Below, piece after piece: positions 1-64,000 of a stretch of DNA of 64,000 nt. Numbering within the stretch: position 1 is the stretch's first letter; each line of letters starts with the position of its first letter. The notes beneath the pieces are model-generated. The model did no database searches. It was not told the DNA's origin and saw only the letters and a program-made list of their open reading frames with translations. Source of the DNA: Patescibacteria group bacterium. GTDB lineage: Bacteria; Patescibacteriota; Patescibacteriia; UBA9934; GWF2-40-263. A program made the translations under genes and the position numbers. The stretch is taken from the NCBI GenBank assembly GCA_004297215.1, contig SCUM01000001.1, forward strand, positions 612,275 through 676,274, written 5' to 3'.

Positions 1-76
1 CTGCTTAAGACAAGCCAGATCCGCTCCCGATTGCGCCAGCACCCCTCGTTCCGAGCCCAACTCATGTAATCCCGTT

Positions 77-1000
77 ATGCTCGCCACTCTTTCGGACGTC
101 CTCAAGAAAGCCCGGAAAGGCCGCTATGCGGTCGGCGCCTTCAACGTGAACAACCTGGAGGCGATCCAGGCGGTCATCGAGGCCGCGCAGGCCGAACGTT
201 CGCCGGTCATCCTCTCCACGAGCGAGGGTGCGATCCACTACGCCGGAATGGAGGAGCTGGGCTTGCTCGCGCGTCTCGCGGCGACGCGCGTAAAAGTGCC
301 GGTCGTATTCCACCTCGACCACGGGAAAAACGTTCCGCTCATCGAGACCGCCATCAGGAGCGGCCTGTACACGAGCGTGATGTTCGACGGCTCTTCCCTC
401 CCGTACGAGGAGAACGCGAAGGTCTCGTCACGGCTCGCGAAGCTCGCGCGCAAGCACGGCGTGAGCCTCGAGGCGGAGCTGGGCGCCATCGCCGGCATCG
501 AGGATTTCGTGTCGGTCGCGGCCAAGGACGCGCACCTCACGCAACCCGCGCAGGCCGCGGCGTTCGTCCGCGCCACCGGCTGCGACGCGCTCGCGATCGC
601 GGTGGGGACGAGCCACGGGGCGTACAAGTTCAAGAAGGCGTCCGAGCTCGATTTCCCGCGCCTGAAGGCGATTGCCGAGGCCGTGAGCGTGCCGCTCGTC
701 TTGCACGGAGCGTCCTCGGTCCCCTCTTGGGTGAAATCCCTCTGCACCAAGTTCGGCTGTGAGATTTCCGGCGCCAAAGGGGTCGCCGACGCGCATGTGA
801 AGAAGGCCGTGGGACTCGGCGTGTGCAAGGTGAACGTGGACACCGACCTGCGCATCGCCTTTGACGCCGGCATCCGCCAGTTCCTCGCCAAACGCCCGGA
901 AGTGATCGACCCGCGCGAGATCCTAGGGCCGGCAAAGGCGCTCATGACGAGGGTCGTCCGTCAGAAAATGAAACTCCTTGGAAGCTCGGGCAAGGCCTAG
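77..1000 (+). CDS. fba: Class II fructose-1,6-bisphosphate aldolase
   Basis: YAVGAFNVNNLE, HLDHG, SVMFDGS, VEAELG-like, GTSHGAYK, LVLHGAS, KVNVDTD motifs. Confidence 0.95.
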   Translation: MLATLSDVLKKARKGRYAVGAFNVNNLEAIQAVIEAAQAERSPVILSTSEGAIHYAGMEELGLLARLAATRVKVPVVFHLDHGKNVPLIETAIRSGLYTSVMFDGSSLPYEENAKVSSRLAKLARKHGVSLEAELGAIAGIEDFVSVAAKDAHLTQPAQAAAFVRATGCDALAIAVGTSHGAYKFKKASELDFPRLKAIAEAVSVPLVLHGASSVPSWVKSLCTKFGCEISGAKGVADAHVKKAVGLGVCKVNVDTDLRIAFDAGIRQFLAKRPEVIDPREILGPAKALMTRVVRQKMKLLGSSGKA

Positions 1001-1025
1001 GCGCATACCAACTCCCATCCCCCCT

Positions 1026-1997
1026 ATGTTCGACATCGTCACCGTCGGGTCAGGCACGCGCGACGTGTTCCTCCTCTCCGACCAGTTCCAGATGATTCGC
1101 TCTCCGAAGTTCGCCACGGGCATCGGCGAATGCGTGTCGTTGGGGAGCAAGATCGAGGTGGAGAGCGTGATCCACACCACCGGCGGCGGGGCCACCAACG
1201 CGGCAGCCACCTTCGCGCGACTCGGGTACAACGCGGCCGTGGTATGCCGCGTGGGGGATGACAGCGCCGGGCGCGACGTGATCATCGACCTGCAGCGCGA
1301 GGGGATCGGCACCACGCTCATCCGCCGGGTCGCTGGCGAGGATACCGGCTACTCCGTGCTGCTCACGGACACGGGCACGGGCGAGCGCTCCGTCCTCGTG
1401 TACCGCGGGGTGTCCGGCTCCTTCACGGCCAAGGACATCCCTTGGGACGAATGCGCGGCCCGCGCGTTTTACCTCTCCTCCCTGGGCGGCAACCTCGCCG
1501 TTGCCCGCCGCCTGGTGTCGCACGCCGCGCAGTGCCAGGCGCTCATCGCCTGGAACCCGGGGAGCCGGGAGCTCAAAAAGGGGTTGGGGTCGATCCAGGA
1601 TTTCCTCCCGGAAGTGAGCGTGTTCATGGTGAACCGCGAGGAGGCGATGATGCTCACGGGCAAGAAGGAGATTTCCGGGATGTTCGAGCGGCTCGTCACG
1701 GCCGACAACGTGGTGATCATCACCGATGGCGAGCGCGGCTCCTATGCCGCGCGCGCCGGCAAGGCCTGGTACGCGCCGGCCGCCGGGAGCAAGGCCGTAT
1801 CGCGTACCGGGGCCGGCGACGCGTTCGGCTCGGGCTTCATGGCCTCCTTCGTGCAGGAGCGAGACGTGCCGGCCGCGCTCGCGCTTGGCACCCTCAACGC
1901 CGATTCCGTCATCCGCCAGGTCGGTGCCAAGTCCGGCATCTTGCGCAGGTGGCCCACCGCCGCGCAGATGAAGAAAATCAAGGTAAAAGCGCTATGA
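1026..1997 (+). CDS. PfkB-family carbohydrate kinase
   Basis: GGGATNAA, VGDD and SRTGAGDAFGSG PfkB signatures; ATG at 1026 chosen after the fba stop. Confidence 0.9.
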   Translation: MFDIVTVGSGTRDVFLLSDQFQMIRSPKFATGIGECVSLGSKIEVESVIHTTGGGATNAAATFARLGYNAAVVCRVGDDSAGRDVIIDLQREGIGTTLIRRVAGEDTGYSVLLTDTGTGERSVLVYRGVSGSFTAKDIPWDECAARAFYLSSLGGNLAVARRLVSHAAQCQALIAWNPGSRELKKGLGSIQDFLPEVSVFMVNREEAMMLTGKKEISGMFERLVTADNVVIITDGERGSYAARAGKAWYAPAAGSKAVSRTGAGDAFGSGFMASFVQERDVPAALALGTLNADSVIRQVGAKSGILRRWPTAAQMKKIKVKAL

Positions 1998-2989
1998 AAA
2001 AGCTGGTCGTCGCCGTCACCCGCGAGATTCCCGACGAGGGACTCGCCCTGTTGCGCAAGGACAAGCGGCTGTCCGTGAAGGTCTATGGGGAGGACCGGGC
2101 CATCCCGCGCAAGGAGCTGCTGCGCTTCGTGAAGGGGGCGGACATCATCCTCTCGATCCTCACGGAGCGGATGGACAAGGAGGCGTTCGACGCGGCCGGG
2201 CCGCAGCTCAAGATGGTGGCCAACTACGCCGTCGGCTTCGACAACATCGACCTGAAGGAAGCGGCCAAGCGCGGGCTCGTGGTCACCAACGCCGCGCATC
2301 CGAACGTGTCCGAGACGGTCGCGGAGCATGCCATCGCGCTCATGTTCGCGCTCGCGCATCGCGTCGTGGAGGTGGACGCCTTCACCCGCGCAGGCAAGTA
2401 CCGGGCTTGGGGGCCGAAGATGTTCCTAGGGACCGACATGATCGGCAAGACCATCGGGGTCGTGGGCGCCGGGGCGATCGGCCAGGCCATCGTGCGGCGG
2501 CTCTACGACGGGTTCGGGATGGACGTGCTCTACGCCGACATGAAACGCAACCCGACGCTCGAGGCCCGTTCGAAAGCGCGATTCGTCACGCTGCCGGAGC
2601 TCCTCAAGAAGAGCGATTTCGTCTCCCTGCACGTGCCGCTGCTCCCCTCCACGCGCCACCTCATCGGCGCCAAGGAGCTCAAGATGATGAAGAAGACGGC
2701 ATTTCTCATCAACACGGCGCGCGGGCCGGTCGTCGATGAGAAGGCGCTCCTCGCGGCGCTCACGAAGGGGGAAATCGCCGGGGCCGGGCTCGACGTATAC
2801 GAATGCGAGCCGGCGATCGACTGCGATCTCACCGATACCCTCGAGCTGCGCAAGATGCGAAACGTGGTGCTCACCCCGCACACGGCCTCGGCCACGGTCG
2901 AGACCCGCCAAGCCATGAGTCGCACGGCCGCCGAGAACATCCTCGCCTTCGTGAATGGAAAAAAGCCGCCGAACATGGTGAAGACCTGA
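1994..2989 (+). CDS. D-2-hydroxyacid dehydrogenase (glyoxylate reductase/D-glycerate dehydrogenase family)
   Basis: AVGFDNID, GVVGAGAIG, INTARGPVVDE, GLDVYE, LTPHTAS; ATGA overlap with upstream stop. Confidence 0.92.
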   Translation: MKKLVVAVTREIPDEGLALLRKDKRLSVKVYGEDRAIPRKELLRFVKGADIILSILTERMDKEAFDAAGPQLKMVANYAVGFDNIDLKEAAKRGLVVTNAAHPNVSETVAEHAIALMFALAHRVVEVDAFTRAGKYRAWGPKMFLGTDMIGKTIGVVGAGAIGQAIVRRLYDGFGMDVLYADMKRNPTLEARSKARFVTLPELLKKSDFVSLHVPLLPSTRHLIGAKELKMMKKTAFLINTARGPVVDEKALLAALTKGEIAGAGLDVYECEPAIDCDLTDTLELRKMRNVVLTPHTASATVETRQAMSRTAAENILAFVNGKKPPNMVKT

Positions 2990-3001
2990 GGAGCTTGCGA
3001 A

Positions 3002-3026
3002 AAAACCGTGCCCATGGCACGGTTTT
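3002..3026. terminator. Inverted repeat, probable terminator of fba-pfkB-dehydrogenase operon
   Basis: AAAACCGTGCC-CAT-GGCACGGTTTT. Confidence 0.6.
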
Positions 3027-3033
3027 AAGCACT

Positions 3034-3684
3034 ATGAATCACTCATCCCGCCTGTCGTTCCTTGCCGCAGGACTCGTCCTCTTGGGTGCCGGATGCGGCT
3101 CCGATGCCCCGCCGAAGCCTGACGCGTCAAAACCCGTCTCCGAACGACCCGCCGCCGAAGCTCCGTCCCCCGCCCCCTCTGACTCTGTCGCATCCGCCCC
3201 CTCGCAAGGCCTGCGGGAGATGCGCGCCGTCGACTTCCCGCTCATCACCAAGGCCGAGCGGTTCATCAACGAGAACCAGGGAAAGAAGCTTGGCAGTGCC
3301 GGATACGAGACCATCGTCGACATGGTCGTTGCCGACCCGGACAAGGCCGGAACGTATTACTTCGCCACCTCGGCCTACGACGCGGCCACAGGAGAAAACT
3401 TCGTCGGGGTGTATTCCATGGAGGAAACCAGTTACAACTGGTGGCGCGCGTACAAGCATACGTACAAGCGGGGCGATGACGGCTCAGCTCCCGCCCAGCT
3501 GCGCGTCGTGGGCAAGAGCGGCTCAATGCTCTATCTCGTCGCGGACAAGGTCGGCGCCATTCGAGCGGATGAGACGCTTATTTCGGACATCGGCCCGCTC
3601 CACGCCCTAGACTTAGACAAGCCGCTCGACGGCCTCAAGGAACTGAAGGCGGTCCCGCCGACGCTCGAGGGCAAACGGATCTGA
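3034..3684 (+). CDS. Hypothetical lipoprotein
   Basis: Signal peptide ending LLGAGC (lipobox-like), Pro/Ala linker, globular C-terminus. Confidence 0.75.
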   Translation: MNHSSRLSFLAAGLVLLGAGCGSDAPPKPDASKPVSERPAAEAPSPAPSDSVASAPSQGLREMRAVDFPLITKAERFINENQGKKLGSAGYETIVDMVVADPDKAGTYYFATSAYDAATGENFVGVYSMEETSYNWWRAYKHTYKRGDDGSAPAQLRVVGKSGSMLYLVADKVGAIRADETLISDIGPLHALDLDKPLDGLKELKAVPPTLEGKRI

Positions 3685-3729
3685 CACATTGACTCCCCTC
3701 TGTTTTTGAGCTATGATTTGGCCCATTGT

Positions 3730-3805
3730 GGGCCGTTAGCTCAGCTGGTAGAGCACCTGCTTTGCAAGCAGGGGGTCGTCGGTTCAAATCCGACACGGTC
3801 CACCA
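3730..3805 (+). tRNA. tRNA-Ala(TGC), canonical
   Basis: Cloverleaf, CCTGC-TTTGCAA-GCAGG anticodon arm, G3-U70, encoded CCA; TTGACT-17-TATGAT promoter upstream and hairpin terminator downstream. Confidence 0.97.
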
Positions 3806-3875
3806 AAAAACGCCCGGTCACCGGGCGTTTTTTCTATCCTAGCCATTTCCTGCCCTTCTGTTAGCATCAAAGCGT

Positions 3876-5204
3876 ATGAAGATTCCCGTCGTCCTGACTG
3901 CCCTGGCACTGGTCCTCTCCTTCCCTTCGCCTGCACAGGCCGCCTCGCCGCGCCCGCCCGCGACCGTGCGCCTCATGGAGGCCGACGGCACGGTCCGTGC
4001 CGCGTTCAAGCTCGCGACCGCGAACGCGGCGACCGGATTCACCGTCGCTTCGGCCGATCTCGGGGAGGATGGCGTCCCGGAGCTCATCTTCGGCGCCGGG
4101 CTCGGGAACGCCCCGGAGGTGATCGTCACGCGTCAGGACGGAAGCGAGATCGGCCGGTTCCTCGCCTATGCGCCGACATCCGGGATGGGCATCAACGTGG
4201 CCGCGTGCGACCTGGATGGCGACGGCACGCCGGAAATCGTCACGGCCGCCCAACGCGGCGGCGGGCCGCACGTGCGCGTGTTCGACAACTTCGGGCAGGC
4301 GGAGGATGGCGGCGGATTCTTCGCCTACGACGCCGCGGACCGCAACGGGGTGAACCTCGCGTGCGGGGATCTCGACGGTGACGCCGCAGACGAGCTCGTC
4401 ACCCTTCCTGCCGCCGGCGCCGCGCCGCTCGTTCGCGTGTGGGACCTCTCGGGCGGGACCGCGGCGCGCACGCAGGAGTTCTATGCGCTCTCCGAGGACG
4501 ATCGCCGCGGCGTGGTGGGCGTCGTGCATGACCAGGCACTCACCGTGTCGAGCCAGCATGCGAGCAGGACCGCCGTGCGCACGTTCGCGTTCGCGAGTCC
4601 GGCGCATCTTGCCGACGAAACCGAGTTCGACGATGCGGCCACGGGCGTCACGGGCGTGCTGTGGATAAATGGCGAGGCAATCCTCTCATCATCGTCCGGC
4701 AGCACGCTCATCGATGCGTTCGGCGCGACGTTCGTCACGGTCGCGGACGCGCCGTTCGGGAGCGTGCACGCCGCCGTCGCGGATCTCGAGGCGGACGGGA
4801 CGGCCGAGCTCGTGGTCGTCGACGGGAAGCCCGCGTTCACCAACGACCCCTCGGAAAAATCCATCGTCGTCGACCTCTCTGAACAACGGTTGTACGCGTA
4901 CGAACGCGGCATCCTCACGAATACGTTCCTCGTGTCCACGGCCAGGAAGGGATGGGTCACGCCGCCTGGAAAACACGTCATCCTAGCCAAGGTTCCGCTC
5001 GTGCATTACGCCGGACCGGGTTGGGATCTTGGCATCATCCCGTACAATCTCCGTTTCCTCCCCCACTACTACATCCACTACGCGCCCTGGAACCGCGCCA
5101 TCGGCGTACCGATAAGCCATGGATGCGTGAATGCGGATCTCGAGGGCGCGAAATGGATTTACGACTGGGGCGACGCAGGAATCCCGATGGAAGTAAGAAC
5201 GTGA
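3876..5204 (+). CDS. Secreted L,D-transpeptidase (YkuD) with FG-GAP/VCBS-like repeats
   Basis: Signal peptide, repeated DLDGDGxxEIV motifs, IVVDLSEQRLY, H..SHGCVN catalytic motif. Confidence 0.9.
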   Translation: MKIPVVLTALALVLSFPSPAQAASPRPPATVRLMEADGTVRAAFKLATANAATGFTVASADLGEDGVPELIFGAGLGNAPEVIVTRQDGSEIGRFLAYAPTSGMGINVAACDLDGDGTPEIVTAAQRGGGPHVRVFDNFGQAEDGGGFFAYDAADRNGVNLACGDLDGDAADELVTLPAAGAAPLVRVWDLSGGTAARTQEFYALSEDDRRGVVGVVHDQALTVSSQHASRTAVRTFAFASPAHLADETEFDDAATGVTGVLWINGEAILSSSSGSTLIDAFGATFVTVADAPFGSVHAAVADLEADGTAELVVVDGKPAFTNDPSEKSIVVDLSEQRLYAYERGILTNTFLVSTARKGWVTPPGKHVILAKVPLVHYAGPGWDLGIIPYNLRFLPHYYIHYAPWNRAIGVPISHGCVNADLEGAKWIYDWGDAGIPMEVRT

Positions 5205-5303
5205 TAGGGGGTAGGTGGTAGTGCGTAGTGCGTAGTTTGGATGAAAAAAAGAAAAGTTTTTCCCAGCTATCACCTACCGACTACCGATTACCTCCTTTTC
5301 CTC

Positions 5304-5332
5304 TTTACACGACTTCAAAAAAATGCTACCAT
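5304..5332 (+). promoter_or_regulatory. Sigma70-type promoter for small basic protein
   Basis: TTTACA-17 nt-TACCAT with extended TG. Confidence 0.6.
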
Positions 5333-5472
5333 GCTTCTAATCGTCGATCGTTGCGCGTTCCTCGATCACGATTTGCACCATCGCGCGCGTGCGCGGTGAC
5401 AAATCTTTCGCGGCAGCATCGCAAGATGCGTCCGCGCCTGGCGGGACCTTTACCCGCTGACCATTGGAGGCT

Positions 5473-5571
5473 ATGAAGAAGAGGAAAAAGGCAGCCAAGC
5501 GCAAGCCGGCACGGAAGGCGAAGCGCAAGGCCGCTCCCAAGAAGCGCAAGGCGGCCAAGCGCCGCCGCTAG
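5473..5571 (+). CDS. 32-aa Lys/Arg/Ala-rich histone-H1/protamine-like peptide
   Basis: MKKRKKAAKRKPARKAKRKAAPKKRKAAKRRR; GGAGG just upstream; followed by hairpin terminator; below ORF-track cutoff. Confidence 0.75.
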   Translation: MKKRKKAAKRKPARKAKRKAAPKKRKAAKRRR

Positions 5572-5586
5572 TCCGAAAGGACTCTC

Positions 5587-5618
5587 AAAAATCCCTCGAG
5601 ACGCGTCGAGGGATTTTT
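5587..5618. terminator. Bidirectional intrinsic terminator
   Basis: AAAAATCCCTCGA...TCGAGGGATTTTT between convergent genes. Confidence 0.75.
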
Positions 5619-5620
5619 GA

Positions 5621-6874
5621 TTAGAGGAGATTTCGCTGCGCAGGCTTCGTCGGCCGCCCGTCTCCCAACAGCCTCACGGTCCCGAAGATGCCGTCATACC
5701 CTGGCTTAATGTCCACGCGCCCCTCGCGCATGCGGCGGATGGCCTCCGAGACGTTCGGCGTGGACGCGACCTCGGCGATGGCCTCGATGGGGGTGTCGAG
5801 CAGGAGCGTGAACTCGTCCGCGACCTGGTCCGTGAGCCTCTCGTACTCGGCACGGACGCGTTTTGACAGGACGCCCACCCCGAACGCGTCCGCGATCACC
5901 TCCTCGAGCGGCACGATGCTCTTGAACGGGATCTTGCCCTCCGGCGCCGCTTCCCTGTCCGCGAGCGCCTCGACGCGGTGCTCGACGCCCAGCGTGAGCG
6001 GTTTCTTGCAGGTCGGACATCGGCCGCCGAGTCGCTTCGTTTCCTTCGGCGCGCACGAAAACTTGCAGTCCGCGCAGCCGTCGAGGTGGTATTTCCCTTC
6101 TTCCGGGAAGAACTCGATGGTGTGGAGGAACCGCTTGGGGTCGCGCGACTTGAGCGCGTCCACGAACGCGTCGTAACTTGGTGCCGCAAGATCGAACACG
6201 TTCGCCTCGCGGCCAAGATTGCGCGGGCTGTGCGCGTCGGAGTTGGAGATGAGGGCGACGGTATCCAGCCCGGACAGTCGCCAATTCATCTTCGGGTCGC
6301 TGGAAAGCCCGGTCTCGATCGCGTGCACGTGCCTCGTCATGCTTCCGAAGCACTCTTCCAACGAATCGAAGCCGGATTTGCTCCCGAACACGCTGTACCA
6401 GGGCGTCCAGGCGTGCGCTGGAACCAGGATGATGCGCTCGTCGATGTCTTTCAGGGCCTTGAAGAGCTCTTCGGAGTCGGTGCCAAGGATAGGCCGTCCG
6501 TCGGACTTGCGATTGAACTCTTCCTTGTCGAGCCACGCATTCACCTTCGCGACCGTTTCAAGCGACGGGGCGAACAGCAGGTTGTGCACGCGCCGCGTCT
6601 TGCCGCCGCGCTTGTAAATCTGGCTCACCTCCGTCACCAACATGAATCTGACCCCTTTCGCCCCTTCGGCCCCTTTCAACCGATACAATCCCGGCTCGCT
6701 CTCCACCAGACGCTCGTTGAGGTGCTCCACCCACTTCGGATGCGTCCAATCCCCGGTCGCGACGACATCGATCCCCTTGCGCGCGCACCACTTCGCGATC
6801 GTCGGCAACTCCAACTCCTTCGAGCACGCGCGCGAATGCTTGGAATGCACGTGCCAGTCGGTTATGAGGCGCAT
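5621..6874 (-). CDS. Endonuclease Q-family PHP-domain protein
   Basis: DWHVHSKHSRACS, TGDWTHP, DGRP, PAHAWTPW, SNSDAHS, GKYH plus CxxC..CxxC, PGYDGIFG. Confidence 0.88.
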   Translation of the reverse strand: MRLITDWHVHSKHSRACSKELELPTIAKWCARKGIDVVATGDWTHPKWVEHLNERLVESEPGLYRLKGAEGAKGVRFMLVTEVSQIYKRGGKTRRVHNLLFAPSLETVAKVNAWLDKEEFNRKSDGRPILGTDSEELFKALKDIDERIILVPAHAWTPWYSVFGSKSGFDSLEECFGSMTRHVHAIETGLSSDPKMNWRLSGLDTVALISNSDAHSPRNLGREANVFDLAAPSYDAFVDALKSRDPKRFLHTIEFFPEEGKYHLDGCADCKFSCAPKETKRLGGRCPTCKKPLTLGVEHRVEALADREAAPEGKIPFKSIVPLEEVIADAFGVGVLSKRVRAEYERLTDQVADEFTLLLDTPIEAIAEVASTPNVSEAIRRMREGRVDIKPGYDGIFGTVRLLGDGRPTKPAQRNLL

Positions 6875-6931
6875 AGTGAACGAAAACTTGAAACGTGAAA
6901 ACTTGAAATCTTGAAATGGCAGCCGCGGGTG

Positions 6932-7177
6932 TCAGCCTGCGTCGTGGATGGTCGTCTGCCATCCGCAATTCGGACAGACGAGGACGGCTTCGTCCCCGCG
7001 CATCTCGATTCGCACGGGCGTACCGCATGATCGGATCGGACAGGAAACGATGTCGGGAAACCGTTCTTTTTTCTGCTGAAGAGCCCGTTGGACCTCCTGC
7101 TCGATGTTCTTCGACAGTTTCCTCGCCTCGAACATCGACTCGCGATTCTCCCTGAATTCAGGAGCAAACACGCTCAT
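6932..7177 (-). CDS. Small zinc-ribbon protein
   Basis: 81 aa, CPIRSC...CPNCGW. Confidence 0.65.
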   Translation of the reverse strand: MSVFAPEFRENRESMFEARKLSKNIEQEVQRALQQKKERFPDIVSCPIRSCGTPVRIEMRGDEAVLVCPNCGWQTTIHDAG

Positions 7178-7206
7178 AGCATCGTTCTTGCCTTACGAAC
7201 CTCATA

Positions 7207-7983
7207 TCAGCGACCTTTTCTGCGCTCCAGAATGGCCTCCGCGATTTCCTTCTCCTCGACGGAGTTGATGCCGATGGCTTCTTCCGGAGCGATCTCGAGC
7301 GTACCGATCTTCTGGCCTTGCGCGAAGGCGAGGGCGACCAGGTCCGTGAGATAGAGCTCTCCCTGGGCGTTGTTCGGCCGCACCTTCTCGATGTTCCCCC
7401 AAAGCCAGGCGGCGTCAAAGCACATGAGCGCGGGATTCACCTCGCAGATCGCCTTCTCGTCGTCGTAGGCGTCCTTGAACTCGCGGATGCCGGTAATCCT
7501 CCCGCCTGCGTCGCGCAGGATGCGGCCCCAATGCTGGAACACGCGGTACCAGCCGTCGAATGACGGGACGGTGGTCGTGAACATGGTGAGGGCGTTGCGC
7601 TCCGCGATGTGCGCCTTGGCGAGCCGGCGGAGCGAGCCGGCGGAGATGAACGGGTGGTCGCCATACAGCACCGCGACCGCGTCGGCGGCACCGACGTTCG
7701 CCTTGGCGGACAGCACCGCGTGCGCCGTCCCCTTTTGGAACTCCTGGACGGCATAATCGCATTTCCCGCCGAACGTATCGCAGATGCGCGTGCGCTCATG
7801 GCCGATGACGACGACGGGTTTCGCGTCGAGCCCCGAGGCGGCAACGTTCTCGAGCAGGTGCTGCAGGATGGGCTTGTCGCCGACCGGGACAAGCGCCTTG
7901 GGGAGATCGCTCTTCATGCGCGTCCCCTTGCCGGCGGCGAGGATGACGACACGGAAGACGGGGGGATCACCTGGCAACGCCAT
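7207..7983 (-). CDS. GlmU-like nucleotidyltransferase (uridyltransferase domain only)
   Basis: ILAAGKGTRMKSDLPK, QKGTAHAV, YGDHP, NNAQGELYLTD, GINS; no hexapeptide acetyltransferase domain. Confidence 0.88.
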   Translation of the reverse strand: MALPGDPPVFRVVILAAGKGTRMKSDLPKALVPVGDKPILQHLLENVAASGLDAKPVVVIGHERTRICDTFGGKCDYAVQEFQKGTAHAVLSAKANVGAADAVAVLYGDHPFISAGSLRRLAKAHIAERNALTMFTTTVPSFDGWYRVFQHWGRILRDAGGRITGIREFKDAYDDEKAICEVNPALMCFDAAWLWGNIEKVRPNNAQGELYLTDLVALAFAQGQKIGTLEIAPEEAIGINSVEEKEIAEAILERRKGR

Positions 7984-8074
7984 ACATCATCCCGATGACG
8001 AACCCGACGGCGAATATCGCCGAGACCTTCATCACCGCACACAAGGTGCACGATGTCTTTTTCGGTTCATCCAT
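7967..8074 (-). CDS. Putative 35-aa single-pass membrane peptide with CxxC
   Basis: MDEPKKTSCTLCAVMKVSAIFAVGFVIGMMYGVAR read manually. Confidence 0.45.
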   Translation of the reverse strand: MDEPKKTSCTLCAVMKVSAIFAVGFVIGMMYGVAR

Positions 8075-8156
8075 ACGGCCATAAGCTTACCCGATGCCTC
8101 CGGCAAAAACAAAACCGGCCGGGTTTGCCGGTCGGCGATGTTTGAATCATGGCAAG

Positions 8157-8268
8157 GTCCCGGCGTCCACCTACTCTCGCCCAATCGGACTACCATCGGC
8201 CCCTGGCGGCTTAACTGCCGTGTTCGGGATGGGAACGGGTGTGACCCGCCGGGAACTGACACCGAGAC
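8157..8268 (-). rRNA. rrf: 5S rRNA
   Basis: CACACCCGTTCCCATCCCGAACACGG, GTTAAGC, GCCGATGGTAGT, GAGAGTAGG; terminal helix. Confidence 0.95.
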
Positions 8269-8320
8269 GCTGCCATGATTCGTACAGAGAAAACACGATT
8301 TCAGGATCCGATCTGAAAGT

Positions 8321-11404
<3,084 letters not shown>

Positions 11405-11912
11405 ACTTCCAAACCAGATCTCGTTTGCCGCATGTCACCGCTACTTTCGGCGCCATGCGTCGCATCGCCTGAACTATCTGACAATCCAGGTTCCCTGTTC
11501 CATTTCCCCGACGCGAGTTGCAAGTCGCGACGACGGGTGCGTGGACATGGATGATCTGAAAGCGATCGTGTGTTCTCTGTCTGATTCAATTGTGAAGGGT
11601 CACGCTGGCCCTTCGAGCCAGGGACGAACCGTCGCGTGACGTCTCGTCTCTGTGCCGAAGGATGTCGTTCACCCGCCTTCGCTCTTGATAGAGCTTCGGT
11701 GGGTCATCCAGCTGATGCTGGATGAAAAAACCGCGCTTGGCAGCGCGGGGTACACCTTAAATGAAGGTTATCACCCCACGAGCCGATGAAGATTCCCGAA
11801 CGTGTTTGACACAACGTTGCTCCCTGATCTCCACTTGCCCTCTCTCCATCCCTGCCAGGACATCCGAAATGCTGGGGACAAAGAAGGAAGTGATTACTTT
11901 GTAAGTGTCGGC

Positions 11913-11941
11913 ATCTTAAATGAATCGAAAAACCCTGTCAA
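11913..11941 (-). promoter_or_regulatory. Promoter of the 23S-5S unit
   Basis: TTGACA-17 nt-TAAGAT on minus strand; DnaA-box-like sites at 11959-11980. Confidence 0.75.
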
Positions 11942-12003
11942 GGGAACTGTCCCCTGGGTTTCCACAGTAGCGGTGGATAACGAAAATAGGCTAAGATACG
12001 CCC

Positions 12004-12477
12004 ATGTATCGCTTTCAGCTGACATCGGTCGGGGACATGCGCAACGAAGCGCTCCAAGAGCTTCGTGACCTGTATGTCGCCCGTCTCCATCCGTTCGCCA
12101 AGGTCGACCGGGAGGTGGTGCGTGCTACCCCGTTCCGCTCCGAGGCTGATCGGCCCAAATGCCGAGCCGAGGAGACTGGACGTTTACGCGCCTCTCTAAA
12201 GGAGGGGGCATTCACCGTGCTCCTCACCGAAGGCGGCAAGCTGTTCGATACCAAGGGGTTCGCGTCGTGGATGGACAAGACGGCAGAGAGCGGCGCTCGG
12301 CCTATCCAGTTCCTCGTTGCCGGCACGCTTGGCACCGAAGCGGAACTCGCAAAGGAAGTGGACATGACGCTCTCGCTCTCCCCCCTCACGTTCCCGCATG
12401 AGCTCGCCCTTGTTGTCCTGCTCGAGCAGCTCTACCGAGTGTGCACGGTCGTTACGGGGAAGACGTACCATTATTAG
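12004..12477 (+). CDS. rlmH: 23S rRNA m3Psi1915 methyltransferase
   Basis: SLSPLTFPHELALVVLLEQLYR...GKTYHY SPOUT signature. Confidence 0.92.
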   Translation: MYRFQLTSVGDMRNEALQELRDLYVARLHPFAKVDREVVRATPFRSEADRPKCRAEETGRLRASLKEGAFTVLLTEGGKLFDTKGFASWMDKTAESGARPIQFLVAGTLGTEAELAKEVDMTLSLSPLTFPHELALVVLLEQLYRVCTVVTGKTYHY

Positions 12478-12624
12478 GCAGCTGGTAGAGGGAAAGAAAA
12501 ACCCTGTCAAGGAGGGCTGTCCCGAGGGTTTCCACAGCATGGATGCGGGTTGAAATAAAGCCAGATTAAAGGAAAAACCCGCTAGAACCGTTGGTCCATC
12601 GCGGGTCGCGTCTTGGCAGCCATT

Positions 12625-12876
12625 TCAGGTGATCTTTCCCAGAGCCCAGTCGAGGTACAAGCCTTCGAGCCGAAGCTTCATGCCGACGATGCGTTTCACG
12701 ACCACCTCATCGACCTTGCCGGTCTCCTGGGCGTACCGCTCGGCGAGCAAGGTCTCCGTCTCGATCTCTTTCTTTAAGGAGATAATCGCGACGGGACGAT
12801 AGGGGTTCTCGGCGTGCTCTTGCGCGTGCCTGAACACTTGAAGCGACTCCTCTCGGGTCAAAGTGCGATGTGCCAT
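12625..12876 (-). CDS. Hypothetical protein (83 aa)
   Basis: AAGGAGG RBS upstream, helical composition, downstream hairpin terminator. Confidence 0.65.
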   Translation of the reverse strand: MAHRTLTREESLQVFRHAQEHAENPYRPVAIISLKKEIETETLLAERYAQETGKVDEVVVKRIVGMKLRLEGLYLDWALGKIT

Positions 12877-13008
12877 GGCTTCCTCCTTGTCGGTGCCGAA
12901 CCTTCTCTATCATCCTAAATGGACACGGTCAATCGAAAACCCACCGAACGCGCGGTGGGTTTTCTTGTCCCGGGCTCGAGCCGAAACGGCTCGCCAACCG
13001 AAGTCGGC

Positions 13009-13086
13009 TGGTGGAATCGACGGGATTCGAACCCGTATCTCTTGGTGGCAACCCTAGCGAGGTTAACCAGTTACCTCCACGATCCC
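13009..13086 (-). tRNA. Non-canonical tRNA-Ala-like RNA (anticodon probably TGC)
   Basis: Acceptor GGGATCG/CGATTCC+A+CCA with G3-U70, T arm ACGGG-TTCGAAT-CCCGT, 5-bp D stem, mismatched anticodon stem CTAGG/CCAAG, loop GTTGCCA. Confidence 0.75.
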
Positions 13087-13241
13087 GAATCCGAGCCCGG
13101 GATACACAAACAAAACGACCCCCATTTTAAGGAGGGTCGTTTCATTGCCACCAAGAGGATACCGTAGAGGTACTCACCAGGGTTAATGGTATTCAATCAC
13201 GAAATATCATTTCCGTCAACCCATCTCCTGTGGAAAACCGC

Positions 13242-13844
13242 TTATGGATTCGCCAGCTCGTCGTGCAAACTGTGGCCGGGGGCGAATTCGAAGGGGCGGG
13301 ACTTGAGGTCCTCGATCACTTCGACGAGGATCGGATACTCCGCGTCCATGAAGTGGCCACAGCCGTCGGTCTCGACCAGCTTCGCACGGAAGGATTCGGC
13401 CAGGCGCTTGGCGTGGTCGATGGGGACCATCGTGTCGTCCTTGGAGTGGACGACGACGTATTCGCGGGCCTTCCACATGAGCACGTCGGCGTCGAGGTCC
13501 ACGATGAACAGGCGGCGCAGCGCCTGGTTCGACACCTTCCATGGGGCGGCCACCATCACGACCGCGCGCGGGGTCTCGGTCATTTCCACGGCCTCCAGGT
13601 ACTGCAGGATGATGAACGCCCCCAGGCTGTGTCCCACGAACACGTCGTCGCCGGTGACCGGGCCCACTTGGGAACGCAGCGACTCCACGATCTCCGGGAG
13701 CTTCAATTCGCCGTCTTCGCCGAGCTTCAGCCCAAGCCGCGGCGTGACCACGTCGAACCCGCGGTCGCGAAGCGCGCCGGCAAGCGAGGGGATGAACTGC
13801 CCGTCGGGAGTGGAATTGAAGCCGTGGACGAGGATGGCTCTCAT
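13242..13844 (-). CDS. Alpha/beta hydrolase, RBBP9/YdeN family
   Basis: ILVHGF, VGHSLG nucleophile, HSKDD, GHF triad motifs. Confidence 0.9.
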   Translation of the reverse strand: MRAILVHGFNSTPDGQFIPSLAGALRDRGFDVVTPRLGLKLGEDGELKLPEIVESLRSQVGPVTGDDVFVGHSLGAFIILQYLEAVEMTETPRAVVMVAAPWKVSNQALRRLFIVDLDADVLMWKAREYVVVHSKDDTMVPIDHAKRLAESFRAKLVETDGCGHFMDAEYPILVEVIEDLKSRPFEFAPGHSLHDELANP

Positions 13845-13855
13845 AGGTCGGTCGG

Positions 13856-13942
13856 TGGTGCCGGAAGTGGGACTCGAACCCACATGGGATTGCTCCCGCC
13901 AGCTCCTAAGGCTGGTGCGTATGCCAATTCCGCCACTCCGGC
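13856..13942 (-). tRNA. tRNA-Leu(TAG)
   Basis: CCAGC-CTTAGGA-GCTGG anticodon arm, long variable arm, CCA. Confidence 0.96.
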
Positions 13943-14130
13943 ATGCGTCGCAGTGTAATGAAAGAAGCGGTTTGCGGCAATTATCCACATCCGGACGATT
14001 GACGGAAAAGCTTTTTCGTGGTGGAATGAACCTACAAGAGAACACGACCCTCCCTTCCTGGGCGGGTCGTGTTTTTTCTTGCCGCGCGAGTCCCTGGGAC
14101 GCCAGGGCGCTCATTCACAAACCGACGCCT

Positions 14131-16434
14131 ATGAAATACCTGATCATCATCGGGTTGCTGGTGGCGCTGCCGCGTGCGCCCGTGCGTGCCGAAGGGACAC
14201 CGGTCGTCGTCCTTTCCGAAGTGGGATGGGCCGGATCGTCGCTCTCCACTGCGGACGAGTACATGGAACTCGCGAACCTCACGGATGCGCCCATCGACCT
14301 GTCCGGGTACCGGCTGATCGGCGGCGGGGACATCCTTCTCCCATCCGGAGCGACGCTTCCCGCGCGCGGCACGTTCGTCATCGCGAACTTCGCCGTGGAG
14401 GACGTCCGCAGCGCGCTTTCGAGGACGCCGGACTTCGTATCGACCGCCGTCGCCCTCTCGAATTCCGCGCTCGACCTCACGCTTGTCGCGCCGGACGGCA
14501 CGGTCGTCGACCGTGCCGGGGACGCAGGCGCGCCCGCGGCCGGAAAAGCATCGAGCAGCGGCTCCGGCGCCCGCAGCATGGTCCGCGCCCTGCCGTTTGC
14601 GGACGGTTCGCTCGCCTCGTCATGGCGCACGATCGAGACGGCCGACGGGATGGACGAGGGATTGCCGGACCTCGGGACGCCTGGCGTGAACGACCTTGCC
14701 GAAGCGGCGGTCGAGACGCCAATGCCAGCCGTGACTGACCCGGTCGCAGCTGAAGTCGAACCGTTATCCGCTTCAGACGAGTCATCCCAAGACGTCGTCG
14801 AGACGCCAGAAACGGTGACGGAGCCGGTCGTCGCGCCGCCATCGGACGAACCAATCGTGACGGAGCCGGTCGTAGAACCCGCCCAAGAGAACGTTGTCGT
14901 CCTGAGCGATGGCGAAGGACCTTCTGTCGGGCAGCCTCCAATTGAAGATCCCTCATCGGCCGTCCAGACACAGGATGACACGACGACGGTCATCGCCTCC
15001 GAACCGATCGAGGTCGTCGCCACGCCAGTGGCGCTCATGCCGACGGTCTTCCCTCCCCACACGCTCCAAATCTCCGAGCTCTATCCCGTTCCCGCATCCG
15101 GGGAGGACGAGTTCGTCGAGATCCTGAATCCTTATAACAACCTGATTCCCCTTGCGGGCTGGACGCTGCGGGACGCGTCGGGCGCCAAGACCCCGCTCCC
15201 CGACCAGTTGCTCGGGCTCGGTCAGACGGTCGTCCTGAAAAATCCGAAAGGACGGCTCAACAACGACGGGGACGCGCTCGACCTGGTCGCCCCCGACGGC
15301 TCCGTGAACGACGCGGTCGCCTACGGCAAGGACGGGCAGAAGGCCGGACGCTCGTTCGTCCGCGTCGAGGACCATCTGGAACTCACGGTCCATCCGACGC
15401 CGGGGGAGGCGAACGTGCTCGAACCCGTCGTGACGCAGCCGTCAGTCTTCGACTCCGAGGTCGCTCAGACTCGAGGAGCCGTCATCACGCCGCCGCCAGC
15501 GGTTGCGCAGCCGGCCCCCGCTACCCCCTACCAACTACCCCCTACCCCCTCCCTCTATGTCCTCCCTCCCGTATCGGATCACCCAAGCGACGCGGGGATT
15601 CGGACGACGGCGCTCGTTCCTGCGCGCGCTCAACCAGTTGTCATTCCGAAGGCGGTCGCTTCTGCAAGATCCGCAGGCACGACCGCCAAGTCTGCTCCCA
15701 AGAAACCATCCGCCGCTCCTTCCCGCGTGACCGTCGCTCACGTGGCGGGGATGGCCGTGAACAAACGCGTGGTCGTGACGGCGACGGTGACCGCCGCGCC
15801 TGGCGCGATCGGCAAGCAGCTCATGGCCGTCCAAGACGAGACCGGAGGCATCACCGTGTTCAAGAACGACGGGGCGTTCCCGCAGCTCTCCCTGGGCGAC
15901 CAGGTGGAAATCGCGGGCGTCGTGAGCTCCTCCCGCGGCATGAAGCGCATCCGGCTCGACGCGAAATCCGCGGTCCGGATCCTCGACCATGAGGACGCGC
16001 CCGAGGCCGCGGAAACGTCGGATCCTTCAGGGGAAGACGTCGGCGCGCTCATCAAGATGACCGGCCTGCTCGTGAAGACGTCGGCGGGGACGGCGGTCGA
16101 GACGGACGCGGGGGCGACCCCCGTGCGCCTTCCCGCCGAGAGCTCGATACGGCCCGGGACGCGCATTGAGGCCACCGGCGTGCTCACCTCGTCCGACGGG
16201 AAGTTCAGCCTCCTTCCGCGATCCGCCGCGGACGTGGTCGCCCTTGAGGCGCCAGCCGCCCAGGAACACGCGGCGCCGACGAAAGGGGCGGGGCGGGGCG
16301 CCTCCGGCATCGCGCTCACCACGCTCGTCCTCGCCGCGGTCACGACGTTCGTCCTGCGCCCACATGTCCAACGCCTTATCACCCATTATGAAAAACGCCC
16401 CGCTCTCCCTCTTCCTGCTCAAGCGCCGGATTGA
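14131..16434 (+). CDS. Secreted/membrane-anchored protein with two lamin-tail domains and OB-fold-like region
   Basis: Signal peptide, LSEVGW..DEYMELAN..DLSGY and ISELYP..DEFVEILN..LAGWTL, LNNDGD, VQDETGGI, C-terminal TM; upstream part of track ORF overlaps tRNA and is not coding. Confidence 0.85.
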   Translation: MKYLIIIGLLVALPRAPVRAEGTPVVVLSEVGWAGSSLSTADEYMELANLTDAPIDLSGYRLIGGGDILLPSGATLPARGTFVIANFAVEDVRSALSRTPDFVSTAVALSNSALDLTLVAPDGTVVDRAGDAGAPAAGKASSSGSGARSMVRALPFADGSLASSWRTIETADGMDEGLPDLGTPGVNDLAEAAVETPMPAVTDPVAAEVEPLSASDESSQDVVETPETVTEPVVAPPSDEPIVTEPVVEPAQENVVVLSDGEGPSVGQPPIEDPSSAVQTQDDTTTVIASEPIEVVATPVALMPTVFPPHTLQISELYPVPASGEDEFVEILNPYNNLIPLAGWTLRDASGAKTPLPDQLLGLGQTVVLKNPKGRLNNDGDALDLVAPDGSVNDAVAYGKDGQKAGRSFVRVEDHLELTVHPTPGEANVLEPVVTQPSVFDSEVAQTRGAVITPPPAVAQPAPATPYQLPPTPSLYVLPPVSDHPSDAGIRTTALVPARAQPVVIPKAVASARSAGTTAKSAPKKPSAAPSRVTVAHVAGMAVNKRVVVTATVTAAPGAIGKQLMAVQDETGGITVFKNDGAFPQLSLGDQVEIAGVVSSSRGMKRIRLDAKSAVRILDHEDAPEAAETSDPSGEDVGALIKMTGLLVKTSAGTAVETDAGATPVRLPAESSIRPGTRIEATGVLTSSDGKFSLLPRSAADVVALEAPAAQEHAAPTKGAGRGASGIALTTLVLAAVTTFVLRPHVQRLITHYEKRPALPLPAQAPD

Positions 16435-16555
16435 GAACAAGGCCTATGCGTACGGCGTCTCCTCCGTGGTCGCCACCCTGCTCGGCGAATACGTGGTGGA
16501 ACTGCTGCGCGCGAGCGCCTCCCACGGCGACCTCTCCGAAGCCGTCGCCCTCTAA
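16388..16555 (+). CDS. Hypothetical protein (55 aa)
   Basis: MKNAPLSLFLLKRRIENKAY...; GC3-rich codons; overlaps previous stop. Confidence 0.5.
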   Translation: MKNAPLSLFLLKRRIENKAYAYGVSSVVATLLGEYVVELLRASASHGDLSEAVAL

Positions 16556-16582
16556 ACCCTTCATCATTCACCTTCCACTCAT

Positions 16583-16795
16583 ATGGCTATCAACGACAAG
16601 GCTTCCTGGTTCATGTCGCTCATCGGTTCCATCCAAGGGATGGCGGAAGAGCTCGGTCTCGACGACGTGTCCAGCCAGAAACTGCGCGAATTCGTGCTCG
16701 GCATCGCCAAGGAAGAATTCAAGGCCGGCAACCGCTCGGGCATCTCCTGGGCGCGCAAGAACCCGCCCAAGCAAGCCGTTGCTGCCGCCGCGTAG
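16583..16795 (+). CDS. Hypothetical protein (70 aa)
   Basis: Clean ORF with strong codon bias. Confidence 0.7.
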   Translation: MAINDKASWFMSLIGSIQGMAEELGLDDVSSQKLREFVLGIAKEEFKAGNRSGISWARKNPPKQAVAAAA

Positions 16796-16814
16796 GTTGG
16801 TATACTCAGAGCGT

Positions 16815-17198
16815 ATGGAAGACGTTGAATTGCGGGAGGCCTTCGCCGGCATCCACAGACAGTTCGAGAAGATCGACCAGCGGTTCGACCGAATCGACCA
16901 GCGGTTTGAGATCATCGACCAACGATTTGAGATCATCGACCAACGATTTGATGCGATGGACCAGCGGTTCGATGGGCTTGAGACGAAATTCGGCGGACTT
17001 GAGACGAGGTTCGGCGGACTTGAGCAGCGCTTCGATGGGCTTGAGACGAAAATGTCAACGCAGTTCCGCATCGTCAACGAAAAGATTGATGACCTTGCCG
17101 CTGCAACGAAGGCCGGTTTCGAGGAAGCCGGCCGACGCATGGACGACATGGACGTCCGTATCCGCCTCCTATCCCTCGAACGGCGCGTCGCTTCCTGA
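16815..17198 (+). CDS. Heptad-repeat coiled-coil protein
   Basis: Tandem 21-nt repeats encoding IDQRFxx / LETxFGG. Confidence 0.75.
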   Translation: MEDVELREAFAGIHRQFEKIDQRFDRIDQRFEIIDQRFEIIDQRFDAMDQRFDGLETKFGGLETRFGGLEQRFDGLETKMSTQFRIVNEKIDDLAAATKAGFEEAGRRMDDMDVRIRLLSLERRVAS

Positions 17199-17285
17199 CC
17201 CGACAAGAAAACCGCCCCGGCGCCGGGGCGGTTTTCCGTCCGATCCCGTGTCAAACAAAAAGGCTCGTCTGGCGACGAGTCTTTT

Positions 17286-17360
17286 TGGAGCGGGAAACGG
17301 GGATCGAACCCGCGGCCTTCTCGTTGGCAACGAGACGCTCTACCACTGAGCTATTCCCGC
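17286..17360 (-). tRNA. tRNA-Gly(GCC)
   Basis: TCTCG-TTGCCAA-CGAGA anticodon arm, U73, CCA. Confidence 0.97.
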
Positions 17361-17437
17361 AAAAGCCTCTTCTTCTTTTGTGGTCGGGACTGTAACACCG
17401 TGTCTCGCGTCTGACAAGAGGTTATACTGTCTGCACT

Positions 17438-19174
17438 ATGCCCCGACGAAGCGCCACCAACAAGCAGATTGCCGACATCCTGCGAGAGATCGGGCTCATC
17501 GACGAGGCTGAGGGAGTGCCGTTCAAGCCGCAGGCGTACGAGGTGGCGGCGGATCAGGTGGCGGCGTTAGGCGAAGATCTGTCCGACCTGTACAAGGCGT
17601 GCGGAGCGACCTGCATCGACGCGATCCCGGGCATCGGCAAGAGCATCGCGGAAAAGATCGAGGAACTGGTGACCACCGGGCGGCTGAAATCGTACGAGGC
17701 GCTCAAGAAGAAGTACCCGTTCGACATGCTGGCGCTCACCGGCATCCAGAACGTGGGGCCCAAGACCGCGCTCGCGCTCTACCGCGCGCTCAAGGTGAAG
17801 ACCGTGCGCGACCTCGAGCGCGTCGCGCGCGCGGGGAAGGTCCGAAGGGTGCCGGGGTTCGGCCGCAAGTCCGAGGACGGCATCCTGAAAGGCATCGGGT
17901 TCCTGCGCGAGCACGAAGGACGGTTCCGTTTGCACGACCTGCTCCCGTTCGCGGAAGGGATCGTCGCGAAGCTGCGCGCGGTGCCGGGGGTGACGCACTG
18001 CGAAGCCGCCGGGTCGCTGCGGCGCATGAAGGAGACGGTGGGCGACGTGGACCTCGTGATGACGGCCACGGACCCGAAGCGCGCGCTCGACGCGTTCGTT
18101 TCCCTTCCGGAAGTCTCGCAGGCGCTCGAACGCGGGGAAAACCGCGCCGCGGTGCGCTACCGTTACGGCGTGAACGGCGACCTGCTGGTGCTCAAGCCCG
18201 AGGAGTGGGCGACGGCGCTCCTGCACTTCACGGGCTCGCGCGACCACAACGTCGTCCTGCGCGAGCGCGCGATCAAGCGCGGGATGAAACTGTCGGAATA
18301 CGGCTTGTTCAAGGGGAAGAAGCGCGTCGTGACCAAGACGGAGCAGGACGTCTACGAGGCGCTTGGCATGGACTGGATGCCTCCGGAAATCCGCGAAAAC
18401 CGCGGGGAAATCGAGGCGGCGCTTGCGCACAAGGTTCCCGCGCTCGTCGGCTACGGCGATCTCAAGGGCGACCTGCAGGTGCAGACCGGATGGTCCGACG
18501 GCGACGCGTCCATCGAGGCGATGGCGGGAGAGGCGAAGAGGCGCGGGCTCTCGTACCTGGCGGTGACCGACCACACGCAGGCGCTCGCGATGGCGAACGG
18601 TCTCGACGAGAAGCGGCTCCTGAAGCAAGGGAAGGAGATCGACGCGCTCAACAAGAAGCTGCGGGAATTCCGCGTCCTCAAATCCTCCGAATGCGACGTC
18701 CGCAGGGACGGTTCGCTCGACCTCGACGACGCCGCGCTCAAGACGCTCGACCTCGTGTGCGTGTCGGTGCACTCATCCTTCACCTTATCCGAGAAGGAGC
18801 AGACCGAGCGCATCATCCGCGCGTTCAAGCACCCGCTTACGAACGTGTTCTTCCACCCCACCGGCCGCATCGTGAACGCGCGCGAGGCGTACGCCGTGGA
18901 TTTCCCGCGACTTCTCCGTGCCGCCAGGGAATATGGCGTGGCGCTCGAAGTGAACGGTTCCGAACGCCTCGACCTGAAGGACGCCCACGTGCGCGAAGCC
19001 GTGGAGGCCGGCGTGAAGCTGGTCATCGACTCCGACGCGCACAAGGCCGAGCATTTCGACAACCTCCGCTACGGCATCTCCCAGGCCCGCCGCGGCTGGG
19101 CCACGCGAGCCGACGTGCTCAACACGAAGCCTGTGGGGGCGTTCCTGAAGGCTTTGAAGGGGTTGAAGAAGTAG
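17438..19174 (+). CDS. polX: DNA polymerase X with PHP domain
   Basis: HhH motifs, AGSLRRMKETVGDVD, HFTGS..HN, PPEIREN, TDHT, HPTGR, DSDAH. Confidence 0.95.
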   Translation: MPRRSATNKQIADILREIGLIDEAEGVPFKPQAYEVAADQVAALGEDLSDLYKACGATCIDAIPGIGKSIAEKIEELVTTGRLKSYEALKKKYPFDMLALTGIQNVGPKTALALYRALKVKTVRDLERVARAGKVRRVPGFGRKSEDGILKGIGFLREHEGRFRLHDLLPFAEGIVAKLRAVPGVTHCEAAGSLRRMKETVGDVDLVMTATDPKRALDAFVSLPEVSQALERGENRAAVRYRYGVNGDLLVLKPEEWATALLHFTGSRDHNVVLRERAIKRGMKLSEYGLFKGKKRVVTKTEQDVYEALGMDWMPPEIRENRGEIEAALAHKVPALVGYGDLKGDLQVQTGWSDGDASIEAMAGEAKRRGLSYLAVTDHTQALAMANGLDEKRLLKQGKEIDALNKKLREFRVLKSSECDVRRDGSLDLDDAALKTLDLVCVSVHSSFTLSEKEQTERIIRAFKHPLTNVFFHPTGRIVNAREAYAVDFPRLLRAAREYGVALEVNGSERLDLKDAHVREAVEAGVKLVIDSDAHKAEHFDNLRYGISQARRGWATRADVLNTKPVGAFLKALKGLKK

Positions 19175-19190
19175 GCTAGGCTGCGAGAAC

Positions 19191-19277
19191 GGGCAGGTGC
19201 CGAAATTGGTATCCGGAGGGGACTTAAAATCCCCGGGCCGAAAGGCCGTGTGGGTTCGAGTCCCACCCTGCCCACCA
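19191..19277 (+). tRNA. tRNA-Leu(TAA)
   Basis: GGGGA-CTTAAAA-TCCCC anticodon arm, long variable arm, CCA. Confidence 0.95.
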
Positions 19278-19430
19278 TCCCCCGTCGCTCAACGGCGGTT
19301 GGGCTATGGGGGATTGTTTGAGAATGAAAAATGGCCACGACGCGTCGTCGGGGCCATCCTGAGGAGCTTCAGCGACGAAGGAACTCGTCGAGGTCGCTCG
19401 TTTGCCGTGCGAATGCGTGCGGTCGCGTGT

Positions 19431-19883
19431 TCACCCGAGGACGGTGGCCGTCTTCTCGACGCAGCGGATGGAACGGCCTTGCCCCCTTCGGAGCTCGCGC
19501 TCGGTGATGCACGTCTGCAGTACCTCCTTGCCGAAGAGGGTCGGAAGGTACCCGGCGTACTCGAGGTGCGTCACCACGAGGAGGACGTCGACCCCTTCGG
19601 ACTTCTCCCGGATGAGCGCGAGCGCGGCGGCGTAGTCCTCTCGATGCCTGTTGTCCGACCAAAGCAGGTCGTGCCGCTCGAACGACGCGAGCGCGAGCGC
19701 CTGGGCCAGCACCTCAGCGCTGTCGACGGCGCGAAGGGCCGTGGAGCTCAACAGGCGGACCGCGCGCCCGGCCAGGTCTGGCCTCACCAGCTCGGCGAGA
19801 TGGCGCATCTGGTCGCGACCAAGATCGTTGAGACGATCGTCCGCGCCGTAGTTCCCGTGACGGACGATGACAAGCAGATCCAT
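19431..19883 (-). CDS. Histidine phosphatase superfamily (SixA-like)
   Basis: IVRHG, SSTALRA, LLVVTH. Confidence 0.85.
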   Translation of the reverse strand: MDLLVIVRHGNYGADDRLNDLGRDQMRHLAELVRPDLAGRAVRLLSSTALRAVDSAEVLAQALALASFERHDLLWSDNRHREDYAAALALIREKSEGVDVLLVVTHLEYAGYLPTLFGKEVLQTCITERELRRGQGRSIRCVEKTATVLG

Positions 19884-20103
19884 GAAAGTACTCCGTTCCG
19901 CGACTTGCCCAGTCGCCGGGGTCAGGACGACGCGTCAACATAATAGGAAACGATGCTCCTGTCAACCTACTGAACCATGACTGTTTGAAATCCAGAAGTT
20001 CAAGAACACGGACCTTTGGCGCATCCCAAAAAGATCGTCCCGTCAGGCTGCGGAACGAAGGAACATATCGGTGAGATTAAAAAACCTCGACTCGTCGTCG
20101 AGG

Positions 20104-20718
20104 TCAGTGCGTCGGCTTCTCGCCGATGAAGCCGTCAATCCTGCCGCCACTATGATAACGCGCGGAGGCGAGGTCGTAGCGCGCCGTATGCATGAACACC
20201 TTCACGCGCAGCTCGTTCAGGAACGCCTCATCGACCTTTCTTTCCTCGATGGCGGCGATGACCCTCGGGTAATCCGCCGGATCGCACACCACGAGGCGCT
20301 TCCCTTTGGCGGCCGAGCGCAGCATGGCGGGGCCGCCGATGTCGGTCTGCTCGAGGACGTCGTCCGCCGTGGCGCCTGGCTTCGCGATCTCCGTCTCGAG
20401 CGGGTAGAGGTTCACGCACACGAGATCGATGTCCTTGATGCCCCGCTCGGCGATCTCCTCCGTGTGCTTTGGGCTGTCGCGACGCGCAAGCAGGCCGCCG
20501 TGCACCAGAGGATGGAGCGTCTTCAGGCGACCATCAAGCATCTCCGGGAAGCCGGTGTAGTCGCTCACCTCGATCACCTCGAGCCCTTCGATGCTCTTGA
20601 GGGCCTTCGCCGTCCCTCCGGTGCTCAAGAAGACATAGCCGAGCCTGGCCAGGCGTCGGGCCAGCGGCTCAAGGCCGGTCTTATCCGAGACGGAAACCAA
20701 GGCATACTTCTTTTGCAT
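20104..20718 (-). CDS. Stand-alone IMP cyclohydrolase (PurH N-terminal/MGS-like domain)
   Basis: ALVSVSDKTG, STGGTA, TGFPEMLDGRLKTLHP, VNLYP, DIGGPAMLRSAAK, HTARYD; stops before the transformylase domain. Confidence 0.88.
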   Translation of the reverse strand: MQKKYALVSVSDKTGLEPLARRLARLGYVFLSTGGTAKALKSIEGLEVIEVSDYTGFPEMLDGRLKTLHPLVHGGLLARRDSPKHTEEIAERGIKDIDLVCVNLYPLETEIAKPGATADDVLEQTDIGGPAMLRSAAKGKRLVVCDPADYPRVIAAIEERKVDEAFLNELRVKVFMHTARYDLASARYHSGGRIDGFIGEKPTH

Positions 20719-20820
20719 GGATCTTTCTCCAGGTGAAGGTGCGTCGTCGTCCAATCTGGAACTTCCAGACGACCGCCGCAGCTTACCGGAAACCCGGAAT
20801 CCGGCAATGCGGGAGCTTGA

Positions 20821-21519
20821 CTATCTCATCGCGCGAGCGAAGACCGGCTTGTACATGTCGTCGCGCGGATCGATCCGCAGCTCTCGTTCCTGCACGCGTT
20901 CCGTGAATACGACCGGTGCCCCTTCGACGACGCACAACGGGGTCCGTTCGTTCCCCTCCCCCATCACGAAGACGGCGGCAGCCGCGAGCCCGTCCGCGAC
21001 ATTCGTCTGCGTCATTTTCAACGTTCTCCCGAAGATATCGGTCTTCCCGCGATAGTCTCGCAGCCCTTTGATGCCCGCGTAGCCCAACGTGACCCCGGTG
21101 ACGCCGGAACGCAGCGGCAATGTGCGGCTGTCCGTGATCACGACGCCGACCTGTTTCAGGCCATAGTGCTTCTTCAGGGCCTTCCGAAGCGCCTCGGCCG
21201 CGCCGAACGAGTCCTCGGGCCAGAGGATGAGCGATCCATCGGCGTTCGACTCGTCGATCCCGGCGTTGGGGCACCAGTGGCCTTCGTTCAAAGTGAGGTA
21301 ACACCACTTGGTCTTCACCCATGCGTCCGATTCGCGCTTGATGAGCCGCACTTTTTTCCCGCGACCGCTCTTTTCAACGCGACCCTGCGCGAGCGCCACG
21401 ATCTTAGACGTGACCACGAGCACGCTTTTCTCTTTTAGCTTCGGCACAAATCGAAATACGTACTCTTCCAAGGACTGGTTCGGATGAAAAATGGAGCCGC
21501 GAATGACGTTCACGATCAT
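20821..21519 (-). CDS. CofE/F420-0:glutamate ligase-like protein (putative folate gamma-glutamate ligase)
   Basis: VTSKIVA, NAGIDESN, GVVITDS, DYRG..DIFGR, MGEGNERTP. Confidence 0.85.
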   Translation of the reverse strand: MIVNVIRGSIFHPNQSLEEYVFRFVPKLKEKSVLVVTSKIVALAQGRVEKSGRGKKVRLIKRESDAWVKTKWCYLTLNEGHWCPNAGIDESNADGSLILWPEDSFGAAEALRKALKKHYGLKQVGVVITDSRTLPLRSGVTGVTLGYAGIKGLRDYRGKTDIFGRTLKMTQTNVADGLAAAAVFVMGEGNERTPLCVVEGAPVVFTERVQERELRIDPRDDMYKPVFARAMR

Positions 21520-21560
21520 AAAGAAAGAGGACGGGAAGGCGACGAGCCTTCCCGTCAGAA

Positions 21561-22262
21561 TTAGATGTCCTGCAAGGAACAATGTATGGCGCGAGCAAGG
21601 AAGGAGGCGATTTCCGAGGATGATACATCCGGATAAAGCAGCCGGTTTATCTCGATCTGAAGGGCGTCGACGCGTTGCCCGTTCCATTCTTTGGCGATGC
21701 TCCGGACAATCCATCCTCCACGATAGATTCCGGTAACGCCCAATCGTGAATCCGGCGAGAACACAACGCGATATCGCTCCTTAAGGACCCGAGCGACGAA
21801 CAGGTCGCTTTTTCCAGGACATGTCCTGTGTCCATCAGAGCCCAACACGAAGTCATACGTCTCCGGTCCCGGCGAGGCGATAAAACTGTGGAGGTCGACG
21901 ACGAGGCACCGGCCGTTCACGGCGACGGAGCGTCGGATAGCCTCGTGAAGATGATGATGGAACAGGTGGTACGTCGCTTCGAATCCGTCCACGAAGGGCT
22001 CCTGCCCTGGCGCGCGGTTTGCGTCCATATGAGAACGATGCAGCGCGCTCGCAATGCGGCTCGCGCTTATGCCCAATTCTGACAACTCCTTCACGCATGC
22101 GTCAGCGACCTCCCACGTCCCGACGTCGCGCGCATCCGGTCCGCATTCACGTTCCCATCGTAACGTCTCAGCGCGCTGCAGGGCACCGACGACGCGCGTG
22201 GCACCATCATGCGGCACGCTGATTACCACCGGCCCATCACCGAACGACACGTCGATGTACAT
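21561..22262 (-). CDS. N-formylglutamate amidohydrolase family protein
   Basis: SVPHDG, DANR, FH, VDLHSF, YRGGWI, ALQIEINR; GGAGG RBS before ATG 22262. Confidence 0.82.
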   Translation of the reverse strand: MYIDVSFGDGPVVISVPHDGATRVVGALQRAETLRWERECGPDARDVGTWEVADACVKELSELGISASRIASALHRSHMDANRAPGQEPFVDGFEATYHLFHHHLHEAIRRSVAVNGRCLVVDLHSFIASPGPETYDFVLGSDGHRTCPGKSDLFVARVLKERYRVVFSPDSRLGVTGIYRGGWIVRSIAKEWNGQRVDALQIEINRLLYPDVSSSEIASFLARAIHCSLQDI

Positions 22263-22325
22263 GAAGCCTCCTTCAATTTGCAAACAAAAACGCAGAGGAA
22301 ACGGAAATCCTCTGCGTTCAAACGC

Positions 22326-22370
22326 TCAGATGAAGCTGGACCAGGTTTGCATCCGATGCGTGAGAATCAT
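22326..22370 (-). promoter_or_regulatory. Putative attenuator leader peptide MILTHRMQTWSSFI
   Basis: Lies between TTGCTT-17-TATATT promoter and an intrinsic terminator just upstream of the amidohydrolase RBS. Confidence 0.5.
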
Positions 22371-22526
22371 ATCGGAGAGGAATATACGGGAGGCGATGAA
22401 AAGAAGCAAGAAATAGGTTGCCCAACGCGGATCCTTCGTCAGCCGTTCAGTCTCAGGATGACAAGGCTGTCTGCTATGGACGGCGCTTGCCCCCGGCTCC
22501 CCCGCCCTCCATAATGAACCCGACCT

Positions 22527-23561
22527 ATGATCGAACGTGACGAACCTCTCCCCGACGAACGTACCGTCTCCCCCGCCGAACAGGCGCCGGAGCGGGAGTT
22601 TGAGGTGGGGTTGCGTCCGCAAAGGCTCGACGATTTCGTGGGCCAAGCGTCAGTAAAAGACAATCTCTCGGTGCTTCTGGAAGCCGCGAAAGGCCGCGGA
22701 GAGCCGGTCGAGCATGTGCTCCTCTATGGCAACCCGGGCCTGGGCAAGACCACGCTCGCGCACGTGATCGCAAACGAGATGGGGGCGCAGGTGAAGGTGA
22801 CGAGCGGACCGGCGCTTGAGCGCGTGGGCGACCTTGCGGCCATCCTTTCCAACCTCGGCCGCGGCGACGTGCTGTTCATCGATGAGATCCATCGGATGAA
22901 CAAGACGATCGAGGAGGTGCTCTACCCGGCCATGGAGGATTTCGCGCTCGATCTCGTGGTCGGCAAGGGCCCCACCGCGCGCACGCTGCGGCTCAACCTG
23001 GAACCGTTCACCATCATCGGGGCCACCACGCGGCTTTCCATGCTCTCGTCCCCGCTGCGCGACCGCTTTGGCGCCACGTTCCACCTCAACTTCTACGAGG
23101 AATCCGACCTTGCCTCGATCCTTACTCGCAGCGCGCGGATCCTCAAAGTCGACGCCGACGCCGCCGCCGTGGCTCTGCTCTCGCAGCGCTCCCGCCGCAC
23201 CCCGCGCGTGGCGAATCGCCTGCTCAAGCGCGTGCGCGACTTCGCCCAGGTGCGCGGCACGGGCCAGGTCGACGAGGCGGCGACGCACGCCGCGCTCGCC
23301 ATGCTCGACATCGATGCCTTGGGCCTCGACCGCGTGGACCGGCACCTCCTTTCCGTCATCGCGGAAAAGTTCCGCGGCGGTCCGGTAGGCCTTGGCACCC
23401 TCGCGGCCGCCACCCAGGAGGAGGCCGATACCATCGAGGACGTGCATGAGCCGTACCTGATCCAGCTGGGCATGCTCGAGCGCACCCCGCGAGGCCGTAT
23501 GGCCACGGAGCATGCCTACCGACACCTCGGGCATCCGGTTCCAGAACAGCGGATGCTATAA
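22527..23561 (+). CDS. ruvB: Holliday junction branch migration helicase RuvB
   Basis: [48 protein letters not shown]. Confidence 0.98.
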
Positions 23562-23612
23562 TCCGTCATACCTGAAGCCTGAGGCCTTGTCCGCCTGAAG
23601 CCTAACGCCTCT

Positions 23613-23870
23613 ATGCCCATCGCCATCCTCCTCATCCTTTACGCCCTGTTCGTCGTCTTTTTCGTCGTGTACGGAGGCTTCACCTGGTATCACTTGAGCC
23701 GCTTCGGGGTGGCGCACGGGCACCTTGTCGCCATGCAAGCGGTTTTCCTGGTGGGTTCCATTGCCCTGCTTGGCGCTTCCGCCCTTGCCATCCTGTCGTA
23801 TGACTGGACTGCGACCGTCACGACCGACGATCTCGATCGCCTGATCGGCTCCATCTTCCAGACCGTATGA
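23613..23870 (+). CDS. Small two-TM membrane protein
   Basis: Two hydrophobic segments, YHLSRFG. Confidence 0.7.
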   Translation: MPIAILLILYALFVVFFVVYGGFTWYHLSRFGVAHGHLVAMQAVFLVGSIALLGASALAILSYDWTATVTTDDLDRLIGSIFQTV

Positions 23871-24427
23871 TGCGCCTCGACCAACTTCCCAATCAGCAGG
23901 AGGGCGAGAAGGCCGCCCTGTTCCTGCATCGGCATTGGCTTACGCTCGTCTCGATCGCCGCCGTGTTCGGCTTGCTCACGCTGCTCCCGCTCGCCATCGC
24001 CGTTGAGTTCGCCGATGCCCTCGCGACCTTCTTGTCGGACCCGATCCTCGGCCCGCTGCTCACGGTGGTCATGTCCATCTACTATCTCGGCGTGTGGCTG
24101 GTGACCTTCTTCGAATACGCCGACTACGAGCTCGACATCTGGATCGTCACCAACGAACGCATCATCGACGTGGAACAGAAAGGGCTGTTCAACCGCGTGG
24201 CCTCGGAGCTGCACCTCGCGAACATCCAGGACGTGACGACCGAGGTGAAGGGCATGCTGGCCACCTTCCTCGATTACGGCGACGTGTACGTGCAGACCGC
24301 CGGCCAGAAGGACCGGTTCATCTTCAAGCACGTCCCGCACCCGAACAAGGTGAAGGAAACCATCATCGAGCTTTCCGACGCCGACAAGCGCCGCCATGGC
24401 GTAGGCAACGCCGCGCACGCGGTCTGA
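23867..24427 (+). CDS. Membrane protein with bacterial PH domain
   Basis: RHW, two TMs, IVTNERIIDVEQKGLF, IQDV, DYGDVYVQTAG. Confidence 0.85.
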   Translation: MMRLDQLPNQQEGEKAALFLHRHWLTLVSIAAVFGLLTLLPLAIAVEFADALATFLSDPILGPLLTVVMSIYYLGVWLVTFFEYADYELDIWIVTNERIIDVEQKGLFNRVASELHLANIQDVTTEVKGMLATFLDYGDVYVQTAGQKDRFIFKHVPHPNKVKETIIELSDADKRRHGVGNAAHAV

Positions 24428-24525
24428 CAATGAGAAAGCCGGCCTGATGGCCGGCTTTGACTTGAGATTGCTTCGTCGGCTGAGGCCTCCTCGCAATGAC
24501 AGAGAGGACCGGTTTTCGTTTCTCC

Positions 24526-26406
24526 TTATTGCCACCGCTTCGTGATCCCGACGTCCGTGTAGAAGTAATGGAGGATCTGCTCCCAGCCCTGGCCGCGGTT
24601 GGCCATGCACAGCGCCTCGGTGGCGCTCATGCCGATGCCGTGGCCCCAGAGCCTGTAGCCTTTTTCCTTGTCGCACGGGCAGGCCACCCCTTTCACCCAC
24701 GGCACGTCGCCGCCCCACACTTCGCCCCAGTCGTACGTCTTCCCGGCCGAGCGGGAGAAGTACGGGGTGATGGCGGTGCGGCCTTCGTAGGTGACCGTGC
24801 GGCCGCGCGTTTCCTCGACGCTCGCGACGATGCGCGGCGAGGCGGCCTCCTGGTCGTAGCCGCGATACACCTGGTCGTCGGCGTAGCCGGTGATGTGGAA
24901 GAACTCGGGCCCGCGCTTGGTGCCGCGCTCGAAGTGGTAGGTGGCATACGTGCGCGCCGCGGTGATGAGCGCCTTCTGGTATTCCATGTGACTGACGTTG
25001 CTCGTCTCGCCCAGCCCCTTGAGGTACCACTCCATCGGCAGCTCGTTGATGAGCCAGGCGCGGCTCTTCGTGTCGTTATAATGGAGCTCGAGCACGTTGC
25101 GGTAGCGGTTATACGGGCGGTCGGCCCCACGGTTGCGACGGTCCCAGTTCTCGACCGTGCAGATGCCGTTTGGCTCGTCCGGGACGAAGCGCAGGAAGGC
25201 CGGCGTCTTCTCGAACCCGTTGCCGCGGTCGAACCAGTAGCGGCTCTGCTTATAGAGCGCGGTGACCGCCTTGCGCGCCGGAAGCTCGGCGAGCAGCGAC
25301 CCGTCGCCGCCCATCAGCTTCCAGGAGGTCTCGCAGCTCACCTTCACCTGGTTGTCCGTCTCGCCGTCCACGATGAGGATGCCCACGCGCAGCATGGGCT
25401 CTTGCATGTCGAAACGCTCCGAGGGCGAGGGGGCCGGCAGGTCGTCGCGCATCGGGGAATTGAACGCGTCCGGAGCGTTTTGGGTGACTTCCACCGGGAT
25501 GTCCACCGTGAAATCCGGCACCACCTGCTCGTCCACGGCAAGCGCGTATTTCACCGTGTGGGCGCCCTGCGCCTTCGGGGCGTTGAACGTGAATTCGAAA
25601 TACTCGAGCCCGCCCGGCGCCACGTCGGTCCCGACGTTCGCGACCAGCACGGACGAGGAAAGCCAGCTGCGGTGCTGCGTCTCGTTGCGGACGCTCGCGA
25701 TCGCGAAATCCGGCGTGCGTAATTCGCGCTTGCGCCAGACAGCCGTGCCGGTGTTCTTGATCCCGACCTTGTACGCGACCGGATCCCCGCCCTTCGCGAC
25801 GACCTTCTTCTGTGAGCGGATGAGGGTGAGGGCGGAGAGGCCCGTGGGGGGCTGGGTGATTGAGGTTGTTGAGGTGGGAGAGGTCTGGACTGGGGGCTGG
25901 GGGCTGGGGGCTTTTGCCGGCTCGGCCACGACGATGTTGACCGTAAACAGGCCGCCTGGAATCCAGGCGACATCTTCTGCGGCCAGGTTGAAGGTCTCGG
26001 CATACGTGCCAACGGCCTTCGGGGCCTTCAGGTTGAACGAAATGGTACCCGTCTCTCCTGCGCGAGCCGCCTGCTCCTTCATCACGGCCGGTTGGATGGG
26101 ATTTTTCCACGAGGCATCCTGGAAAATGCTCGTGCGGTACTTCGGTCCGTACGTGTACACCGACACGTAGGCCGGACCGGAGTTGGCCCAAGCCGCCGTG
26201 CCGATATTCTTGAAGGAAATGGTGTATGCCTTGGTCTCCCCGGGCGCCATCACGAGCTTGCCGGAACCGGAACTGGAGATTTGCAGCGCCTCGTACCCCT
26301 TGAGCGGGGCGGCAAGCACGGAGGCCGGAGCTGCAAGAAGCACGAACGCCGCCACGAGCATGGCGGCGACGATCCGATGGGGTTTTCGCAAAGAAATTCC
26401 CTCCAT
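24526..26406 (-). CDS. SpoIID/LytB-domain protein with NBR1-like Ig domains
   Basis: FKNIGTAAW, INELPMEWYLKG..E, ARTYA, DQVYRG, GHGIGMS, ILHYFY. Confidence 0.88.
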   Translation of the reverse strand: MEGISLRKPHRIVAAMLVAAFVLLAAPASVLAAPLKGYEALQISSSGSGKLVMAPGETKAYTISFKNIGTAAWANSGPAYVSVYTYGPKYRTSIFQDASWKNPIQPAVMKEQAARAGETGTISFNLKAPKAVGTYAETFNLAAEDVAWIPGGLFTVNIVVAEPAKAPSPQPPVQTSPTSTTSITQPPTGLSALTLIRSQKKVVAKGGDPVAYKVGIKNTGTAVWRKRELRTPDFAIASVRNETQHRSWLSSSVLVANVGTDVAPGGLEYFEFTFNAPKAQGAHTVKYALAVDEQVVPDFTVDIPVEVTQNAPDAFNSPMRDDLPAPSPSERFDMQEPMLRVGILIVDGETDNQVKVSCETSWKLMGGDGSLLAELPARKAVTALYKQSRYWFDRGNGFEKTPAFLRFVPDEPNGICTVENWDRRNRGADRPYNRYRNVLELHYNDTKSRAWLINELPMEWYLKGLGETSNVSHMEYQKALITAARTYATYHFERGTKRGPEFFHITGYADDQVYRGYDQEAASPRIVASVEETRGRTVTYEGRTAITPYFSRSAGKTYDWGEVWGGDVPWVKGVACPCDKEKGYRLWGHGIGMSATEALCMANRGQGWEQILHYFYTDVGITKRWQ

Positions 26407-26475
26407 AATTCGCCACTATCGTATCCGTTTTCCACGCTTCCGTCAACGACGGTTCATGCTACTATACCCGCGCAT

Positions 26476-27909
26476 ATGCCGACGGGTCACGGGCTCAGCA
26501 AAAATTTCGCTCTCCAGGCGGCCGGCAAGGCCGTTTCGGTCGTTTTGGGGCTCGTGATGATCGGGATCCTCACCCGCGCGCTCGGGCCGGAGGGCTATGG
26601 GGCGTTCACCACCGCTTCCACCTATTTGCAGTTTTTCGGGGTCATCGTGGATTTCGGGTTGACCCTCACGCTCCTTGTAATGATCTCCGAGAGCGGCGCG
26701 GATGAGGCCAAGGTCGCCGGCAACGTGCTCGGGCTACGGCTGTTCTCGGCCGCCATCCTGTTCGCGCTCGCCCCGCTCATCGCCCTCCCCATCCCGTGGG
26801 ACGCCACCGTGAAGGCGGCGATCGCCGTGGGCGCGCTCGCCTATTTCTTCATGGCCGGTTCGACGATGCTTGTCGGGGTGTACCAGAAGCATTCGGTAAT
26901 CTGGCGCGCATCGATCGCGGAAGTGGCGAGCCGCGTGGTGCTCGTGGCGCTCACGGCCCTGCTCGCCTGGTTGGGTGCCGGACTCACGGCCATGTTCGCT
27001 GCGCTCGTCATCGCGAACGTGCTGTGGCTCGCGCTTTCCATCGGCCTTGCGCGGCCGTTCGTGCGCCTGCGCCCGCTCATGGACCTCGCCGTGTGGAAAT
27101 CCACGCTCGCGCGCAGCTGGCCCATCGCGCTTTCCATCCTGTTCAACCTGGTGTATCTGAAGGGCGACGTGCTCATCCTCTCGCTCATCCGCAGCCAGGA
27201 AGAAGTGGGTTTCTACGGGGTCGCCTATCGCTTTCTCGACGTGTTCACGGCCGTCCCCACCATGTTCATGGGACTCCTGCTCCCCTCCTTGGTCACGGAC
27301 TGGACCGCCGGACGTCGGGAGGAATTCGGCCGTCACGTGAATCGGACGTTCGACCTGTTCGCGCTCGCCATCGCCCCGATGGCGGCCGGCGGCATCGCCA
27401 TCGCCCCTTCGCTCATCGCGCTGGTGGCCGGATCCGGCTTCGATGCGGCCGCGCCGGCGCTTGCCGTTCTCATGCTCGCCACGCCGGGCATCTTCCTGGG
27501 CGCCCTGTACGGCCATGCGGTCGTCGGGATCGGCAAACAACGCGCCATGGTATGGGGCTATGCCGCCACGGCCGCCCTCACGACGATCGCCTACCTCTAC
27601 CTGATCCCGCGCTGGGGGATCCTCGGCGCCGCCTGGGCAACCGTCGTCTCGGAAACGTTCATGCTCGCGCTCACCTTTTGGATGGTGATGCGCACGAGCG
27701 GCGCGCGTCCACGCCTTGTCGTTGCGACGAAAGCGGTCGCCGCGTCCATGGCCATGTATGCGTTGTTGAAATGGCTCCCGCCCATGGGAGCGCTCCCGTC
27801 CATCGCCGTGGGTGCCGCAAGCTACGCCGTCTTGGCCCTCGCGCTGCGCGCCGTGACGCTCGCGGACCTGCGCGCGCTCATCCCGCACCGATCGCCCGAC
27901 CTGCGCTGA
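26476..27909 (+). CDS. Wzx-type polysaccharide flippase (MOP family)
   Basis: TRALGPEGYG, DFGL, VGFYGVAYR, LIPRWGILGAAWATV; many TMs. Confidence 0.9.
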   Translation: MPTGHGLSKNFALQAAGKAVSVVLGLVMIGILTRALGPEGYGAFTTASTYLQFFGVIVDFGLTLTLLVMISESGADEAKVAGNVLGLRLFSAAILFALAPLIALPIPWDATVKAAIAVGALAYFFMAGSTMLVGVYQKHSVIWRASIAEVASRVVLVALTALLAWLGAGLTAMFAALVIANVLWLALSIGLARPFVRLRPLMDLAVWKSTLARSWPIALSILFNLVYLKGDVLILSLIRSQEEVGFYGVAYRFLDVFTAVPTMFMGLLLPSLVTDWTAGRREEFGRHVNRTFDLFALAIAPMAAGGIAIAPSLIALVAGSGFDAAAPALAVLMLATPGIFLGALYGHAVVGIGKQRAMVWGYAATAALTTIAYLYLIPRWGILGAAWATVVSETFMLALTFWMVMRTSGARPRLVVATKAVAASMAMYALLKWLPPMGALPSIAVGAASYAVLALALRAVTLADLRALIPHRSPDLR

Positions 27910-27912
27910 CGT

Positions 27913-29181
27913 ATGTATTTCCTCCTTCTCGGAGCGGCCTGCGGCTTGTTCGCCTTCGTCGCCTGGCGCGACCTGAAAGGCGGCGTCCTGCTGCTCGTCG
28001 CCGCGCTTCCCGCGTACCTGCTGCGCATCCAGGTCGGACCTGTCCCGTCGACGCTGCTCGAGCTTCTCTTCGGACTCTTGTTCGTCGTGTTCGCCCTTAC
28101 GCGACGTGACCTGGTGCGCGCCTGGCTCGTCGAGCGTCGCGCCTGGCAATCGTGGTACGTCCCATTGGCGCTCCTCATCCTCGCCGCCGGCGTAGGCATG
28201 GCCGCGTCGCCCGTGATGCTGTCCGCGCTGGGGCTGCTCAAGGCATACGTCATCGAACCCATCCTCCTGTTCCTCATCGTGCGCGACCTGTTCGTGACGG
28301 AAACCGACAGGATGCGCCTCCTCCAAGCCCTCGCCGTCGGCGGCGCGTTCGCGGCGCTCGTCGGCATCGCGCAATACGCGCTTAACGCCGGCATCCCCGC
28401 GCCTTGGGACATCGAGCGACGCGTGACCGGCCCGTTCCCCTACCCGAACGCGCTCGGGCTGTATCTTGCTCCAATCATCACGATCGCTGGGGTGTTCCTT
28501 CTATCTGTCTTTGCGAGGAGGCCTCAGCCGACGAAGCAATCTCCCGTCACGATATGGTTCTGGTCCGTCATTCTCCTACTTTGCTCTGTCGCCATCTTCC
28601 TTTCGCAAACCGAAGCGGCATGGGTAAGCATCCCGCCAGTCCTGTTCCTGGCCGCCCTGCGCGAAAAGCGCTTGCGTGTTCCGACACTAAGTGTCGGCGC
28701 GGCCTTGATGTTATTGGTTTTCGCCATCCCGGCCGGCCGACACTTCGTGTCGACCAAGCTCCTGCTCCAAGACGCTTCCGGCCAGGTGCGCATCGCCCAG
28801 TGGCAGGAGACCATCGCGTTCTTGAAGGACGGGCATTGGCTGCTTGGCGCCGGGCTCGCGGGCTATCCGGGCGCCATCGAGCCGTATCACACGCATCCGG
28901 AGTATGAGATCTTCCAGGATCCGCACAACGTGATCCTCAACGTCTGGGTCGAGCTCGGCCTGCTCGGACTCATCGGCACTGCCCTGCTCGCATGGCAGGT
29001 CGTCCGGACCCCCAAGCGCGACTGGGTGGCGCTCGCCGCGTCGTTCGCCTTGCTGCAGATGCTCATCCACGGCCTGGTGGACGTCCCGTTCTTCAAGAAC
29101 GACCTCGCGATGATGACCTTCGTCTTGCTCGCGCTCGTTGCCGCGCAAAAGAAAATGCGCTCGGAGGATCCGGGCGCGTGA
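27913..29181 (+). CDS. O-antigen ligase/Wzy_C family protein
   Basis: RVTGPFPYPNALG, R..W, GAG, PHNVILNVWVELGLLG, HGLVD. Confidence 0.9.
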   Translation: MYFLLLGAACGLFAFVAWRDLKGGVLLLVAALPAYLLRIQVGPVPSTLLELLFGLLFVVFALTRRDLVRAWLVERRAWQSWYVPLALLILAAGVGMAASPVMLSALGLLKAYVIEPILLFLIVRDLFVTETDRMRLLQALAVGGAFAALVGIAQYALNAGIPAPWDIERRVTGPFPYPNALGLYLAPIITIAGVFLLSVFARRPQPTKQSPVTIWFWSVILLLCSVAIFLSQTEAAWVSIPPVLFLAALREKRLRVPTLSVGAALMLLVFAIPAGRHFVSTKLLLQDASGQVRIAQWQETIAFLKDGHWLLGAGLAGYPGAIEPYHTHPEYEIFQDPHNVILNVWVELGLLGLIGTALLAWQVVRTPKRDWVALAASFALLQMLIHGLVDVPFFKNDLAMMTFVLLALVAAQKKMRSEDPGA

Positions 29182-29184
29182 GGA

Positions 29185-30024
29185 TCACGGCAACAGCTTG
29201 ATGAGATGTTCGAGGAAGACGCGCAGCGCGGGCGCATGTCTTTTCGCCTGTGCCTGATTGTCCTCGTGAGAGTGCTCCTGCTTGTCGTCGTTGGTGATGT
29301 ACGACAGGGCGAGCACCCTCACCCCGCTCTTCCTGTGCCCGGCGAGCACCGACGCTTCCGGAAAGGTGCTCATGCCCACGCAGGTCGCTCTGTGCTCTCG
29401 CAAGACCGCCTTGTCGTACGCACGGCCTTCGAAGTTGGGACCGCGCACCATGGCATAGCAGCCCTTGAGCACCGCGAGCTTGTCCGTGTGCGGCCCGCCA
29501 AGCTGCGCGAGGCGGATGAGATCGGGGTCGAGCACGTCGTCCGCGCACCAGAACTCGTCGCGCGTGAGCGGGGGTGGCGGCGCGAACATCGACAGGAACC
29601 CGTCGATGGCTACCACCTGCCCGACCGAGGCACGACCTCCGAGCGCGCCGGCGGCGTTCGTAAGGACGAACGTCTTCACGCCCAGCTCGACCAGCATCTC
29701 CACCTGCAGACGCACCATCTGCTCCACGAGCGGATCGTGCATGCCCTCGTACTGGTGGACGCGTCCCCGCAAGACGATGACGGTCTTCCCGGCCACCTGG
29801 CCGTAGCAGACGAGTCGCTTGTGACCCTGGATTTCGCCGAGCGACTCGAAGCCCGGCAGGTCCCGCATGGGCATGGAACGTTCCTGGGCGATCTCGAGCA
29901 GGTCACCCCAGCCGGTACCCAGGACGAGCGCTGCCTTGGGCATGCGGGATTGTACGATGCTGAACTGCTTCTCGAGCGCCTTCGTGGCCGGCTCCAGATA
30001 CGCCTTCGGATTGAACGAACTCAT
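29185..30024 (-). CDS. Purine-nucleoside phosphorylase (trimeric type)
   Basis: LVLGTGWG, GH, GRVHQYEG, TNAAGAL, GPNFE, VGMSTFPE, ITN; AGGAGG RBS. Confidence 0.9.
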   Translation of the reverse strand: MSSFNPKAYLEPATKALEKQFSIVQSRMPKAALVLGTGWGDLLEIAQERSMPMRDLPGFESLGEIQGHKRLVCYGQVAGKTVIVLRGRVHQYEGMHDPLVEQMVRLQVEMLVELGVKTFVLTNAAGALGGRASVGQVVAIDGFLSMFAPPPPLTRDEFWCADDVLDPDLIRLAQLGGPHTDKLAVLKGCYAMVRGPNFEGRAYDKAVLREHRATCVGMSTFPEASVLAGHRKSGVRVLALSYITNDDKQEHSHEDNQAQAKRHAPALRVFLEHLIKLLP

Positions 30025-30137
30025 CGCTTCCTCCTGGGTCAAATGGACCGACCGCATCCTACCTGGCCCCTTGCCCCTGTCAAAAGACCGGCATGTGGCC
30101 GTGGCTCCTCGGCCTGGGTCGGGGCGTTTGTTGACTA

Positions 30138-30614
30138 TCAGTATCTCGAATGCCGTTTCCATCGCTCAATTCCCAATCCGACGCCATATCCGACAGCAAA
30201 ATAGCTACCGAGCAACAACAAGCTTAGCCCGACAAACCCCAATCGCTCCGAAAAACCGGCACAGAAGTCCGATGGGACATTCGTCAGATCGATGCAATAA
30301 CCGGCCCCTCCCTCCTTGTCCGTCCATGGGGTGCTTCCTGGCTCCTCATACAACGACCAGTGCGTGCATGTCTGCTCGTTGAACGGACAAAACAGGCCGT
30401 ACGGGACGATGAAATGGGAAAAGATCGGAAAAAAATGGCCGGTCAGCGTCATTGGCATGAGCACTCCATCAGGAACCATCCCGCCGTACGCGCGGTCGAT
30501 GGCCGGTAGGGAAAAACCGACATAATAAACCGCGAGGGCGATGCAAACCATCACCCCCGCGATCCCGCCCCGAATTCGGAGCGACGGCTGCTTGAACCGA
30601 TCCCAAAGTCCCAT
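30138..30614 (-). CDS. Hypothetical membrane protein with Cys-rich loop
   Basis: Terminal TM segments around a loop with four Cys. Confidence 0.6.
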   Translation of the reverse strand: MGLWDRFKQPSLRIRGGIAGVMVCIALAVYYVGFSLPAIDRAYGGMVPDGVLMPMTLTGHFFPIFSHFIVPYGLFCPFNEQTCTHWSLYEEPGSTPWTDKEGGAGYCIDLTNVPSDFCAGFSERLGFVGLSLLLLGSYFAVGYGVGLGIERWKRHSRY

Positions 30615-30619
30615 GCCGG

Positions 30620-30976
30620 CTACTTCTTCTTGTTCTTCTTCGGCTTCTTCTTGTTGCGTTGCTGGGCGTGGTTGCCTTTGGCCATACGCGTGCGTGACGA
30701 ATGATGGGGAGATGATACCACGAGGGCCAGCTTCGCTTCACGCGACATCCGTTTGATCCGCGCCTCGCGCTTGAGGGCGGCGGAACGCGACGCGGCCGGT
30801 TCGCTCCACGCGAGCGCAACGGGGCGGCGGGAACGCGTATAGGCGGCGCCGATGCCGGCGTTGTGCTCGGCGATGCGGCGCGGAACGTCGGTCGTGACGC
30901 CCGTATACAGGCTCCCGCCATGCCTGCCGGCAGGCAGGTCGGCGCAGCGCGCGATATAGACGTGCCAGGGAGACAT
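30620..30976 (-). CDS. GIY-YIG nuclease (UPF0213-like) with in-frame palindrome insert and basic tail
   Basis: HVYIARCAD..SLYTGVTTD..RR..EHN, YTRSRRP, SAALKREARIK. Confidence 0.88.
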   Translation of the reverse strand: MSPWHVYIARCADLPAGRHGGSLYTGVTTDVPRRIAEHNAGIGAAYTRSRRPVALAWSEPAASRSAALKREARIKRMSREAKLALVVSSPHHSSRTRMAKGNHAQQRNKKKPKKNKKK

Positions 30977-31014
30977 ATCTTTCAACAAGACCGGCCAAGC
31001 GGCCGGTCTTCGCG

Positions 31015-31089
31015 TTATTTCGCCTTGCAGCGGGTCTTGCAGCGCGGCTTGCATGCCTTGCGCTTCTTCGCGACCTTGGCTTTGGCCAT
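31015..31089 (-). CDS. 24-aa Lys/Arg/Cys-rich peptide
   Basis: MAKAKVAKKRKACKPRCKTRCKAK; TGCTATACT extended -10 upstream; hairpin after the stop. Confidence 0.55.
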   Translation of the reverse strand: MAKAKVAKKRKACKPRCKTRCKAK

Positions 31090-31184
31090 AAGGTGGAGGG
31101 ATGAAGAATGATACGGACAGTATAGCACCCGATCGATTGACGATGAAGGTCTCGGATGATACGTTGCCGACGCCTTTTGGCCAC

Positions 31185-31274
31185 GGAGAGGTGGCAGAGC
31201 GGTCGAATGCGTCAGACTCGAAATCTGATGTACCCGCAAGGGTACCGTGAGTTCGAATCTCACCCTCTCCGCCA
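31185..31274 (+). tRNA. tRNA-Ser(CGA)
   Basis: TCAGA-CTCGAAA-TCTGA anticodon arm, long variable arm, G73, CCA. Confidence 0.97.
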
Positions 31275-31358
31275 TGAAAAGCCGTCCGGTCCACCGGACG
31301 GCTTTTCATTCGGCTTCCGGGACCGGGTCCTGGTTTTTGCGCTATACTCCCCCTCGCT

Positions 31359-32234
31359 ATGACCCTGGGTGACTGGTGGAACCTGATCCGCGGCGTGCCC
31401 ACACAGGCCGGGCGGCCGCTGCCGGAAGGGTTCGTACACCCGTATGAGGACGCCGCCTACGTGATGGGCGGCTTCCGCACAAACGACTCGGCGATCCTTG
31501 TCCGAAACGGGTCTGTGCTTGGCGCGCGCTGGCGCGTGGGGCCGTTTAGCGTGGAGTCGTATTTTTCAGACACCGAGCCGTCAATCGCCTTGCACGATCG
31601 GCCGCGCATGGTGATGTGGCAGCCGCTCACGAGGCTCGACACACCCAAAGGCTGGTACCGGCCGCCCGTGCAGCTGCAGTCGCGCCAGCACGGGGTGGTG
31701 GACCTGGGGGCGGGAGGAGAATATTGGAAGGACTGGTCGAGCCACGCGCAGCGGCATCGGCGAAAATGGCTGCGCGACGAGGCGCACGAGATCGTGGAGG
31801 TCGCCTTCCCCGAATACGCGGCGGCGTACCGCGCCTCGGGCAAGCTCCCGTTCATGCGCGAGGACTTCCTCAAGATCATCGCGCGTCGGCTTGAGACGCA
31901 GGGCTCGAACATGCGCCTGCTCGTCGCGCGCGAGAAGGTGACGCGGCGGATCATCGCCGGCCTCGCCGTGCTCGACCTCCCCGACACGCGGCAAACGGTG
32001 CACGTGAGCGCCTTCCTCCATCCCGACGCCCATCGCACGAGCGTCGGCTACGGGCTCATCGACGCCTGGGCCTCCCAAAGCCTCGCCTCCGGCATCCGGT
32101 TCCTCTTCCTCGGACTCGTCTGGTACCCCGGCGACATGCGCGGCTGGAAGGGGTATTCCAAATTCAAGCGCCAGTTCGCTCCGCATCTCATCGTGTACCC
32201 GAATGCGTTGGTACGATTAGTGCGTAGGACGTAG
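31359..32234 (+). CDS. FemAB-like / GNAT-fold transferase
   Basis: VVDL..W.S.A.R.RRK, IIAG, FLG, GWKGYSKFKRQF pattern typical of the Fem/GNAT C-terminal domain. Confidence 0.7.
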   Translation: MTLGDWWNLIRGVPTQAGRPLPEGFVHPYEDAAYVMGGFRTNDSAILVRNGSVLGARWRVGPFSVESYFSDTEPSIALHDRPRMVMWQPLTRLDTPKGWYRPPVQLQSRQHGVVDLGAGGEYWKDWSSHAQRHRRKWLRDEAHEIVEVAFPEYAAAYRASGKLPFMREDFLKIIARRLETQGSNMRLLVAREKVTRRIIAGLAVLDLPDTRQTVHVSAFLHPDAHRTSVGYGLIDAWASQSLASGIRFLFLGLVWYPGDMRGWKGYSKFKRQFAPHLIVYPNALVRLVRRT

Positions 32235-32326
32235 GGGGTAGTGCGTAGAGGGATGATTGATTGCGGTTTTAGACGTAATACGCAAGAATTCCACCTACGC
32301 ACTACGAACTACCAACTACGCACTCT

Positions 32327-33190
32327 ATGATCCGCAAAGCGATCATCCCTGTCGCCGGCATGGGAACCAGATTCCTCCCCGCTTCCAAGGCGCAACCGAA
32401 GGAGATGCTTGCCGTGGTCGACAAGCCGGTCATCCAGTACATCGTCGAAGAAGCCGTCGCGAGCGGGATCGAGGAGATCATCTTCGTCACCTCCATCGGG
32501 AAGCGCGCCATCGAAGACCATTTTGACCGCAACTTCGAGCTCGAATATCGCTTGGAACAGAAGAAGAAGATGAAGGAACTCTCCCTCGTCGGGGCGATCG
32601 GCAAACTGGCCAAATTCGCCTTCGTGCGCCAGACGAAACCCCTGGGCGACGGGCATGCGGTACTCGCGGCGCTCCCCTTCATCGACCGGCACGAGCCGGT
32701 GGCGGTGCTGTTCGGCGACGACATCATCGACGGCAAGGTCCCGGCGCTCAAGCAGTTGCTTGAGGTGTACGAAAAATATCAGGACCCGGTGGTGGCCTTG
32801 CAACAGGTTCCGAAAAAGGACGTGTCGAGCTACGGGGTGATTGGCGGGAAGAAGATCAATAAGGCCACCTGGGAGGTGAAGACCTTCGTCGAGAAGCCGG
32901 CCGTGAAGGACGCGCCGAGCAACAACATCGTGATCGGCCGGTACGTGCTCACGCCCGACGTGCTTGCCGTGCTCGAGGACCAGCGCGCCGGCAAGGATGG
33001 GGAGATCCGCCTCGCCGACGCCTTCGCCACCTATCTGCAATCCGGCCGACCCATCTACGGCCACCTGTTCGAGGGCACCCGATACGACTGCGGCAACAAG
33101 CTCGGGTTCCTGAAGGCGCAGATAGAATTGGGACTGAAACATCCGGAAGTCGGGAAGGAGCTGAGGAAGTACCTGCGCGCCGTCCGTTAG
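32327..33190 (+). CDS. galU: UTP--glucose-1-phosphate uridylyltransferase
   Basis: KAIIPVAGMGTRFLPASKAQPKEML, EDHFD, VEKP, RYDCGNKLG. Confidence 0.96.
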   Translation: MIRKAIIPVAGMGTRFLPASKAQPKEMLAVVDKPVIQYIVEEAVASGIEEIIFVTSIGKRAIEDHFDRNFELEYRLEQKKKMKELSLVGAIGKLAKFAFVRQTKPLGDGHAVLAALPFIDRHEPVAVLFGDDIIDGKVPALKQLLEVYEKYQDPVVALQQVPKKDVSSYGVIGGKKINKATWEVKTFVEKPAVKDAPSNNIVIGRYVLTPDVLAVLEDQRAGKDGEIRLADAFATYLQSGRPIYGHLFEGTRYDCGNKLGFLKAQIELGLKHPEVGKELRKYLRAVR

Positions 33191-33250
33191 TCGAAACGCG
33201 TCATCCTGGATGACGCGTTTTCGGATCCATAGTAAAATGGCGTCAATTCT

Positions 33251-34633
33251 ATGACATTCTCCAAACGCTCGATTGCCGGCGCGCTCCTGACCGCGCTCGT
33301 CCTCACCGGCCAAGGCTGCGGCGGCCCCAGCGCGGCCGAAGTGGCGGCAACGAAGCCCGTCACCCTCACCGTGTGGCGCGTGTTCGACACGGCGAACACC
33401 ATGCGTGACATCATGGACGCGTACACGAAGGTGCATACGAACGTGTCGTTCAAGTACGTGCAGCTGCGTCCCGAGGAATACCGGGACGAGCTCCTGCGAG
33501 CGTTCGCCGAAGGCAAGGGTCCGGACATCTTCTCGGTGCACAACGACGGCATGGGCGAATTCAAGAGCCTCATGGCCCCGCTGCCGGCAACCCTCAAGAT
33601 CCCCTATACGACCGTGACCGGCTCCGTCAAGAAGGAAAAGGTGACGGTCATCCGCGAGGATCCCACCATCACCCCGCGCGAGGTGCGCCGCGACTTCCTC
33701 GACGTGGTGGCGGGCGACGTCGTGCTCCCGTTCCAGGCCACGCAGAACGCCCCCACCGAAGAAAAGGTGTACGGCCTCCCGCTCTTCGTGGACACCATGG
33801 CGCTGTACGTGAACCGTGACCTCTTGAACGCGGCCGGCATCGCGGAGCCGCCCGTCACGTGGGACGAGTTCCAGGCCGCCGTGATGAAGCTCACCAAGGT
33901 GGGCCCGAACAACGAGATCATCCAGTCCGGCGCCGCGCTGGGCACCGGGGCCAACGTGGAGCGCGCGTTCGACATCCTGTCGGTGCTCATGATGCAAAAC
34001 GGCACCCAGATGACGGATTCCCGCGGAAACCCGACCTTCGGCTCCTACGAGACTCCCGCGCACACGAATCCCGGGCAGGACGCCGTGCGCTTTTACACCG
34101 ATTTCGCCAATCCCACCAAGGAGGTGTACGGCTGGAACGCGCAGCAACCCAACTCCTTCGACGCGTTCGTGGCGGGAAAGACCGCGTTCTTCTTCGGCTA
34201 CGCCTACCACCTCCCACGCATCCGCGCCCGCGCGCCCAAGATGAACGTCGAGGTGAGCCCCATGCCGCAGATCAAGGACAGCCGCGCGGTGAACATGGCC
34301 AACTACTGGATCGAGACCGTGTCAAAGGCGAGCAAGAACCAGAACTTCGCCTGGGACTTCGTGCAGTTCGCCGCCTCGGCCGAACAGGTGCCGAGCTACT
34401 TGAAGGCCGCCGCAAGGCCCACGGCGCGGCGCGCCCTCATCCAGTCCCAGGTGAACGACGAGGACCTCGCGGTGTTCGTGGGGCAGCTTCTCACGGCCAA
34501 GGATTGGTACCGCGGGGCGGACGCCGCGACGGCCGAGGCCGCCTTTGAGAAGCTGATCGACGACGTGCTCGCCGGCATGGACGTGGAAGACGCCATAAAG
34601 TCCGCCCAGAACCGCGTGATCCAAACCTTATGA
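33251..34633 (+). CDS. Extracellular solute-binding lipoprotein (family 1)
   Basis: LTGQGC lipobox, GPDIF, LPLFVDTMALYVN, PPVTWDEF, AWDFVQF. Confidence 0.88.
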   Translation: MTFSKRSIAGALLTALVLTGQGCGGPSAAEVAATKPVTLTVWRVFDTANTMRDIMDAYTKVHTNVSFKYVQLRPEEYRDELLRAFAEGKGPDIFSVHNDGMGEFKSLMAPLPATLKIPYTTVTGSVKKEKVTVIREDPTITPREVRRDFLDVVAGDVVLPFQATQNAPTEEKVYGLPLFVDTMALYVNRDLLNAAGIAEPPVTWDEFQAAVMKLTKVGPNNEIIQSGAALGTGANVERAFDILSVLMMQNGTQMTDSRGNPTFGSYETPAHTNPGQDAVRFYTDFANPTKEVYGWNAQQPNSFDAFVAGKTAFFFGYAYHLPRIRARAPKMNVEVSPMPQIKDSRAVNMANYWIETVSKASKNQNFAWDFVQFAASAEQVPSYLKAAARPTARRALIQSQVNDEDLAVFVGQLLTAKDWYRGADAATAEAAFEKLIDDVLAGMDVEDAIKSAQNRVIQTL

Positions 34634-35211
34634 GCGCCATCTGCAACGGGGCGTCCTGCACGGTCGCGGAGGTCGGCAGGTTCATGGCCGGCATCAGCAA
34701 GGCGTGCGGCAATGAGGGCAACTGCCAGCTGCCGGACATCATGCAGGTGATCGTGAACATCGGGAATTTCGTACTCGGACTCGTGGGCGCGGTCGTGTTC
34801 CTCATGTACGTCATCGGCGGGTTCTGGTTCATCTTCGCGCACGGCAACATGGAATACGTGAAGAAGGGAAAGACCATGATGACGACCGCCACCGTCGGAT
34901 TGTTCATCGTGTTCTTCGCCTTTGCGGGGATCCAGACCTTGAAGAGCGTGCTCTCAGGCACGACCGCGGTACAGAAAGGCGGCAAGTACGTCCTGTGCAC
35001 AGGGACGGCGACCGAAGACCAGGCCTGCGCCCTCAACAGCACCTGCAAGGGGTTCGTATGCACGAGCACCTGCGATGCCGACCACCCCAACGGCGATTTC
35101 CTATGCGCAGACAAGAACGATCCGTTCACCGCGCAGCGGATCACGAGCGAATGCGAACCCAAAAAATGCCCTGGAGGCGATGCGGTGCAGTGTTGCAGAC
35201 TGAAGAAATGA
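34630..35211 (+). CDS. VirB2/TrbC-like pilin with Cys-rich extensions
   Basis: GGFWFIFAHGN...KGK...A.VGL two-TM pilin core; Cys-rich C-terminus ending QCC. Confidence 0.8.
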   Translation: MSAICNGASCTVAEVGRFMAGISKACGNEGNCQLPDIMQVIVNIGNFVLGLVGAVVFLMYVIGGFWFIFAHGNMEYVKKGKTMMTTATVGLFIVFFAFAGIQTLKSVLSGTTAVQKGGKYVLCTGTATEDQACALNSTCKGFVCTSTCDADHPNGDFLCADKNDPFTAQRITSECEPKKCPGGDAVQCCRLKK

Positions 35212-35741
35212 TTCCTCTTCCTATGAACCGCCTTACTCTCATCCTTACGTCACTCGCCCTCTCGGCCAGCCTTCTCCCGACGCCCGTGTCGGCGCAAGCC
35301 GGACCCCAGACGTGCGTGGACTCCTGCATAACGCTGTGCGCGACGGATCCTGACAGTCCAGACTGTCCGGATCCTCCCAATGAGGAAGGGTGCAACGCGC
35401 AGTGCGGCATTGCCCCTCCGACCACTCCGCCGGAGACGTCGGTCGGCGCACCAGCTCCGACCCCGCCTCCTGCCGACGTCCCCCGCACCCTCCAGAATCC
35501 GCTCGGCACCTCCGACCTGCGCCAGGTCATCGGCAACATCGTGCGGGCGCTCCTGGGATTTGCAGGGGCCGGGGCCTTGCTCATGTTCGTGTGGGGAGGG
35601 TTCCAGTTCATGATGGCCGCCGGGAACCCGAAGAACGTGGAGAAGGGCAAGCTGACGCTGATTTGGGCCACCGTAGGACTTGTGGTAATATTCTCGGCAT
35701 ACACCCTGCTCGACACCCTTATCAAGGCCCTGTCGGGATAG
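35208..35741 (+). CDS. VirB2/TrbC-like pilin with Cys/Pro-rich N-terminal domain
   Basis: LQNPLG, WGGFQFMMAAGN...KGK..LIWATVGL. Confidence 0.8.
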   Translation: MIPLPMNRLTLILTSLALSASLLPTPVSAQAGPQTCVDSCITLCATDPDSPDCPDPPNEEGCNAQCGIAPPTTPPETSVGAPAPTPPPADVPRTLQNPLGTSDLRQVIGNIVRALLGFAGAGALLMFVWGGFQFMMAAGNPKNVEKGKLTLIWATVGLVVIFSAYTLLDTLIKALSG

Positions 35742-35793
35742 CGTGCTCTAAGCCACATTCATTCCTTAATCCTGTCTCATCAGGAGACGTCAT

Positions 35794-36216
35794 ATGCAGA
35801 AATCGTTCGCAAGGATCGCCGGCAAAGCCGCCGGCATCGCCGCAGCGGCCCAGGGCGCCCTCATCGCCGCGCACGTCAAGGCCCAGGCCCTCACGGGCGA
35901 GGAACTGTTCGGCGGCGCCGGGAGCACCACCGGCGGGACCGATTTCGCGGCCGCCGCAGGCCTCGGCTCCGGCGACCTTACCGACACCATCGCCTCCATC
36001 ATCCGCACGGCGCTCGGATTCCTGGGCGTGGTCGCGGTGGTCATCACCCTGTACGGCGGCTTCCTGTGGATGACATCCGCCGGCAACGACGACAAGGTGA
36101 AGTCCGCCAAGAAGGTGATGATCTCGGGCATCATCGGCCTCGTCATCATCCTCTCCGCCTTTGCCCTCGCGAACTTCGTCATCACCCAGCTCTCCGGCGC
36201 CACGGCCGGGGCCTGA
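35794..36216 (+). CDS. VirB2/TrbC-like pilin
   Basis: YGGFLWMTSAGNDDKVKSAKK..GIIGL; AGGAG RBS. Confidence 0.88.
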   Translation: MQKSFARIAGKAAGIAAAAQGALIAAHVKAQALTGEELFGGAGSTTGGTDFAAAAGLGSGDLTDTIASIIRTALGFLGVVAVVITLYGGFLWMTSAGNDDKVKSAKKVMISGIIGLVIILSAFALANFVITQLSGATAGA

Positions 36217-36302
36217 TCCTTTCCCCATTCCCCCTCCAAAGCCCCGCAAGGGCGAAGGAGGGGTCATGGCTCGAGCTCCGACCGCCGGTCGAGGCTCGCG
36301 CT

Positions 36303-36797
36303 ATGGCAACCCAGGCTTCGGACCTGATCTCAGGCGGACTGAATAAGGCGGCGGGCACGGCTGGATTCGGTACCGTTGCTGCCAGCGCACCTTCCAACCT
36401 TGGGGTTCTCATCGGCAAGCTCCTTTCCGCGGTGCTCGGCATCCTGGGCCTCGCGCTCGTCGTCTTGCTCATCTACGGCGGCATCCTGTATCTTACGGCT
36501 GCGGGGAACGAGGAGAACGTGAAGAAAGCCAAGCGCACCATCATGAACGCCGTCATAGGCATCGTGATCGTCGCCTCCTCTTACGCCCTCGCGAGTTTCG
36601 TGGTTTCACAGCTGCAGCGTGCGGGGAGAGAAGAGATCGAACTCACTTCCCAGGAGCTTGCCGAGATTTGTGCGCTGGATCCGACCAGCTCTGCGTGCCC
36701 GCAGGGCGCTGGTACGTCAGGAAGCGGAACCTCTGGTGGAGGTGGTACCCCATGTCCTCCGGGTCAGACCTTCGTGAATGGAGCATGTAGCTTCTAA
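36303..36797 (+). CDS. VirB2/TrbC-like pilin with Cys/Gly-rich tail
   Basis: YGGILYLTAAGNEENVKKAK..NAVIG; start uncertain. Confidence 0.82.
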   Translation: MATQASDLISGGLNKAAGTAGFGTVAASAPSNLGVLIGKLLSAVLGILGLALVVLLIYGGILYLTAAGNEENVKKAKRTIMNAVIGIVIVASSYALASFVVSQLQRAGREEIELTSQELAEICALDPTSSACPQGAGTSGSGTSGGGGTPCPPGQTFVNGACSF

Positions 36798-36821
36798 AAA
36801 CAATTGGTTCATAACGACCAT

Positions 36822-37205
36822 ATGAAACGTCTTTCTCTCAAGCTTTCCGCCGCCGCGTCGGCCGCTTCCCTCGCGCTCGCCCCGCTCGCCACCCGCGCTG
36901 CCATCACGCTGGACAAAGGACTCGCCGATATCGAAAGCGCCTCGGGCCTCACGGGCGGCGAGGGCGGCCTTCCCGCGCTCATCGGCAACCTCATCAAGGG
37001 GGTGCTCGGGGTGCTGGGCATCATCCTCGTCATCTACCTCGTGTGGGCCGGATTCAAGTGGATGACCGCGGCCGGAGACAGCAAGAAGGTGGATGAGGCG
37101 AAAGCCATGATCCAGAACGCGGTGATCGGCATCGTCATCGTGGTCGCCGCCTACGCCATCGCGAGCTTCGTCATCAAACTGCTCTCGACCGCGGTCGGCG
37201 GCTAG
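36822..37205 (+). CDS. VirB2/TrbC-like pilin
   Basis: WAGFKWMTAAGDSKKVDEAK..NAVIG. Confidence 0.88.
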   Translation: MKRLSLKLSAAASAASLALAPLATRAAITLDKGLADIESASGLTGGEGGLPALIGNLIKGVLGVLGIILVIYLVWAGFKWMTAAGDSKKVDEAKAMIQNAVIGIVIVVAAYAIASFVIKLLSTAVGG

Positions 37206-37306
37206 TCGCGGACACAATCGGAATTCAAAAGCGCCCTTCCCCACGAACCAGGGAGGGCGCTTTGTTTCCAGATTTCGTTGACGCTGGAAACCGCGTCATT
37301 GGCGTT

Positions 37307-37888
37307 TTACGCCGGTCTGCACGTGTGCGGACTGTGCACCACGTGCTGGCTCCGTCCGAACATCTTGTACGTGCACGTCCCGACTCGCTCGGTCTGCGTG
37401 CTGTAGACCGAGTCGTTGATCGGGACGAAGACGAACGTGTCGAACGCCGCCTCGTCGCCGAACTTGAACCGCTTCAGGTCCGCCTGCGTCGTGTGGCCGG
37501 CGTAGACCCTTCCGTCGGGAAGCGTCACGTAGCCATCGAGCAGGCACGTCTGCTCCGTGCCCGGCCGCTTCATCACGCTGTAGCCGACCAGCGTGAGCTC
37601 TCCCCCGCCCTTCGACGGGCAGTAGAGACGCGGCACGTCGTCAGCGACGAACCGGTTGGCGTCCTCCCGCAGGGAAGCGACGCACAGGCCGATGCTCGCG
37701 TGCCCACACTCCGTGGTGGCCATGCGGGCGAGCGCGGGGTTGGCGGGGATGAACGGCATCTCCGTCGGTTGTCCCGGCATCACCACCTGCGGCGGGACGA
37801 AGGTCCCGAACGGGGTAGTACAGGTGCCACAGGCAGTGTTGAGACCGACTGTGATGAGAACGAGGACGACGCTGATGATCTGGTTCAT
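37307..37888 (-). CDS. Hypothetical Cys-rich exported protein/lipoprotein
   Basis: Signal peptide with LNTAC, 8 Cys; AGGAG RBS. Confidence 0.65.
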   Translation of the reverse strand: MNQIISVVLVLITVGLNTACGTCTTPFGTFVPPQVVMPGQPTEMPFIPANPALARMATTECGHASIGLCVASLREDANRFVADDVPRLYCPSKGGGELTLVGYSVMKRPGTEQTCLLDGYVTLPDGRVYAGHTTQADLKRFKFGDEAAFDTFVFVPINDSVYSTQTERVGTCTYKMFGRSQHVVHSPHTCRPA

Positions 37889-37924
37889 GGTGTGCTCCTG
37901 TGTCTGGGTGGGTGTGTGGAACTG

Positions 37925-38506
37925 CTAGTCGTCATCTCCGACCATTTTGGTGAGCGCGTCGACATCGCTGTCGAGCTCCTTGATGGCCGCGCCGTGCTCA
38001 TCGACCGTCTTCTTCAGGTCCGCCGGCGCCGACGTTGCCGCCGTGCCGGGCGAGATCACCTGCGGCGGGGCCGTGGCGGCTCCGAGCAGGGCACAGTCGA
38101 TCGGATCGCTGCACAGGCCACCGCCGTACGCCCCATTGGCGCCAAGGCGGTGCACGCTCTCGTGCTCGTTCTCGGTGCGCGCGAGCAAGGCCGCGTCCTG
38201 GGCCCCCACGGCGTCCGTGGTGACCGTCCGCTGCTTGCCGGCGATGAGCCATTTCAGGCACTTGCCCGCCGTGACGTTTCCCTTGCCGTCGTCGATGCGC
38301 TCGTGCTCGGCGCACCGGTCGGGCACCGGGGCCTTTACGACCTGGCCGGTCTTCTCGTCGACCTTGGACTGATACTCCGGCTCGAAGTCCTCGATCACCA
38401 CCTTGGTATTGGTGGGATGGAAGAACCCTTCGAGGCTGACCGGGGTCGAGCAGCCGGCGAGGGCCGCGACGAACAGGATCACGAACGTGGTTGCGATGTC
38501 GTTCAC
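37925..38506 (-). CDS. Hypothetical lipoprotein with C-terminal coiled coil
   Basis: GTG start, LAGC lipobox; TTGACA-17-TATATT promoter about 100 nt upstream. Confidence 0.7.
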   Translation of the reverse strand: MNDIATTFVILFVAALAGCSTPVSLEGFFHPTNTKVVIEDFEPEYQSKVDEKTGQVVKAPVPDRCAEHERIDDGKGNVTAGKCLKWLIAGKQRTVTTDAVGAQDAALLARTENEHESVHRLGANGAYGGGLCSDPIDCALLGAATAPPQVISPGTAATSAPADLKKTVDEHGAAIKELDSDVDALTKMVGDDD

Positions 38507-38850
38507 TTGGAACTCTCTTTCTTTGGATTGTGAGGGTGCGAATCCCTCTGGGTGACGGGGTTGAGAAATGGTTTGCTGACCTGCCGTATCTGGAAAAACC
38601 CCAATTCCAGAACGTGTGAATATACCACTTTTTTGGGGTTTTGTCAAGGGGAAGAGGTTGATAAATTGGCTGTAATTAGCAAAATGAAGGATGTAGTATG
38701 AAGAATGTAGGATACAAAAAAGCGCTCGTTTCCGACGCTTTCCATTCATCCTTCATCCTACAGTCTTCATCCTTCATTCTGCTCCCCAATAAAAAAAGCT
38801 GGTTGCCATGGGAGTACCCATGACTTCCAGCCTCCGTGTAGCCTCTTCTT

Positions 38851-41800
38851 TCAGCCCGTGCACCCGAGGAGCTTCATCCGCTCCGCCGACAGCCCGTACT
38901 TGGCCGCCTTGGCGCACTTGTCCGTCTTCTTCGGCTTGTCGTTGGAAGCGGTCTTTCCGTGACCGCCGCCTCCGTTGCCGTTGCCATTCGACGCGCCCTT
39001 GTCAGCGACGGTCGTCGGCTTCTTCTCGCCCTTCAGCTCGGCCAGCTCGCCTTGCAGGGCCTTCAGCTCTGCCTTGAGCTTCGTCACGTCAGCCTTTGCT
39101 GCCGTGCCCTGCCTTTCGAACTCTTCCCGCTCGCTGATGGAGATGCCCTTCTGCTTGCTCATCTCCTTCAGCCCTTCTGCTTTCCCCTCTGCGTCGACAA
39201 TTTCGGCCGGGATCGCGAGGATCCGCGCCGAGATCTCCTTGCGCCGGAGGAGCTTGGCCTTCTCCTCGTCCGTCTCCACGCCCGCACGGAGGGCCTCCAC
39301 CTCGCGCTTCTTGTTTGCGAGGTCCTTCATGGACCCGATCTCCGCCGTCGCTTGCTCGGCGAGCGCGTCGGCCGCCGTCACGACCACCGTCGTCACGTCG
39401 GCGCGGACCTTCTTCGCCGCTTCATACCTGTCCTTACTGATCGGCGCGAACGTTGAGAAGTCCGGTGCGGTGTTTCCGCCGAATCCGGGAATGGTTTTGG
39501 TCTTCCCGTCCGGCGTGGTGACCGTCATCTCCGAACCCTTCACGAAGAACGATCCGACCACCGCCGCCGCGAGCACCACCGAGACGCCGGTCACGGGGAT
39601 CCAAGCGAACTTGTGATCCTTGAACCGGTACCAGGCGGCAAACGCCGCCGCCGCGACCACGACCAGGATAGCGACCGCCACCAGGAACGCCGCATTCACC
39701 TGCACGCCGTACCAGAGGCCGCGGAGGACGTCCTGGAGGTGCGTCGACGACTGGTACAGGGTCCAGACGAGCGCCGCCACCACCACCGTCGGGATGAGCC
39801 AGTAGCACAGCAACGCGCTGCGCTTCATAAGCGACACCCAGATCCGGTCGATACTGCTTAGCTTGCTCTCGTCCTCCTTCCCGTCCTCGCCCCTGGCCTT
39901 GCGCAGCACCTGCTCCGCGTTGCTCATCTGCGCCCAGTGCGCCACGTAGAGCCCCATCACGCCCAGGGTGAGCGCAAGCCGCATGCCGAACGGGTACTTG
40001 GCACCCGGGTCCATCCACTCGAGCACCGCCGCGTACGCCGTCCCGATGCCCAGCACGACCAGCCCGAGCATGACCAGGTTGCGGAACTTCGTGATCGTCC
40101 CGGGCGTGTCGTCCTTGTAGTTCAGTCCCTGGTCGGTGCGGTCGAGCATCTCCTGCAGCAAGGTCGCCACCGGAGCGGTGAGGACCACCCCGACGATGCC
40201 CGCGAGCAGAGAGAACGCCGCCCCGACGAATCCGCCACCCATCGCGCCGAGTACCGTCACGACGACGGCCGCGGCGAGCGGGATAGCGTACGCCCAGAGC
40301 ACCTTCGGCACCGCCTCGATGAACCTCCGCGCCCGTCCCTTCTTGGGCGGCGGGGGCGGAGGTGGCGGGGGTTGCACGGCCGACTTCTTGGCCACTTCGA
40401 ACGCCTCGTCATGCGCCTTGCCAATAAGTGCCATGAGGCGTTTGCGGTGGCGCTCGGCCAAGTCGACGGCCTTTTGCAACGCCTGCGGATCCGTGGAAGG
40501 CGGATTCGCGGGCTTCAAACCATCCGCGACGGTCCGCGCCCAGTCGAAGCTGTTGGTGGGGTTCTTCCCCACCTTTGCTTGCGTCTGGCCGATGCGCAGG
40601 CACATGAACGCTTGCTTGCGCAGGCTCTTGATCTTAAACACCGATCCGAGCGCCGCATCGAACGCCGCCTTCGTGTCCTCGCCAGCCTTGGCTTGCGCCT
40701 CGGCAACGGCGAGGAACATCTCCGCCCTCTTCTGCGGATCCTCCTCGGCCCGCGCCTCGAGCGCCGTCGCGAGCGCGCCGGACAGGTCCGGCTTCTCCAC
40801 GACGACCGCCGCCGGCTCCTCATCTTCCTTCTTGAGGAGGCCGCCGACGAAGTTCACCACCGTGACCGCGCCGAGCCCCGCCTTGTTGGCAAGCTCCTGC
40901 CTGCCCTTGGCGAAGGCGCGGATGGCCGCCGTGACGTCGTCGAAGCCCTTGTCAGTGAGCTCGCCGTCGTCGTCGAACACGTCGTTCTCGACCAGGGCCG
41001 CTGCGACTTCGCTCGGGAGGTTCATCACCTCGTCGAGATACCCGTGGCCTTCGATCTGCTTGAACAGATCTGGGCTGCGATGCGCGGCGGAGCCATAGGC
41101 GATGGCGATGGCGATGACGTTGCCGTCGATCTCCTTGCGCTCTCCGGGCTTCGCCTCTCCCTCCGCCGGCGCCGCCGCTTTCTTGGCCTCGTCGGCGATG
41201 CGCCGGGCGACCTCGGGCTCGCAGTGCTTGCACACCGCGCTCCCCCCGATGGCTGCCGCGGCTTTCGCTGAGACGAACCGCAGGTTCTTAGTGAAGTCTT
41301 TCGCGTTCGCCTGCAGGAGGGACCCGACCTCGCACAGGAGGACGGGATCCTTCTTCGAGTCGACGGCGACGTTGCCGTCACCGTCGAGCTGCACGGCGTG
41401 GAACACGCCGTCGAGCGTGATCGCGATCGGCCCTTCGAGCGTCTCCCGCTTCGCCACGACCTTCGTCTTGGCGTCGAGGACGGAGTCTCCCGAGCTCGGC
41501 GTCTCGTTCACGTCCTTGATCGGACGCGCCTTGGCCGCGTCGAGGGCGCTCAGGCCCTCGGACAACGTCTGCAGACTGAACTTCTTGACGAGCTGCGAAA
41601 TGAGCCCTGGTCCGAACTCCTTATCGAGGGGAAGCGCGTAGGCCGCATCCGCGAGCAGGGCCGCAATGACTTCGACCGCCACCTCGAGGCTGGGAAGCTT
41701 CAAGGTGATATCCGTCAGCTTCTTCGTGAGCGGCCCGCCTGAGAGCCCCATCTCCTTCAGGTCCTGCACGAGGTGCGGGAGCTGCTGACGGAACTCCTCG

Positions 41801-41931
41801 CCGAGCTTCTTCGCCCCGACTTTCACGCCGAGGTCGAGCGGCTTCGACAGGTCGGGAAACCACTTCTTCCCGAGGGCTACGTCGAGATCCTTGTTCTGGT
41901 TGCCATCGTTCTGCTTGTTCTTCTTGCCCAT
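38851..41931 (-). CDS. Large orphan multi-pass membrane protein (about 1026 aa)
   Basis: Long ORF with strong codon bias; soluble N-terminus, poly-Pro, about 7 TMs, coiled-coil C-terminus. Confidence 0.8.
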   Translation of the reverse strand: MGKKNKQNDGNQNKDLDVALGKKWFPDLSKPLDLGVKVGAKKLGEEFRQQLPHLVQDLKEMGLSGGPLTKKLTDITLKLPSLEVAVEVIAALLADAAYALPLDKEFGPGLISQLVKKFSLQTLSEGLSALDAAKARPIKDVNETPSSGDSVLDAKTKVVAKRETLEGPIAITLDGVFHAVQLDGDGNVAVDSKKDPVLLCEVGSLLQANAKDFTKNLRFVSAKAAAAIGGSAVCKHCEPEVARRIADEAKKAAAPAEGEAKPGERKEIDGNVIAIAIAYGSAAHRSPDLFKQIEGHGYLDEVMNLPSEVAAALVENDVFDDDGELTDKGFDDVTAAIRAFAKGRQELANKAGLGAVTVVNFVGGLLKKEDEEPAAVVVEKPDLSGALATALEARAEEDPQKRAEMFLAVAEAQAKAGEDTKAAFDAALGSVFKIKSLRKQAFMCLRIGQTQAKVGKNPTNSFDWARTVADGLKPANPPSTDPQALQKAVDLAERHRKRLMALIGKAHDEAFEVAKKSAVQPPPPPPPPPKKGRARRFIEAVPKVLWAYAIPLAAAVVVTVLGAMGGGFVGAAFSLLAGIVGVVLTAPVATLLQEMLDRTDQGLNYKDDTPGTITKFRNLVMLGLVVLGIGTAYAAVLEWMDPGAKYPFGMRLALTLGVMGLYVAHWAQMSNAEQVLRKARGEDGKEDESKLSSIDRIWVSLMKRSALLCYWLIPTVVVAALVWTLYQSSTHLQDVLRGLWYGVQVNAAFLVAVAILVVVAAAAFAAWYRFKDHKFAWIPVTGVSVVLAAAVVGSFFVKGSEMTVTTPDGKTKTIPGFGGNTAPDFSTFAPISKDRYEAAKKVRADVTTVVVTAADALAEQATAEIGSMKDLANKKREVEALRAGVETDEEKAKLLRRKEISARILAIPAEIVDAEGKAEGLKEMSKQKGISISEREEFERQGTAAKADVTKLKAELKALQGELAELKGEKKPTTVADKGASNGNGNGGGGHGKTASNDKPKKTDKCAKAAKYGLSAERMKLLGCTG

Positions 41932-42121
41932 TGGACACTCTCGCTTTCTTCTTTTTGTGCGGGAGGGGACCCCCGCTAGATTTTCAAAGGAGACGCGACC
42001 GGAACCCGGTACGCGATCTCTCCTAACGGGATACTCCCACTCATAAATCCCGCACGGAAAAGACCCTCCTATATACGCGAAAAACACCCTTTTGTCAAGA
42101 GTGTCTGACGGTACTCTTTGC

Positions 42122-43336
42122 TTACTTGAGCGAAAAATCTGTTATCAGCCGGCCTTCTTTTATGAGCGTTGTGGCGGCTTGTCGCGCCGTGGCAGTCCCG
42201 ACGAGGGTCGCGCCGACCAATTTCCCCTTTCGGCCGAACAATTGGACGATGCCGGTCGCGGCATCGCCGAGGACCTTCGTCTCGTCGGCTTTTTCCCGCA
42301 TCACGTCGCCGACGAAGGTGATCGGCGTCCCCAAAAGCTGCGTCGCGAATGAGGACACCAGGCAAAACGGCTGCCGCTCCCCGGCCATATTCGCCGCGAC
42401 GCATCGCCCCTGCATCTGCGCGTTCATCCAGCTCCCCACCATGCGCTGCCGGCCGACGGACAGGTCGAAGAACTCGGCCACGTCCCCGGCGGTCCACACG
42501 TTGGGCGCGTTCGTCTCCAGATATTCGTTTGCCTTCACTCCCTGCCCCACCTCCACGCCGCCTTCGCGGATCCACGAAAGCTCGGCTTCGAGTCCGAGGC
42601 CCAGGCCGACGATCGCTGCCGAGTCCGCGGGCACAGACCCCCTCATGCTCCCCCTTTCCAAGGGGGAGGTAGCGCAGTTCGTCACGAGCGTGACGCCGGA
42701 TGATTCGAGCTTCGTGCGCAGCATCTCCCACGAAGCGCCGTCGAGCGACGAGGAGAAGAACCGGTCGCCGCGCAGCCGCACTTCGATGGGCAACGCACGC
42801 GAAGCGAACAGGTCCACGAACTCGCAGGCGATGAACCCGCCGCCGTAGACGACGCCGCGCGGCTCGCGCCCTACCTCACCCATGCCCTCTCCTTCTAAAG
42901 GAGAGGGGTAGCTGGCTTCGTCCAGCAGCTTCAAGATGTGGTCGGCATCATCCACCGTCTGCATGTGGCAAACATTGCGTCCCTCGAGGTCAGCAGGGCG
43001 CGGCTGGCCGCCGGTGGCGATGAGGAGCTTGTCGTATTCCAGCTCGCGGCCGTCGGAAAGGGTGACGAACGCGTTCTTCGTATCGAGCGCCTGTGCGAAC
43101 GTGCCGGCGAGCCACTCGATGCGGTTCTGCGCGTACCACGCGGCCTTTTTCAGGAACACGCGCTCGCGCGGCACCTTGCCTTGCAGGTAGTGCGGGATCA
43201 GCACGCGCGAATAGAGCGGATGGAATTCCTCGCTCACCAGCGTGATCTGCGCGTCCGGCAGGCGCTTGCGCAGCTCCTCGGCCGCGGTCGTGCCGGCGAT
43301 TCCCCCACCCGCGATGACGAACCGTGTCTCGCTCAC
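42122..43336 (-). CDS. FAD-dependent NAD(P)H oxidoreductase (ferredoxin/rubredoxin reductase-like)
   Basis: IAGGGIAG, YSR, YDKLLIATG, GGGFIACE, NEYLETN, WTAGDVAE. Confidence 0.9.
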   Translation of the reverse strand: MSETRFVIAGGGIAGTTAAEELRKRLPDAQITLVSEEFHPLYSRVLIPHYLQGKVPRERVFLKKAAWYAQNRIEWLAGTFAQALDTKNAFVTLSDGRELEYDKLLIATGGQPRPADLEGRNVCHMQTVDDADHILKLLDEASYPSPLEGEGMGEVGREPRGVVYGGGFIACEFVDLFASRALPIEVRLRGDRFFSSSLDGASWEMLRTKLESSGVTLVTNCATSPLERGSMRGSVPADSAAIVGLGLGLEAELSWIREGGVEVGQGVKANEYLETNAPNVWTAGDVAEFFDLSVGRQRMVGSWMNAQMQGRCVAANMAGERQPFCLVSSFATQLLGTPITFVGDVMREKADETKVLGDAATGIVQLFGRKGKLVGATLVGTATARQAATTLIKEGRLITDFSLK

Positions 43337-43602
43337 ATTTCCGGAAACAGCTGTTTTCCCGCCTCGTCGTACACGAAGATGGCGAGCGTGGGGCAGGACT
43401 GCGCGCCCAGAAGGATGTTTTCCATCTCGGATTGCGTCACCTCAAGCTCGCGCTCATAGCTCTCTCCGCCCGGCTCTTGCCCGTGGTCGAGGACGTCGGC
43501 CTTGTTCTCGGCGTTTAGCTGGAACGTGTCCGGAGCGATGGTGACGCAGCTCGCGGCACCGATGCAGAGGTCGGGATCCACTTTCACTTTGATGCGAGGC
43601 AT
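43333..43602 (-). CDS. Ferredoxin (probable 3Fe-4S)
   Basis: CIGAASC...CPTLAI (CxxAxxC..CP). Confidence 0.9.
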   Translation of the reverse strand: MPRIKVKVDPDLCIGAASCVTIAPDTFQLNAENKADVLDHGQEPGGESYERELEVTQSEMENILLGAQSCPTLAIFVYDEAGKQLFPEM

Positions 43603-43603
43603 A

Positions 43604-44234
43604 TCAACCGAAATACTTTTCCTTATAAAAACGGATCAGTTCCTCCGCCGCCGGCAAGACGCCAGGGTTGCCGATGCCGACCTTGGTCTTCTGTTGGACG
43701 GCCTCGAGCGTATGCGCCCCTTCGAGCACCGCCTCCTCGATGTCGCGGTCCGTGACCTTGGCGACCGGGTCCACCAGGCGGGCGGATTCGACCACCATCT
43801 TATCGGTCTTGCCCGCTCGGCGGTAGTAATCGTTGATGGCGTCTCGCAGCGCCTTGTCGCACAGCACCGAACAATGGAACTTGCGCGCGGGCAGACCGCC
43901 CAGGCGCGCCATGATGTCCTGCGGCTTGAGGTCGCGCGCCTCATCGAGCGTCATGCCGCCGTTCTCGGTCACCATCACCGACGCCATGGAGGTCGAGGCG
44001 ATGGCGCTCCCGCACCCGAACGTCTTCCAGCGGAACTCCCGGATGCGTTCGGACTCGGGATCCACCTTCATCCACACGCGCAACTCGTCGCCGCAGGCCG
44101 GACTCCCCACCTTGCCGGTGGCATCGTACTCGTCGGGACCCACGTCGCGATCGATGAAGTTCTTCGGCCTGAAAAAGTGCTCCTTCACGGTGTCGGAATA
44201 GAACCAGGATTGCTTGCGGTCTCGGCTGGTGACG

Positions 44235-44242
<8 letters not shown>
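43604..44242 (-). CDS. IscU/NifU-N Fe-S scaffold fused to degenerate BFD-like domain
   Basis: HFFRPKN, ACGD, FGCGSAIAS, KFHCSVL. Confidence 0.9.
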
Positions 44243-45434
<1,192 letters not shown>

Positions 45435-45478
45435 AACAGGCGGAAGGTAACAGCGAAAACCATCCCTGACAAGAGATG

Positions 45479-45515
45479 GGGGCGAGGTTCAACCTCCAAG
45501 GTTGAACCTCGCCCC
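45479..45515. repeat. Perfect inverted repeat of nested AGGTTsAACCT palindromes (REP-like)
   Basis: GGGGCGAGGTTCAACCT-CCA-AGGTTGAACCTCGCCCC. Confidence 0.8.
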
Positions 45516-45520
45516 GGACT

Positions 45521-46069
45521 TCAGAGAACCACCCCGAACCTCGTCCGCACGAACCACCCGATGAGGAACCCGATGAGCGCCGCGCCCATGGATACCGCGA
45601 GCATTTCTAACCCGGACCTGATCCGATCCTGCTTCGTGAAAGAGGCGCTCCAATACCCGAGGCCGAACAGCGAGACCCCGGTGCAGGCGATGGACGGGAG
45701 ATACGCGTTTTGGATGGGCAGGAGAAGGTACGGCAGCAACGGGACGAATCCGCCCGCGAAATAGAACGTTCCCATGACGAGCGCCGAACGCCGAGGAGTG
45801 ATCTCTTCCTGATGCCTGCGACGATGTCCGTCGCGCTCGAACGCCTTCTCGGCCGCCGCGGACGACTTGGTGGAAAGATAGCTTCCGGCCGCCATGGAGG
45901 TGGCCTCTACGGCGATCAGCACGAGCCCCGAGAGCACGACGACGTAACTGCTTCCCGTCCCGGCCGCGATCCCGGTGATGGTGCCGAGCGTGGAAACCAG
46001 GCTGTCTTCCAGCCCAAAGACGATTTCCCGCATCGAGCTCACGATGTCTTTCCTCCATCCTCCTTGCAT
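45521..46069 (-). CDS. VIT1/CCC1 iron/manganese transporter
   Basis: REIVFGLEDSLVS, SMAAGSYLS, GGFVPLLPY. Confidence 0.9.
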   Translation of the reverse strand: MQGGWRKDIVSSMREIVFGLEDSLVSTLGTITGIAAGTGSSYVVVLSGLVLIAVEATSMAAGSYLSTKSSAAAEKAFERDGHRRRHQEEITPRRSALVMGTFYFAGGFVPLLPYLLLPIQNAYLPSIACTGVSLFGLGYWSASFTKQDRIRSGLEMLAVSMGAALIGFLIGWFVRTRFGVVL

Positions 46070-46105
46070 ACTTTCGTGTATTATACCGTATCATTGACTC
46101 ACCCT

Positions 46106-46549
46106 ATGAATATCCCGGAAAAATACCGCCCGTTCGATCGCCCCACGCTCATCGTCGTCACGGATAACGTGCAAGCGAAGCTGTTCAAGGCCGATGGCCG
46201 CGAGGTGAACCTGGTCCATCTCATCTCCAAGAAACTTGAACCCATGGAACAGGAGCGTTCCGCCGTGATGACCGGCGCCGGCCCCCGCAGCGCCGACGAG
46301 CACAACAAGGGGGAGCTGAAAGCGTGGACGCGCGAGCGCCTGTACACGGAGCTTTCGACGGACCTCATGCATCGTCTCCAGGCAAAGGAATTCGAGGCGT
46401 TGGCCTTCACCGCGCCGGAAGAAGACATGAACGAGCTCAAGGAATGCCTGCACGTGGACCTGCTCAAGCACGCGACCGTGTTCGTTCCGAAGGACCTGGT
46501 GAACGACGAATTGGTGGACATCGTCATCCACGTGCAAGATGAGATGTAG
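46106..46549 (+). CDS. Host-attachment protein / baeRF-like small protein
   Basis: TLIVVTDNVQAKLF...AP...KDL pattern. Confidence 0.6.
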   Translation: MNIPEKYRPFDRPTLIVVTDNVQAKLFKADGREVNLVHLISKKLEPMEQERSAVMTGAGPRSADEHNKGELKAWTRERLYTELSTDLMHRLQAKEFEALAFTAPEEDMNELKECLHVDLLKHATVFVPKDLVNDELVDIVIHVQDEM

Positions 46550-46582
46550 AAACAAAAGCGCGCCCCGAAAGGGGTGCGTTTT

Positions 46583-46658
46583 TGGAGGCCACGGCCGGGG
46601 TTGAACCGGCGCATAGCGGTTTTGCAGACCGCCGCGTTAACCACTTCGCCACGTGGCC
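46583..46658 (-). tRNA. tRNA-Cys(GCA)
   Basis: GCGGT-CTGCAAA-ACCGC anticodon arm, U73, CCA. Confidence 0.96.
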
Positions 46659-46782
46659 ATTCGTGCGAGGACGATAACAGGTTTCTCCTTCCGAGGTAAA
46701 GGGCGCGACATGCGAATATTGACCAAACCGTCCGTTTCTGCCATCCTTCCGTCGCCACTAAACGGCAAGGAGACGCAGCAAC

Positions 46783-47445
46783 ATGAAGACGAAGACCGCG
46801 TTCGTGGTGGTTCTCGCCCTTTCCCTCCCCCTCTCCGCCCTCGCGGCGGACCCGCCGGCCACGCAGCCGGTCGCGCCCAAGGCACCTGCCAAGGTCGAGC
46901 CGAAGAAGAAGGCGCCGGCTCCGAAGGCCAAGGCGCCGACCAAGACAGGCCAGGAGCAAGCGCTGGCGCAGCCCGTAAACCCGAGCGAGCAGCTCGCGCT
47001 CGACATCAACAAGGAGCCGGACTGCGCGAAGTTCAAGTCGACGGGCGAGTACTTCACCTACATGAACTCTCGCGTGGATCTGCTTGGGAAGTACGCTGAC
47101 GAGCTCGGTCATGTCTCGCTCATCCTCACGGTCGCGACGCAAGAGCGCGACATCAAGGATCCAAAGCTGCGTGAAGCGGCAGTCGCCGTCAACGATTCCG
47201 TCCAGATGTCGGCCAAGCGTCTGCGTGAGCTGGCAGTCCTGCTCCACATGCCCGGCAACCTCGCGGCCGGAGACGACAAGATGGATCCAGGGATGGTGTC
47301 GACGTGCAGGCAAATGCAGACGTCGACCGCTAATCTCTACCGCTCCACGATGCAGGTCGCATCGACGGCCATCAAGCTCCAACAGGTGCTCGACCGCCGC
47401 TATCCGCCCCCGCCGGACGCCGATGCGCCGGCGGCCACCCCCTGA
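46783..47445 (+). CDS. Secreted hypothetical helical protein
   Basis: AAGGAG RBS, signal peptide, Pro/Lys linker. Confidence 0.7.
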   Translation: MKTKTAFVVVLALSLPLSALAADPPATQPVAPKAPAKVEPKKKAPAPKAKAPTKTGQEQALAQPVNPSEQLALDINKEPDCAKFKSTGEYFTYMNSRVDLLGKYADELGHVSLILTVATQERDIKDPKLREAAVAVNDSVQMSAKRLRELAVLLHMPGNLAAGDDKMDPGMVSTCRQMQTSTANLYRSTMQVASTAIKLQQVLDRRYPPPPDADAPAATP

Positions 47446-47502
47446 CCCGTCCATGACGGGTTTTTTCATACAAAAACCGGCCGCATTGGCCGGCTTTTCC
47501 GT

Positions 47503-48036
47503 CTAGTACACCTCAATCATCGCCCTGCGCCTCCCGAGCTTCCTCGCCTCGTCACGACTCTCCATCCACACGTCCATCGCCTGGCCGTACCGCGCGTTCA
47601 TGCGGTCCTCGACGATGAATTCCTTGTCTCCGAACAGCTGCGGAATCTTCACTTTCGTCCCAATGGGGAGGAAGTTGGCGGCCACGATCCCGTCGCGAAC
47701 ATGGGTGCCAGAGGCGGTCACGAATGGGGTATCGTCGGTCTGCCACGGGTCGGAGTTGTACGCGCTCACGGGAACGACCATGCGCCGTTTCCAGGCGGGC
47801 TTCGGGGAATCCGGCAGCGTGCCGAACGGCCGGGTGGCATTCTGCATGGCCGCCACCTGCAGGGCGAGGGCTTCCGCGCGCTCGGCCTCGTGGGCATCCT
47901 CCCGCGCGAACGCCGCGGGGGCAGACATGACGAGGACGCTCACGAGACAGGCGGCGGCGAGTGAAAGGTCCAAAGCATGGCGGCGCAAAGCGCGCCGCGT
48001 GCCTTGGGCCCACACCATCGACGGTAAGGGACTCAT
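47503..48036 (-). CDS. 3D-domain (MltA-like) protein
   Basis: SAYNS..QTDDTPFVTASG, VAANFLPIGT, VEDRMN, DVWM; start uncertain. Confidence 0.88.
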   Translation of the reverse strand: MSPLPSMVWAQGTRRALRRHALDLSLAAACLVSVLVMSAPAAFAREDAHEAERAEALALQVAAMQNATRPFGTLPDSPKPAWKRRMVVPVSAYNSDPWQTDDTPFVTASGTHVRDGIVAANFLPIGTKVKIPQLFGDKEFIVEDRMNARYGQAMDVWMESRDEARKLGRRRAMIEVY

Positions 48037-48124
48037 AGGTCGCGACATTGTACGTTCGACGCGGCAACGAGTCAACGGATAACTTGAAAAAGAGGCTCAA
48101 ATCCGCTACGATTCTCCGAACCGT

Positions 48125-51076
48125 ATGTCCTCCCACCGCTACCCCTCCCATCAATGGCATCCCGGGCGGAGATCCCGCATGAAGCTCCCCAAGCTCAAGC
48201 TCTCCAAGGGGGCTTGGCAGAACATCCTGCTCGTCGTTTCCCTGCTCGTGATGGGCGGCTCCCTGTTCACGCTCGGGCTGTTCGCGTTCGTTTCCCGCGA
48301 CCTGCCGGACCCGAAACAGCTCACGGAGCGCACCATTCCCGAGACCACTAAGATCTACGACCGCACGGGGGAGCATCTCCTGTACGCCATCTTCAATAAG
48401 GAGAACCGCACGCTCGTGAAGGTGCAGAAGGAGTTCTGTAATCCTGAGGCAGACATCGAGAAGGATGAAAAGGGAATTCCGCCCTTTGCGGTGCAAGCGA
48501 CCATCGCGGCCGAGGACCGTTCCTTTTGCACGCACGGCGGGTTCAGCTTCAAGGGGCTGTTGCGCGCGCTCGTGTTCGGCGGATCGCGCGGCGGCGGCTC
48601 CACGCTCACCCAGCAGCTCGTGAAGAACGCGATCTTGAGCAACGAACGCACGCTCACGCGCAAGGCCAAGGAGCTCATCCTCTCGCTCGAGCTCGAACGC
48701 CGCTATGAGAAGGACGAGATCCTCCAGATCTACTTCAACGAGATCCCCTACGGCTCCACCTACTACGGCATCGAGGCCGCGAGCCAGAACTTCTTCGGGC
48801 GCCACGTGAGCGACCTCACGCTCGCACAGGCCGCGACCCTCGCCGCCCTCCCGCAAGTGCCCACCTTCTACATCAACAACCCAGACCGGCTCCGCGTGCG
48901 CCGCGACTGGATCCTCGCAAGCATGGCGGAACTCGGGTTCATCACGACGGAAGAGGCCGAGGAGGCGAAGAAGACGGATACGCCGCTCAACGACCGCGTG
49001 AGCAACATCTCAGCCCCGCACTTCGTGTTCTACGTGAAGGAACAGTTGGAGGCGAAATACGGGCAGCGCCAGGTGGAGGAAGGGGGCCTTAAGGTGATCA
49101 CGACCCTTGATTACGACAAGCAGATGATCGCCGAGGAGGAGGTGAAGCGCGGGGTGGAGGAGCGAGGCGAGCAATATGCCTTCAATAACGCCGCACTCGT
49201 CGCGGAGGATCCCAGGACCGGGCAGATCCTCGCCATGGTGGGCTCCAAGGATTACTTCGACGACGAGATCCACGGCAAGGTGAACGTCACCACGCGAGCG
49301 CGTCAGCCGGGATCGAGCTTCAAGCCCATCGTGTACGCCAAGGGGTTCGAGCTCGGATATACGCCAAGCACGGTGCTTTGGGACGTGAACACCGTCTTCC
49401 CATCCACGACCGGCGCCTACAACCCGCATAACTACGACCTGAGCGAACGCGGACCTATCCGCGTGCGCGAGGCCTTGCAAGGGTCGCTCAACGTCCCGGC
49501 CGTGAAGCTGACCTATCTGGTCGGGGTGCCGCGCGCGCTCGATTTCGCCGAGACGCTTGGCTACACCACCTTCGAGGACCGCTCGCGGTTCGGGCTCTCC
49601 ATCGTGCTCGGCGGGGCCGAGGTGAAGCTCGTGGAGCACGTGGGCGCCTATGCCGCGTTCGCCGCCGACGGGATCCGTATGCCGCAGGCATCCATCCTTA
49701 AGGTGGAAGACGCGCACGGGACCGTCCTCGAGGAATGGAAGCCGCCTGAAGGGGAGAAGGTGATGGAACCAAACGTGGCGCGCACGCTCACGAACGTGCT
49801 GTCGGATAACGCCGCGCGCGCGTACGTCTTCGGCGCGAATAATGCGCTCACGCTCGGCACCCGCCCGGCAGCCGCGAAAACCGGCACCACCAACGACTAC
49901 CACGACGGGTGGACCATCGGCTATGTCCCGTCACTCGCTGCCGGCGTGTGGACCGGGAACGCGGACAACGCCGCGATGAAGAAGGGGGCGGATGGGAGTA
50001 AGATCGCGGCGCCCATCTGGAACGCGTTCATGAAGCGGGCGCTCGACGCGACGCCGGTGGAGACGTTCATGGGCCCCGTCCTGAATCCGACGGGCAAACG
50101 CATCCTCGATGGCGAGCTCGGCGGCACCACGGTCACCGTCGATAAGGCCACAGGCAAGCTCGCGACGGAATTCACCCCTCCCTCCATGCGTGAGGAACGC
50201 ACGTTCGCTGAATATCACGACATCCTCCATTACGTGGACCGTGCCGACCCGCTCGGCCCGATCCCGGCGGACCCGGGGAGGGACGCCCAATATGCGGCCT
50301 GGGAAGCGGGCGTGGCTGACTGGCTCGCGCGCAAGGAAATCGAGACGGGGATAAAGGTCACCAATGCCGCGCCCCCCACGGAATACGACGACGTACACGT
50401 GCCAGGCAACTTCCCGAGCGTCACCATAGAATCACCAGGAAACGGCAGTGAGATCTCTTCACGCTCGATCGACGTGGCCGTGAACGCGTTCGCTCCGCGC
50501 GGCGTGCGTCGGGTCGAGTTCTATCTCGATGGATTTTTCCTCGGCTCCGACGAATCCGAGCCGTTCTCCTTGCATGCGTCGCTCCCTAGCACGGTCGGCC
50601 GAGGATTCCACACGCTTAAGGCTGTAGCCTTTGATGATGTGGAAAACAGCGGCTCTGACACGGTTGGCGTGCACGTTACCAGCGATGCCGAGGTCGGCGG
50701 ATTCGATTTGTTGGACCCGAAGAACGGCCAAACGATCGAAAAAACCAGCTCCTCCTTCCCTGTAGCCGTCACATTGCAGGATCCGGGCGACTACAGCTCG
50801 GTCACGGTCACGGCCAAGCCGTCCGGCGCGGGTTCGCCACAGCCGGTCGGGACGAAGACCTTCCCCTCTTCCCCGTTCATCACCTTCGATTGGACCCTTC
50901 CCGCCGACGGGGATTGGATCCTCACTGCCTCGGCCGTCCGCACCCGTGATGGCGCGCGCATGGACACGGCCGGCATCGTGGTGCATGTCACCACCCCGTC
51001 AGGAACCGCCATCCCGACACCCTTGGACGGCACCCCGCCCCCATCGCAAAACGATTTGAATCCGTTCAAGACATGA
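48125..51076 (+). CDS. Class A penicillin-binding protein (PBP1A) with C-terminal Ig-like domains
   Basis: EDRSF, GGSTLTQQLVKN, RKAKE, RQPGSSFKP, SLN, KTGTT. Confidence 0.95.
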   Translation: MSSHRYPSHQWHPGRRSRMKLPKLKLSKGAWQNILLVVSLLVMGGSLFTLGLFAFVSRDLPDPKQLTERTIPETTKIYDRTGEHLLYAIFNKENRTLVKVQKEFCNPEADIEKDEKGIPPFAVQATIAAEDRSFCTHGGFSFKGLLRALVFGGSRGGGSTLTQQLVKNAILSNERTLTRKAKELILSLELERRYEKDEILQIYFNEIPYGSTYYGIEAASQNFFGRHVSDLTLAQAATLAALPQVPTFYINNPDRLRVRRDWILASMAELGFITTEEAEEAKKTDTPLNDRVSNISAPHFVFYVKEQLEAKYGQRQVEEGGLKVITTLDYDKQMIAEEEVKRGVEERGEQYAFNNAALVAEDPRTGQILAMVGSKDYFDDEIHGKVNVTTRARQPGSSFKPIVYAKGFELGYTPSTVLWDVNTVFPSTTGAYNPHNYDLSERGPIRVREALQGSLNVPAVKLTYLVGVPRALDFAETLGYTTFEDRSRFGLSIVLGGAEVKLVEHVGAYAAFAADGIRMPQASILKVEDAHGTVLEEWKPPEGEKVMEPNVARTLTNVLSDNAARAYVFGANNALTLGTRPAAAKTGTTNDYHDGWTIGYVPSLAAGVWTGNADNAAMKKGADGSKIAAPIWNAFMKRALDATPVETFMGPVLNPTGKRILDGELGGTTVTVDKATGKLATEFTPPSMREERTFAEYHDILHYVDRADPLGPIPADPGRDAQYAAWEAGVADWLARKEIETGIKVTNAAPPTEYDDVHVPGNFPSVTIESPGNGSEISSRSIDVAVNAFAPRGVRRVEFYLDGFFLGSDESEPFSLHASLPSTVGRGFHTLKAVAFDDVENSGSDTVGVHVTSDAEVGGFDLLDPKNGQTIEKTSSSFPVAVTLQDPGDYSSVTVTAKPSGAGSPQPVGTKTFPSSPFITFDWTLPADGDWILTASAVRTRDGARMDTAGIVVHVTTPSGTAIPTPLDGTPPPSQNDLNPFKT

Positions 51077-51108
51077 AACGAAGAACGGGCCGTACGGCCC
51101 GTTTTCTT

Positions 51109-52245
51109 TTACTGTTTGATCGGCATCACGATATAGAGGTAGCCGGTCCCTTCTGATGGGGAAATGACACAAGGGTTGCCACCGTCGATCATCTTGAACG
51201 ACACCCTATCGCCACCCATCGCGTTGAGGCCGTCGAGAAGGTAACGGTAGTTCACCGTGACGTTGTTGTCGGAGCCGGTCGCCTCCGCCCCGCACTCGGC
51301 CGTATTGTCGCCGCGCGCGGCATCAGTCGCCTTCACCCGAAGTTTCTTTTCGTTCACGTCGAATTCAAGCGTCACGTCGAAAAGGCCCGTCCGCGAGAAG
51401 AGGCTTGCGGTCTTCACCGCTTTCACCATGTCGTCACGATCCAGCAAGGATTGCGTTTGGAACGATTTGGGAATGATCTGCCGATAATCCGGATAATGTC
51501 CCTCAATGAGGCGGGAAACGAGCTCAACCGTCCCGTAATCGAATGCCGCTTGGTTGTCGGAAAGCTTGAGGGAGATTTCCGCTGGGGAATCCACCTCGTC
51601 CTTGAACACGGATAGTATTCGGTTCACTTCGGAAAGGGTCCTTGCGGGAATGATGACCGTCTCCTCCGTTTCGACGGATCCCGCCGGGAGAGGGACGACG
51701 GCTTCCGCAAGACGGTATGAGTCGGTGGCCGCAAGCGTCATGGTCGAGTTTGTCCCGCTGTTGCCGAAACGGATGCACACCCCGGCAAGCTCGGGCCTGG
51801 ACTCGTTCGTGGCCACCGCGAACAAAACTTGGGAGAGGGCCGAGCGGAACGAGGCGACGGGGATGCGATACGAACGACTCGCCGTGACCTCTGGAACGAG
51901 CGGAAATTCCGAAGCGGGGAGTCCGTTCATCCGTGTCTTGTTTCCTGCGCATGAGACGGACATGCTCGTCCCCGCCTCCTCCACCGTCACGGTCTCGTTC
52001 GGAAGGAGGGATACGTAATCGAAGAAGAGCTTGGAGGGGACGGTAAACTCCCCTGGAACCTCTACCTTGCCACGCACTGAGCACGACACGGCTATTTCCA
52101 AATTCGTCGTCGTGAACCGTATCGCCCCGCCGTCCGCTTTCACCAGCACGTTCTGCAGGACGGGTAGGTTCACGTTCTTCGATGTGATGTGACTCGTGAT
52201 GGACAACCCTTGATGCAGGTTCTCCCTAGTACAGGATAATTTCAT
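51109..52245 (-). CDS. dnaN: DNA polymerase III beta clamp
   Basis: LPVLQNV, TTNLE, RPELAGV, ATDSYRL, SRLIEGHYPDY, YIVMP. Confidence 0.97.
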   Translation of the reverse strand: MKLSCTRENLHQGLSITSHITSKNVNLPVLQNVLVKADGGAIRFTTTNLEIAVSCSVRGKVEVPGEFTVPSKLFFDYVSLLPNETVTVEEAGTSMSVSCAGNKTRMNGLPASEFPLVPEVTASRSYRIPVASFRSALSQVLFAVATNESRPELAGVCIRFGNSGTNSTMTLAATDSYRLAEAVVPLPAGSVETEETVIIPARTLSEVNRILSVFKDEVDSPAEISLKLSDNQAAFDYGTVELVSRLIEGHYPDYRQIIPKSFQTQSLLDRDDMVKAVKTASLFSRTGLFDVTLEFDVNEKKLRVKATDAARGDNTAECGAEATGSDNNVTVNYRYLLDGLNAMGGDRVSFKMIDGGNPCVISPSEGTGYLYIVMPIKQ

Positions 52246-52269
52246 ATCGATTCCCCCCTTCCTTGTCAC

Positions 52270-52546
52270 CCCGTTATCTATTATTAGATAGATAGAGTAT
52301 GAGACTCACGAAGATAGTAAGGGGTGTGGACGGGGTGGATAGATAAGGAATAGGCTTAATATTCGCGAAAAAACAGTTGTAAGGAATGTGCATGGACCAC
52401 CCCTTTGTCTTGAGGATGATCGGAGGATGGAAGATGAGATGGAATTCCCTTTCCGATCATCCCCCTTTTCCCCACACGCGCGTCCGCAAGGCATCTCACC
52501 CTCTATCCTCCGGTTATCGACTTGTGGATAGAGGTGGATAAGCTGT
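52270..52546. other. oriC part between dnaA and dnaN (DnaA boxes and unwinding element)
   Basis: TGTGGATAG 52523, GGTGGATAA 52533, tandem degenerate boxes 52325-52342, AT-rich tract 52274-52300. Confidence 0.85.
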
Positions 52547-53944
52547 TTAAAGCGCGTACAGCCGTTGTTTGATGATTTCCAGGTCATGTTGAAGCTTTTC
52601 GTCCTCATTCAGGCAGTTCAGGATCTTGTCGTAGGCATGCATGGCCGTGGTGTGGTCTCGGCCGCCGAGTTCGGATCCGATGGCTGGATAGCTTGCCTTC
52701 ATTTCCTCACGGAGGAGATACATGATGATCTGGCGAGGAAAGGCGAGGCGTTTTTCCCGGCTCTTTCCCAAGAGCTCATCGACGGGCAGGTCGAAGTACG
52801 TGGCGACCGTGGTGAGCACCTGGCGCGCGGTGAGCGTCTTCTTGTTCGTGGTCGGGTTGAAGCTCGTGAGGATGGGGCGGACGCTTTCCACGGTCGGGGG
52901 GATGTTCTTGAACTGGTGGAAGGCGATGACCTTGTTAAGCGCTCCCTCCAACTCACGCACGTTCGTCTGAACCACGGTGGCGACGTGGTTGAGGATGTCG
53001 TGGTCGAGAGCGTAGTTTTTTTCGCGACACTTAGCCCATAAAATGGCCACACGCGTCTCAAAATCAGGACTTCCCACATCGGCCATCATCCCGCATTCGA
53101 ACCGTGAGATGAGGCGCTGTTCGAGCTCTGGGATGGCCTTCGGCGGCCGGTCCGAGGTGATCACGATCTGCTTATTGTTTTGATAAAGCTGGTTGAACGT
53201 GTGGAAAAACTCCTCTTGCGTTTCCTTCTTTCCCTTAAGGAATTGGATGTCATCGATGAGCAGGAGGTCCACGTTGCGGTAGCGAGACTTGAATTCCTTC
53301 ATCTGGTTGCCGCGCAACGCCCCGATGTAGTCGTTCGTGAACCGCTCGCAGGTGACGTAGAGGACGTTGAGGCTTGGGGTCTTGCGTACCAGGTCATTCC
53401 CGACCGCTTGGAGGAGGTGCGTCTTGCCGAGCCCGACGCCGCCATAGATGAACAATGGGTTATAGACCCCGCCCGGCTGGGCCGCGACGGCTTGGGCGGC
53501 CGCATGGGCGAGCTCGTTCTGCTTCCCTACGATGAAGGTCGCGAACGCATACTTCCCGTTCAAGGTGAATTCCCCATTTTGCGGCTGGGCATGGGACGTT
53601 TCGACCTGGAATGGCATGGCATCGGCCTGGATCGGATGGTCGAGGGCAGGTTCAGAGGCAGGGGATGAAACCAGGGCGCCAGCCGCAGCAGGAATCTTGG
53701 AGTCCACCCGATAACTTATGATCCGGACCGTGTGGTTGGTGAGATTTTGCAAGGAGTTCATGATCTCCTTGTGATATTTTTTCTCAAGCCACGCCTTCGT
53801 GAACGCGTTCGGGACCCCGATGCACACCTCGTTTCCCGCATGGGAAGCGATGAACGTGTTACGAAACCATGTCGTGAAATTCGCCTTGCTTAGCGATAAC
53901 TCAAGCTCCCCTAATACAGCATGCCACAACTCATGAGTCGTCAT
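52547..53944 (-). CDS. dnaA: Chromosomal replication initiator DnaA
   Basis: YNPLFIYGGVGLGKTHL, LLIDDIQF, QEEFFHTFN, NVRELEGAL, GGRDHTT. Confidence 0.99.
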   Translation of the reverse strand: MTTHELWHAVLGELELSLSKANFTTWFRNTFIASHAGNEVCIGVPNAFTKAWLEKKYHKEIMNSLQNLTNHTVRIISYRVDSKIPAAAGALVSSPASEPALDHPIQADAMPFQVETSHAQPQNGEFTLNGKYAFATFIVGKQNELAHAAAQAVAAQPGGVYNPLFIYGGVGLGKTHLLQAVGNDLVRKTPSLNVLYVTCERFTNDYIGALRGNQMKEFKSRYRNVDLLLIDDIQFLKGKKETQEEFFHTFNQLYQNNKQIVITSDRPPKAIPELEQRLISRFECGMMADVGSPDFETRVAILWAKCREKNYALDHDILNHVATVVQTNVRELEGALNKVIAFHQFKNIPPTVESVRPILTSFNPTTNKKTLTARQVLTTVATYFDLPVDELLGKSREKRLAFPRQIIMYLLREEMKASYPAIGSELGGRDHTTAMHAYDKILNCLNEDEKLQHDLEIIKQRLYAL

Positions 53945-53994
53945 ACCATCAACGGGACATTCCTCCTTAAATCCATTGAGTGACAGGTAGTGTA

Positions 53995-54055
53995 GTCCAG
54001 ATATCCACAACGGGGCAAGTGTGTGGATAGGGGGGGAAACAGTTGATAAGTTGGG
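53995..54055. promoter_or_regulatory. DnaA-box cluster upstream of dnaA
   Basis: ATATCCACA 54001, TGTGGATAG 54022, GTTGATAA 54042. Confidence 0.75.
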
Positions 54056-54080
54056 GATGGGGTGCTAGGATGGCCGTGCT

Positions 54081-54233
54081 ATGAAACGAACGTTCCAACC
54101 CAAGAAAGCGCGCGCCGGAAAGGTGCATGGCTTCCGCGTCCGCTCCCGTTCAAGGAGCGGCCGGGCGGTCCTTGCCCGCCGCCGCGCGGTCGGACGCAAG
54201 CGTGTGTCCGTGCAGAGGAAAAAGCTCAAATGA
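54081..54233 (+). CDS. rpmH: 50S ribosomal protein L34
   Basis: [21 protein letters not shown]...[16 protein letters not shown]; divergent from dnaA; absent from ORF track. Confidence 0.96.
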
Positions 54234-54291
54234 TCCTGCCTAAGGCAGGATCATCCTGAGCCCCGACATTACGTCGGGACGAAAGGATCCT

Positions 54292-54630
54292 ATGTTGCCC
54301 GCGCAGAACCGCTTGCGGCATGAGAAGGATATCAAAGCACTCTTCTCCGAAGGGAAGGGTGTTTTTGATGCCCTCTGCGGATTGAAGTATCGCAAGAACG
54401 GGCTTGGGTCCTCTCGTTTCGCGGTGGTGGTCGGGACAAAAGTCTCGAAGAACGCCGTGGATCGCAATCGGGTGCGACGACGCATCCGTTCCGTGCTGGA
54501 AGCGCGCCTCGCTCTCATAAAGCCGGGATTTGACGTCGCCTTCCTTACCCGCCCGGGGGTCACGAAGAAGGATTTTGCGGCCATTGAGGCAGCGGTCGTG
54601 AGTTCACTCAAGCGCGCCAAGCTTTTGTGA
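54292..54630 (+). CDS. rnpA: RNase P protein component
   Basis: RFAVVVGTKVSKNAVDRNRVRRR. Confidence 0.96.
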   Translation: MLPAQNRLRHEKDIKALFSEGKGVFDALCGLKYRKNGLGSSRFAVVVGTKVSKNAVDRNRVRRRIRSVLEARLALIKPGFDVAFLTRPGVTKKDFAAIEAAVVSSLKRAKLL

Positions 54631-54863
54631 GGATGATCGCCTTGGGAGCCATACGCCTGTACCAAATGACCCTCTCTCCGGATCATGGGCCGTTGCGTTT
54701 CCTCCATCCGAACGGATTTTGTCGGTTTCATCCTACGTGCTCGAGCTATGCGTTTGAGGCGGTCGAACGATTTGGTACAGGAAAGGGCCTGTGGTTGGCC
54801 ATGAAACGCCTCTTACGCTGCCACCCTTGGTCACCTGGAGGCATCGACGAGGTTCCGAAATAA
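54627..54863 (+). CDS. yidD: Membrane protein insertion efficiency factor YidD
   Basis: YQ..LSP, CRFHPTCSSY, RLLRCHPW..GG.D. Confidence 0.95.
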   Translation: MRMIALGAIRLYQMTLSPDHGPLRFLHPNGFCRFHPTCSSYAFEAVERFGTGKGLWLAMKRLLRCHPWSPGGIDEVPK

Positions 54864-54869
54864 AACGGC

Positions 54870-55118
54870 CTAGACAGGCCGATTTTTATAAACTTCATCA
54901 GGGATTTCCACCTGTTTTAGCCGCGTTCCGGCCCCTCGGACGAGGTTCAAGCGGGACGGAGCTACCCCGAACTCGTCCGCGAGCAGCCGGAGGAGCGCTT
55001 CATTGGCTTTTCCCTTCTCTGGTGGGGCGTTCAGGTCGACTTTTATGGTCGTGTTGTCGAGCCATGACACAATTTTTGTTTCCCGAGCGTTCGGCCGGGC
55101 GTGAACTGTGAGGATCAC
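54870..55118 (-). CDS. DUF167/YggU family protein
   Basis: V.ARPNA, APPEKGKANEAL, G...R.K. Confidence 0.9.
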   Translation of the reverse strand: MILTVHARPNARETKIVSWLDNTTIKVDLNAPPEKGKANEALLRLLADEFGVAPSRLNLVRGAGTRLKQVEIPDEVYKNRPV

Positions 55119-55909
55119 ATGGCTTCCTCCCTCATTTTTCGGATAGTTTCTACCACTTTACGGTGGATGACCCTGTTGCTGGCCACCAAATCGTCCTTCG
55201 TGAGGTCCCAGGGGGTTCCGTCGTAGGTGGTAACCCTTCCCCCGGCCTCTTTCACTAGCAGGACTCCTGCGGCCGTATCCCAAGGCTTGTCCCCCGTGAG
55301 AATGACCGCGTCCGCACGCCCGGCCGCGACGGAGGTGAGCATGATGGTGGCCGACCCTAATCGCCGGAAGTACGGCATGGACAGCTCAAGCGCAGTGACG
55401 ATGTTGCGGTGGACCGCCCGGTCGCGGTTTCGATACCCACGTCCGGCCAGGAACATGGCGCCGTGGGCCACGCTTCGGCGAGTCACGCGGATTCGTTTGC
55501 CGTTCAGGAACGCCCCTTTCCCCCGCTCTGCCGTGAACATCTCATCGTGGATAGGGTCGTAAATCACTGAAAGTTCCGTCACCCGGTCCTTCACGCGGGC
55601 GATGGCAACGGCAAACAGCGGGATGCCGTTGATGTAGTTCGTGGTCCCGTCGAGCGGGTCGATGATCCAGGTGCGGCCGTCCCCGATCTCCATCGGGGCC
55701 CGGTCGGACTCCTCGCTCAAAAGGTGGTCGTCTGGGAACGCCTTGGCAAGACGGCGCAGGATGAGGCGGTTGCTGGCAAGATCCACTTCGGACACCGGCC
55801 CGCCCTTTTCCTTGAACCGGACCCGGTTATCCGGCCTCAAAAAGTGTCGTTTGAGGATCGCACCGGCGTCCCTGGCCGTCTTTACCGCGATGCGAAGCTC
55901 GGGAGACAT
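55115..55909 (-). CDS. suhB: Inositol monophosphatase family (SuhB-like)
   Basis: SEE, WIIDPLDGTTNY, RRLGSA, PWDTAAG. Confidence 0.9.
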   Translation of the reverse strand: MSPELRIAVKTARDAGAILKRHFLRPDNRVRFKEKGGPVSEVDLASNRLILRRLAKAFPDDHLLSEESDRAPMEIGDGRTWIIDPLDGTTNYINGIPLFAVAIARVKDRVTELSVIYDPIHDEMFTAERGKGAFLNGKRIRVTRRSVAHGAMFLAGRGYRNRDRAVHRNIVTALELSMPYFRRLGSATIMLTSVAAGRADAVILTGDKPWDTAAGVLLVKEAGGRVTTYDGTPWDLTKDDLVASNRVIHRKVVETIRKMREEAM

Positions 55910-55921
55910 AGCCCTCGTACA

Positions 55922-56758
55922 TTACGCCTTGCGGAAACCCTTGAGAAGCCGCAGGTCTTCGCCCACCCCGTCGTCCCACGGGGTCTCGAGGATCAGGTCG
56001 AGATGTTGGATCTTGGGGTGCGAGACAATCGCCTGGAACCCTTTGAGTCCGATCTTTCCTTTTCCGAGGTGCTCGTGGCGGTCCTTGTGGGCCTCGAAAT
56101 CGACCAGGGAGTCGTTGCAATGGGACATCACGAGCCGGTCTAATCCGACCAATTCGTCGAATTGGTCGAATGTGTGGCGAACGGCCTTGGCCGTTCGCAG
56201 GTCGTACCCCGAGGCGAACGCATGCTGCGTGTCGAAGCAGACGCCAATTTCCTTCCCACGCCTAGCCCCGTCCAGAAACGCCGCAATCTCTTCAAACGTG
56301 TCCCCCATCACCATTCCGGCGCCCGCGGAGATTTCGATAAGCAGCTGACAGTCGCCTTCATATCTGTCCATGACGCGATCGATTCCCTCGATGACCATCT
56401 CCAAGCCCTTCTCCTGTCCCACGTCTTTCGCCGAACCGGGATGGAACATCACGGCGCGACACCCAAGCGCGCTGCCACGTTCAAGTTCGTCGCGAATGAT
56501 GCCAACCGATGAGTGTCGGATGCGAGGTTCGGACGAGGCGAGGTTGATGAAGTATGGAGCATGGATGTAAGCCGCCTTCTGCCCATGCTCCTTCATCGCG
56601 TCCTGAAACTTCGCCGAGACCTCCGGCGTGATTGGTGCCGGCTTCCCACCTTGGGGCGGACGGGAAAACATCTGGAACACCTCGCAGCCGAGTTCGGCGG
56701 CGTTCTTTGGTCCGTTCCAAAGGCCGCCTGCTGCGGAAACGTGAGCGCCGAATTTCAT
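55922..56758 (-). CDS. nfo: Endonuclease IV
   Basis: GAHVS, HAPYFINLAS, HPGS, CFDTQH, HCNDS, DRHEH, ILETP. Confidence 0.96.
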   Translation of the reverse strand: MKFGAHVSAAGGLWNGPKNAAELGCEVFQMFSRPPQGGKPAPITPEVSAKFQDAMKEHGQKAAYIHAPYFINLASSEPRIRHSSVGIIRDELERGSALGCRAVMFHPGSAKDVGQEKGLEMVIEGIDRVMDRYEGDCQLLIEISAGAGMVMGDTFEEIAAFLDGARRGKEIGVCFDTQHAFASGYDLRTAKAVRHTFDQFDELVGLDRLVMSHCNDSLVDFEAHKDRHEHLGKGKIGLKGFQAIVSHPKIQHLDLILETPWDDGVGEDLRLLKGFRKA

Positions 56759-56830
56759 AGATTTCAATCCTAACACAACATTTGTTCAAGAAAAGAAAAA
56801 AGGGTGACACCGTCACCCCTTCGATAGTCA

Positions 56831-57820
56831 TCATCCGAGCACACCTGCGAGTCGCCCCTTCCAGCTCTTGGTATGAAAAATACGTGCGACAGACTTGTTT
56901 CGAGCCTCCTTCCACCCAATGCGCCCATTGGCCCAGTCGTGTGCCGTATCCTTGTTTTCCTCGTCAAACACATACAGCGCATGGCCGTAGTTCGGCGAAT
57001 CAACCACAAGGATGCGCTTGCTGTTCTTCAAGCCGGTGAACATGAGTCTTTCGCCGATTCCGACGAAAATGTCCTGTGTCTCGTCGAAGGTCCCTGGATC
57101 GAAACACTGTCCGTCCACGATGCGTCGGATGCGTTTCTGATTGCGCTCAAGCGCCATCTGACGCGCAAGTCGCATTCGGATCAGTTCGATCGTGTTCACA
57201 CCGTCGAAATAACATCCGACGATGCTGTCGAGCAGCAGCGACCAGTTCCGCTCGTGAATCGGCTGGACGAACCGGATTGCCTTGTGGCGCGACCATTCGT
57301 ACGGACGTTCTCGCGGGAAGGTGATATCCCCATTGGTGACATCCCCATTTTCCAGACGGAAGAAGGTATATTCGATTTCCGTCGCCATAATCTTCTCCAC
57401 CTCCGCGACGCATAGGCTGATGAACGGATAAGGAAGGAATGTTCCTTCACGCATCCAGCCATCCTTGATTCGTTCCCAACCATCACGCCCATGATTGTCC
57501 CCGAATTCTCGATCGTAACACCTCCATTCACCGTACGACTCTGAGTCTACGTATCCATTCCTCCACCATTTTATGTATGGCAGGGGTTCGGAAATCATCC
57601 AAAACTCGCGACCGTCATTCAAGGTTCCTTCGATTTGTTCAATCGATGTCGGATACAGGTGTCCCTCAACCGCATGGCCAATGATTTTTCCATCGACCTC
57701 AAGACGGTTGATGTGCCGTCTTCCCTTAACGGCCATCACGGTTCTGACAGGCATTTCCCTCCGACTAAGCGTAGTGATGGCGACATCCCGGACAGGCCGA
57801 ATCTTGACTAGGTGGCGCAT
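56831..57820 (-). CDS. Hypothetical protein in lower-GC segment
   Basis: 329-aa ORF, GGAGG RBS, TTGACA-17-TAGCAT promoter. Confidence 0.7.
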   Translation of the reverse strand: MRHLVKIRPVRDVAITTLSRREMPVRTVMAVKGRRHINRLEVDGKIIGHAVEGHLYPTSIEQIEGTLNDGREFWMISEPLPYIKWWRNGYVDSESYGEWRCYDREFGDNHGRDGWERIKDGWMREGTFLPYPFISLCVAEVEKIMATEIEYTFFRLENGDVTNGDITFPRERPYEWSRHKAIRFVQPIHERNWSLLLDSIVGCYFDGVNTIELIRMRLARQMALERNQKRIRRIVDGQCFDPGTFDETQDIFVGIGERLMFTGLKNSKRILVVDSPNYGHALYVFDEENKDTAHDWANGRIGWKEARNKSVARIFHTKSWKGRLAGVLG

Positions 57821-57995
57821 CTCTTCCTCCGATTGATGTACGGAAAGAATTCCGTTGGTGCGACCGAAGCGATTTTCAATGATCCGGTAAGGATGCTACA
57901 GGAAAATTACGATTTTGTCAATAGATTTACTGTCAGTTTATTATTACAAACTCTCTTACAAAATCAGTAGAATATGCTATACTGTCATTATAGAT

Positions 57996-58775
57996 ATGAC
58001 AGATAATGTTTTTCGAAAGACAAAAGGCAGCGAAAACCTTCTCGTTTCGAGACTGGAGGAGTTTGGGTTGAATGCCGCCGAAGCGCAGGTGTACGTCTAT
58101 TTATTGGAACGAGGATCGGAGGCCGGAGGGTCGCACATAGCCCAGGCGACCGATCTGCACCGGCAATACGTATACCTAGCTCTCCCCCGACTCATCGAGC
58201 TTGGGCTCATCGAGGAGGTTCCACGCGGAAAGCAACACGCATACAAGGCCCGCTCGCCGATCGAGATTGAGAAGATCGGGCGCAAGCGCGCGTTGCTCGC
58301 TGGCGACCTCGCGCGGGATCTAAATGCCGTGAGTGCTATCGGGAATGAGCAGGATTTCGAGGTGGTACAAGGCACTCGTGCCATCCAGGATTTTGAGCTC
58401 CAATTTGTAGGGCGCGCAAACGAGGGTGAACAGGAGTGCATCATCGGCGGCGCCTCGCAAGCGTTCGGAGAGCTCATGCGCGACCAACTCGAGGCATATC
58501 TGGAGCTCAAAAAGGAAAAGAAGATCGTAGTGAAATATATAGGGACCGAAGACGAACGACCGTCGTATCAGAAATACATCGGGAAGTTCGCGCATCAGCA
58601 ATATCGCTTCCTGCCAAAGCTTCCGAAAGGAAACGCGCACATGGTTGTGAGAAAAGACAGCGTGGCCTTTTATAGCTTTCTTCAGCCGCCGCTCGTGTAC
58701 GTCGTGAAATCTCCCGTCGTCGCGGCAAACTACAAGCAATTCTTCCTCATGCTTTGGGAAATGGCGACGGTTTGA
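57996..58775 (+). CDS. TrmB-family transcriptional regulator
   Basis: LEEFGL..AEAQVY..LL, HTH, L.RL.ELGLI. Confidence 0.85.
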   Translation: MTDNVFRKTKGSENLLVSRLEEFGLNAAEAQVYVYLLERGSEAGGSHIAQATDLHRQYVYLALPRLIELGLIEEVPRGKQHAYKARSPIEIEKIGRKRALLAGDLARDLNAVSAIGNEQDFEVVQGTRAIQDFELQFVGRANEGEQECIIGGASQAFGELMRDQLEAYLELKKEKKIVVKYIGTEDERPSYQKYIGKFAHQQYRFLPKLPKGNAHMVVRKDSVAFYSFLQPPLVYVVKSPVVAANYKQFFLMLWEMATV

Positions 58776-58809
58776 AACGGAAAAGCGGGGCCATTTGCCC
58801 CGCTTTTTG

Positions 58810-60099
58810 TTATTTCACCATTTCACTCCTTAGCTTATCGATCACCTTCCGATTTCGCAGTACGACCGTGACGTACTCCCGATACTGCGGCGAGTACAGG
58901 CGCTTCTTGGCCTCGGGATCCTCGTAATTTTCGGCCACCTTGTCGAGTTCTTCGTCCACTTCCTTGTCCTCGACGGTGATTTTCTCAAGCTTCGCGATCT
59001 CCTTCACGATGATGGCCACCTTCACGCGCGTGAGCGCCTGCGCGGCGAACTCGAGCTTGAGCTGCGCGATGGATTTCTTGATGGACGACAGGTACTTGTC
59101 GAAGTCGAGTCCCTGCGCGGTGACGTTGTGCTCGAGCTCCGAGAGCATCTTCATGATTTCCTCGTTCACGAGCAGGTCCGGGATGTCGTCGAAGCGGGAA
59201 TCCTTGGCGATCAGCCCAAACATCTCACGCTCCACACGGCGTCGCTCCTCCTCCGCGCGCTCAGCCACGAGGTTCTCCTTGATGCGTCCGCGCAGCGTGG
59301 CAACGTCGGCCTGTCCCATGGACTTGGCGAACGCGTCGTCGATGGGCGGCGCCTCGAGATGATAGAGCTCGTTGAGCGTCACCTCGAAGTCCACGTCGGT
59401 GCCGGCAAGCATCTTGGACGCATGCCCCTCCGGGAACTTGAGGGTGAACGATTTCTTTTCGCCCTCCTTCATCCCCAGCACATGCTCCTTGAAGCCCGGA
59501 ATGTAATACTCCTCGCCCATGTAAACCGCGTGATTGGGGGACTGCCCGCCCTCGACGGGGATGCCCGCCTTCTTCATGTCCATGGCCATCACCGCCTTGT
59601 CCTTGTCCGAAACGGCCGTACCGCCCGGAGCACGGACCTCCCTGGTCTGCATGCGCGTAAGGTCTTTCAGTACCAGGTCGACCTCCTTGTCCTCGACCGG
59701 TTTCGTCTGCGACTTCACCGACATCTTGTGCCAGTCCGCGAGCTTGGTCACGGCCGGCATCTTCGCGACCTCGGCGGTATATACGAGGTCATTGTCCGGG
59801 GCGAGCTTCACCACGTCGATCTTGGGCGAACCCACGGTCTCGAGGTCGTTCTTCGCGAACGCCTCGAACAGCGTGGCACGGACGACGGGCTCGAGCGCGG
59901 CCTCGTAAATCTTCATTTCCCCGACGCGGTTTTTCACCAGGTCGTACGACGCGTGTCCCGGGCGGAACCCGGGGATGGAGGTTTCCTCCGAAATCGCGGA
60001 AGCCGCGGTTTCAAGGTAGGATTTCAACTCCTCTTTCGGGACGGTGACCGTGATCTTTACCGCGTTTTTCGCGAGATTTTCGACCTGGATGGAAGGCAT
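58810..60099 (-). CDS. tig: Trigger factor
   Basis: IPGFRPGHA, YIPGFKEHVLGMKEGE, F..FP. Confidence 0.95.
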   Translation of the reverse strand: MPSIQVENLAKNAVKITVTVPKEELKSYLETAASAISEETSIPGFRPGHASYDLVKNRVGEMKIYEAALEPVVRATLFEAFAKNDLETVGSPKIDVVKLAPDNDLVYTAEVAKMPAVTKLADWHKMSVKSQTKPVEDKEVDLVLKDLTRMQTREVRAPGGTAVSDKDKAVMAMDMKKAGIPVEGGQSPNHAVYMGEEYYIPGFKEHVLGMKEGEKKSFTLKFPEGHASKMLAGTDVDFEVTLNELYHLEAPPIDDAFAKSMGQADVATLRGRIKENLVAERAEEERRRVEREMFGLIAKDSRFDDIPDLLVNEEIMKMLSELEHNVTAQGLDFDKYLSSIKKSIAQLKLEFAAQALTRVKVAIIVKEIAKLEKITVEDKEVDEELDKVAENYEDPEAKKRLYSPQYREYVTVVLRNRKVIDKLRSEMVK

Positions 60100-60182
60100 A
60101 ATGGGCCGAGTTTAGGCCATAAACTCCCCCGCGTCAACGGGGAAACCAAACCCCGCCCTTTTGGGGCGGGGTTATTGGATGG

Positions 60183-62180
60183 TTATGCGATGAACGCGAC
60201 GATGAGCAGCGCCACGATGTTCAGGATCTTGATCATCGGGTTGATGGCAGGGCCAGCCGTATCCTTGTACGGGTCGCCCACGGTGTCGCCGGTGACGGCC
60301 GCCTTGTGCGTGTCGCTTCCCTTGCCGCCGTAGTTGCCAGCCTCGATGAACTTCTTGGCGTTGTCCCACGCGCCGCCGCCGGTGGTCATTGAGATGGCCA
60401 CGAACAATCCGGTGACGATGGAACCGATGAGGAGCCCTCCGAGCGCCTCCTTGCCAAGGCCGAAACCGACGACGATCGGGGCGAACACGGCGAGGAGCGA
60501 TGGGAGAACCATCTTGCGGATGGCCTCCTGGGTGACGATGTCGACCGCCTTGGCGTAATCCGGCTTCCCAGTGCCCTCCATGATGCCAGGAATTTCGCGG
60601 AACTGGCGACGCACCTCGGCCACGACCGAACCGGCCGCCTGGCCCACGGCTTCCATGGCCATGGCGCCGAAAAGATAGGTCACGAGGCCGCCCAGGAACA
60701 ATCCGGCGATCACGTCCGGGTCTGCCAGGCTGAAGATGACATCGCCGCCCTTTGCCTCGAGCGCGTGCACGAAATCGCCGAAGAGCACGAGGGTGGCAAG
60801 GCCGGCCGAGCCGATGGCATAGGCCTTGGTGACGGCCTTGGTGGTGTTGCCGACCGCGTCGAGGGGATCCGTGACGTCACGGACCTCCTTGGGGAGATCC
60901 GCCATCTCGGCGATGCCGCCGGCGTTGTCCGTGATGGGACCATACGCGTCGATTGCCACCACGATGCCCGTGAGCGAGAGCATGGCCATGGCCGCGATCG
61001 CGACGCCGTACAAGCCAGCCTGCTGGAAGGCGATGAGGATGCCGAGCACGATGGTGATTACCGGGAGCGCGGTGGACTTCATGGAGAGGGCGAGGCCGGC
61101 GATGATGTTGGTGCCATGGCCGGATTGGCTCGCCTCCGCGAGCTTCTTCACCGGGCCATACTGGGTGCCGGTGTAGTACTCGGTGATCATGATCATGAGG
61201 CCGGTCACCACGAGGCCCAGCAGGGCGCAGAGGTATACCGCCTTCACGTCGAGTCCCGCGACGCCCCCGAGCAGGTTCTTGGTGAGCGGATAGAAGCCGA
61301 TGGCGGCCAGGATGCCGGATGCCGCGAGGCCCTTATAGAGCGCCCCCATGATGTTCTTCTTGTTGGCGCCGAGCTTCACGAAGAAGGTGCCCACGACCGA
61401 GGCGATGATCGCGACGCCGCCGAGCGCGAGCGGATAGAGGGTGGCGTTCAGGTCGTTCGGGAACAGGAGGTGACCGAGCACCATGGTGGCCACGGTGGTC
61501 ACCGCATAGGTCTCGAACAGGTCCGCGGCCATGCCGGCGCAGTCCCCCACGTTATCCCCCACGTTGTCGGCGATCACGGCCGGATTGCGTGGGTCATCCT
61601 CGGGGATGCCCGCCTCGGTCTTACCAACGAGGTCCGCGCCCACGTCGGCGGCCTTCGTGAAGATGCCGCCGCCCAGCCTCGCGAACACGCTGATGAGCGA
61701 GCCGCCGAATCCCAGGCCGATGAGCGCGTCAACGTCCTGCGTGACAGCATAGAAGCCGGCGACGCCAAGGAGCGCGAGGCCTACCACGAACAAGCCCGTC
61801 ACCGCGCCGCCCTTGAAGGCCATGTCGAGCGCCTTTTCAAGGCCACCCTTCGCCGCCTCAGTGGTGCGCACGTTCGCACGCACGGATACGGACATGCCGA
61901 TGTAGCCGGCGACTCCGGAGAGGATGGCGCCCACGGCGAACCCGGCGGCCATGGTCCAGCCAAGCGCGAGGCCAAGCACCACGAAGACGACGGCGCCGAT
62001 CATCGCGATCGTCTTGTACTGGCGCGCCATGTACGCGTTCGCCCCTTCCTGGATGGCAAGCGCGATCCCCTTCATTTTCCCGTCTCCGGACGGCTGCTTG
62101 AGAATCCAGTTGATGAGAAAGCCTCCATAAGCCAGGGCGACCACGGAGGCGCCGATGGCGTACTGAATGATGTCATTCAT
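60183..62180 (-). CDS. hppA: Membrane-bound pyrophosphatase, K+-independent H+-PPase type
   Basis: [39 protein letters not shown] (Lys determinant), GDTVGDP. Confidence 0.95.
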
Positions 62181-62257
62181 AGATGGGCCTGGATGGGCCA
62201 AAAAGTACCTAAGACGGTGTTATACTAGGAATGAAACCGCATATTGTCAAAGAGCCC

Positions 62258-62875
62258 ATGTCCCCTTCGGCCCCGACCTTCCTCGTCGAACGCGAGCTCC
62301 GGAAGCGCGGTTTTTGCGCCATCGCCGGGGTGGACGAGGCCGGAACCGGGGCGTTGGCAGGGCCGGTCGTCGCGGGGGCGGTCATCTTTCCGTTCGACTC
62401 GAGGCTCGGGAAGGTGCGCGACAGCAAGCTCATTCAGGAAGGGGCCCGGGAGGAGCTGTACGAGCTCGTCATCGCGCGTTCGTCGGCGCATGCCGTGGGC
62501 ATCGCGGAGGTCGAGGAAATAGCATCGGTCGGGTTGCGACGCGCCACTTTGAACGCGATGCGTCGAGCCGTGGAAGCGATCGCCGCCGTCGATTACGTGC
62601 TCGTGGACGCCTGGACCATTCCCGGCATCACGATTCCCCAACACGGCATCATCCGCGGGGACCGTACCGTAAAGTCCATCGCCGCGGCGTCCATCATCGC
62701 CAAGGTGACGCGCGACCGGCTCATGCGCGCGCTCGCGCAGGAGCATCCCGCGTACGGATTCGACATCCATAAGGGGTATGCAACGGCCGAGCACCGCCTG
62801 GCGATAAGAAAAGAGGGCCCGTGCCCCGTCCATCGGCTCTCGTATAGGTCGTTCCTGCCCATGGATACTAAATAA
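62258..62875 (+). CDS. rnhB: Ribonuclease HII
   Basis: [39 protein letters not shown]. Confidence 0.96.
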
Positions 62876-63060
62876 GGCTAAGATGAGCAGTTATTTCCCT
62901 TTTTTCCATTGACAGATGAGGCCGTGATTGCTACCATTCCGTCACTTGAAAATGAGGTAACCCTCCCTTTATCAAGCTCGCGATCAAACAACTGTTCGTC
63001 CGCGCGCTGCTTACGCTCCTGTACGGGCTGATCTGGTTTCGGAGGGCCGTCGTCCCGTTC

Positions 63061-64000
63061 ATGAAGGCCGCTTCCACGCCCCTGCGCATCGCAGGGCGTT
63101 TTGTGTTGCGCGCGTTGGGGGTCCCGATCTACCGCCTGGCTTTCTTTCTCAAGCGGCAGACGGGCCGCGTGCTCATGCCGGCAAAAAACCGCGTCGCCTA
63201 CCTGGCTTCCAACCGATATGCCATCCACGTGTCCGTGGTCGCCATCGCGGCGTTCGCGAGCGGGACGAATCTCCAGGGGAGCGAGGTGCGCGCCGAGTCG
63301 TTCGGGACCGGAAGCATGCTGTACGCCTTGGTCGCGCAAGACGATTCACAGGCGGTCGAGGTGGTATCCGCGCAGCCGGCTCCTCCCCCGTCGAACGTCT
63401 CGTATCTCGACAATGATGGCACCATCGCGTCGCGCGCCTATCCGGACCTCGACCTGAACAGCCATGCCTACGCGACCACCACGGTGGGCGGGAGCGCCGT
63501 TTCCGCCCCCACGATCTACGACGGAGGGGCGTCCGTGGCCCCGAGGACCGCGGTGGAGACCTATCAGGTCGCCGAGGGGGATACCTTGTACGGCATCGCC
63601 GACCGGTTCGGCCTCTCCTTGAGTTCGCTCCTGTGGGCCAACAACATGACGGTCCGAAGCATCATCCGTCCGGGACAGAGCGTGAAGATCCCCCCGATTG
63701 ACGGCGTGATCTATACCATCAAGAAGGGCGACAGCCTGTCGAGGATCGCGAAGGCATACGGGGCCGAGACGGAAAGGATCATCGCGTTCAACCGCCTGTC
63801 GAGCGCCGACGACCTGGTGGTGGGCGAGCAGATCGTGCTGCCGGACGCCGAACCGCCCGCCCCGCCCCGCACGGCGTCCGTCGCGAGGATCTTCACCACT
63901 GGGAAGGCGCCGCTCACGGGACAAACGAGCACGCGCACCGGCGCGCTCGCCGGATTTAGCGGGGGATCCGGCACGTGGGTTTGGCCCACCAACTGGCATG
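63061..64000 (+). CDS. LysM-repeat protein, probably with M23 peptidase (truncated by window end)
   Basis: Open frame to the end with YQVAEGDTLYGIA..LLWAN and YTIKKGDSLSRIA LysM motifs, ending WVWPT; start uncertain. Confidence 0.85.
   Translation, partial: MKAASTPLRIAGRFVLRALGVPIYRLAFFLKRQTGRVLMPAKNRVAYLASNRYAIHVSVVAIAAFASGTNLQGSEVRAESFGTGSMLYALVAQDDSQAVEVVSAQPAPPPSNVSYLDNDGTIASRAYPDLDLNSHAYATTTVGGSAVSAPTIYDGGASVAPRTAVETYQVAEGDTLYGIADRFGLSLSSLLWANNMTVRSIIRPGQSVKIPPIDGVIYTIKKGDSLSRIAKAYGAETERIIAFNRLSSADDLVVGEQIVLPDAEPPAPPRTASVARIFTTGKAPLTGQTSTRTGALAGFSGGSGTWVWPTNWH

Follow-up and report, generated by a model that had tools for sequence, protein, structure and literature searches.

A conserved tRNA-like RNA with alanine identity and an antisense partner against its anticodon arm in Patescibacteria: a possible protein-free toxin-antitoxin module

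The type I toxin-antitoxin loci, ibs/sib, txpA/ratA and tisB/istR among them, occur in multiple copies, in tandem, convergent or divergent layouts, and use cognate-specific antisense RNAs whose pairing is initiated at a loop, while SdsR/RyeA represents type VIII, an RNA-RNA toxin-antitoxin pair. T-box riboswitches, located upstream of amino-acid genes, combine a codon-sized specifier with pairing between the tRNA 3' end and the antiterminator. Type III systems (ToxIN/AbiQ, AbiF/RCd22) consist of a promoter, a short RNA, an intrinsic terminator and a guarded gene reached by read-through (PMC12373285), and in CreTA the mini-mRNA CreT sequesters a rare tRNA, CreA repressing its promoter through Cascade (PMC8501985). 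The allo-tRNAs (Mukai et al., PMC5389517; reviewed in PMC7609411) are non-canonical, some of them carrying G3:U70 together with non-Ala anticodons; they act as suppressors in E. coli, often lie near toxin-antitoxin genes, and two variants were lethal to cells (PMC5389517, PMC7609411). In staphylococci, a non-proteinogenic tRNA-Gly serving Fem ligases is devoid of G49-U65 and G51-C63 (PMC12256121), and the E. coli tRNA-LysT/tRNA-ArgU heterodimer provides a case of a tRNA sequestered by RNA base pairing (10.64898/2026.09.02.748885). G3·U70 is the main determinant of alanine identity (PMC9976931).

The locus described here lies in a window of 64,000 nucleotides (the whole stretch of DNA analysed) from a Patescibacteria group bacterium. 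A preliminary description had reported a minus-strand cloverleaf of 78 nt with alanine acceptor identity, an 11-bp helix closing it, two 3' hairpins (one with a UUCG loop) and a terminator, all of which are found in the sequence. The part of the cassette that presumably controls it, lying upstream, had been overlooked. The features are the following:

13237-13108, minus strand: whole control part of the tRNA-like/antisense cassette (promoter, antisense RNA, terminator), absent from the preliminary description
13229..13237, minus strand: 9-mer which we take to be DnaA-box-like from the DnaA consensus, about 10 nt 5' of the -35 element
13191..13219, minus strand: predicted sigma-70-type promoter (-35 TTGACG at 13219-13214, 17 nt, -10 TTGAAT at 13196-13191)
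13143..13185, minus strand: putative antisense part of the small RNA, from sequence complementarity, duplex energies and covariation
13185-13173, minus strand: block A', against the 3' strand of the D stem and the 5' side of the anticodon arm
13172-13161, minus strand: block C', an internal hairpin for which pairing with the 5' side of the D stem is possible
13164-13145, minus strand: block B', against the anticodon loop, the 3' strand and the variable loop
13108..13142, minus strand: intrinsic terminator separating the antisense RNA from the tRNA-like RNA (repeat search, fold energy)
13092..13102, minus strand: 5' strand (11 bp) of the closing helix of the tRNA precursor, pairing with 12978-12968
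13009..13086, minus strand: tRNA-like RNA, 78-nt cloverleaf (ARAGORN, Rfam, covariation, family model)
12978..13008, minus strand: optional 3'-trailer hairpins, 13008-12993 (UUCG) and 12992-12978
12968..12978, minus strand: 3' strand of the closing helix (fold and repeat search)
12935..12964, minus strand: final terminator (repeat search)

From the promoter at 13219, a small RNA of about 75 nt ending at the first terminator is predicted, its first 44 nt or so being antisense to the D and anticodon arms. A consensus promoter scan gave no call at 13191..13219; the support for this promoter is positional, since the antisense block begins 34-39 nt after the start of a TTGAY element in 115 of 122 cassettes. 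The terminator hairpin of the antisense RNA has a median energy of -17.4 kcal/mol in 119 cassettes, and a CCCGGG-like 5' motif marks the closing helix in 107 of 137 relatives, while the 3'-trailer hairpins are variable inserts, missing in many of them. The region of 201 nt folds better than 200 of 200 shuffles (z -4.5). When the 78-mer is folded alone, the energy model prefers another structure to the cloverleaf (z -1.3), which leaves covariation as the support for the D and anticodon arms.

ARAGORN calls the window copy tRNA-Ala(tgc), in keeping with the isotype first proposed. On the Rfam tRNA model it reaches a marginal 29.7 bits, whereas the window's six other tRNAs score 53-74, and beyond this match no Rfam family was found in the cassette; a tmRNA fragment had been named as one way in which the proposal might fail, but the RNA is not one, its score on the tmRNA model being 31.5 bits, against a cut-off of 47. 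The acceptor stem carries G1-C72, G2-C71 and G3·U70, followed by A73 and an encoded CCA. The irregularities pointed out originally are likewise present: a 5-bp D stem, an A·A mismatch in the anticodon stem and the loop GUUGCCA (13052-13046), that is, G32 U33 U34 G35 C36 C37 A38, to which a 4-nt variable loop can be added. The normal tRNA-Ala(TGC) said to make it redundant for translation is indeed located at 3730. Compared with a canonical tRNA-Ala, the acceptor identity is there, and an Ala anticodon, a purine at 37, a 4-bp D stem and an intact anticodon stem are not characteristic of the family.

A family model, R1, was built from 37 cores. It assigns 88-96 bits to the four copies of the source genome (89 to the window copy) and at most 54 to the ordinary tRNAs there. 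Within the order, 87 of 148 genomes contain matches to it, 213 in total and 1-9 in each, a small number of the lowest-scoring ones being perhaps divergent or ordinary. The cassette was not found in the other 61 of these 148 genomes, some of them rated 100% complete. In 151 genomes drawn from the phylum, with 31 candidates scored per genome, nothing outside the source genome exceeded 63 bits, and 151 genomes of the class gave six weak matches outside the order, three being divergent cassettes with the same leader and three normal tRNA-Ala(UGC) genes. Among the matches listed, named records with this main form are mostly labelled Ca. Uhrbacteria. A regular expression applied to part of the 213 matches yielded 139 cores, reduced to 137 by removing one divergent and one duplicate; 11 further model matches missed by it have the same layout by eye. 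Besides the window copy, the source genome contains three cassettes, four in all:

C1:273604-273679, plus strand: ARAGORN tRNA-Ser(tga), with its own putative antisense leader
C1:398247-398323, minus strand: ARAGORN tRNA-Ser(tga), with its own putative antisense leader
C2:121412-121488, minus strand: ARAGORN tRNA-Ala(tgc), with its own putative antisense leader

Several individual loci deserve mention in their own right. In the same class, two ordinary tRNA-Ala(UGC) genes (L105:1501-1574 and L109:1501-1574) have a 4-nt variable loop and a cassette-like closing leader-trailer helix ending in GGGAC, and could represent an ancestor of the tRNA-like RNA. L238, L239 and L280 show a rearranged 5' half of the D arm and seemingly offer a choice of two 5' strands for the acceptor; the leader nonetheless matches the anticodon arm. 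L226 presents a tandem pair of antisense-leader and terminator units 5' of one tRNA-like RNA, and in L273 the upstream leader is decayed and the downstream one intact.

In 104 model-selected distinct sequences the four stems covary, with 95% of the cells paired and 344 double-sided changes, a result equalled by 0 of 500 shuffles, and the acceptor pairs G1-C72, G2-C71 and G3·U70 are invariant (104/104). The invariance of G3·U70 is quoted from this set because the regular expression imposes U70 on its 137 cores. A73 is invariant in 37 of 37 sequences, CCA is encoded in 114 of 137 cores, the GG of the D loop is kept in 135 of 137, G51-C63 in 118 (window copy included) and G49·U65 in 34. The decaying pseudogene named as a refuting outcome is not what the homologues indicate; the comparison supports a conserved non-standard RNA with alanine identity, the part of the original interpretation that stands. 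Furthermore, the host genome encodes AlaRS, RNase P RNA, RNase III and a gene of the CCA-adding/poly(A) polymerase family.

The anticodon arm is hypervariable except for its loop, with the consensus N-U-U-G-N-C-A. U33 is present in 128 of 129 copies and C37 in 116, a mismatch interrupts the anticodon stem in 114 of 129 (at 31·39 in 73), and within the source genome position 37 is a purine in 46 of 46 ordinary tRNAs and C in all four tRNA-like copies. Read at 34-36, the 129 anticodons include UGA (70), UGU (15), CGA (8) and UGG (8), which amounts to Ser in 78 of 129 copies, Ala in 17, Thr in 16 and Pro in 8; read at 35-37, they resemble the canonical loops for Val (GAC, 71), Gly (GCC, 17) and Asp (GUC, 16). 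The near-universal U33, the U/C wobble base at 34 and the beginning of the antisense pairing at 34 favour the first register, and C37 together with the 31·39 mismatch may make the RNA a poor decoder. ARAGORN calls ordinary tRNAs for 132 of the 137 copies, so that Ser, Ala and Thr tRNA counts are inflated in annotation.

The second component, missed previously, is the RNA directed at this arm. In the window, a repeat search shows 13157-13145 to be a perfect 13-nt complement of 13051-13039, which spans the anticodon loop, the 3' stem and the variable loop, and the duplexes of the antisense blocks with the tRNA-like RNA are calculated at -21, -18 and -30 kcal/mol, the blocks competing in part. 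The blocks follow one another in a circularly permuted order: the small RNA mirrors a D/anticodon domain that has been cut open at the loop, which lets it form a stem of its own while the anti-loop bases stay free. The anti-loop tail is predicted to be unpaired to 0.67, compared with 0.27-0.29 for the stem blocks. Strand exchange is calculated as favourable in 119 of 119 cassettes, with a mean of -19 kcal/mol as a rough sum of parts which ignores the crossed topology.

With leader windows set from the promoter alone in 133 of 137 cassettes, the cognate pairing score was 19.4, versus 12.2 for non-cognate combinations and 13.0 for the best of 10,000 permutations. The cognate leader was unbeaten in 83 of 133 and within the top 5% in 128, and among copies sharing a genome the cognate partner was strictly the best in 90 of 98. 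Sixty-three disjoint nearest pairs, covering 126 of 129 cassettes, contained 380 changed tRNA positions, of which 287 were compensated, 47 kept by G·U and 46 broken in at least one member, figures which are not counts of single events because the pairs are mostly distant. Watson-Crick pairing of positions 34-42 is found in 108-120 of 122 cassettes, that of U33 in just 58, and copies with an Ala anticodon (17 of 129, the window copy among them) are guarded as well as the others, with 18.3 versus 18.2 of 19 pairs. Since the partner always covers the anticodon loop, the loop appears to be the business end of the molecule.

The kind of mispairing identifies the strand on which selection works. In the 122 of 129 cassettes whose 22-nt arm passed a threshold based on Watson-Crick pairs alone, the non-Watson-Crick positions of the duplex were G·U in 116 cases and A·C in 18, an excess pointing to the RNA strand. 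This bears on a selfish, harmless repeat whose antisense block would be a by-product of copying, an explanation which would suit the patchy, multi-copy, intergenic distribution and the shifting sites; G·U and A·C should be equally frequent in a DNA inverted repeat, and the retention of G3·U70, the T loop, CCA (114/137) and a promoter at fixed distance is hard to reconcile with it, making this origin highly improbable. We regard RNA-RNA pairing between the two partners as almost certainly real on this comparative evidence.

The polarity could conceivably be the reverse, with the short RNA as an effector on host tRNAs or mRNAs and the tRNA-like RNA as its sponge, given that the short RNA is expected to outnumber its partner and that its tail would match the GAC/GCC-type loops of host tRNAs. 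Nevertheless, for each of the four short RNAs of the genome, the best pairing among 50 tRNA calls is with the tRNA-like RNA of its own cassette, and it is the tRNA-like RNA that keeps functional determinants, the short RNA being unconserved outside its loop-matching bases; this arrangement is hardly credible.

Another explanation would confine the pairing to a single molecule. In the read-through transcript, leader and arm are predicted to pair in cis, and the leader mirrors the entire D/anticodon domain in permuted order, both of which would agree with a cis pairing that gates maturation or termination, or with leader and tRNA assembling into an RNA of two pieces whose top half can be charged. 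The evidence against it comes from the wider family. A pattern combining loop, T arm and acceptor end, which itself imposes loop and spacing, was run on GTDB, metagenomes and 401 genomes of the phylum (12 of the latter with a match, three of them chance-like). The matches listed comprise 195 distinct G3·U70 cores, many of the main form, and 157 of these 195 have an antisense block over the loop behind a -35-like site, located upstream in 125, downstream on the same strand in 14, convergent in 16 and divergent in 2. As a null, 417 of 4830 mismatched combinations pass the same partner test, and its score part alone is passed by 6 of 46 ordinary tRNAs. In the other forms the antisense is frequently a single run of 14-23 nt that starts about 31-36 nt after the beginning of the -35 element and runs into its own or a shared terminator. 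Downstream, convergent and divergent antisense genes with their own promoter suggest that the antisense RNA can act in trans; such partners, with promoters and terminators of their own, cannot act in cis, and the attack on the loop is all that the forms have in common. Obligate cis action or a two-piece complex is consequently improbable.

Carriers among the matches listed are labelled, as deposited, Magasanikbacteria, Giovannonibacteria, Nealsonbacteria, Paceibacter, Saccharibacteria, Peribacteria and Gracilibacteria, and some records labelled Gammaproteobacteria carry the same cassettes. A candidate convergent pair with an 11-nt complement was located in a cultured alphaproteobacterium, Chelativorans multitrophicus DSM 9103 (L351:1500-1750), between genes for an IrrE-type peptidase and a HigA antitoxin; two other pattern matches, neither tRNA-looking, were all that 150 relatives of Chelativorans provided. 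For 38 of the 195 listed cores no partner was detected within 300 nt (three have short flanks), among them forms from Acidimicrobiia and Palauibacter. The Acidimicrobiia loci (L208, L218, L219, L227, L234-L236, L243, L244, L262, L267, L287, L295, L307, L322) are tRNA-like RNAs with G3·U70 that share the loop motif and have a conserved GC hairpin on the 5' side, with no antisense partner within 340 nt, and make up a related family. Ca. Palauibacter (L249, L255) has a tandem pair of Ala-type tRNA-like genes which again show this loop motif, with a short hairpin between them, and its apparent 'partners' were discounted as tandem copies. A pattern search for orphan antisense genes was insensitive, missing even the genome's own cassettes.

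The surroundings of the cassettes are not conserved. Among 414 neighbouring ORFs, a set including some shadow frames, 285 are singletons and the largest clusters are housekeeping genes, with no recurring partner protein or integrase family. A genome of the same genus (G001) also contains four copies and has one of the four sites in common; at the site of the window copy it has no cassette, a hydrolase gene being followed directly by a similar terminator hairpin. No mobilising gene, target duplication or clear phage or plasmid copy was found: blastn of the window cassette against phages, and of the Chelativorans copy against phages and plasmids, gave no match, and two pattern scans of IMG/VR gave 2 + 2 matches, of which L021 and L022 were rejected as family members for failing to match the model, L324 lacks a cloverleaf and no partner was detected for L325, an Ala-type tRNA-like RNA.

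Seven cassettes with seven different arms (L103, L129, L136, L141, L147, L165, L184) adjoin, in both orientations, a gene with an apparent isoleucyl-tRNA synthetase motif, possibly an insertion hotspot. The source genome also has a lone closing-helix strand with terminator (C1:385170-385228), 81-93% similar to two cassettes of G001 and directly 3' of a gene whose end resembles, by eye, a HigA-type antitoxin; it may be the scar of a lost cassette. In the window itself, 23S and 5S rRNA genes occupy 8158-11403 on the minus strand, with no 16S in the window; close to its 5' end the 23S is interrupted by two insertions, one of about 63 nt and one of about 70 nt. A link with this 23S gene, 1.6 kb downstream of the cassette, was discarded, RlmH-type and other genes lying between and the neighbours of relatives being unrelated. 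An ORF with heptad-like repeats (RFD/RFE motifs) adjoins tRNA-Gly at 16825-17198 on the plus strand. A small toxic peptide was also dismissed, as 0 of 137 cores have an SD followed by a start at 5-12 nt.

Starting from its alanine identity and non-standard loop, the preliminary description had proposed that the RNA might donate alanine to a non-ribosomal, Fem-type transferase, citing a FemAB-like gene at 31359. The protein encoded there does have a GNAT/FemAB-like fold as predicted in the Atlas, although a single-sequence prediction reaches a pLDDT of 35 and sequence searches of Pfam, NCBIfam and PDB gave no match. Its relatives appear fused to methyltransferase domains in the Atlas cluster (window 31359-32234, plus strand). 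The gene lies 18 kb away, without any conserved neighbour joining it to the cassette, and the protein matches 50 of 148 genomes, 33 of them RNA carriers; it was not found in 54 of 87 carriers (Fisher p 0.22, for this one protein query), nor in a genome rated 100% complete with nine cassette copies (G018). The RNA moreover keeps G51-C63, and a donor role would leave the conserved, blocked anticodon loop unexplained. A Fem role is therefore unlikely, and we attach very little probability to it.

Alternatively, the tRNA-like RNA could be a useful, non-lethal helper of translation under an RNA switch, performing low-level recoding or a rescue like that of tmRNA but tag-less, with the antisense RNA blocking it until a signal (e.g. 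DnaA, stress) shifts the ratio. The DnaA-like box, found in three of four copies versus 1 of 46 ordinary tRNAs of the genome, suggests host control and is also compatible with a useful regulated RNA; a CCACA box within 30 nt 5' of the -35 element occurs in 45 of 114 cassettes versus 8 of 169 promoter-like sites, a control which includes non-promoters. The strongly conserved loop, the lack of a visible partner in some relatives and the scores of the four copies on the tmRNA model (30-36 bits, above all ordinary tRNAs) would also fit a helper. These scores, however, stay under the 47-bit cut-off, and a full tmRNA (C2:7938-8338, 113 bits) and SmpB are both encoded in the genome, which also led us to reject replacement of tmRNA. 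Besides, the RNA was not found in 61 of 148 genomes, and a helper would have no need for up to nine mutually orthogonal copies with fast-changing arms and sites. On these grounds the helper function is possible but doubtful.

We consider it somewhat probable that the cassette is a protein-free toxin-antitoxin module in which an alanine-charged tRNA, misreading codons or slipping the frame, serves as the toxin. A copy-specific inhibitor in excess, a patchy multi-copy spread and the lack of any protein constitute the logic of such modules; the two-RNA anatomy, the specific pairing at RNA level and the patchy spread emerge from comparison among relatives. One promoter would give rise to an abundant short RNA ending at the first terminator, the layout of which fits an excess of antitoxin, and occasional read-through would produce the tRNA precursor, to be matured by RNase P and 3' trimming. 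AlaRS would charge the tRNA-like RNA with alanine whatever its anticodon, and the charged RNA would enter the ribosome on EF-Tu and corrupt translation, placing alanine at Ser, Thr or Pro codons and/or causing slippage. The free 3' tail of the short RNA would pair with loop bases 34-38, both strands then exchanging with the D and anticodon stems, an exchange which the built-in mismatch of the anticodon stem may drive. Transcription, the read-through ratio, charging, ribosome entry and toxicity are steps which we infer for the cassette RNAs. The chances are even, in our opinion, that a widespread class of protein-free toxin-antitoxin systems, possibly anti-phage, exists in which a mirror-image small RNA unzips the anticodon arm by toehold-started strand exchange; in such a class, new specificities would arise by co-mutation of arm and mirror. 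As each copy guards its own tRNA and no other, copies with new arms would be independent addiction units.

A loop with two registers and an unmodifiable C37 could slip the frame. The pyrimidine at 37 makes the loop readable one base later (GAC, GCC, GUC), with slippage as a possible consequence, and either register would place alanine at wrong codons. This frameshift argument relies on general knowledge, no C37 frameshift data having been found in PMC3617221. The main weakness of the toxin-antitoxin reading is in the copies with an Ala anticodon: being equally guarded, they imply that plain missense at 34-36 cannot be the whole toxicity, and they would need the second register, slippage or harm independent of decoding.

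If the tRNA is toxic, the cassette would be a toxin-antitoxin system of some 300 bases, without protein and with mistranslation as its weapon, and bacteria with tiny genomes could carry addiction or defence units invisible to protein-based searches. Even if it is not toxic, it would be a natural switch for a code-altering tRNA, and more than 100 orthogonal pairs could be of use for the synthetic control of suppressor tRNAs. A full-text literature search, in which few subscription papers were covered, returned no account of this family, nor of any antisense RNA dedicated to the anticodon arm of a tRNA. It is a real, conserved and probably undescribed two-RNA system, with a plausible mechanism.

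Regarding the systems cited at the beginning, a T-box riboswitch was rejected, with no T-box match in Rfam, a pairing which extends over about 19 arm positions and a gene behind the terminator that is the tRNA-like RNA itself. The tRNA-like domain of tmRNA (Rfam RF00023) is similar in its G3·U70 acceptor and its T arm and, as predicted for the cassette RNA, can be charged without a cognate anticodon; the cassette RNA differs in having D and anticodon stems and neither tag frame nor pseudoknots. The staphylococcal tRNA-Gly is also an extra, atypical tRNA beside a normal isoacceptor; loss of the EF-Tu pairs and co-occurrence with a transferase, which would mark a Fem-dedicated tRNA, were both not observed here, and no Fem gene is linked. 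Allo-tRNAs have an 8/4 or 9/3 acceptor branch, whereas the cassette RNA has a 7/5 branch with covariation and so falls outside them; the term 'antisense' has 0 occurrences in the main texts of PMC5389517 and PMC7609411 and in one supplementary file, and neither of the two loop-motif matches examined, out of three in the supplement of PMC5389517, is within an anticodon loop. In the tRNA-LysT/tRNA-ArgU heterodimer both members are ordinary housekeeping tRNAs, without a dedicated antisense gene.

Among toxin-antitoxin systems, type I differs in that the target is a peptide-coding mRNA, here replaced by a structured tRNA-like RNA. CreTA is marked by a mini-ORF containing rare codons and by an antitoxin derived from a CRISPR repeat next to cas genes. 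The presumed toxin also sets the cassette apart from it, being itself tRNA-shaped and blocked through direct base pairing; the cassette has no adjoining Cas genes, no mini-ORF and no recurring neighbour family. Type III has the same order of short RNA, terminator and toxin; its toxin is an RNA-bound protein, while in the cassette the gene after the terminator encodes a tRNA-like RNA and no protein toxin. Type VIII is alike in that both parts are RNA and the presumed toxin acts on translation: the cassette comprises two adjacent RNA genes without a protein toxin, and covariation is what indicates that the putative antitoxin pairs with its own toxin.

Follow-up and report, generated by a model that had tools for sequence, protein, structure and literature searches.

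A tRNA-like RNA and its cognate antisense RNA in CPR bacteria: a candidate RNA toxin-antitoxin module

Why should a tRNA-like gene in a small bacterial genome lie behind a leader that is antisense to its own anticodon arm? The question is raised by a module of about 280 bases, protein-free judging by its sequence, in a genome of 0.98 Mb, where it occupies the minus strand between an alpha/beta hydrolase gene and an 83-aa ORF. It was found in a stretch of 64,000 nucleotides, here called the window, which was analyzed as a whole. The predicted order, read along the minus strand, is a sigma-70 promoter, an RNA of approximately 78 nt, a terminator, the tRNA-like gene and a second terminator. The promoter (13191..13219) has the -35 element TTGACG (13219-13214), a 17-nt spacer ending in TGA and the -10 element TTGAAT (13196-13191); because of this arrangement, the start of the small RNA is placed just before its first antisense segment, near 13184. 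The predicted small RNA, which we refer to as the anti-tRNA, would extend over 13106..13184 (fold z -3.7) and end in a hairpin with a U-run at about 13106..13143, so the intrinsic terminator that an earlier reading of the sequence alone had placed between leader and tRNA is found by both sequence and folding. A clamp stem on the tRNA precursor would follow, with a 5' strand TCCCGGGCTCG at 13092..13102 that pairs with 12978-12968. The tRNA-like RNA itself lies at 13009..13086, and its 3' trailer (12968..13008) is predicted to supply the clamp stem's 3' strand and to form two hairpins (the stretch 13102-12966 has a fold z of -4.3). The module ends with a putative second terminator of the bidirectional type at 12935..12964, a perfect 12-bp inverted repeat.

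The complementarity between the leader and the tRNA is real and far beyond chance. What the sequence-only reading had noticed was that 13145-13162 is an inverted copy of 13035-13051, and this match holds with one bulged base. This part of the small RNA, segment C (13145..13162, minus strand), is antisense to the anticodon, the 3' anticodon-stem strand and the variable loop (13051-13035), with an exact core of 13 nt and a duplex energy of -25.6 kcal/mol. The pairing with the anticodon loop, 3' anticodon stem and variable region that had been claimed is present, and it is larger than claimed because segments A and B take part besides C. Segment A (13173..13184, minus strand) is antisense to the 3' D-stem strand and the 5' anticodon-stem strand (13061-13050) at 12 of 12 pairs, two of them G-U, with an energy of -18.7 kcal/mol. 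Segment B (13163..13172, minus strand) pairs with tRNA positions 13081-13072 at 10 of 10, and in many relatives is a mere linker hairpin. One of the two D-arm echoes that had been reported, GAGGTA, is genuine and belongs to segment B; the match of the other, GGTTAA, is better assigned to segment A. Together A and C reach -43.5 kcal/mol, compared with -15.5 +/- 3.5 for dinucleotide shuffles, and none of 2000 shuffles was as good. Compared with a colinear antisense copy, the segments in their order A-B-C are circularly permuted, the break being at the anticodon loop. From this geometry the leader could cover the D and anticodon domain while sparing the acceptor/T half. We rejected the possibility that the copy is the scar of an integration site: it is inverted and permuted, it shows G-U compensation, and no integrase was present among the scanned neighbors.

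Relatives of the module were collected in several ways. A DNA search gave matches in 26 of 61 genomes, and a covariance model matched 101 of 151 genomes of the same order at an E value of 1e-12, with at most 10 matches per genome and none in the other 50; the best E value was 1e-17 or lower in 79 of the matched genomes, and the 22 weaker ones are candidates only. From at least 150 order matches 60 loci were taken, together with 20 further stretches, and pattern scans added 74 genomic and 64 metagenomic loci. In all, 156 distinct tRNA-like sequences were parsed, mostly from Uhrbacteria; most of them came from patterns that fix R34, Y36 and the TCCA end, and kin among them are not independent. 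Covariation analysis of 44 members recovered all four cloverleaf helices, with none of 500 shuffles scoring as high, although pair 31-39 is broken in 19 of the 44. The predicted parts upstream of the tRNA recur. TTGAC lies 86-199 nt upstream in 142 of the 156 modules, with a TG-n-TnnAAT consensus, and in 132 of those 142 segment A begins 34-37 nt past TTGAC; a U-rich run (at least 6 T in 8) marks the terminator of the small RNA in 140 of 142, and 82 of 155 modules carry the clamp-stem motif, CCCGG or CCCGA, in their 5' flank.

The complementarity is private to each pair. Loss of complementarity in related loci had been named beforehand as evidence against the pairing, and co-variation of leader and tRNA in relatives as its check; the complementarity proved to be kept across the module family, with compensatory changes. 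When distinct pairs with a promoter were compared, the own tRNA of a small RNA ranked first for 92 of 110 and among the top three for 104. Mean energies for cognate and non-cognate partners were -18.9 versus -9.1 for segment A and -19.6 versus -9.9 for segment C; the family-wide specificity of segment B is slight (-10.0 versus -8.7). Positions 34, 35 and 36 are Watson-Crick paired to segment C in 138, 137 and 140 of 142 modules, respectively. Within the pairing cores there are 139 G-U mismatches versus 57 A-C, the excess that is expected if the minus-strand RNA does the pairing. By a loose test that allows G-U over 190 nt, the pairing of segment C reaches 9 or 10 of 10 positions in 154 of 156 modules, and one of the two exceptions is a sequence cut by the end of its contig. 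Only segment C is retained in two members (L009 and L015). In the genome that carries the window, all four intact small RNAs are predicted to prefer their own tRNA over its paralogs and over the 46 canonical tRNAs, with some cross-talk between the small RNAs of the two GCC copies. Antisense control of ordinary tRNAs was therefore rejected, each intact small RNA scoring better on its own partner than on those 46. No antisense match of at least 14 nt was found within about 260 nt of 31 ordinary tRNAs from other CPR genomes.

What kind of tRNA would be held by such an RNA? The window copy is detected by ARAGORN and scores 29.7 bits on the Rfam tRNA model; generic tRNA was the only Rfam family found at its cut-off. 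It has the pairs G1-C72, G2-C71 and G3-U70 (13084/13015), with A73 and an encoded CCA, a D stem of 5 bp, an anticodon stem of 4 bp of which three are paired, a 9-nt loop and a 3-nt variable loop. G3-U70 is present in 155 of the 156 parsed sequences, a count in which U70 was fixed by the parse and G3 was free, and G3-U70 together with A73 is present in all 59 model-found loci parsed without those constraints. G3-U70, G2-C71 and A73 constitute the bacterial alanine identity set (PMC9976931). Pair 4:69 is usually C-G, not G-C, and the same holds for this genome's own tRNA-Ala genes; the genome also encodes AlaRS. The tRNA-like RNA is predicted to be charged with alanine. It is not a canonical tRNA-Ala: it carries the identity set but not a 7-nt loop with an alanine anticodon and a purine at position 37.

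The anticodon is more difficult to assign. ARAGORN gives UGC for the window copy and UGA, UGU or UGG elsewhere, and across the family it types the members as tRNA-Ser, -Ala, -Thr, -Pro or -Leu. That register puts C or U at position 37 in 116 of 118, and its pair 31-39 is the one broken in 19 of 44. Since a pyrimidine at 37 is not tRNA-like, we doubt the ARAGORN register; its UGC is probably one base 5' of the true triplet. Members from other orders settle the matter, we infer, in favor of the 3'-stacked triplet as the anticodon. In three of them (L162, L165 and L168) a 5-bp stem closes a 9-nt loop of the form NN-UU-RNY-A-C, and the same 3' side is found in distant relatives with an 8-nt loop (L292) or a canonical 7-nt loop (L295). 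The enlargement of the family's loops lies on their 5' side. The Uhrbacteria form has one D-stem pair more and one anticodon-stem pair fewer, and the two may offset each other, so that the triplet would sit at its normal height. By comparison with these family loops the window loop, GG-UU-GCC-AC (13053-13045), likely has the anticodon GCC (13047..13049, minus strand), which would read the glycine codons GGC and GGU. Minimum free energy folding of the window copy favors an arm outside the cloverleaf (-26.3 versus -22.0 kcal/mol), and a 9-nt loop on a 4-bp stem may decode poorly.

In this register the 156 triplets are GAC (81), GCC (23), GTC (20), GGT (11), AAC (8), AGC (4), GAT (3), ATC (2) and one each of GGA, ACC, CAC and GGC, so that alanine anticodons account for only five. 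The loop follows the pattern U32-Y33-R34-N35-Y36-R37 that is typical of decoding loops, with synonymous G/A variation at position 34. The alanine triplet GGC is avoided: C36 follows G34-G35 in one of 13 copies and follows G34 with any other middle base in 124 of 127, and in the sole GGC copy the antisense RNA still matches GAC. The four AGC copies have an alanine anticodon in the proposed register, yet their antisense RNAs are fully matched, with three origins forced by supported branches; a missense error therefore cannot be the sole thing that is restrained. The tree, which is poorly resolved, has frequent anticodon changes; GGT, for instance, requires 6-9 changes on bootstrap trees, of which only two are forced. 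The GAC copies have A35, C36 and A73, which we take to be ValRS identity features, and they might also be valylated. The genome contains ordinary tRNAs for valine, glycine, aspartate and alanine, with all the canonical tRNAs for these codons, and the module tRNAs are supernumerary.

An alanine-charged RNA need not decode. It could be a mini-tmRNA that has no tag, or an alanine-carrying helper with a non-decoding loop; bound to SmpB or EF-Tu, it would act at stalled ribosomes or poison their rescue, under the control of the small RNA. A tRNA-like-domain-only mini-tmRNA is an alanine acceptor with a tmRNA-like T arm and no coding part, and the module RNA, with its predicted alanine identity, resembles it in all three respects. 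On the tmRNA model members reach 24-40 bits, more than the ordinary tRNAs of this genome, and the T arm and 3-nt variable loop are tmRNA-like. Relatives from other CPR classes combine a degenerate D arm with the same loop, and a helper of this kind would accommodate the AGC copies. The D stem and the anticodon-like loop are where the two differ. To our knowledge the tRNA-like domain of tmRNA has no D stem, whereas the Uhrbacteria members possess one of 5 bp that co-varies and is paired in 98% of cells, degenerate D arms being confined to distant relatives. The decoding pattern of the loop, its synonymous variation at position 34 and its avoidance of GGC are also against a helper of this kind, and the genome already contains a full tmRNA and SmpB. 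We regard this explanation as improbable. A two-piece or permuted tmRNA was rejected outright, for lack of a tag frame and because the genome has SmpB and a normal tmRNA; the 78-nt window RNA has no pseudoknots either, and scores 23 bits against a tmRNA cut-off of 47.

One further RNA that the window copy resembles is the skipping-rope RNA (RF02924; PMC5737381), likewise described as a cloverleaf-like RNA of about 80 nt with a terminator behind it. On that model the window copy reaches 34.8 bits, below the cut-off of 36.7, with similar letters in the D arm and in the variable region and T stem. The skipping-rope alignment, however, leaves the anticodon arm unpaired, and the model lacks the GGG...UCCA acceptor and the canonical T loop. 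Twenty other member loci gave no match at an E value of 0.001, and no DUF3800 (PF12686) gene was matched in the genome, the neighbors here being the hydrolase gene and the 83-aa ORF. Membership was rejected because the score is below the cut-off and is not shared by paralogs, and because DUF3800 is missing.

The sequence-only reading had left two options for how the leader acts, a terminated small RNA of about 80 nt that binds the tRNA in trans or a tRNA-sensing attenuator. According to the second option, the mature tRNA would bind the nascent leader and alter termination as a form of feedback, and the order seen here, leader then terminator then tRNA, is the one that it requires. The Uhrbacteria form also has no clear second promoter (25 of 150 pass a loose rule, with 11% expected), so read-through is needed for the tRNA. 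No switch is predicted, however. No antiterminator is predicted, and pairing of the terminator is put at 0.93 when the 5' domain is free, against 0.95 when that domain is blocked; the difference exceeds 0.3 in only six of 142 modules, and the window copy gives 0.91 in either state. The sole downstream gene is the tRNA itself. The likeness to a T-box is a leader that precedes a terminator and touches the anticodon of a tRNA. A T-box makes contact through a 3-base specifier and the CCA end, in contrast to a predicted pairing of about 40 bp that melts the arm. The view that the leader is unlike a classical T-box and has no visible Stem I is borne out, there being neither an Rfam T-box match nor a predicted antiterminator, and membership of the T-box or attenuator class was rejected on these grounds together with the missing switch.

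Other gene orders bear on the same choice. Eight loci represent a second subfamily, which belongs to other orders of the class; five of them come from among eight outside-order matches and three from another scan. A second promoter is located inside the terminator in seven of the eight, compared with 12.5% in shuffles, and would provide the tRNA with a start of its own. In the loci concerned (L162, L163, L165, L167, L168 and L175-L177) the -35 element lies in the loop of the terminator hairpin and the -10 element right after the U-run. A search of 121 genomes of the phylum with the tmRNA model, in which 38 short matches among the matches listed were examined, yielded 31 ordinary tRNAs, two shortened tmRNA-like RNAs and five odd alanine-type RNAs. 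For two of these five there is an antisense RNA that covers the loop; it is encoded downstream with its own promoter in one (L275) and convergently, with a shared terminator, in the other (L292); no antisense partner was found near the remaining three (L264, L270 and L295). In the family of L275 six of 10 genomes matched, and the parse drew on 15 loci, with three unparsed and three duplicates among them. In all 10 parsed RNAs a cognate antisense stretch of 13-18 nt lies 105-109 nt downstream of the start of the RNA, in a gene with its own TTGAC promoter, and the triplets are ACC (8), ATC (1) and GTC (1). Gene order is thus free across CPR lineages, and the loop and its antisense partner are constant. 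An antisense RNA that is downstream or convergent with its own promoter, or a tRNA with a second promoter, implies pairing in trans. The conserved promoter and terminator, the cognate co-variation and these downstream and convergent genes all point to the trans-acting small RNA, and feedback attenuation is, in our estimation, very unlikely.

Among the odd alanine-type RNAs, the one with the canonical 7-nt loop (L295, G373:C2:64481-64556) has G3-U70 and the aspartate anticodon AUC, with no antisense partner within 1.5 kb, and is a candidate natural missense tRNA that would insert alanine for aspartate. Two others have no D stem (L270, G376:C8:21709-21780, and L264, G324:C1:329638-329725), and L270 combines a UU-GUC-A loop with a duplicated 3' end downstream. 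A model termed R2, applied to 150 genomes of the phylum, matched a single ordinary tRNA-Ala and nothing else, which means that R2 misses the subfamily with a degenerate D arm. A further scan was positive in 2 of 401, these being L295 and one fragment that lacks the 5' half of the tRNA.

The genomic distribution of the module constrains what it may be for. The window genome has four intact copies and two in which the tRNA core is lost and the antisense RNA is kept. In these damaged copies (G000:C1:83776, minus strand, and C1:800552, plus strand) hairpins resembling REP elements replace the tRNA from the 5' D-stem strand to the T loop; the replacement begins at the same point, after the 5' D-stem strand, and the promoter, antisense RNA, clamp and terminators are intact. 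One of the two also carries a small ORF, presumably encoding a GIY-YIG nuclease-like protein. The tRNA core of another locus (L247) is damaged likewise by a different palindrome. The two knocked-out copies show that the tRNA is dispensable, not that it is toxic. Flanking ORFs, examined with 139 queries (137 of 162 called ORFs and the window's own), are assorted housekeeping genes in either orientation, and no link to a mobile element, an integrase or a defense island was found among the 137 that were scanned. Some flanking genes recur, namely valS, uvrB and recJ, so copies can persist vertically. Carriage by phages or plasmids was rejected, since three patterns gave no matches in viral contigs and phage and plasmid collections gave no blastn match.

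A rival reading is a regulated, beneficial form of mistranslation, in which an alanine-inserting missense tRNA diversifies the proteome and the small RNA is an off-switch that stress lifts, with no role in addiction or defense. The anatomy of the module fits such a device equally well, and the recurring flanks are in keeping with vertical persistence. The codons that would be read are among the commonest of the genome (GGC 44.6, GAC 42.7 and GTC 32.5 per thousand). A precedent exists in the Streptomyces tRNA-ProX, which mistranslates deliberately and is reported to be able to raise antibiotic tolerance (PMC10404621). It is less easy to explain why relatives have anywhere from none to 10 copies, why copies are lost and why every copy has a private, diverging antisense partner; the private partners fit independent addiction units better than one regulated pathway. 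We consider beneficial mistranslation unlikely, if still worth keeping in mind. It is also conceivable that the RNA donates alanine outside the ribosome, for cell-wall or lipid alanylation, with its availability set by the small RNA. The invariance of the alanine identity beside a free middle anticodon base, and glycosyltransferases among some neighbors, would agree with a donor. No transferase recurs as a neighbor, however, the T arm has the canonical form, the constraint on the loop is that of an anticodon, and the acceptor arm is not covered by the antisense RNA, all of which makes this proposal highly improbable.

The explanation that we favor, by a modest margin of belief, is that the two RNAs constitute an RNA toxin-antitoxin pair, with an alanine-charged miscoding or frameshifting tRNA neutralized by its cognate anti-tRNA. 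At the level of sequence, the architecture, the cognate co-variation, the invariant alanine identity, the patchy multi-copy spread among unrelated housekeeping genes and the free gene order are established. In this subfamily the promoter would yield mostly the short terminated RNA and, by read-through, the tRNA; such a supply would leave the antidote in excess, and the leader could mask the arm in cis during transcription. AlaRS would charge the mature tRNA through G3-U70 and A73, leaving the anticodon unread, and the loop would then present the 3'-stacked triplet to glycine codons here and to valine, aspartate or threonine codons in other copies. The two extra bases on the 5' side of the loop may cause frameshifting and may also be the toehold for the antisense RNA. 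The free tail of segment C would nucleate on the loop, and A and C would exchange onto both strands of the anticodon stem, the acceptor/T half remaining intact. Loss or decay of the short RNA, whether by transcription shut-off, phage infection or loss of the locus, would free the tRNA. There is precedent for the harm that such a tRNA could do: Ala-tRNA anticodon variants mistranslate and slow the growth of yeast (10.1101/2022.11.23.517754), missense allo-tRNAs can be lethal to E. coli (PMC5389517), and SufJ, with an insertion on the 5' side of its loop, is reported still to decode with canonical 34-37 geometry and to shift the frame (PMC4238358).

Two type VIII systems, in which toxin and antitoxin are both RNA, have been described as validated, SdsR-RyeA and CreTA (PMC10767807). 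The module resembles them in that both parts are RNA, encoded side by side as adjacent noncoding genes, and the antidote is specific for its partner, here by predicted pairing. It differs from CreTA, in which the toxin gene is repressed by Cas proteins under guidance from the antitoxin (PMC9458426), and from SdsR and RyeA, which overlap on opposite strands, whereas the antidote of the module would be a separate mimic predicted to pair with both strands of the anticodon arm. It also differs from the type in that the putative toxin is itself a tRNA; if its toxicity were confirmed, it would be classed under type VIII as a new toxin class. Allo-tRNAs are a parallel for the putative toxin. They are natural tRNAs of serine or alanine (G3:U70) identity with noncognate anticodons, some of which are lethal in E. 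coli, and they have been found near toxin-antitoxin genes (PMC5389517, PMC7609411). Given the inferred register, the module tRNA shares their discordance between identity and anticodon, but allo-tRNAs are described with 8/4 or 9/3 acceptor branches from Acidobacteria, Clostridia and Proteobacteria (PMC5389517, PMC7609411), in contrast to the 7/5 branch of the aligned module members and their enlarged loop. The word antisense does not occur in the main text of PMC5389517. The tRNA-ProX/ProRSx system of Streptomyces is similar as a dedicated family of mistranslating tRNAs with varied anticodons and toxicity in E. coli; it has proline identity and a special synthetase gene, and its abstract mentions no antisense RNA (PMC10404621).

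We found no description of a tRNA/anti-tRNA module in the open-access full-text literature, nor is one contained in the main text of the preprint 10.64898/2026.10.21.760802. The module is real and conserved, and it is apparently undescribed. If the toxin-antitoxin reading is true, a bacterial tRNA is controlled by an antisense RNA dedicated to it, and about 280 bases, with no protein, encode a toxin that corrupts the genetic code. More tentatively, and with belief and doubt leaning to doubt, the modules could form a phylum-wide, protein-free toxin-antitoxin class of the CPR, in which a code-breaking tRNA toxin (alanine at valine, glycine, aspartate and threonine codons, with frame slips) is countered by a strand-invading anti-tRNA in dozens of orthogonal pairs, and phage infection or stress, by letting the anti-tRNA decay, sets off proteome-wide miscoding as abortive defense or dormancy. 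This would be an overlooked addiction, defense or dormancy device of reduced-genome CPR bacteria, invisible to protein-based scans. Many ARAGORN annotations would be corrected, and more than 100 naturally orthogonal tRNA/anti-tRNA pairs would be available as switches for genetic-code engineering. Even a harmless tRNA would leave an anti-tRNA that co-evolves with it, for which the literature searched offers no parallel.

Several minor features accompany the modules and their genomes. A motif containing CCACA (TTTTCCACA / TTATCCACA), at 13229-13237 (minus strand) in the window, lies at most 25 nt upstream of the -35 element in 59 of 140 modules; it resembles a DnaA box, and it is probably a general CPR promoter-upstream element. 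In one lineage (L078, L148, L204, L223, L227, L234 and L239) the terminator loop of the small RNA is expanded by long AT-rich palindromic repeats, which put the promoter more than 200 nt from the tRNA. The 23S and 5S rRNA genes at 8158-11403 of the window have several insertions relative to the Rfam model, and the window contains no 16S gene. An unusual tRNA-Ile for bacteria, with the ARAGORN anticodon UAU, is encoded at G000:C1:568893-568969; it is ordinary-looking and not a member of the family. The two shortened tmRNA-like RNAs, of 159 nt (L298, G312:C1:613380-613538) and 137 nt (L299, G335:C17:245-381), score above the RF00023 cut-off, and their genomes also carry a full tmRNA.
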